Positions 1 to 26,400 of a stretch of 26,400 nt of DNA are shown in pieces (the first letter of the stretch is position 1; every line of letters begins with the position of its first letter). The position numbers and the translations under genes were made by a program. The notes beneath the pieces were generated by a model, which was given only the letters and a program-made list of their open reading frames with translations, had not been told where the DNA came from and did no database searches. Origin of the DNA: a virus (taxonomy: Duplodnaviria; Caudoviricetes); IMG/VR virus record IMGVR_UViG_3300042505_000658, positions 1 through 26,400 of that record; one strand, 5' to 3'.

Positions 1-71
1 TCAATGATATCGTCCTTATCTTGCATTATGCTTTCATAAGCTTCTTCATTAATTTCATCATCTGATTTCAA
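1..71 (-). CDS. Hypothetical protein, 5' end only (runs off the left edge)
   Basis: Not in the ORF track. TTG at 71-69 overlaps the upstream TGA and has AAGGAGG 7 nt before it; the frame (MKSDDEINEEAYESIMQDKDDII) is open to the edge. Confidence 0.6.
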   Translation of the reverse strand, partial: MKSDDEINEEAYESIMQDKDDII

Positions 72-634
72 GCTCTATCCTCCTTAAGCTTTGGTTTAAT
101 AGATAAAGCTTCCTTTCTATCAAGCCGTGCAAAGTTAAGACTCTTGCCAGCCTTAAGATCTTCTTTCACCAGATCAGACTTCAAAAGCCAAATCACTTTA
201 CATTCACGGTACTTCTCCGGCACTGAGACGATCAGCTCATCAGGGATAAGGTTGCTAGTGCTAAAGCTTTTCTTCATCTGACAGGTCAAAGATGGAGGAT
301 TTAGTTTCTTAGCAAAAGTGCGGTCACTGCCGCGCCATTCGACTTCTGGATAACGCTCAGTTAGCCACATGGCGTACTTTGACAAGGCATCGTGTTTGCG
401 TTCCCATGATTCAGCGGCGTGTTTAAGTGATTCTGCGCGCTCAGAATAGGTTGCAGCATTTTGCTTACAAAGATCCATGAAAGCCAAAAGACGGTCAACC
501 TTAACGTCAATGTCTTTAATCGAACTAAAGTGTGCATCACATTGCTCCGGTGTAATTTCTTCTGAGTTGTCAATTTCTTTTTCTAAGATCTGCAAAGCAG
601 ACATCATCGCCGCCAGGCTTTTATTTTCTGACAT
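68..634 (-). CDS. Siphovirus Gp157-like coiled-coil protein (188 aa)
   Basis: Start moved to ATG 634 (AAGGA RBS). Coiled-coil N-half (IDVKVDRL...ERAESLKHAAESWERK), then KKLNPPSL, VPEKY and VKEDLKAG, as in Gp157-family proteins. Confidence 0.7.
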   Translation of the reverse strand: MSENKSLAAMMSALQILEKEIDNSEEITPEQCDAHFSSIKDIDVKVDRLLAFMDLCKQNAATYSERAESLKHAAESWERKHDALSKYAMWLTERYPEVEWRGSDRTFAKKLNPPSLTCQMKKSFSTSNLIPDELIVSVPEKYRECKVIWLLKSDLVKEDLKAGKSLNFARLDRKEALSIKPKLKEDRA

Positions 635-749
635 CAGATTTTCCTTTCGTCGTCTTACCAATGTATTCACGAAGAGCTAAACGCATGATTCTTGTAAGAC
701 TGCTTTCGTTTTCTTTGGCGTACTTGATTAACTCCCGTTTAAGTTGACG

Positions 750-758
750 TGGTATAAT
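750..758 (+). promoter_or_regulatory. Extended -10 sigma-70-type promoter (TGnTATAAT)
   Basis: TGGTATAAT is an exact extended -10 match, about 78 bp upstream of the peptidase ATG; no matching -35 box at normal spacing. Confidence 0.55.
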
Positions 759-835
759 GACATTAACGCGCTCATAAGGTGTTGGCTCCGCTGGCATATA
801 TGCTCCTATGTTGTTTGAGGGAGAGGATTACTACC

Positions 836-1297
836 ATGTCAAAATCTCAAGTGCAAACTGTTTGTAGAGATGCCACAAAACTTGCACCTTTTCTTGTAGT
901 TAAGTTAAACGCAGCACTAGCCGAATGTATTTCGCTTGGTTATGTCGTCGCTGTATTTGAGGGCTATAGATCGCCTGATAGACAGCAATGGCTGTATGAC
1001 CAGGGCCGCACTAGGGATGGAAAAATAATCACCAATGCACGTCCATACGAATCATTTCATCAATATGGTTTAGCGGTCGATATCGTCGGCTACTACAATA
1101 AGAAATGGGACTGGTCTATTGATTACGATAAAATTACAGAAGTGTTTAAACGTCATGGCTTTAAACCATTGAAGTTTGAAAAGGCTCACTTTCAAATTGA
1201 TGGCGGCTTGACTGCAAAGAAAGCAAAACAGATTTGCAAAGACCAAGGATTACTAGCCTTGTGGAACATTGTTGAGACTAACTTGAGGTTGTCGTAG
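836..1297 (+). CDS. M15-family zinc peptidase (L-Ala-D-Glu peptidase type), probable endolysin (153 aa)
   Basis: EGYRSPDRQQWLYDQGRT, SFHQYGLAVD (SxHxxGxAxD) and EKAHFQ motifs; ATG 836 follows GAGGGAGAGG. Confidence 0.9.
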   Translation: MSKSQVQTVCRDATKLAPFLVVKLNAALAECISLGYVVAVFEGYRSPDRQQWLYDQGRTRDGKIITNARPYESFHQYGLAVDIVGYYNKKWDWSIDYDKITEVFKRHGFKPLKFEKAHFQIDGGLTAKKAKQICKDQGLLALWNIVETNLRLS

Positions 1298-1497
1298 TCG
1301 TACCTATATTTGCACTTGCGGCGTCTTACCCGTCAGGTAATATCACCACATCACCAAGAAAAAACCACCATATCCTGGTCAGATTATGGCGGCTATTGGT
1401 CAACGTTATTGGCGTCGTTGAGTTTCTGAAACCATGGGGTGGTTTCGTATATGAGTGTATCATATCTATTCTACCCCGCAACACAAGGATCGTTGTT

Positions 1498-2280
1498 ATG
1501 GGTAGATTCACAGGCGGTTGGGTAAAGATAAGTCGTAGCTTATGCGATGGCACATATGATGCCACCGACATAGGCATTTTGTTTTGGCTGATCTCTAATG
1601 CCAATTATACGGACGGCAAAGCGTTAGCTAGAAGTGGTCATAAAAGAATCACAGTTAAGCGCGGAAGCCTTGTTACAAGTGTCAAAGAAATGGAGTTAGC
1701 TTTAGGTTGCGCCAGGGGGTTGATACGAAAACGCTTAAAAAATTTTGAAATTGAAGAAATTATAACCATCGAAACAACCAACACAGGATCGATCATAACT
1801 ATCTGTAATTACGACAAATATCAGAGCATGGAAGGTATGGAAGAACCAGCGGTTGAGCCATCGCAGAACCATCGGAGAACCATCGGAGAGCCATCGGAGA
1901 GCCACATATTGAAGAATATAAGAAATAAAGAAAGTAAGAATGAAACAAATACAGAACATAATACCCCAGATAAGGCTGATGAAATAGTAACCATGTGGAA
2001 CAAGGATCTTGCGGGCGTACTTCCCAAGGTGATCAGGCTTACGATGAAACGACGTACGACCCTCAATGCGCAGATCAAGAAGTACCCAGACATTGCTCAT
2101 TGGCAAGACGCCATCACCAAGATCAAGGCTAGTGACTTCCTCACAGGCAAGTCTGGGGTGTGGAAAGCAAACTTTGACTGGATCATGTCCGAGAACAACC
2201 GCATCAAGATCATTGAAGGTAACTACGAAAACAAAACCAAAGAAAAAGAAAAATGGGAAGACAAGGTGAGATGGCTATGA
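1498..2280 (+). CDS. Phage replication initiator / replisome organizer (260 aa)
   Basis: N-terminal GWVKISRSL, KRGSLVTS...LA and ITICNYDKYQ; C-terminal WKANFDWIM...KIIEGNY; internal DNA repeats; directly upstream of the helicase; AAGGA RBS before ATG 1498. Confidence 0.8.
   Translation: MGRFTGGWVKISRSLCDGTYDATDIGILFWLISNANYTDGKALARSGHKRITVKRGSLVTSVKEMELALGCARGLIRKRLKNFEIEEIITIETTNTGSIITICNYDKYQSMEGMEEPAVEPSQNHRRTIGEPSESHILKNIRNKESKNETNTEHNTPDKADEIVTMWNKDLAGVLPKVIRLTMKRRTTLNAQIKKYPDIAHWQDAITKIKASDFLTGKSGVWKANFDWIMSENNRIKIIEGNYENKTKEKEKWEDKVRWL
1843..1963. repeat. 11-bp tandem iterons plus A-rich tract: putative replication origin
   Basis: GAGCCATCGCA, GAACCATCGGA, GAACCATCGGA, GAGCCATCGGA (1855-1898) with degenerate copies at 1843 and 1899, followed by an A-rich stretch (1911-1963) inside the initiator gene. 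Confidence 0.75.
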
Positions 2281-3542
2281 ACTACGAATTTCAAGATCAA
2301 ATCCTTGGCATGGTTTTATCTCAGCACAAAAGGTATTGGCCTGAAGTATGCCATCACTGGAAGCCTGAGATGTTTGGAGACTTCGAAAGAATCAAAATTG
2401 CTTTCGCTATCAAGACTCTCAGTGATCAGGGCACAGAAGTAAACTACGCGACGGTGAGAGAAAGCTTAGGCGGTGAATGTGCAGGACTTCTTATCCAGCT
2501 TATCAAGACATCCATGCTTGAAGTAAACATTGATTGGTTCATGTCTCAGCTCACAAGCTGGTATAACGTGAAGCAAGTAGTTCTTAACCTATCTGATCTT
2601 TCTCAGCAGATTATAAAAGCAAACTACTCAGACGCTGTAGAGCCAGTTATCTCAGAACTAAAAAACATTGCCGACAAAACTGAGCGCATGAGCGTCATAT
2701 CTCAGAAATTTCCAGAGATGCCCGCGATGATAGAAAGCGCGGCAGATCGCATAGAACAAAGAATCACCATGAACGCACAAGGTAAACCTAGAGGCGTATC
2801 AATGGGACTTACTAAGCTTGATGCTTACATCGCTGGCCTTGTCGGTGGACGATTCTACATCGTCGCTGCTAGGACATCAGTGGGCAAGACAAGCTTCGCC
2901 ACCTGGATGGCACTACAAGCAATGAAGCAAGGCAAGAGGCCATTATTTTTTAGCAACGAAATGGACAAGGAAGACATCATCGAAAAGTTTATTGCGGCAG
3001 AAGCTAAAGTCGGCACACACAAGTTTCAGACAGGTAATCTGACCGACGAAGATCTTACACGCTTCATGGCAGCATCAAACGATCTTGCAAAGTATAATAT
3101 CTCCATCGATGAAAAGTCTGGGTGGGATCTTGATGAGCTTCTAACAACGGTCTACCGCCAGCACAGAGATGGTAAGTGCGACATGGTTTTTGTTGACTAC
3201 TTGCAGCAAGTTCGTGTTAAATCTTCTAAGAGCAAATACGAACAAGTAAGTACGGTATCTGACGCCATGAAGCGTCTTAGCAGGGATCTAAACATTCCTG
3301 TCGTAGGACTAGCGCAAATTAACCGTGAGGCTGAGAAGGGTGGCAAGGAAGATTTACCATCTCTTAGCCAGCTCAAAGACTCTGGAAGCTTAGAACAGGA
3401 TGCGGACGTTGTTATGATTCTTCACAAGCGCGACATTGCAGACTCTGAGGTGGCTCTTAGCATAAGCAAAAATCGCTACGGCATGACAGGCGTTACAAAG
3501 CTTCGGCACATTCACCACTTTAATATTTACGAAGAGGCGTGA
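2277..3542 (+). CDS. dnaB: DnaB-like replicative helicase (421 aa)
   Basis: Walker A AARTSVGKTS, FFSNEM, Walker B VFVDYLQ, LAQINR, LKDSGSLEQDAD, KNRYG; ATGA overlap with the initiator stop. Confidence 0.95.
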   Translation: MNYEFQDQILGMVLSQHKRYWPEVCHHWKPEMFGDFERIKIAFAIKTLSDQGTEVNYATVRESLGGECAGLLIQLIKTSMLEVNIDWFMSQLTSWYNVKQVVLNLSDLSQQIIKANYSDAVEPVISELKNIADKTERMSVISQKFPEMPAMIESAADRIEQRITMNAQGKPRGVSMGLTKLDAYIAGLVGGRFYIVAARTSVGKTSFATWMALQAMKQGKRPLFFSNEMDKEDIIEKFIAAEAKVGTHKFQTGNLTDEDLTRFMAASNDLAKYNISIDEKSGWDLDELLTTVYRQHRDGKCDMVFVDYLQQVRVKSSKSKYEQVSTVSDAMKRLSRDLNIPVVGLAQINREAEKGGKEDLPSLSQLKDSGSLEQDADVVMILHKRDIADSEVALSISKNRYGMTGVTKLRHIHHFNIYEEA

Positions 3543-3880
3543 TGAAAGCCCCATCAATGTCAGAAGCCGGTTACTGGTATGATCCGCTTGAATACATTTG
3601 GTGGGTGTATCGTGATGGCGATCCTGTTGAATACGGCTTCATCTGTCCTCACTGCCAAAAGCGTTACGGAGAAAAGAAAGATTACATCATGGTGGAAAGA
3701 TGTTCGGATTGTCCTCCGTACTACCCAGGCATGGAAATAAGCTGGGACATAAACAGGGCGACAAAAAAACGATTACAGCAACTAGGTTACTTTAACGGAC
3801 CGCCAAGAGGCGGCAGGAAAAAGAAGGAAAAGCAAAATGAAACTGTTCAGTTGGTCAAAGAGACAATGCAAGACTTGTGA
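3539..3880 (+). CDS. Hypothetical protein with a putative zinc ribbon
   Basis: GTGA overlap with the helicase stop and GAGG RBS; CPHC and CSDC pairs; basic tail. Confidence 0.65.
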   Translation: MMKAPSMSEAGYWYDPLEYIWWVYRDGDPVEYGFICPHCQKRYGEKKDYIMVERCSDCPPYYPGMEISWDINRATKKRLQQLGYFNGPPRGGRKKKEKQNETVQLVKETMQDL

Positions 3881-4073
3881 TGACTGCAAAAAACAAATCA
3901 TGAGACTAGAAAAAGCATTAGCTGAAAGCGTAGAAGTGCAGGTTGATGTTGTTACACAATGTCGAAAAGGACTTGAACAACTTGATGCACGTTTAAAAAA
4001 ACTTGAAGCGAAAAAAAAACCTTCACCCAAAAAGCAAAGGCCACAGCCCGTGTTCAAGCGCAAGCACAATTGA
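3837..4073 (+). CDS. Hypothetical small coiled-coil protein (CxxCxxC, basic C-terminus)
   Basis: AAGGA RBS before ATG 3837; continues the operon direction. Confidence 0.55.
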   Translation: MKLFSWSKRQCKTCDDCKKQIMRLEKALAESVEVQVDVVTQCRKGLEQLDARLKKLEAKKKPSPKKQRPQPVFKRKHN

Positions 4074-4328
4074 TTCTTCTTTGCTAAGGCTAAGTCCTTC
4101 ACCAGCACCTGAGAAGTATAACGCCGCGTGGATACATTCATGAAGCAGCGTTTGCTTCCAGTTGCTGCCCTTCAAAATGTAAATGGTTTTTGTCTCACCG
4201 TTAAACGCGCCAAGTAATTCTTCAGCATCATCTTCCAAGTAAGCAACGACCTTCACTGTGACCTTCTGGCCGCAGACCATCACAGATCTTGGTGGACGCT
4301 TTAAACTAAATACTGACCTGTTCGCCAT
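4023..4328 (-). CDS. Small HExxH zincin-like metallopeptidase (101 aa)
   Basis: LLGAFNGETKTIYI...QTLLHECIHAAL...EE pattern; start taken at ATG 4328, overlapping the phosphoesterase end. Confidence 0.7.
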   Translation of the reverse strand: MANRSVFSLKRPPRSVMVCGQKVTVKVVAYLEDDAEELLGAFNGETKTIYILKGSNWKQTLLHECIHAALYFSGAGEGLSLSKEESIVLALEHGLWPLLFG

Positions 4329-5043
4329 ATACCACCGCTCTTCCGTCATTGACTTCGATGACATCTAGTTTTGTTTTACCTTTGTGATCGACATGAAGAA
4401 GTCCCATGCACTGCTTCCATCCTGTTGGCGTCGGCTGATGAGCTGTGTCGTTCTCATCACTGCCATGTCCAAGTGAGCAAGCCCAGTGTGTGCCGTCATG
4501 AATAAACTGCAACCTGTGTGTGTGGCCAAAGATTACGTTGGTGCGGTACTTCTGCAAGCACGTTGCAGCGACGTGTTGATTAAAATAAAAACCATGCATC
4601 AACACGCAGTCACCAATCTGACAAGAATTCCATTTGTGATAGGGATGCCAGTGCCAGTGGTGTTGACCAACTTTGTTTCTGATGTCGATTCCAAGCAAAG
4701 TTTTCCAGTCTGGCACAAGACCGTGAAGATCGCGGCAGTGAGAAGCAATGTACCTGGACAAACGATTTTCGTGGTTACCCTCTAGCAAGTGAATGTGTGA
4801 ATGTGGCTTGAGATGTCTTGCCCATTCGTTGAGGATTTGTTTGTAGTCTTCGATGTCTTCGGCAAGTAAGTTTCTGCGGGATGGATCTTTGGAGTAGGCG
4901 GAGATCTGGAAGGCGTCTAGTGCATCACCAAGTTGGACTAACCCGTCGGGGTTTATGTGCTTGATGATCTTGGTCACCAGCTTGATGTACTTTCGGCAGT
5001 GAAACGGGACGTGAATGTCTGGCAAAACTAAGAAGGTCTTCAT
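4306..5043 (-). CDS. Calcineurin-like metallophosphoesterase (245 aa)
   Basis: All five motifs present: PDIH, LGDALD, EGNHE, MHG, GHTH; ATG 5043 follows GGGGG. Confidence 0.92.
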   Translation of the reverse strand: MKTFLVLPDIHVPFHCRKYIKLVTKIIKHINPDGLVQLGDALDAFQISAYSKDPSRRNLLAEDIEDYKQILNEWARHLKPHSHIHLLEGNHENRLSRYIASHCRDLHGLVPDWKTLLGIDIRNKVGQHHWHWHPYHKWNSCQIGDCVLMHGFYFNQHVAATCLQKYRTNVIFGHTHRLQFIHDGTHWACSLGHGSDENDTAHQPTPTGWKQCMGLLHVDHKGKTKLDVIEVNDGRAVVYGEQVSI

Positions 5044-5444
5044 CAATGGCCCCCAAGGTATGTCAGTTTGCCTAAGTCTAGCACATCTTGGTGAAACTAT
5101 AGGCATTTGTGGTAGGGCAATATTTGGAATCGTTTAAATCAATTCTGATGCGTTTCAAATGTTTTTGGAGTCTATGTATTAGAAAACTGTTTTGTGAGAT
5201 TCTAGGCCAGTCTGAGGGCTTTTAAATTATGGTCAGGTTTATTACTTCAAATCCCAAAATGGATTTTGGATTTTCAAAAACCAAATTTCAAAATCCCAAA
5301 CAGCCCTATAGGGAGTTTTTTCCAGCTTTAAAAAAAGGAAAAATTTTGGGCGCGCGTGAGCGTGCGGCGGTAAGGCATTGATATCCCGTAGCCTGCAGTT
5401 TTCACTGGGTTTTTTGTGGTTTTCGTTAACCACACCATACATGA

Positions 5445-5460
5445 TGCAATGCCCGCGCCA
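5445..5460 (-). promoter_or_regulatory. Sigma-54 (-24/-12) promoter P1, leftward
   Basis: Minus strand TGGCGCGGGCATTGCA has GG-N10-GC and TTGCA, matching TGGCACG-N4-TTGCW with 1 mismatch. Confidence 0.75.
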
Positions 5461-5465
5461 AGTCG

Positions 5466-5478
5466 TAAGTGCTTGATT
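5466..5478 (-). promoter_or_regulatory. IHF binding site
   Basis: Minus strand AATCAAGCACTTA is an exact WATCAA-N4-TTR match, 5 bp upstream of P1. Confidence 0.7.
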
Positions 5479-5502
5479 TTACTAGAGCACCATCCTGCCA
5501 AG

Positions 5503-5539
5503 TGTCAGGTTTTTAGACAAACTGTCAAATGATTATACA
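5503..5539. promoter_or_regulatory. Tandem TGT-N11-ACA palindromes (putative enhancer sites)
   Basis: TGTCAGGTTTTTAGACA (5503-5519) and TGTCAAATGATTATACA (5523-5539), 20 bp apart, centred between P1 and P2. Confidence 0.65.
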
Positions 5540-5563
5540 CACAAAACACCCGCAGCCCTTGCG

Positions 5564-5576
5564 GTTCAATGGTTTG
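5564..5576 (+). promoter_or_regulatory. Degenerate IHF site
   Basis: GTTCAATGGTTTG (TCAA-N4-TTG core, 2 mismatches), 5 bp upstream of P2 and 24 bp from the palindrome. Confidence 0.5.
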
Positions 5577-5581
5577 TCGCT

Positions 5582-5597
5582 TGGCACGATGCATGCA
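5582..5597 (+). promoter_or_regulatory. Sigma-54 (-24/-12) promoter P2, rightward into the small-gene cluster
   Basis: TGGCACGATGCATGCA has a perfect TGGCACG and GG-N10-GC spacing; predicted +1 near 5608, about 43 nt before ATG 5651. Confidence 0.75.
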
Positions 5598-5650
5598 CTA
5601 ACGGCTATATCCCGTCGATGGTCGACCGGAACAAACAAAGGAAAAGCATC

Positions 5651-5917
5651 ATGGACATCAAAGCAAAAGCAATTAAGGCTCAAACTATCAGGGAACAAGT
5701 AAAAGCACTAGAGAATGAACTATCGCCCATACTAGACGAAATTAAAGGTTTTATGGGAGATCAAACCGTAGTCACTTTAGGCGATATCGTTTTGATTCTA
5801 TCTGAGGTCACTAGGACTGACTTGGACAAAAAAGCACTAACCGTTGAACTAGGTGACGCCATAAAGCGGTTTGAGAAAAAAACTGCTTACAAAAAACTAG
5901 AAATCAAGAGGGCGTGA
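5651..5917 (+). CDS. Hypothetical protein (88 aa; coiled coil plus DLDKKAL motif)
   Basis: AAAGGA RBS before ATG 5651; first gene after P2. Confidence 0.75.
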   Translation: MDIKAKAIKAQTIREQVKALENELSPILDEIKGFMGDQTVVTLGDIVLILSEVTRTDLDKKALTVELGDAIKRFEKKTAYKKLEIKRA

Positions 5918-5919
5918 TC

Positions 5920-6048
5920 ATGGCCAAAATAATTAACTTCTATGACTACGTTTATAAAACAGTCGCGCCAATAGTAGCAGAAAAAACTAAAACCAAAAAA
6001 CCTAAGAAACAAAAACGCAAACCATACATTGAAGGGGTACCTTTCTAA
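5920..6048 (+). CDS. Small basic hypothetical protein (42 aa), absent from the ORF track
   Basis: MAKIINFYDYVYKTVAPIVAEKTKTKKPKKQKRKPYIEGVPF; GAGGG RBS; fills the gap exactly and ends in a TAATG overlap with the next start. Confidence 0.7.
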   Translation: MAKIINFYDYVYKTVAPIVAEKTKTKKPKKQKRKPYIEGVPF

Positions 6049-6743
6049 TGAAACTACTGACACCAGAAATCAGCTCTCCAAAATTAGCTAAGAGTGAAAG
6101 CGACAAATATCTAACGGCTATCTTATATCTAGCGGGTGCTGCAGACCATCGTCTATGCCCGGCTAGTACGGAAGGGTGTCGCGCTCACTGTTTAGTCACT
6201 GAAAGCGGCCGCGGTATAATGGAAACGGTTAGGTTAGCGCGTCAACAAAGGACTAATTTTCTTTTCAACAATCGCTCCGGTTTTATGTATATCCTGGCAA
6301 AAGATATCCGCGCCTTAATTAAAAAGGCTAAGAAGCTAGGGAAAATGCCATGTGTCCGACTAAACGGCGGCAGCGATCTAGACTGGTCAGACGTCTATAC
6401 GTCTTTTCCTGATGTGCTTTTTTGGGAGTATACGAAACGGCCTGACCTTGCTGTCAAAAACCATCGTTTGCTCAATGTTCACATGACCTATAGCTATAAC
6501 GAAAACACTAGCACGCGCGTTATGGCTGATATTTTAGACCGTGGCATAAACGTCGCTATGGTTTTTGATATTTGGTCACGTCACGGTGGAGCGTTACCTG
6601 ACCGTGTTGGTACTGTACCGGTTATAGACGGCGATATATCTGATTTACGTTTCCTTGACCCTAAGGGCGTTATCGTCGGACTAAGACTAAAATCAGCAAA
6701 AAAACCTCAACCATCGACCACCAATTTTCTACGAAAGGCATAA
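6048..6743 (+). CDS. GP88-like phage protein (231 aa)
   Basis: LCPASTEGCRAHCL (Cx6Cx3C), SGRG, VRLNGGSDLDW, EYTK, NVAMVF and IDGDISDLRFLDPKGVIVGL, recognised as the GP88 pattern. Confidence 0.8.
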   Translation: MKLLTPEISSPKLAKSESDKYLTAILYLAGAADHRLCPASTEGCRAHCLVTESGRGIMETVRLARQQRTNFLFNNRSGFMYILAKDIRALIKKAKKLGKMPCVRLNGGSDLDWSDVYTSFPDVLFWEYTKRPDLAVKNHRLLNVHMTYSYNENTSTRVMADILDRGINVAMVFDIWSRHGGALPDRVGTVPVIDGDISDLRFLDPKGVIVGLRLKSAKKPQPSTTNFLRKA

Positions 6744-6745
6744 CC

Positions 6746-7090
6746 ATGTTGACCACTATCAAACTAAACAACAAAACAGGACTCCTGGTAAGAAATACAC
6801 TAAGGCTAGAAACGAGTAAATGCATAACGAGCAAACAATTGACCACTATGGCTAGTGTCTGTTCAGTTGAGGGAAACATCTTACAGTTTGTCATGTTTAC
6901 TGATTATCTAAAATCAGTCATTAGGACAGACAAACGCGCGACCAAGAAAAATATAGCTGAACAGCATCAGAAAGCACTAAACCAATTGGCCATTATCATG
7001 GTTGAAGCTATAGCGCATTATCAGCAAAAAAATATGACGCTAGATATAGACTGCAATGTTTTCAGCACTACAAATAACTATGTGAGGTGA
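6746..7090 (+). CDS. Hypothetical protein (114 aa)
   Basis: Starts 2 bp after the previous stop; AAGG RBS. Confidence 0.75.
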   Translation: MLTTIKLNNKTGLLVRNTLRLETSKCITSKQLTTMASVCSVEGNILQFVMFTDYLKSVIRTDKRATKKNIAEQHQKALNQLAIIMVEAIAHYQQKNMTLDIDCNVFSTTNNYVR

Positions 7091-7093
7091 AAC

Positions 7094-7339
7094 ATGAAAC
7101 AAGTAAACGACCACATGGCTCAAACTATCTTTAAAAATATCCTTAGAGACTTCTGTTCTATGACGATGTTTTGTAGCGTTACTGGAGAGATATTAGATTA
7201 TCGTGACGCGGTTATATTAAAACAGGGCGATAGTGAACAGGTTATAAGTAAGTCAGGCCTGAAAGCACTAATTAAAAAACACGGCGCGGAGAAAGTAAAC
7301 GCGTTAGTGGCGACGCCAGAAACTTATTTTAAGGGGTGA
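7094..7339 (+). CDS. Hypothetical protein (81 aa)
   Basis: GAGGTG RBS, tight packing. Confidence 0.75.
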   Translation: MKQVNDHMAQTIFKNILRDFCSMTMFCSVTGEILDYRDAVILKQGDSEQVISKSGLKALIKKHGAEKVNALVATPETYFKG

Positions 7340-7342
7340 AAC

Positions 7343-7714
7343 ATGAAAATAAAACCAACACAAAATAACGATAGCAGTTGGGATCTAAGCAAACAGTCTA
7401 AAGAGTGGAAAATTAGGTACATAAAAATTAAGTGTAAGAAGGATGTTCGATGGGTGTCTAATTGGTTTGTTGAATACATTGACGGATATCATGACTGGAA
7501 TAGATGCTTTCAACCACCGCCAATAGAAACATGGCTGAAACATCGCGGCATAAAACTAAAAACATCAAACGACCTAATGGACAACTTTAAAAATAAAAAT
7601 CAAGGTGCCGGTCATTTTTTGGAACATCTAGAATACTGCAGATATTTTCATGAAATGAACGACATCGAACATGACAGAAAATTAGGCGTTAAGTTTCCTG
7701 TTTGTGTTAAATAA
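7343..7714 (+). CDS. Hypothetical protein (123 aa)
   Basis: GGGGTG RBS, tight packing. Confidence 0.7.
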   Translation: MKIKPTQNNDSSWDLSKQSKEWKIRYIKIKCKKDVRWVSNWFVEYIDGYHDWNRCFQPPPIETWLKHRGIKLKTSNDLMDNFKNKNQGAGHFLEHLEYCRYFHEMNDIEHDRKLGVKFPVCVK

Positions 7715-7731
7715 AACTAAAAGGGTGAAAC

Positions 7732-7950
7732 ATGAAAGTCTATAAGACCGTCGAACATGACAAGTATAGGGTGACAGTAGAAAGTTTAGGCAATGATAGC
7801 TATCTAGCTACCTACTGGGATAAGGGTGCTTATGCCTATGAGAGTGACAGGGATATCTATATGTATAAGACGCTAGCTGAGGCCTATGAGAAAGCACTAG
7901 AGATAGTGGCTGAGGAAAATATACTCAAGGTATATAACCATGGTCTGTGA
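7732..7950 (+). CDS. Hypothetical protein (72 aa, Tyr-rich)
   Basis: GGGTG RBS; followed by a terminator. Confidence 0.75.
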   Translation: MKVYKTVEHDKYRVTVESLGNDSYLATYWDKGAYAYESDRDIYMYKTLAEAYEKALEIVAEENILKVYNHGL

Positions 7951-7971
7951 GGGAAAAGACACTTAGGCATT

Positions 7972-7996
7972 AAGACCGCTGTAAGGCGGTTTTTTT
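7972..7996 (+). terminator. Rho-independent terminator closing the small-gene operon
   Basis: ACCGCT-GTAA-GGCGGT stem with a GNRA loop, followed by a T run, about 20 bp after the last stop. Confidence 0.85.
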
Positions 7997-8249
7997 GCGT
8001 TTAGGGGAAAGGTATAGGGAAAGGTATATGGTCAGCGCGTAACTATCGCGCCTTATTTATTTAAAACAGGCAGACGCTGCAGCACCGTTTTTAAGGCCCT
8101 CTCTCTGCCTGACCATGTCGATATATTCTAAGACAGCCTAACGCGTCAGAGGCCTATTTGCGGCCTTTTAAAGCGACATCCTAGATAGTGCTATGATGCT
8201 GCAGGGATATAACTATAGGCGTTCAATATACTAGTGTTAAATGAACCGC

Positions 8250-8266
8250 TGTCTAAAATATTGACA
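8250..8266. promoter_or_regulatory. TGTC-N9-GACA palindrome (putative enhancer site for P3)
   Basis: TGTCTAAAATATTGACA, 25 bp upstream of the IHF-like box. Confidence 0.6.
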
Positions 8267-8291
8267 CGCTATTAGTGGTGTCTGTCAATGA

Positions 8292-8304
8292 TATCAGACT
8301 GTTA
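8292..8304 (+). promoter_or_regulatory. IHF-like site
   Basis: TATCAGACTGTTA (WATCAR-N4-TTR), 5 bp upstream of P3. Confidence 0.6.
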
Positions 8305-8309
8305 CAGCT

Positions 8310-8325
8310 TGGAACAGAGCTTGCA
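8310..8325 (+). promoter_or_regulatory. Sigma-54 (-24/-12) promoter P3, rightward
   Basis: TGGAACAGAGCTTGCA has GG-N10-GC with TTGCA; same upstream architecture as P1 and P2. Confidence 0.7.
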
Positions 8326-8399
8326 ATGATATTAGTAAGGCGACGGGAAAAGGTTCCATTCGCAAACAAGAAAGGAAACGCAAGCGCAAACTAAAGAAA

Positions 8400-8441
8400 T
8401 ATCAAACACTTAAAACAAACAGCAGCGATATCAAGCTGTTA
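8400..8441 (+). promoter_or_regulatory. Two perfect IHF consensus sites
   Basis: TATCAAACACTTA (8400-8412) and TATCAAGCTGTTA (8429-8441). Confidence 0.65.
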
Positions 8442-8448
8442 ACAAAGG

Positions 8449-8503
8449 TGTCAAAAGTTTGGACAAACTGTCAAAATTCCTGACAGGTGTCAGAAAACTG
8501 ACA
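8449..8503. repeat. Three tandem TGTC-N8/9-GACA palindromes
   Basis: TGTCAAAAGTTTGGACA (8449-8465), TGTCAAAATTCCTGACA (8469-8485), TGTCAGAAAACTGACA (8488-8503). Confidence 0.85.
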
Positions 8504-8642
8504 GGGGGGGTGGGGGTCTACTTGCGATTGCAATTTGCATTGCCCCCCTCAAAAAATTCGCAAACAATCCTTGCACTATTCTTATTCCCCTACTAAGGCT
8601 ATATTAGAATCTTCATAAAACCTTTACTAACGAGGTATTTTT

Positions 8643-9530
8643 ATGGCCAGACAGCCAGGTAGGCCGAAGGTAGTGCCTGATGAGGCTATTTCAGCCTTAT
8701 ATGACCCTCAAAATCCAGATGCTTTACTGAACAGGTTGCCTCCTAGATTGGTGCCTATCTTAGAGCGTGTGCGGAACAAACTGCCTAGGACATTGATGCT
8801 GACTGAGAGGGAGATCAGGACGCAGTGCCAGCCTGATGAGCGTGACGAGCGTGTCAGGTTATCGTTCTGGGATGAGTATAATGCGGCTACTGCTAGCGGC
8901 AAGAAGATGGCTTTACAGTCGATCATCTGTGGTGCTGTGAGCTGGGAGATGTGGGTATCTGGCTATGAGCCTAACAATAAGCGTATGCTTTGGATCTTTA
9001 CCCCGCCGGTCAGTTATGCGATCCAGATGAGACATATCTTGCATAAGGGAACTGAGCGTCTTTTAGAAATTATGAACCTTCCTATGTTGGGTGAAGACGG
9101 CAAGGTAGATACGAAGGTAGCGACCCTTATTTTGAAGGCATGGCAGTTAGCTGATATGCGTATAAAGGGTGGTATTGTTCAGCGTATGCAAGTTGAGCAA
9201 AAGTCTGTGAATGTAAACTTTAACTCTGAGCAACCTGTAGATCAGCTTAGGGAGCAGGTTAGTGGTTTACAGTTAGAGGATCTTGAGACGTTAGAGCGCA
9301 GGATTGAGAAGGCTAAGAGGGATCAGCATAGGTATTTAAAGCACTATGACGGGGACATTAAGTCTCTGATTAAGAGTGGTGATCAAGAGATTTTGGATGA
9401 TGTGGAGACTGTCACAAGGCATGGTCAGCGGATGATGATGCCAGACATTCCAGAGTTGCCTGATATTGAACTAAAGTTTGAAGAGGTCACGGATGGCCAA
9501 GAAGAAGCAGAGCCGCGAAGCACGCATTGA
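8643..9530 (+). CDS. Putative terminase small subunit (295 aa)
   Basis: GAGGT RBS; N-terminal PGRPK; directly upstream of and overlapping terL. The function is inferred from position only. Confidence 0.5.
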   Translation: MARQPGRPKVVPDEAISALYDPQNPDALLNRLPPRLVPILERVRNKLPRTLMLTEREIRTQCQPDERDERVRLSFWDEYNAATASGKKMALQSIICGAVSWEMWVSGYEPNNKRMLWIFTPPVSYAIQMRHILHKGTERLLEIMNLPMLGEDGKVDTKVATLILKAWQLADMRIKGGIVQRMQVEQKSVNVNFNSEQPVDQLREQVSGLQLEDLETLERRIEKAKRDQHRYLKHYDGDIKSLIKSGDQEILDDVETVTRHGQRMMMPDIPELPDIELKFEEVTDGQEEAEPRSTH

Positions 9531-11136
9531 TGCTTTCGTAGAGAAGTCTAAGGAAAGACAGCTCAAGGAGATGACGCGTGAGATGACGCGCATGAAAAAC
9601 CTTGATCCACTAACTTTCCAGCAAAGTGTTATCAAGGCTAGGATCAAAGAGCTTCGGGAAGATTTACCGCACCTATATGGGTGGAAGTTTTATCCATGGG
9701 CTAGAGAGTTCTTTGAATCCCGTAACAGAATGAACCTTCTTTGTGCTGCTAACCAGATTGGTAAGAGCAGCATAGCTATCAGAAAAAACATCGAATGGGC
9801 TTGCAATAAGAAGCTATGGCCAGAGCTGTGGGATAAAGAGCCAAAGCAATTTTGGTATTTTTATCCTTCTGATCAGGTTTCGACTATTCAAGTAGAAAAA
9901 TCTTGGGTTCCTGAGTTTTTGCCGCGTGGTGCGATGAAAGACCATGAGAACTATGGTTGGGACATTGAGTATAAAAGCGGAGATGTGCACGCCATACACT
10001 TTCGCAGTGGGTGTAGTATATTTTTCAAGTCCTATGGTCAGAAGGTTGTTAATTTGCAGACAAGTGCTGTCGCAATGATGACTTTCGATGAGGAGGCCCC
10101 TGAAGAGATTATAAACGAATGTCTTGCGCGGCTTCGTGCCACAAGGGGATATTTTAATCAAGTCTTCACGGCTACCCGTGGATTGCAGGTTTGGTATAGA
10201 GCCATGGAGTGTATCGGCACATCTGAGGAGATGTTTCCACAAGCATGGAAGCGCAGCGTATCGATGCGCGAATGTATGTACTACGATGACGGCACACCAA
10301 GTCAATGGACGCCTGAGAGGATTAAAGAAGCTGAAGGTTACTGCACATCCCAGGCTGAGATATTAAAGCGTATTGACGGTAGGTTTGTAAAAGATGAAGG
10401 GCGAAGGTATGGATCATTTAATCCAGACACAGCTCTTGGCGATGCTACAGAAAAAATTCCACCTAACTGGAGGTATTATGCTGGCGTTGACATTGGTAGT
10501 GGTGGGCGCGGCAGGAGTGCTGGTGCTGTGGTTATTGTTGCTTGCAGTAACGATTTGGATCGTGGAAGAGTTGTTAGGACTTGGCGTGGAGATTACGAAG
10601 AGACGACCGCCAAAGACATCCTTGAGAAGTACAAAGAGCTTAGAAAAGGAATAGTCATCACACAGGCTTGCTATGATTACCAGTCTAGGGAGTTTGGCCT
10701 CATAGCTAGTCGTAGCGGTGAGCCGTTCCTTCCAGCCGACAAGCATCGTGACTCTGGGGAGCAAATAGCTAACACATTGTTCCAGACAGGAGCTTTGACA
10801 ATTGATGACGGGGTGTACGATAATCCTAAGCTTGTCACGGAGTTAATGTCTGTACCTGCTGGAGAAAAGAACAGAAAGTACCAAGACGACCTAACTGACG
10901 CTCTTCGTTATGTTTTGAAGCTTATTCCTTGGGATTTTGTTAAAATTGCTCCAAATTTAAAATTAGAGGATGAAGAACGCGAAGAAGTGCCGCATACTGA
11001 TTGGACAAAAGATCAGTACCAACAGTGGCAAATAAAACAACGTCGTGGGGAGATGTTTGATGAAGACTGTTCAAAAGACGAATGGCAAAACTTCAAAGAC
11101 GAAGTTGCCGCATGGAACGAAGCATACGGAAACTAG
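9493..11136 (+). CDS. terL: Terminase large subunit (547 aa)
   Basis: YPWAREF, Walker A AANQIGKS, Walker B MTFDEE, FTAT coupling motif, nuclease GVDIG and DDLTDALRY; GAGG RBS before ATG 9493. Confidence 0.93.
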   Translation: MAKKKQSREARIDAFVEKSKERQLKEMTREMTRMKNLDPLTFQQSVIKARIKELREDLPHLYGWKFYPWAREFFESRNRMNLLCAANQIGKSSIAIRKNIEWACNKKLWPELWDKEPKQFWYFYPSDQVSTIQVEKSWVPEFLPRGAMKDHENYGWDIEYKSGDVHAIHFRSGCSIFFKSYGQKVVNLQTSAVAMMTFDEEAPEEIINECLARLRATRGYFNQVFTATRGLQVWYRAMECIGTSEEMFPQAWKRSVSMRECMYYDDGTPSQWTPERIKEAEGYCTSQAEILKRIDGRFVKDEGRRYGSFNPDTALGDATEKIPPNWRYYAGVDIGSGGRGRSAGAVVIVACSNDLDRGRVVRTWRGDYEETTAKDILEKYKELRKGIVITQACYDYQSREFGLIASRSGEPFLPADKHRDSGEQIANTLFQTGALTIDDGVYDNPKLVTELMSVPAGEKNRKYQDDLTDALRYVLKLIPWDFVKIAPNLKLEDEEREEVPHTDWTKDQYQQWQIKQRRGEMFDEDCSKDEWQNFKDEVAAWNEAYGN

Positions 11137-11416
11137 CAAACGCTATAAACTTCTTGGTATTATAAACGAATGTCGAAAACTTGGCGTCAGCAAGATAAAG
11201 ACTACCGAATTTGAGGTAGAATTTTTTTTGGAAAGATCTCAAGAGGTCGGTGATTTCGTTGATGCAAACGAAATGAAAAAACCAGCGGCGATTGACAAAG
11301 AACTTATGGATGAAGTTCGGATGTCACAGCTTATGATCGATGATCCATTTGGTTTTGAGCGTGAAGTTTTAAATGCTGAACAAAGGAGAGCGTTCCATGA
11401 AGCCCATGAAAATTGA
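11060..11416 (+). CDS. Hypothetical protein between terminase and portal (start uncertain)
   Basis: Only ORF filling the terL-portal gap; GGGGAG before ATG 11060; IINECRKLGVSKIKTTEFEVEF segment. Confidence 0.6.
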   Translation: MKTVQKTNGKTSKTKLPHGTKHTETSKRYKLLGIINECRKLGVSKIKTTEFEVEFFLERSQEVGDFVDANEMKKPAAIDKELMDEVRMSQLMIDDPFGFEREVLNAEQRRAFHEAHEN

Positions 11417-13490
11417 TGAGCTAAATAAACTTCACGATGACGCAAAATCAGTCGATAAAGAAGTATTGTCTGAGATGCGTTCTAATATTTTGCTTATCTC
11501 AGGTGAGCATTATTCAAAACGCTTAAATGATCTCTGGCAACGCAACAGAGTTAATGGAATCACGGCAGATCCGTATCAACTACGCATTACTAAGAATTGG
11601 CTTCACAGAGCGCACAGGATTTACGTCAACGCCATCATGTCTCAAGCTCCTGGCGTAACTATTTCTCCAAGAAACCAAACAGAACTGCAAGATCAGAAGT
11701 CTGCCGAACTAAATAAAGCAGTTTGGGAAGACGCGAAACAAAGATACAAGCTAAACGCTTTGATTCGTGATCTTTGTGGTGATTTTTGCGGTATCGGTGA
11801 GTGTGCGGTAAAGATTTTCTTTGATCCTACCAAAGGAAAACTCAAAGGATATGAGCCAACTGTAGATGAACTAGGAAATCCAGCAGTAGATGAGATGGGT
11901 ATGCCAGTACCCGATGAATCTAAGCCAGTATTTTCTGGAGAATTTGTATTTGAGCGTCTTTTCGGTCAAAATGTATTTAGAGATCCATCATGTATGCAGA
12001 TGAAAGACGCAAGATGGATTGGTATTGAGAAGCTTGAGTCAAGTAAGGTGCTAAAAGAGCGGTATAAAGACCAAGAAGAGAAGATTAAGTTCATTACTGA
12101 ATCAAACGAAGACTTTGTAGTGTTTGACTCCATGAAAAGTGGGTATGGACGTGAAAAGGATCAAACTTTACTCCTTGAATACTACTTTAAGCCTTCTCCG
12201 GAGTATCCGCAGGGATATTTTTACATCGCGACGAAAGCGGGCATCCTTGAAGAAGGGCCTCTACCTGGAGGGATCTTTCCGATTGCTTGGAAAGGTTTTG
12301 ACGAACATCCTACTAAGGCAAGGGCCACTAGCATTGTTAAGGTCGCTAGGCCGTGGCAAGCGGAAATAAACCGTGCGTCGTCGCAGGTTGCCTTACATGG
12401 TATCACGATTGCGGAAGATAAGATTCTTTATCAAGCCGGTACGAAGGTATCCCAAGGTAGTCTTCTTCCTGGTGTTCGCGGAATTACATATCAAGGCCAG
12501 CCGCCCACTATTCTTCCTGGTCGTAACGGAGAACAATTCTACGAATATATAGCCATGAATGAGCAAGAAATGAGCCGCGCGCTCATGATTGACCTAGTAG
12601 ATCAAGAAAAAGCGACCAATTTAGACCCTATGGCCATGCTATTTCGCAGCATGAATCAGACCCAAAAGTTCTCATTTTATGCGACAAAGTTTGGTGAATT
12701 CTTGGTTGAGATATGCGAAAAGTTCCTTGATCTAGCCAAATTCTACCTTGAAGGTGACGAATTAATCGCTGCCATAGGACGGGCAGAGGTTATTAACATT
12801 GCAGAGTTTAAAACAACAACTCCGCTGTCACATTTAATTCAAGTAGAAGACCAACTAGAGACGATTGAGACAAAGTTAGGAAAGACTTTGGTTCTCAATC
12901 ACATCATGCAGTATGTTGGCACCAATCTTGAGCGCGATGACATCGGAAAACTCATCACACAGTTTCCTTTTGCTAACTGGCAAGAGGCGTTTGGTGACTT
13001 TACGATTAACGAGCGTAACGTCAAGAATGACTTCCTTGCAATGGAGCGCGGTGAGATGCCGCAGATCTCTCCAAGTGACGACTCTGCATATGTTCTCAAG
13101 CAAGTTGCTAAACGCAAGAAGGAAAGAGACTTCGGTCTTCTTGATCCGCAGATTCAAGACCTGTATACGCAGTATGAGCAGTTCCATTTAGACAAGCAAG
13201 CTCAAGAGTCTGCTGCTCTAAAGGCCGCTCAATCTGAGTTTATTCCTACTGGTGGAGCTATGGTAGCTGCCGATATGTATGTGCCTGATTCAGATCCTAC
13301 GAAAGCTCCTAAGCGCGTAAGATTGCCGTATCAAGCACTAGATTGGTTGCTAAAGCAGCTTCAACAGCAAGGCATGACTCAGGATGCTATGCAGCAAATG
13401 AATCAAGCTCAGATGGCTGAGGTAGCAGGGTTGCTACTGAACGAATCTGGGCAACAACAGGGCCAGCAAAGCCCTATGGGAGTGATGTGA
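11397..13490 (+). CDS. Portal protein, P22-like size (697 aa)
   Basis: Position after terL; DQKSAELNKAVW, GIGECAVKIFFD and PWQAEINR segments; Gln-rich helical C-terminus; AAGGAG RBS. Confidence 0.85.
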   Translation: MKPMKIDELNKLHDDAKSVDKEVLSEMRSNILLISGEHYSKRLNDLWQRNRVNGITADPYQLRITKNWLHRAHRIYVNAIMSQAPGVTISPRNQTELQDQKSAELNKAVWEDAKQRYKLNALIRDLCGDFCGIGECAVKIFFDPTKGKLKGYEPTVDELGNPAVDEMGMPVPDESKPVFSGEFVFERLFGQNVFRDPSCMQMKDARWIGIEKLESSKVLKERYKDQEEKIKFITESNEDFVVFDSMKSGYGREKDQTLLLEYYFKPSPEYPQGYFYIATKAGILEEGPLPGGIFPIAWKGFDEHPTKARATSIVKVARPWQAEINRASSQVALHGITIAEDKILYQAGTKVSQGSLLPGVRGITYQGQPPTILPGRNGEQFYEYIAMNEQEMSRALMIDLVDQEKATNLDPMAMLFRSMNQTQKFSFYATKFGEFLVEICEKFLDLAKFYLEGDELIAAIGRAEVINIAEFKTTTPLSHLIQVEDQLETIETKLGKTLVLNHIMQYVGTNLERDDIGKLITQFPFANWQEAFGDFTINERNVKNDFLAMERGEMPQISPSDDSAYVLKQVAKRKKERDFGLLDPQIQDLYTQYEQFHLDKQAQESAALKAAQSEFIPTGGAMVAADMYVPDSDPTKAPKRVRLPYQALDWLLKQLQQQGMTQDAMQQMNQAQMAEVAGLLLNESGQQQGQQSPMGVM

Positions 13491-13491
13491 C

Positions 13492-14496
13492 ATGGAAGTT
13501 GAATCAACAAGTGTAGAAACGACAGCGGTAGACACCACAACAACTGCGCCGGAAACGACGCCTACCACAGAAGCGGTAGAAACAAAAGCTTCTGAGCCAA
13601 AGGGACTTGATGCTATCAAAACAGCAAGCCCTAAGACGGCGATTGACAAGAATCTTAAAGATGTTCCTCCAGCTCAAGATCCATACACACCAAACTACAA
13701 GTTTAAAGTGTTGGATAAAGAACTTGAGATTGATGAGTGGCTCAGACCAGTTATCAAAAGTCAAGATATGGAGAAGAAAGTTAAAGAACTTTATGAGAAG
13801 GCTTACGGTCTTGATTCTATCAAGCCAAAACATCAAGCCATCAAAGAAGAACTTGAACAAACAAAAGCAAAAGCTGCTGAAACAGATCAAGCTCTTAACA
13901 TTCTTGGAAAATATCTATCAGACAATGACTTTGACAGCTTTTTTGAAGGACTCAATATTCCAAAAGACAAGATTTTGGGGTATGCTTTAGAATTAGTAAA
14001 ACGTGAGCAGATGTCGCCTGAGCAGAAGGCTCAGTGGCAAGCAAGCAAGCAAGCCAAAGAAGCTGCCCGTTATTACGAAGTTGAGAACGCGCGCTTGCAG
14101 CAAAGCCAGCAGCAATTTGCAGTTCAACAACGAACCTTTGAGCTTGATATGGCTCTATCGCAACCAGAAGCCAAGGTTGTGGCAGACACATACAACGCTG
14201 GAATGGGAAGCCCAGAAGCCTTTAAAGATTACTGCATCCAGATTGGTCAGGCATACGCTGCGCGTGGACAGGACATCCCCGCAAATGTTGCCGTAAGTGA
14301 AGCCATCAAGCATTTGAAAGCAATTAACCCAAGCCTAGGTGTTGCTCCGGTTGCTGGTGGTGCGCAGATAGTGCAAGCTTCACAAAAGCCAGTCATCCCG
14401 AACATTCAAGGTCGCGGGACAAGTGCAGTTAAACCAGCAGTGAAGTCGCTGGAAGATTTAAAGAAGCGGGCTAAAGAACTGACAGAACAATATTAA
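13492..14496 (+). CDS. Putative capsid scaffolding protein (334 aa)
   Basis: Between portal and capsid; T/E/P-rich disordered N-terminus, YKFKVLDKELEI, coiled coils, short C-terminal helix. Confidence 0.7.
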   Translation: MEVESTSVETTAVDTTTTAPETTPTTEAVETKASEPKGLDAIKTASPKTAIDKNLKDVPPAQDPYTPNYKFKVLDKELEIDEWLRPVIKSQDMEKKVKELYEKAYGLDSIKPKHQAIKEELEQTKAKAAETDQALNILGKYLSDNDFDSFFEGLNIPKDKILGYALELVKREQMSPEQKAQWQASKQAKEAARYYEVENARLQQSQQQFAVQQRTFELDMALSQPEAKVVADTYNAGMGSPEAFKDYCIQIGQAYAARGQDIPANVAVSEAIKHLKAINPSLGVAPVAGGAQIVQASQKPVIPNIQGRGTSAVKPAVKSLEDLKKRAKELTEQY

Positions 14497-14523
14497 CAAA
14501 ACACAATTCTCAAGGAGTGAGAA

Positions 14524-15777
14524 ATGGCAACAGTAGTAAATAGTTCGTTTCAGTCGATGCTCAATGAGTATCTACCGAACCGCATGATCATGGAAGAGCT
14601 AGTTAAGCGTGACTGGTTTCTTTCTAACCTAGAAATTGATAACGGCTGGCAAGGCTCTAAGATCATCGTTCCTTTCAAAGGAGCTGGTGCATCTTCGGTT
14701 GAGTTTGGTCAATTGGCAGAAGTAACTGATATCTCTCAATCAGTTTATGTTCGTGGCGAAATTCCAACATACGTAGAAGCTTGGGCTTCTCTTTTGTTTA
14801 ACCACAGGGATCTTTTAGATGCCGAAGGAAAAATTCCTGAAGCTACTTTCTTGAAAATTCTTCCAGGCGAAGTTGACGCTATGGTTGATTACTTCAAGCA
14901 AGTTGTATCTACATCTCTTGGCGCAGGTAGCCACTTCGCTAAAGCTGTAGAAGCTGGTACTGCTGGCGGCGAACTAGAAGTAGATCATGTTGATCGCTTC
15001 CAAATTGGCCAAAAAGTAGAGCTTAAAGATGGCGCAGAAGCTACTATTGTTGCTTACGTTAGATCTATTGACGTAAACAGCACATCATCCGGTGGAACTG
15101 GAACTGTAACGCTCTATGACGCGCGCACTGGCGGATCTCCAAAAAATTTAAGCACATTGGCTGTTGGATCTAAATGTTACCACCCAGGTGCTTTGGCTGG
15201 CTCATTTACTTCGATCCGCGAAGTTCTTTTGAGCGTAGCGAATGGTGGCTCTGCTGATGTTCACGGCGTTAGCAAACTTGCTTACCCAATTTTGCAAGCT
15301 GTTAACATTAACGGAGCAAGTGTTACTGCTTCAAACATTTTGGACAAATTGTTTGATGGTTACACCGAAGTTCGTCGTAAAGCTAAAGGCAACGCTAATA
15401 CGATTGTTATGTCGTTTAAGCACCTTGGCTCTATTATGAAGCTAATTGAAACCCAAAAAGGCCCATTCGCTGTTACGAAGCAACCAAGTGCTTCGCTATA
15501 CGGATGGACTGAGCTGGAAGTTACTAGCGTAAAGGGGTCGTTAAAACTCATCGGTTTAATTGAGCTTGATGATGACGTGATCATGTATCTTGATCTCAAA
15601 TCGATGGTATTCCGTACCCGTGGCGGATTCCGTAAGCGCAAATCTCCTGAAGGCAAAGAATATTTTGAAATCAGGGGTGTCGATGGGTTTAAATACGTAG
15701 TCGACATGTGCCTTTTTGGGCAGCTTGAAGTTAACGCTCCAGGCCACAACGCAATTATGTACGGCATCAGTTACTAA
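14524..15777 (+). CDS. Major capsid protein (417 aa)
   Basis: Position after the scaffold, AAGGAG RBS, GCT/GTT-biased codons, multiple stops and a downstream hairpin; size fits an HK97 fold with an insertion domain. Confidence 0.8.
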   Translation: MATVVNSSFQSMLNEYLPNRMIMEELVKRDWFLSNLEIDNGWQGSKIIVPFKGAGASSVEFGQLAEVTDISQSVYVRGEIPTYVEAWASLLFNHRDLLDAEGKIPEATFLKILPGEVDAMVDYFKQVVSTSLGAGSHFAKAVEAGTAGGELEVDHVDRFQIGQKVELKDGAEATIVAYVRSIDVNSTSSGGTGTVTLYDARTGGSPKNLSTLAVGSKCYHPGALAGSFTSIREVLLSVANGGSADVHGVSKLAYPILQAVNINGASVTASNILDKLFDGYTEVRRKAKGNANTIVMSFKHLGSIMKLIETQKGPFAVTKQPSASLYGWTELEVTSVKGSLKLIGLIELDDDVIMYLDLKSMVFRTRGGFRKRKSPEGKEYFEIRGVDGFKYVVDMCLFGQLEVNAPGHNAIMYGISY

Positions 15778-15789
15778 TAAGTAAACTTT

Positions 15790-15830
15790 GGGGGAGTGTG
15801 GCTGCTAGGACGGTGGCCATCTCCCCTTCT
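15790..15830 (+). terminator. Hairpin after the capsid gene (leaky terminator or mRNA stabiliser)
   Basis: GGGGAG/CTCCCC outer stem, TGGCTGCT/GGTGGCCA inner stem, weak T tail. Confidence 0.6.
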
Positions 15831-15845
15831 GTACTGGAGAACACC

Positions 15846-16070
15846 ATGGCAGATACAGGCCATTTAAAAACACAAGCTCACGAACTAATTAAACAACACT
15901 GTGAATACGACGGATCTGGTCGAATGGTAGAAGTTTATACTGTTCGTGCTGACGCTGAAGACGGTACACCATGTTCTGTGGTAAGATACGCCTACGACGG
16001 GCTATCAACTAGAGTTTTGTTCATGAAAGAAGAGACAGCCACTTGGGATGCTTCGTGGGAGCTGTTGTAA
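15846..16070 (+). CDS. Hypothetical small virion-associated protein (74 aa)
   Basis: GGAG RBS before ATG 15846; the longer GTG start lies inside the hairpin. Confidence 0.7.
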   Translation: MADTGHLKTQAHELIKQHCEYDGSGRMVEVYTVRADAEDGTPCSVVRYAYDGLSTRVLFMKEETATWDASWELL

Positions 16071-16087
16071 TATATTAGGAGATCAGG

Positions 16088-18214
16088 ATGATCTTTAATC
16101 ACCATAGGTTTCAGATCTGGAACCAGAACCAGCATCCTTTTGTTCACAGTATGTCTGATTTTGGGTATGCAAACCCAAACCTTCCAGACGTTACAAATAT
16201 GCAAGGCGCGTTAGACTATCTAATCGCCGTTATTTATCCAAATGCTAAACCAGCCGTACCAACTCCAGCAGATCTTCCTCTCACAGGAAACACTCTTGCT
16301 GATTACCGCGTCGTAAATGATGACGGTGATGGAAAGTCGGCAGGATATCGTTGGGAACAACGCGAAGGCGAAGCCGCACCAAGCTGGCATAAAATCTATG
16401 ATGTCGATTGGTCTACAGATTCTATTTTGTCTGCATGGCAAAACCAGACTCTTGGATTTTATGTCCAGAAGATTGGTCATGATGATGCTGATGAGACTGG
16501 AACACCAATTACTGGTTTATATGCCGGACAGCGCGTATATGGCGGAGCATCGCCTAATACAAACCTTACACTGTCTGCAAATAGCGGTGACGGTGCTGGT
16601 CCACAGACTGGATTTGTGCAGGTTACAGACCATTTTAGACCGGCTACAGATAATGAATTATCTCTTGGAACCACAGACGAAAGATGGATGTCTGTATGGG
16701 CATACGAAGTTAATGTAGGAACCATGTCATTGTCAGGAGGATCTCTTACAGATTCATCCGGCGACATCAGCATGGGGACAACTAACCTAAATACACAAGG
16801 TGCTATTGCTGCCGGAACCACATCGATCACGGGCGTGGGTCAAATTATTGACAGCACTGGTGAGATTGATTTTGATACCGCAGATCTTCGTACACTAGGC
16901 GATATCTACGCTGACAGCCTTATCTTGACTAGCGGACTAAACTTGCCGTCTGGATCTAAGGTTGCAGATTTTACGTTTACTAATGGAAATATAGATTGTG
17001 ATACAACAAATGTTAGTTTAAATGATCTTAACTTTACAACCACTGGCGTAATTTATGCCGGTGATTTGTATTTAATGAACAATCTATATTTGTATGACAA
17101 CAACATACAAACAAGCGTTACTAATAGTAGCCTTAATATATCTGCAAATGGTACAGGTTCTATTGTTCTTGGAAGCACATTATTAACAGGATATCAAGTA
17201 AGTGTAGTTGATGCTCCGCTTATTGTGTCTGGTGCTACGTCATATTTGCAAGCTGGCGGCCTTAAAATGCAAGGCGTTGTGCTTAGTTCTGTAACTGCGG
17301 GAACAAACATTGTTCTGCAACCAAATGGCGGCAATGTAAGCGTTTCTAGCCATCTTTATCCAACGGGTGATGCGACAAGAGATCTTGGAGCAGGAGTAGC
17401 GCGTTGGCGCGATTTGTTTATAAGCCAATCAATTAAAGATAACACAAATACTTTCCCCATTTCTGATTTAATGAAACTAAAAGACGCCAATTACCGCGTG
17501 GCAGACAGAAGCCAAGGCGCACAGGTTGGCGATGCTTTGTTTTGGGACGGAACACAATGGCTTGCAAGTGCGCCGGATACAGAGATTGCTCATAGTTCGC
17601 TTGGCGGTCTTACATCTGGTGATGCAGGACACACGCAGTTTGCTTTGCTTGCAGGGCGTGCTGGTGGACAGGCAATTATTGGCGGTACTGCTGCTGGTGA
17701 AAGCTTAGATCTTGAAAGCACATCTAATGCTTCCAAAGGCTCTGTTCAGGTAAAAAGCGTTTTAAGGCCATTTACAGATGCTTCTTATTCTACCCAGTGG
17801 GATGGAACAGATTTAGGCGGAGCGACTAAGCGTTGGAGAGATATCTATTCTGCCGGACAGCACAAAGGCTTAAGGTTTGAAAATGTTGATACTTTGCCAT
17901 CATCTTCGTCTACGACGCCAGGTAAGGCTTATTATTTAACAACGGATCAAAATCTTTACCTTGATACTGGCCTAGCCATTAAACAAGTGGGCGGTTTTAG
18001 GGTATACTACGATTTGTCATGGAACGGTACAGATACGCTTAAAGACGTGACAGTTTCTGGTGCAGATGCGCGTTTTGCTATATGGCAGTTAAAAGATAAT
18101 AGTAATGATTTTGAGTGTATGTATGTTAGCATAAAAGCAACATCTGCAACCAATGTAAGAATAACAGTTTCATCACCGCTGCCAGCGGGAACATACAGAC
18201 TTGTAGGAGTATGA
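16088..18214 (+). CDS. Tail fibre/spike-like structural protein (708 aa)
   Basis: G/T/S-rich beta-repeat composition; three LGxxxxRWxxxY/F/W motifs; GDALFWDGTQW; AGGAG RBS. Confidence 0.7.
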   Translation: MIFNHHRFQIWNQNQHPFVHSMSDFGYANPNLPDVTNMQGALDYLIAVIYPNAKPAVPTPADLPLTGNTLADYRVVNDDGDGKSAGYRWEQREGEAAPSWHKIYDVDWSTDSILSAWQNQTLGFYVQKIGHDDADETGTPITGLYAGQRVYGGASPNTNLTLSANSGDGAGPQTGFVQVTDHFRPATDNELSLGTTDERWMSVWAYEVNVGTMSLSGGSLTDSSGDISMGTTNLNTQGAIAAGTTSITGVGQIIDSTGEIDFDTADLRTLGDIYADSLILTSGLNLPSGSKVADFTFTNGNIDCDTTNVSLNDLNFTTTGVIYAGDLYLMNNLYLYDNNIQTSVTNSSLNISANGTGSIVLGSTLLTGYQVSVVDAPLIVSGATSYLQAGGLKMQGVVLSSVTAGTNIVLQPNGGNVSVSSHLYPTGDATRDLGAGVARWRDLFISQSIKDNTNTFPISDLMKLKDANYRVADRSQGAQVGDALFWDGTQWLASAPDTEIAHSSLGGLTSGDAGHTQFALLAGRAGGQAIIGGTAAGESLDLESTSNASKGSVQVKSVLRPFTDASYSTQWDGTDLGGATKRWRDIYSAGQHKGLRFENVDTLPSSSSTTPGKAYYLTTDQNLYLDTGLAIKQVGGFRVYYDLSWNGTDTLKDVTVSGADARFAIWQLKDNSNDFECMYVSIKATSATNVRITVSSPLPAGTYRLVGV

Positions 18215-18215
18215 C

Positions 18216-20600
18216 ATGGCACAGATTTACGGCGAACTGATCAGAGCGCAGCTTCAGGTTTCTGCTAGTGATTTAACTAGCCCTGTGGTTGGCTTGGTTT
18301 ATTTCAACTCTACCACAGGTTTAAAGTGGCACACTGGATCTGCTTGGAAAGTAGCTGTAGATCTTGATTCTAGTCAGACTCTGGCTGGTAAAACTCTAAA
18401 CTCATCTTGCGTTGTAGATTCTGCCGCGTTGCCAATTGTTTCTTTGGCAAAAGGCGGTTTAGGAACAAGTGTTAGTGGGCTTGTTGGTGTTGTAAAAATA
18501 GCATCAGGAGCAACACAAGCATCTGTAGAATCAATCGTAAACGCAGACGTATCAGCAACAGCAGCTATTGATGCGACTAAACTTGCAGACGGATCTGTAG
18601 ATAACACAGCATTTCAAAAGCTATTCACTGTTGGAACAGATGCGGCAGGTGAGCTTGTTAATACAGACGGCACACAAACACTTACAAATAAAACACTTGG
18701 CACAGGATGCTCATTTGATCCAAGTGCATTGCCAGTTACACCTCCATCAAAAGGCGGTACAGGCATAGCAAATACTGAAAATGCGACATTAACAAGAACT
18801 GGGGATCACCCTGTTGAATTAATCACATCTTCAAACACGTCATTAATTCTTCCAACTTCAGGAATACTTGCAACACTTGATGGATCTGAAACACTTATTA
18901 GAAAAAGCGTTTCAAGCACCGCAGAATTGACCGGAGCGTTAAAGCTTCCTGTTGGTAACGCAACAACTGAAAGACCGGCTGGAACTGCCGCCGATCTTAA
19001 GGGAATGATTCGTTACAATGACACAGACGATGTTTTTGAAGGTTACAACGAACTTGCTGGTTGGGCATCTATTGGCGGTGGCGGTACTACTGACAGAGTG
19101 ACGCAAGCAAGCCACGGATTTGTAGTTGGCGATATTCTTTATCTAAATGGATCTATATATACTAAAGCAATTGCCACATCTGCGGCTGCGGCTGAGGTTG
19201 TAGGCGTTGTAAGTCGCATAATTGATGCAAGCACATTTGAGCTTACTTTGTCCGGAGAAATTACAGGTTTAACAGGCTTGACAGCCGGAGAAGTTTACTT
19301 CTTGTCTGCTGCAACTGCTGGTCTTTTGACTGTAGATGAGCCAACAGTAGTTGGGCAAGTTAGCGTTCCGGTTGGCGTTGCTTCTAGCACAACAAGTTTG
19401 TATGTAGCACCTAAGCGCGGATCTGTTGTTGGATCTTCAAACGTAAGAACTCAGATTGCTCTAGCAAATAATGCCACAACGACAGTACAAAACATTGCAG
19501 CATATGACGCAGGTGAATTGGCTGGCTGGGTTTCAATCCAAGCTAGTACACCTCTACGTTTCTACGTTGCAGCACAGTTTAGTAAAAACGGCGCAGGTAA
19601 CAATTTTAACGTCAGCTACCAGGTGTCAGGCGATACATTGGCAGGTTTTGTTGTAACAGCAACAGCTGGAGGCTTGCTGCAAATCACATTGCCAAGCATT
19701 ACTGGTTTTGCATCGGCAAGCATTAACTTTGCTTTAAACGCTCCTGCAATTGGAACAAGTTTCCCGCTGACAGTAGATAGCTCAGGCGTACAATTTCAAA
19801 AGATTGTTCCAAAAGATACATCAGGAATCAGCGTAAGAAATGCTGCCGATAGCGCAACTAACGTCTTTGTATCTAATACGGGAAATGTCGGAATTGGCAC
19901 GACAAGCCCACAGGAAAATCTGCACATTAGATCTTCAGCACCAAGGATTAGATTTGAAGATACAGATGGTGGCGGTTCTTATGCACAAATTTCCGCAAAT
20001 TATAGCGTTGGTGGAATATCAATTCAAGCTGACGCAACAAACGCCGCAGGAAACTCAGTTATAAGTTTTGACATTGATGGGAATCAAGTCGCATATTTTG
20101 ACGCAAATGGCAGGATATTGGTTGGGGCTAGTGCTGCTTCTGGAACAGCCGTAACAAGGTTTTATTCAAAAACAGGTGGCGGTACAACGTGGCAGTTCGC
20201 ATCTGGAACATCAAACTCAGGAAATACATTTTTCGTTTTAAATGGCTCCGATGTTGGAGTTTCTTTAACTAGCGGAAGTACATCTTGGGGGACAAGCTCA
20301 GATGAACGCGTAAAGAAAAACATTTTACCTCTTGAGCTTGGCCTTAATCATGTAAAACAATTGAAGCCAGTGAGATTTGACTATAAAGCAGACGAATCAG
20401 ATCAATCTGAACGTGTAGGTTTTATTGCTCAAGAAGTTCTTCCAGTTTTGCCTCACGCTGTTACTGTGCCAGAAGATTCTGAGCAAATGATGAGCTTATC
20501 TACAACTGAAATGATCCCAGTTCTTGTCAAAGCGATCCAACAATTAAAAGAAGAACTAGACGCCGCAAAAGCAGAAATTGCTGCGTTGAAAGGAGTTTAA
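18216..20600 (+). CDS. Tail fibre with C-terminal intramolecular chaperone (peptidase S74) (794 aa)
   Basis: SDERVKKNI...LKPVRFDYK...GFIAQEV...LVKAIQQL; also QTLTNKTL, KGGTG, GMIRYNDT..FEGY and GNVGIGTTSP fibre motifs. Confidence 0.9.
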   Translation: MAQIYGELIRAQLQVSASDLTSPVVGLVYFNSTTGLKWHTGSAWKVAVDLDSSQTLAGKTLNSSCVVDSAALPIVSLAKGGLGTSVSGLVGVVKIASGATQASVESIVNADVSATAAIDATKLADGSVDNTAFQKLFTVGTDAAGELVNTDGTQTLTNKTLGTGCSFDPSALPVTPPSKGGTGIANTENATLTRTGDHPVELITSSNTSLILPTSGILATLDGSETLIRKSVSSTAELTGALKLPVGNATTERPAGTAADLKGMIRYNDTDDVFEGYNELAGWASIGGGGTTDRVTQASHGFVVGDILYLNGSIYTKAIATSAAAAEVVGVVSRIIDASTFELTLSGEITGLTGLTAGEVYFLSAATAGLLTVDEPTVVGQVSVPVGVASSTTSLYVAPKRGSVVGSSNVRTQIALANNATTTVQNIAAYDAGELAGWVSIQASTPLRFYVAAQFSKNGAGNNFNVSYQVSGDTLAGFVVTATAGGLLQITLPSITGFASASINFALNAPAIGTSFPLTVDSSGVQFQKIVPKDTSGISVRNAADSATNVFVSNTGNVGIGTTSPQENLHIRSSAPRIRFEDTDGGGSYAQISANYSVGGISIQADATNAAGNSVISFDIDGNQVAYFDANGRILVGASAASGTAVTRFYSKTGGGTTWQFASGTSNSGNTFFVLNGSDVGVSLTSGSTSWGTSSDERVKKNILPLELGLNHVKQLKPVRFDYKADESDQSERVGFIAQEVLPVLPHAVTVPEDSEQMMSLSTTEMIPVLVKAIQQLKEELDAAKAEIAALKGV

Positions 20601-20601
20601 T

Positions 20602-21123
20602 ATGTCAAATAGCGCACTAGGCAGTCAATCAGTAGCACTGCTAACATTACCTGCCGGAACATTGATTGATTACGCTGGAACCGTTGAGCCTAGCGGATGG
20701 ATGCTTTGTGATGGACGTGCTGTGAGCCGCACAGTTTATGCGTCTTTATTTTCTGCTCTTGGAACTGCTTACGGAACTGGAGACGGATCTACTACATTTA
20801 ATATACCAGACTTCCGCGGAAGATTTGCCCGTTATATGGATAACATGGGCACAGCTCAAGGTGCTGCTAGTAGGGATACTGGACGTGTGCGTGGGACTGC
20901 TCAAACTCAGGCAACAGCTAAAAATGGACTTACAAATAGCAACAGCGAAATTAGAGCCGCAGGTTCACCAAGTGGCGGTGGAATTACATACTATGCTGCC
21001 GCTGGAAACAATGGATCTGGTACAAGTATTGGACCTATTGGAACGGCCTTAGCTCAAACAATTACAGGCGACGCAGAAACACGTCCTATCAACTTATCAT
21101 GCAACAAGCTGATTAAGATTTAA
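20602..21123 (+). CDS. Phage tail collar domain protein (173 aa)
   Basis: PAGTLIDYAG..PSGWMLCDGRAVSRTVYASLF..GDGSTTFNIPDFRGRF and C-terminal ETRPINLSCNKLIKI. Confidence 0.92.
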   Translation: MSNSALGSQSVALLTLPAGTLIDYAGTVEPSGWMLCDGRAVSRTVYASLFSALGTAYGTGDGSTTFNIPDFRGRFARYMDNMGTAQGAASRDTGRVRGTAQTQATAKNGLTNSNSEIRAAGSPSGGGITYYAAAGNNGSGTSIGPIGTALAQTITGDAETRPINLSCNKLIKI

Positions 21124-21132
21124 GGAGCAAAC

Positions 21133-21576
21133 ATGACACAAAAAACATTATTACAATCAGCGGGGGATGGGACGGCGATTGCGGCTGGGTATGTTAATGA
21201 ACTTTCCGCAATTTCTTCTGTAACTGCTATAGCGCCTGGAGCAAGTGGGGCATATAAATCAGTAACAAGCATAACGATTAATAAAGGTATCTATTTGGTT
21301 TTTGCAAAACTTGATTTTGAATTAAGCGCAACTGGAATTACAGGATTATCTGCAATAGGCGGAGGTATAAGCACTCAAACTAATGCTTTAGACAACAATC
21401 AGCAAAGGGTTTTAATGGGAACATCTGTAGCTACAAACGCAGATTTAACAGTAAGCCCACGCTATTTTTCTGTTTCCAGTGATAATACTTCTTTTTATTT
21501 AGTATCAAGAATTGATTATTCATCTTTAGGAACTGCAAAAGTTGGTGGTTTAATTTATGCGGTAAGAATCGCCTAA
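21133..21576 (+). CDS. Putative small fibre-tip / beta-sandwich virion protein (147 aa)
   Basis: AAGGAG RBS; beta-rich, with SITINKGIYLV and terminal IYAVRIA typical of fibre-tip domains. Confidence 0.55.
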   Translation: MTQKTLLQSAGDGTAIAAGYVNELSAISSVTAIAPGASGAYKSVTSITINKGIYLVFAKLDFELSATGITGLSAIGGGISTQTNALDNNQQRVLMGTSVATNADLTVSPRYFSVSSDNTSFYLVSRIDYSSLGTAKVGGLIYAVRIA

Positions 21577-22439
21577 TGCTAAAACTACTCTTTATAATTT
21601 TAGCCATTAGCTCATGCCAAAAGCGTGAGCCTAAAAAGCCGCAGCAAGTAAATGAAGCTGTTGTGGCTAAGGCTGAATTATATAAGAAGCTGCATACAGG
21701 CTGGGCGCATCAGGCTGGCTGTGATTCGCTTGGCTTTACTTCTCTTTGCAAGATGTCAGGAGGATGTGCTGAAGCAGATATCTACAAAGCTGAAGGTGAG
21801 CCAGGTCGCTGGTATCGCAATGAATCTCATCAATGCTATGACTTAGGCCAATCAAAGTCTGATATTTCTAAGGATATGTTTATCATGCTCTGGCCGTACC
21901 TTTATCTTAAAGGCGACAAGATAGCATTGCGCAGCATTTGGGACTATGGTCAAGCTAACGGATGGGTAATGGGCAGAGGCCCACTGTCACGCACTTATAT
22001 AGTTCCACCTCTTGTTTTAGTGTTACAGGAAATGATTTTAAGGTTATCTGTACTGCCAGAAGCAGTACCAGCACATGAAAATAAAGCTGGATATGAGAAG
22101 CACTTGGATGTCATGGCTATCTTTACGAGAGGCATTATGCGCGGAGGAATATCTGAGGCAGATTATGAGCTTCTCAGAGTTTACCAAAATGAAAGCCCCA
22201 ATAATGCTTTGGTCACGGCCTTGTATCACAAGTACAAAGATGGAAATCAGGACGAAACAATAGCCATTCTACTTAACACCAGCCTTTTTCCAGAAGATCG
22301 ACTTCCGAACGCAAAAGATCGCTGCGAAGAGTATCTCTGGCAACGTAATCCTGGCTCAGACTGGGAGCCTTGTGATTCTGACAAAACACACGACGGTGTA
22401 GACTATTTATTTGCGGCTTATGTCGCCGGACAACTATAG
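21576..22439 (+). CDS. Predicted lipoprotein of unknown function (287 aa)
   Basis: MLKLLFIILAISS-C14 signal with a lipobox-like end; six further Cys; TAATG overlap with the previous gene. Confidence 0.65.
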   Translation: MLKLLFIILAISSCQKREPKKPQQVNEAVVAKAELYKKLHTGWAHQAGCDSLGFTSLCKMSGGCAEADIYKAEGEPGRWYRNESHQCYDLGQSKSDISKDMFIMLWPYLYLKGDKIALRSIWDYGQANGWVMGRGPLSRTYIVPPLVLVLQEMILRLSVLPEAVPAHENKAGYEKHLDVMAIFTRGIMRGGISEADYELLRVYQNESPNNALVTALYHKYKDGNQDETIAILLNTSLFPEDRLPNAKDRCEEYLWQRNPGSDWEPCDSDKTHDGVDYLFAAYVAGQL

Positions 22440-22447
22440 GAGAGGTT

Positions 22448-22834
22448 ATGGCAACAACATTATCAAAAGGCTACATACTCCCAAACACAGGCGACAAGGG
22501 TTCGACTTGGTTTCCGGCACTTGAGCACAACATCACGCAGTTGAACGATCACAAGCATGACGGCACTACCAGCTTTAAAATACCAACAACCAACGTAGAG
22601 GCTGTTAAACAAACTTTAGCTGGCCCATGGGTTGTCGATGTTGCAGACACACGTTGGTATCAAGAGCTTACCTTACCAAATGACGCTAATTATTCTGATG
22701 TTGTTATCGTCGTCAAAAGCGCGGCTGGTGATCAATTGTTATTAGATGTTAAGGCCGGATCTACGGCAAAGAAATATAAAGTATACACAAACGATCAAGA
22801 TTTGACTAACGCCGTAGCTCACATATTGGTGTAA
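22448..22834 (+). CDS. Hypothetical virion protein (128 aa)
   Basis: GGAGAGG RBS; LPNTGD...W...N..QLNDHKHDG resembles fibre N-terminal anchor segments. Confidence 0.65.
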   Translation: MATTLSKGYILPNTGDKGSTWFPALEHNITQLNDHKHDGTTSFKIPTTNVEAVKQTLAGPWVVDVADTRWYQELTLPNDANYSDVVIVVKSAAGDQLLLDVKAGSTAKKYKVYTNDQDLTNAVAHILV

Positions 22835-22836
22835 TC

Positions 22837-25803
22837 ATGGTAGAGAAGATAGAGCTAGAAGACTTCTCTGGCGGCGTGACTGACTATTATTTGTCTGCGC
22901 CACCTAACAAGATGCGCGATTGTGACAACTTGTTGATCAATCAGTATCAAAACCAAGGCAAAGTATTTACTAGGCCAGGATCTGTTTTGTATGACAAGAC
23001 CGCAGATAGGCCGGATGCTAATAGGGCTACAACTTGTTTTTATTATAAAGACAAGCTTTATGTGCAAATTGCTGGAAATTTATTCTATTACAAGAGCACT
23101 ACAGTCATGGCAACAGCTTTAGTAGCTGGAGAAGTATATCAAATTACAGATCTTGGAAGCACAAACTTTGTTTTGGTTGGCGCAAAAACAAATGAAGTTG
23201 GAGTTTATTTTACGGCCAGCGGCCCTGGATTAGGAACAGGAAGCGTAAGAAAAGGCATATGGGAATTTGTTGATGTTCCAGACGATAATTTTGCTTTCCC
23301 AGGAACAATAAACGTGCCAGAAGAGCCGCCGCACCAATTTACATACGACAACTGGAACTATCACACTCTTATAGCCAACTCATCTCTTCCTGGCTATCCG
23401 ATGAAGGTTTTGCAAAATGGAGATTCTATTTCTCTTGTACAAGCCGGACTTCCAAAACCAGATAGTTCTCTTGTTCGTTTTGAATTTACAACGACAACGG
23501 TTAATGCTGGAAGTTTTATAGTAGGACAAAAATATGTAATAAAATTTGTTGGAACAACAAACTTTGTAGCAATCGGAGCATCAAGTAATACTGTTGGAGT
23601 TGAATTTACCGCGACCGGAGTTGGATCTGGCACAGGAACGGCAGATAAGGCTTGGAATTTAAGTTATCTATATAAATTTGTTTATAGAAGAGAGTATACA
23701 GTTGGTCCATATGATGAAAATGTATTGAATGTTTTTAATTTAAAAGAAAACAAACTTTACAGAATAAACTCTATTGGAACCACTAACTTTAAACTTCTTG
23801 GCGCAACAGATAATGTTGTTGGTTTATATTTTAGAGCAAATGGCGTAAACGGAGTTGGTCTTGGAGACGGAACAGTAACAGAAACAGATTCTGATTTTTT
23901 TGTAGATTTGGGTTCGCCAAGTTTACCAGCAACTGCAAACAACAAAGCAATGAATCCAATAGGCCCTTCTGCGGCAAATAGTGTGTTTATCGATTCGTTT
24001 TCAAATAAAACAGTTTTAGCTACGAATCTTGTTGTTGGTCAGAAGTATGAAATAAAATCAGTTGGAACTACTAATTTCACAACAGTTGGTGCTGCGTCAA
24101 ATACAATCGGCATTACTTTTTTTGCAACCGGAATAGGTACTGGTGACGGCACTGTTTATGAATTATTAAACACAACAGAAACAAACTTTGATGAATCTAA
24201 AATGTTGATAGACATATATAGAACAACAAATAACGGAACAAATTATTATTTTTTGACTACAGTTCCATATGGAACGATTTCATATTCAGACACAACATCG
24301 GACGAAGATTTAACATTAAGAGAGCCTCTTTATACAAACGGTGGAGTCGTTGCAAATGATCTTCCACCAAAATGCAGAAGCATACATATACGAAATGATA
24401 TTGCTTATTACGGCGGCATACTTGGCCAATCATACAGACTTTTGCAAGCTGTTCCTGGCGATATAGATTCTGTTCCTGAAACATTTTATGTCGATGTAGA
24501 CGATGAGATTGTTGCTGTATCTTCAACCAAAAATAACGTCATTATTTTGTGCAAAGAAAAGGTGTACAGGGTAGACGGTATATTTGATGAGCTTGGGCGC
24601 GGAGGAATGGTCGTAGAGCGTATTAGTGATACGGCTGGATGTATTGGTGTTAATACACCAGTTCAGGCTCTTGACGGCGTAATGTGGCTTGGCAAAGAGG
24701 CCGTTTATTTCACAGATGGATTTAGAGTTATTAAGCTAAATCAAGACTACGACAAAACGTATAAGAGCTTTACTGATTTTGATTCTAGGAATGTAAAGTA
24801 CCAAGGAAAATACGATAACAAGAAAAATCGTGTTTGGTGGACTGTACAAGACGAAGACGCTAGTGATTTAAACAAATGTTACGTCTTAGATCTCAACTGG
24901 GGAATCAGAGAAAACTCCACGTTTACTACTGTTACCGGAGACAGCTTTGCTCCGTCTGCTATTGAGTTTATCAATGGCAATATGGTTCGCTGTGATGTCA
25001 ACGGATACGTCTTATATCACCAAGACACGCTCTTTACTGATCCTAAAATTGGTAGTGCCGCGTCTGTTCTTGATTGGAGAGATGAGGTTATTGTTTATAA
25101 CCTAGAAACATCGTCTTATAACTTTGGAACATCTGCGGTCAGAAAATATGTCACACAGGCCAATGTTACCTGTGAATCAACTACCAACTTGTCTCTAAGG
25201 ATTGTGAGCAATAACGATGATGATCGTATTGTGGCAGACCTTTTGCCCATTAGATCGCGCGGCAAAATTTTGTGGGGTGAGCCAGATGTTTATTGGGGTG
25301 ATTATACCCTAGACTGGAATAAACAAGGGCTTATTCATGAAAAGCGTTTAATGCCAGCTAAAAGCCTTAGATGTAACTATAAAAGCCTTAAATTTACTAA
25401 TGCTCACGTTGCAATTGTATCAAGCGATATAATATCAAATGCAAATGTTAATTCTACATTAAAACACGTTACTTTAGTTGGTAAAATAATAATAGTAGAT
25501 GGCTTAGACGTAGTTGTTGCTGATAAATGGCCCACAAAATCTATTGGTTATTTTATAGCTTTTGAAGACGACTTTACCAAAGAATATGAGATCACTGGCC
25601 TGAGTGGCGATGAGAAAATCATTACCTATTCAGACCCGCTAGGAACGTCTTTAAACGGCTCAAACAAGAAGTGGGTAATCAGGGGCCGTCCTCTTGGCGA
25701 AGTCCTCAATTTGCTTAATTTGTCCCTTATTTACGATATTGCTGGGCCAAGTCAAGGAGCTTACAAAGTGTCTAATAGTGGAGAGGCGGGGACTAACCAA
25801 TGA
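22837..25803 (+). CDS. Putative tail nozzle / stabilization protein (P22 gp10- or T7 gp12-like) with four inserted repeats (988 aa)
   Basis: DFSGG...N......G...TRPG N-terminus, beta-propeller-like blades, ISDTAGC, CYVLDL and YNFG...RK typical of podovirus nozzle proteins. Confidence 0.7.
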   Translation: MVEKIELEDFSGGVTDYYLSAPPNKMRDCDNLLINQYQNQGKVFTRPGSVLYDKTADRPDANRATTCFYYKDKLYVQIAGNLFYYKSTTVMATALVAGEVYQITDLGSTNFVLVGAKTNEVGVYFTASGPGLGTGSVRKGIWEFVDVPDDNFAFPGTINVPEEPPHQFTYDNWNYHTLIANSSLPGYPMKVLQNGDSISLVQAGLPKPDSSLVRFEFTTTTVNAGSFIVGQKYVIKFVGTTNFVAIGASSNTVGVEFTATGVGSGTGTADKAWNLSYLYKFVYRREYTVGPYDENVLNVFNLKENKLYRINSIGTTNFKLLGATDNVVGLYFRANGVNGVGLGDGTVTETDSDFFVDLGSPSLPATANNKAMNPIGPSAANSVFIDSFSNKTVLATNLVVGQKYEIKSVGTTNFTTVGAASNTIGITFFATGIGTGDGTVYELLNTTETNFDESKMLIDIYRTTNNGTNYYFLTTVPYGTISYSDTTSDEDLTLREPLYTNGGVVANDLPPKCRSIHIRNDIAYYGGILGQSYRLLQAVPGDIDSVPETFYVDVDDEIVAVSSTKNNVIILCKEKVYRVDGIFDELGRGGMVVERISDTAGCIGVNTPVQALDGVMWLGKEAVYFTDGFRVIKLNQDYDKTYKSFTDFDSRNVKYQGKYDNKKNRVWWTVQDEDASDLNKCYVLDLNWGIRENSTFTTVTGDSFAPSAIEFINGNMVRCDVNGYVLYHQDTLFTDPKIGSAASVLDWRDEVIVYNLETSSYNFGTSAVRKYVTQANVTCESTTNLSLRIVSNNDDDRIVADLLPIRSRGKILWGEPDVYWGDYTLDWNKQGLIHEKRLMPAKSLRCNYKSLKFTNAHVAIVSSDIISNANVNSTLKHVTLVGKIIIVDGLDVVVADKWPTKSIGYFIAFEDDFTKEYEITGLSGDEKIITYSDPLGTSLNGSNKKWVIRGRPLGEVLNLLNLSLIYDIAGPSQGAYKVSNSGEAGTNQ
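23110..24156 (+). repeat. Four dispersed 46-49-aa coding repeats
   Basis: Copies at 23110-23247, 23506-23643, 23731-23877 and 24019-24156; consensus YxIxxxG(T/S)TNFxxxGAxxNxxGxxFxAxG..GxGxV/A. Confidence 0.9.
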
Positions 25804-26117
25804 CCTTTCCAAGGCTGCTTAGGCAAGAGATTGAAGATCAGTATGTCCAAGAGAACTTTAAAAGGCTTATGGACTATGGCAATGCCAATCCATTAGACAG
25901 GGCAAGCTTTCAATTTTTTTCAATAGATATTCCTAGTGCTGTTACTAACTTTAAGTACAGACATGGCTTAGGTTTTACTCCTCTTGATGTTATAATTATG
26001 CACAATAGTAATAATGCGGCAATTACATTAAACTATTCTAAATTCGATTCTAACGAGCTTGATATTAATGCGTCCGGCGCAACATTACTTCGCTGTCTTG
26101 TTGGGAGATACTCATGA
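25800..26117 (+). CDS. Hypothetical tail-associated protein (105 aa)
   Basis: ATGA overlaps at both ends; HGLGFTP motif common in small phage tail proteins. Confidence 0.7.
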   Translation: MTFPRLLRQEIEDQYVQENFKRLMDYGNANPLDRASFQFFSIDIPSAVTNFKYRHGLGFTPLDVIIMHNSNNAAITLNYSKFDSNELDINASGATLLRCLVGRYS

Positions 26118-26400
26118 GATATTGGACCTGGAACGAAATCAAATCAAAGGTGCTGCGCGACCTTGATCTTGAAGGTGAGACATTCATCAATGAGGCAGAG
26201 CTTCTAGGTTACGCCAATGAGGCTATTGATGAAGTAGAACGCCAGATCCTTACTCTTTGTGAAGACTATTTCTTGGCTAGAGGCCAAATCACTCTTGTTC
26301 CTGGAGAAGAAGAATACAACATCCCAAATAACATCTACGGCATGAAGATCCGTCAGATTATTTACCGATCCGGCACACAAGTCTGGAAACTTAAACGTCT
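26114..26400 (+). CDS. Putative head-tail adaptor (tail tubular A-like), truncated by the right edge
   Basis: Not in the ORF track. ATG 26114 with GGGAG RBS; MRYWTWNEIKSKVLRDLD...ELLGYANEAIDEV...ITLVPGEEEYNIP is open to the edge and fits the adaptor pattern. Confidence 0.7.
   Translation, partial: MRYWTWNEIKSKVLRDLDLEGETFINEAELLGYANEAIDEVERQILTLCEDYFLARGQITLVPGEEEYNIPNNIYGMKIRQIIYRSGTQVWKLKR

Follow-up and report, generated by a model that had tools for sequence, protein, structure and literature searches.

Three sigma-54-type promoter modules of an uncultured lake phage share their layout with promoters of Bdellovibrionota, the probable host phylum

Three promoter modules of the same build

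The window, i.e., the whole analyzed stretch of 26,400 nucleotides from an uncultured lake phage, contains three promoter-like modules of the same build. Sigma-54 polymerase binds to −24/−12 elements and waits there as a closed complex, with an AAA+ activator being required, and the IHF-assisted promoters pspA, nifH and glnHp2 show the order activator site, IHF site and −24/−12. Three such modules (P1 to P3) had been proposed in a preliminary description, and every coordinate of their boxes, IHF-like boxes and cores was borne out on re-checking (bit scores refer to a matrix trained on host modules, mismatches to the IHF consensus):

5503–5519, unstranded: upstream palindrome of P1 (15.7 bits)
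5466–5478, minus strand: IHF-like box of P1, AATCAAGCACTTA (perfect match, as also in L015 and L016)
5445–5460, minus strand: −24/−12 core of P1, TGGCGCGGGCATTGCA, with a predicted start near 5434
5523–5539, unstranded: upstream palindrome of P2, predicted activator site (15.4 bits, within the top five sites of the window)
5564–5576, plus strand: IHF-like box of P2, GTTCAATGGTTTG (two mismatches)
5582–5597, plus strand: −24/−12 core of P2, TGGCACGATGCATGCA, conserved promoter of the cassette with a predicted start near 5608
8250–8266, unstranded: upstream palindrome of P3, best match to the host box (20.3 bits, rank 1)
8292–8304, plus strand: IHF-like box of P3, TATCAGACTGTTA (one mismatch)
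8310–8325, plus strand: −24/−12 core of P3, TGGAACAGAGCTTGCA, with a predicted start near 8336 and reading toward the G-run and terminase region

On the minus strand, P1 reads box, 24 nt, AATCAAGCACTTA, CGACT and TGGCGCGGGCATTGCA, while P2 consists of box, 24 nt, GTTCAATGGTTTG, TCGCT and TGGCACGATGCATGCA, and P3 of box, 25 nt, TATCAGACTGTTA, CAGCT and TGGAACAGAGCTTGCA. The gaps between box and TGG are 42, 42 and 43 bp, and each putative IHF site ends 5 nt before its core. The cores follow GG-N10-GC with one mismatch each to the consensus and score 11.7–15.2 bits. The boxes of P1 and P2 lie 20 bp apart from centre to centre, and the inner positions of the P1 box score only −0.6, compared to a host mean of 4.0. 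Two further boxes (8449–8465 and 8469–8485) with a 16-bp variant (8488–8503) and three more perfect matches to the IHF consensus (5371–5383, 8400–8412 and 8429–8441) had previously gone unnoticed.

The arrangement supports the assignment as sigma-54-type promoters with an activator-type palindrome upstream, as far as can be predicted from the sequence. The boxes do not fit the NifA site: they are TGT-N11-ACA palindromes of 17 bp, compared to the 16-bp NifA site (TGT-N10-ACA). NtrC- and Fis-type sites have a 17-bp G-N13-C spacing, which the phage boxes share, and the order of elements equals that of pspA, nifH and glnHp2. They differ from these promoters in the half-site TGTCT/AGACA, which is neither that of NtrC nor that of the 16-bp NifA site, and in the close position of the box, centred at about −77.

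Every single element is common, as a chance origin would require: TGG-N9-TGCW alone occurs 12 times (8.6 expected, reached in 50 of 300 shuffles) and CTTGG-N9-TGC alone three times (1.1 expected, 28 of 300 shuffles), both within chance. In contrast, the composite module was found three times at 0.003 expected, and an IHF-like box 5 nt before a core three times at 0.10 expected, with none of 300 shuffles reaching three in either case; all of these patterns were derived from the very sites tested. With a matrix built from 66 host modules, P1 to P3 reach 29.9–32.4 bits, while no other site exceeds 3.8 bits within the window or 4.7 bits within a 40.6-kb record of the same phage (G001). Together with the retention of the modules in relatives, these values refute chance matches, to which we assign a practically negligible probability.

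Conservation among related phages

The predicted conservation of the layout was confirmed in related phages, with P1 and P3 being patchy. The P2 core is present in all six close genomes, including the window, with a degenerate box in one of them, and it persists while the genes of the following cassette turn over. The P1 core is retained in three of the six, and P3 occurs as a full module in four of eight aligned genomes, as a core only in two, and is lost in two. To this extent, the cores are conserved while their flanks diverge (P3 core, 6 of 8), and modules are retained in relatives with altered spacers. The layout was also found in four phages with unrelated structural genes. A box-led module is absent from 20 of 24 distant relatives.

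Genes and elements around the modules

The modules are embedded in the following features:

5335–5434, minus strand: candidate small RNA from P1, with a 5′ hairpin and a U-rich 3′ tract
5651–7950, plus strand: cassette of small genes after P2, with purine-rich, RBS-like leaders and a content that varies among relatives
6048–6743, plus strand: GP88 (PF17338) gene inside this cassette
7972–7993, plus strand: terminator-like hairpin with T tail at the end of the cassette (fold z −4.68)
8221–8246, unstranded: second palindrome GTTCAAT...ATGAAC, better conserved than P3
8449–8503, unstranded: two 17-bp boxes and the 16-bp variant, in steps of 20 and 19 bp and with no in-phase sigma-54 core in the window
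8504–8560, unstranded: G-run/C-run element, present in 8 of 8 aligned genomes

It had been proposed that the promoters drive probable early genes. This part holds for P2, which heads the cassette, whose genes mostly match no family and are probably early, judging by their size and position. P1 and P3 head no early genes: no RBS-led ORF was found over 300–390 nt downstream of either, and each is lost in some close relatives; we regard both as accessory. P1 likely makes a small RNA: in L015 and L016, the hairpin persists although its pairs differ, the fold z being −1.1 in the window and −2.6 and −4.9 in these relatives, and an Rfam search with the candidate gave no match. P3 faces the terminase/structural operon and likely reads into the packaging region, and the G-run/C-run element could, as a guess from its position, be the packaging site. 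A long terminal repeat across the cassette was rejected as no depth doubling was seen (a weak test on contig depth from 4 of 24 listed runs, contigs only). No module of this kind precedes the replication and structural operons, whose transcription may not depend on it. A sigma-70-like pair at 8571–8599 ahead of the terminase operon was recognized by eye and lies under the threshold of the sigma-70 scan, which found nine sites at 8.1 expected.

The same layout in Bdellovibrionota genomes

Among annotated phages, no relative of the terminase or the capsid protein was found; a metagenome search with the gene preceding the terminase gave three loci, and a profile search of 1.84 billion proteins sized the family at 282 representatives. 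The phage family is present in 4 of 401 Bdellovibrionota genomes and in none of the controls, which came from outside Bacteroidota (0 of 401 and 0 of 251, 0 of 652 in total; p = 0.02). Two of the four occurrences are integrated, with a serine recombinase, repressor-like genes and bacterial flanks. We conclude that the host phylum is likely Bdellovibrionota, the assignment being made at phylum level. In Bacteroidota, a few GTDB matches have a similar box ahead of Hsp20, GrpE and GroES genes, but a host from this phylum was rejected based on the scarcity of the layout (see below) and the purine-rich, RBS-like leaders of the phage genes.

As the preliminary description had suggested, candidate host genomes were scanned for the layout, and a 17-bp box (consensus TGTCTAAAnTTTAGACA) followed after about 40 bp by −24/−12 elements was indeed present, with 81 matches spread over 65 of 301 Bdellovibrionota genomes, and a backwards control gave no match. 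The layout was found in 1 of 101 genomes of Myxococcota, 2 of 121 of Bacteroidota and 4 of 151 of Pseudomonadota; with the centre genomes removed, each comparison gives a p value of about 2e-9. Because the host set was chosen by a pattern built from the phage boxes, the outer box positions are circular. The gaps between host box and core peak at 40 and then at 51, one helical turn apart, in scans of gaps up to 44 and from 49 upward. A control with shifted gaps (49–55) was populated in 21 of 151 genomes, which we read as the second helical peak. The phage gaps of 42–43 are in helical phase with these peaks, on the shoulder of the first (42–44 account for 12 of 81 host gaps). IHF-like boxes occur in reverse orientation in 24 of 66 host spacers (12.3 in shuffled spacers, maximum 22 of 200 shuffles), 15 of the 24 at a fixed offset of 15–16 nt, and in forward orientation in 18 of 66 (12.5 expected, not significant). 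By matrix match and a core at host spacing, the phage modules belong to the Bdellovibrionota box regulon as defined here, an assignment that is partly circular at the outer positions.

The host module precedes an ATG by 8–47 nt in 60 of 62 cases, and 57 of the 62 downstream ORFs look secreted by a crude rule, compared to 36 of 149 in the background. Lytic transglycosylases, subtilases, a phospholipase D and an esterase are among these targets; a PDB search with one target protein gave no match. A FleQ-type flagellar regulon uses GTC-N8-GAC boxes; the promoter boxes have N9, with N8 only at 8488–8503, no flagellar genes were among the scanned host targets, and FleQ-like activators occur in the hosts. 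Pho boxes have repeat spacings of 11 or 22, and a Pho box was rejected because the TGTC repeats are 20 bp apart.

Published expression data exist for strain HD100, in which putative targets were assigned as orthologues of module-led genes in its relatives. Bd3073, the best-mapped target, has 0 RPKM in attack phase and 27.4 in growth phase and appears in a published array list as up in predation and not HI, with a modest induction (2.5- and 1.9-fold, p = 0.039). Bd3868 responds weakly (1.4- and 1.3-fold, p = 0.057) and has a length unlike that of the relative's ORF, and Bd0521, of uncertain mapping, is flat in RNA-seq. Bd3258 was dropped because its length, 253 aa, agrees with that of the TetR gene next to it. 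One firm orthologue, with two weakly mapped targets, suggests a timing at prey entry.

Proposed regulation and alternatives

On balance, we regard it as rather probable that the three phage modules reproduce the promoter layout of Bdellovibrionota, and that P2 is predicted to fire only with an active host enhancer-binding protein, likely the one serving secreted prey-attack genes at prey entry. Host sigma-54 polymerase would bind the phage −24/−12 elements and wait in the closed state. From the geometry, the host activator would bind the box centred about 77 bp upstream, with IHF bending the DNA near −43. If the activator is switched on as the predator enters its prey, as one well-mapped and two weakly mapped targets suggest, the cassette would be transcribed up to the terminator at 7972–7993. 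A phage in a starving, non-replicating attack-phase cell would therefore wait until the cell is inside prey. The earlier proposal is partly supported: the layout exists in candidate host genomes and no phage activator was found, only P2 leads a cassette, and the gating of infection by a host signalling state is inferred.

That an unrecognised phage protein activates the modules or replaces the host activator in an internal cascade appears very improbable. Most cassette genes are without family, and G001 is an estimated 96% complete; nevertheless, the reported lack of an activator in the window extends to G001 and four relatives, as PF00158 is absent from all five records (E 0.01). Moreover, the genes lying behind P2 are those whose products such a cascade would need at the outset, and the box matches a motif of the host chromosome. 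No activator, sigma factor, RNA polymerase or integrase was found in G001. The hosts encode 7–16 candidate activators per genome, and a search for autoregulation found box and core upstream of none of 29 parsed genes (30 of 53 matches fetched).

Host-activator-dependent sigma-54 promoters could also exist without a gate at prey entry, either because the regulon serves secretion or the envelope in general or because the host is a non-predatory member of the phylum, with the module tuning an accessory cassette and the lytic cycle running from other promoters. This is unlikely, though to be taken seriously: P2 alone is well conserved, the module is missing from the replication and structural operons, and the sub-threshold sigma-70-like pair precedes the terminase operon. 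The layout also occurs in Silvanigrella-titled genomes, and Silvanigrella is not known to be predatory. Furthermore, Bd0521 is also up in HI growth, and the box-led module is absent from all four prophage regions of temperate relatives and from the cultured Bdellovibrio phages phi1402 and phi1422. The silence of Bd3073 in attack phase, its predation-specific listing and the lytic and degradative enzymes among the targets argue against this reading. It is improbable that the boxes are sites of a Fis-like architectural protein or packaging aids, with P1, P3 and the G-run boxes acting not on genes but on the genome end, be it through short transcripts or by retaining sigma-54 polymerase there. 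The three core-less boxes directly before the conserved G-run, the missing near ORFs of P1 and P3, and −24/−12 clusters in both orientations in G657 and G653, those of G657 adjoining a G-run, fit this view, and the host box consensus also fits that of Fis. However, the host modules are helically phased and in 60 of 62 cases stand a short distance before an ATG, and sigma-54 requires an AAA+ activator whatever else binds. This explanation may be true for P3 alone.

A bolder form of the prey-entry reading, which we consider possible though doubtful, is that the enhancer of a so far undescribed prey-entry regulon, shared across the phylum, was acquired convergently by several unrelated phage lineages that infect predatory bacteria; these would stay silent in the hunting cell and start only inside prey. 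If true, the boxes of these phages would lead to the master activator of the predatosome, and it would be understandable that host-independent lawns failed to reveal such phages.

Relation to known systems

Phages of Alphaproteobacteria carry CtrA-binding sites, discussed as lytic deferment (Mascolo et al. 2022, PMC9437464). There, small genes without assigned function are preceded, in unrelated phages, by binding sites for a regulator of the host life cycle, and a timing of lysis by host state was proposed (PMC9437464); the modules described here would be comparable. For CtrA, the regulator is named and binding is shown, with no sigma-54 activator involved and no mention of sigma54 in that paper. 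The present phage has an entire enhancer arrangement copied, would be off by default and would respond to entry into prey. The Spo0A sites of Bacillus phage phi29 likewise hold a virulent cycle under a host developmental regulator, but Spo0A represses phage promoters in sporulation and does not activate via an enhancer (as summarized in PMC9437464). Pseudomonas phage YuA has a sigma-54-like promoter, P015, with a mapped start; it is a single promoter, for which the accessible part of the report names no enhancer, IHF site, activator or link to host state (PMC10914365).

In the open-access Bdellovibrio literature, as far as accessible, FliA alone is named for the attack phase, rpoN is listed as a gene, and neither a sigma-54 regulon nor this box was found to be described. 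The box would offer a direct handle on the regulator of prey-attack genes in an organism under development as a living antibiotic and, on the host side, a candidate prey-triggered promoter. On the phage side, it would, if true, reveal a virus waiting for its host to enter another cell. The motif could also assign hosts to uncultured phages.

Sigma-54-type modules in the phage genome

The window, 26.4 kb from a tailed phage, had been described as carrying three modules, each consisting of a 17-bp palindromic box (the predicted activator site), an IHF-like box and a -24/-12 core (GG-N10-GC), and all three were confirmed:

P1: minus strand, core at 5445-5460
P2: plus strand, core at 5582-5597
P3: plus strand, core at 8310-8325

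The individual parts are common; the composite module was seen three times vs. 0.003 expected and in none of 300 shuffled sequences. P1 and P2 are divergent and their boxes lie 20 bp apart, placing two boxes upstream of each core. The modules had further been read as promoters of probable early genes. Only P2 heads a gene cassette: an ATG at 5651 is reached 53 nt past it and a run of small genes follows, ending in a terminator-like hairpin. P1 and P3 face outward without an RBS-led ORF within 300-390 nt. P1 would probably produce an RNA of roughly 100 nt: transcription is predicted to begin at a hairpin that two relatives retain with altered base pairs (a comparison of three sequences only).

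The window belongs to the same phage as the 40.6-kb record G001, for which 96% completeness is estimated; their two longest shared blocks are 98% and 97% identical. Family matches in the window comprise a DnaB helicase, a replication initiator, an endolysin-like peptidase, a metallophosphoesterase, GP88, the large terminase and tail proteins, and the rest of G001 encodes, among others, RecT, SSB and VRR-NUC. The gene at 8643-9530 and a 417-aa gene at 14524-15777 had no family match and, by position only, may code for the small terminase and the capsid protein. As proposed in the preliminary description, neither an activator nor a sigma factor was found in the window, and the remainder of G001 likewise yielded no PF00158 activator, sigma factor, RNA polymerase or integrase among the 25 of 31 listed ORFs scanned. 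The sole recognisable regulator within the window is an Arc-like ribbon-helix-helix gene (621-797), divergent from the lysin/replication operon. All 24 runs containing the stretch are lake-water metagenomes.

Conservation in related phages

P2 is present in all six close genomes spanning the region; it has a degenerate box in G003 and a gap of 38 in L006. P1 occurs in three of six close genomes, and P3 is whole in four of eight, reduced to its core in two and lost in two. The genes behind P2 differ among the close genomes; in L015 the cassette (3261-4897) contains genes which, by their motifs, we read as amidoligase-like and glutamine-amidotransferase-like. A further 24 loci are more distant, with capsids 39-69% identical and 1.2 kb or more of sequence ahead of the terminase. 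Among them, two have box and core and two an IHF-like box and core with a poor box, each ahead of a small-gene cassette; the remaining 20, many with short cover, have a core at most. The module is a real, conserved feature and, because P2 is kept over differing genes, P1 and P3 are patchy and the distant modules precede cassettes, we regard it as mainly the promoter of a variable small-gene cassette.

Three further elements were observed nearby. An AT-rich non-coding element at 5240-5325, ending in GCCCTATAGGG and a T-run, is conserved in five of five aligned relatives and G003 and is possibly an origin or a protein array. The palindrome GTTCAAT...ATGAAC (8221-8246) is present in eight of eight aligned relatives, even where P3 is lost. 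At 8449-8560, three boxes are followed by a G-run/C-run element conserved in eight of eight relatives; several distant relatives have similar G-runs ahead of terminase, and the element is possibly a packaging site.

The module in Bdellovibrionota genomes

A strict pattern, run over 185,579 genomes, found 61 matches, which we sorted by title into 20 from Bdellovibrionota lineages, 13 ambiguous and 28 other; the first group was intergenic in 20 of 20 cases, and 15 of the 28 other-titled matches lay within ORFs. A looser pattern, which fits P2 and not the P1 or P3 cores, showed the same layout in candidate hosts: it matched 65 of the 301 genomes scanned from the phylum to which G008, a Bdellovibrionota genome, belongs (backwards control 0). 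In the phyla of Myxococcales, Bacteroidales and Paraburkholderia centre genomes it occurred in 1/101, 2/121 and 4/151, counts that include the centre genome each time. Independently of the promoter pattern, a capsid profile detected the phage family, with structural genes in order, in 4 of 401 Bdellovibrionota genomes and in none of 401 and 251 control genomes. In G140 and G050 the phage region carries serine recombinase and repressor-like genes and is flanked by bacterial sequence; those of G285 and G614 lie on contigs of 218 kb and 3.7 Mb. Three of these four genomes have a chromosomal module, allowing up to two mismatches, and none was found in their prophage regions. Together, these data suggest Bdellovibrionota as the host phylum.

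Several loci stood out in these scans. The edge of the G050 prophage (L213, 11647-14578) carries a SIR2-like and a HerA-like gene, likely an anti-phage pair. The Bacillota-titled match L124 is nearly identical to the Bdellovibrio-titled L117 and is probably a mis-binned contig. Five Bacteroidota/Chlorobium loci (L119, L137, L139, L140 and L143) have TGTCA-N7-TGACA about 40 bp ahead of a sigma-54-like core; the three scanned precede Hsp20, GrpE and GroES genes, possibly a separate heat-shock regulon.

The host box consensus from 66 modules is TGTCTAAAnTTTAGACA. Box-to-core gaps have one peak at 40 (mean 40.2, 81 matches); a scan intended as a control showed a second at 51 (mean 51.0, 25 matches, 151 genomes), one helical turn away, with gaps of 45-48 outside the scanned ranges. 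IHF-like boxes are mostly reversed at 15-16 nt in host spacers and forward at 5 nt in the phage; in both orientations the first base of WATCAA falls 16-18 nt before TGG, where the centre of the IHF bend lies. IHF may act at the phage modules. With a host-trained matrix, the five 17-bp boxes of the window rank first (15.4-20.3 bits; next 8.6), and a composite matrix gives about 30 bits for P1, P2 and P3 vs. below 5 elsewhere in G001; the outer box positions are circular here, since a pattern derived from the phage was used to collect the host set. Inner positions score 3.1 for P2, 4.0 for P3 and -0.6 for P1 (host mean 4.0).

By a crude rule, 57 of 62 downstream host genes look secreted vs. 36 of 149 in the background. 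Most lack a Pfam family; those matched include lytic transglycosylases, subtilases, DUF7844/Lnb_N, phospholipase D, an esterase and a nuclease/phosphatase. Sigma-54 promoters require an AAA+ activator, and that of the module would be one of 7-16 candidates per genome, with several orthologue groups common to the sampled genomes. In the open-access literature, no description was found of an enhancer module in phages or of a sigma-54 regulon in Bdellovibrio, and the host regulon looks previously unreported. Phages borrowing host regulators are already known; the sigma-54 module adds another form.

Timing of the host targets

Varon and Levisohn (1972) reportedly described a phage that propagated only in Bdellovibrio growing on prey. 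Among Bdellovibrio targets, the one that recurs most is a transglycosylase gene directly after adenylate cyclase. A protein cluster with a 79%-identical representative contains the 442-aa record CAE80838.1. In published supplementary tables, Bd3073 (1329 bp, 442 aa, after adenylate cyclase Bd3072) rises from 0 RPKM in the first column to 27.4 in the second (PMC3627812), the first being taken as attack phase because fliA reaches 990 there vs. 104; it also appears in the sheet "up in predation, not HI" (host-independent growth) at 2.5x/1.9x, p 0.039 (PMC2797640). Bd3868, shorter than the relative's ORF, resembles a second target in position, following tatC, tatB and one more gene; it is in the same sheet at 1.4x/1.3x, p 0.057 (PMC2797640) and goes from 0.9 to 8.6 RPKM (PMC3627812). 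Bd0521, a doubtful match to a module target, is up 1.5x at 30 min and rises in HI growth too (PMC2797640), and is flat in RNA-seq (PMC3627812). One firm point (Bd3073) and two weak ones, with modules read in relatives of B. bacteriovorus HD100, suggest expression of the host targets at prey entry, which may be the activating signal. In the same tables rpoN has transcripts in attack and growth phase alike (169 and 271 RPKM; PMC3627812), which would leave control to the activator. A cassette kept silent until then would delay the phage cycle.

Other phages with or without the layout

An IMG/VR scan listed at least 120 loci (about 190 stretches estimated), with 100 distinct matches, many within ORFs. 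Four module-bearing phages, G653, G654, G656 and G657, had no capsid, portal or terminase match to G001. In the contractile-tailed G653, five top-scoring modules (19-37 bits) lie among the small genes; G657 has two modules, and G654 and G656 each have a single one close to terminase or structural genes. The cultured phages phi1402 and phi1422 yielded no module: their best scores were 10.6 and 12.3, and the highest among 12 shuffles was 10.6. A host-independent strain is named in the phi1402 record, and use of such a strain would disfavour phages with a prey-entry gate. Gp46 of phi1422 (L415, 24471-24800), annotated "putative sigma-54-dependent transcriptional regulator", is 109 aa long, and its gene is placed between those for portal and head proteins; the annotation is doubtful. 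Motifs of the -24/-12 type are densely clustered, in both orientations and in part at 19-bp spacing, in G657 (L345, 3839-4070), adjoining a G-run, and in G653 (23176-23677); the clusters possibly serve as a loading or decoy array for sigma-54 polymerase.
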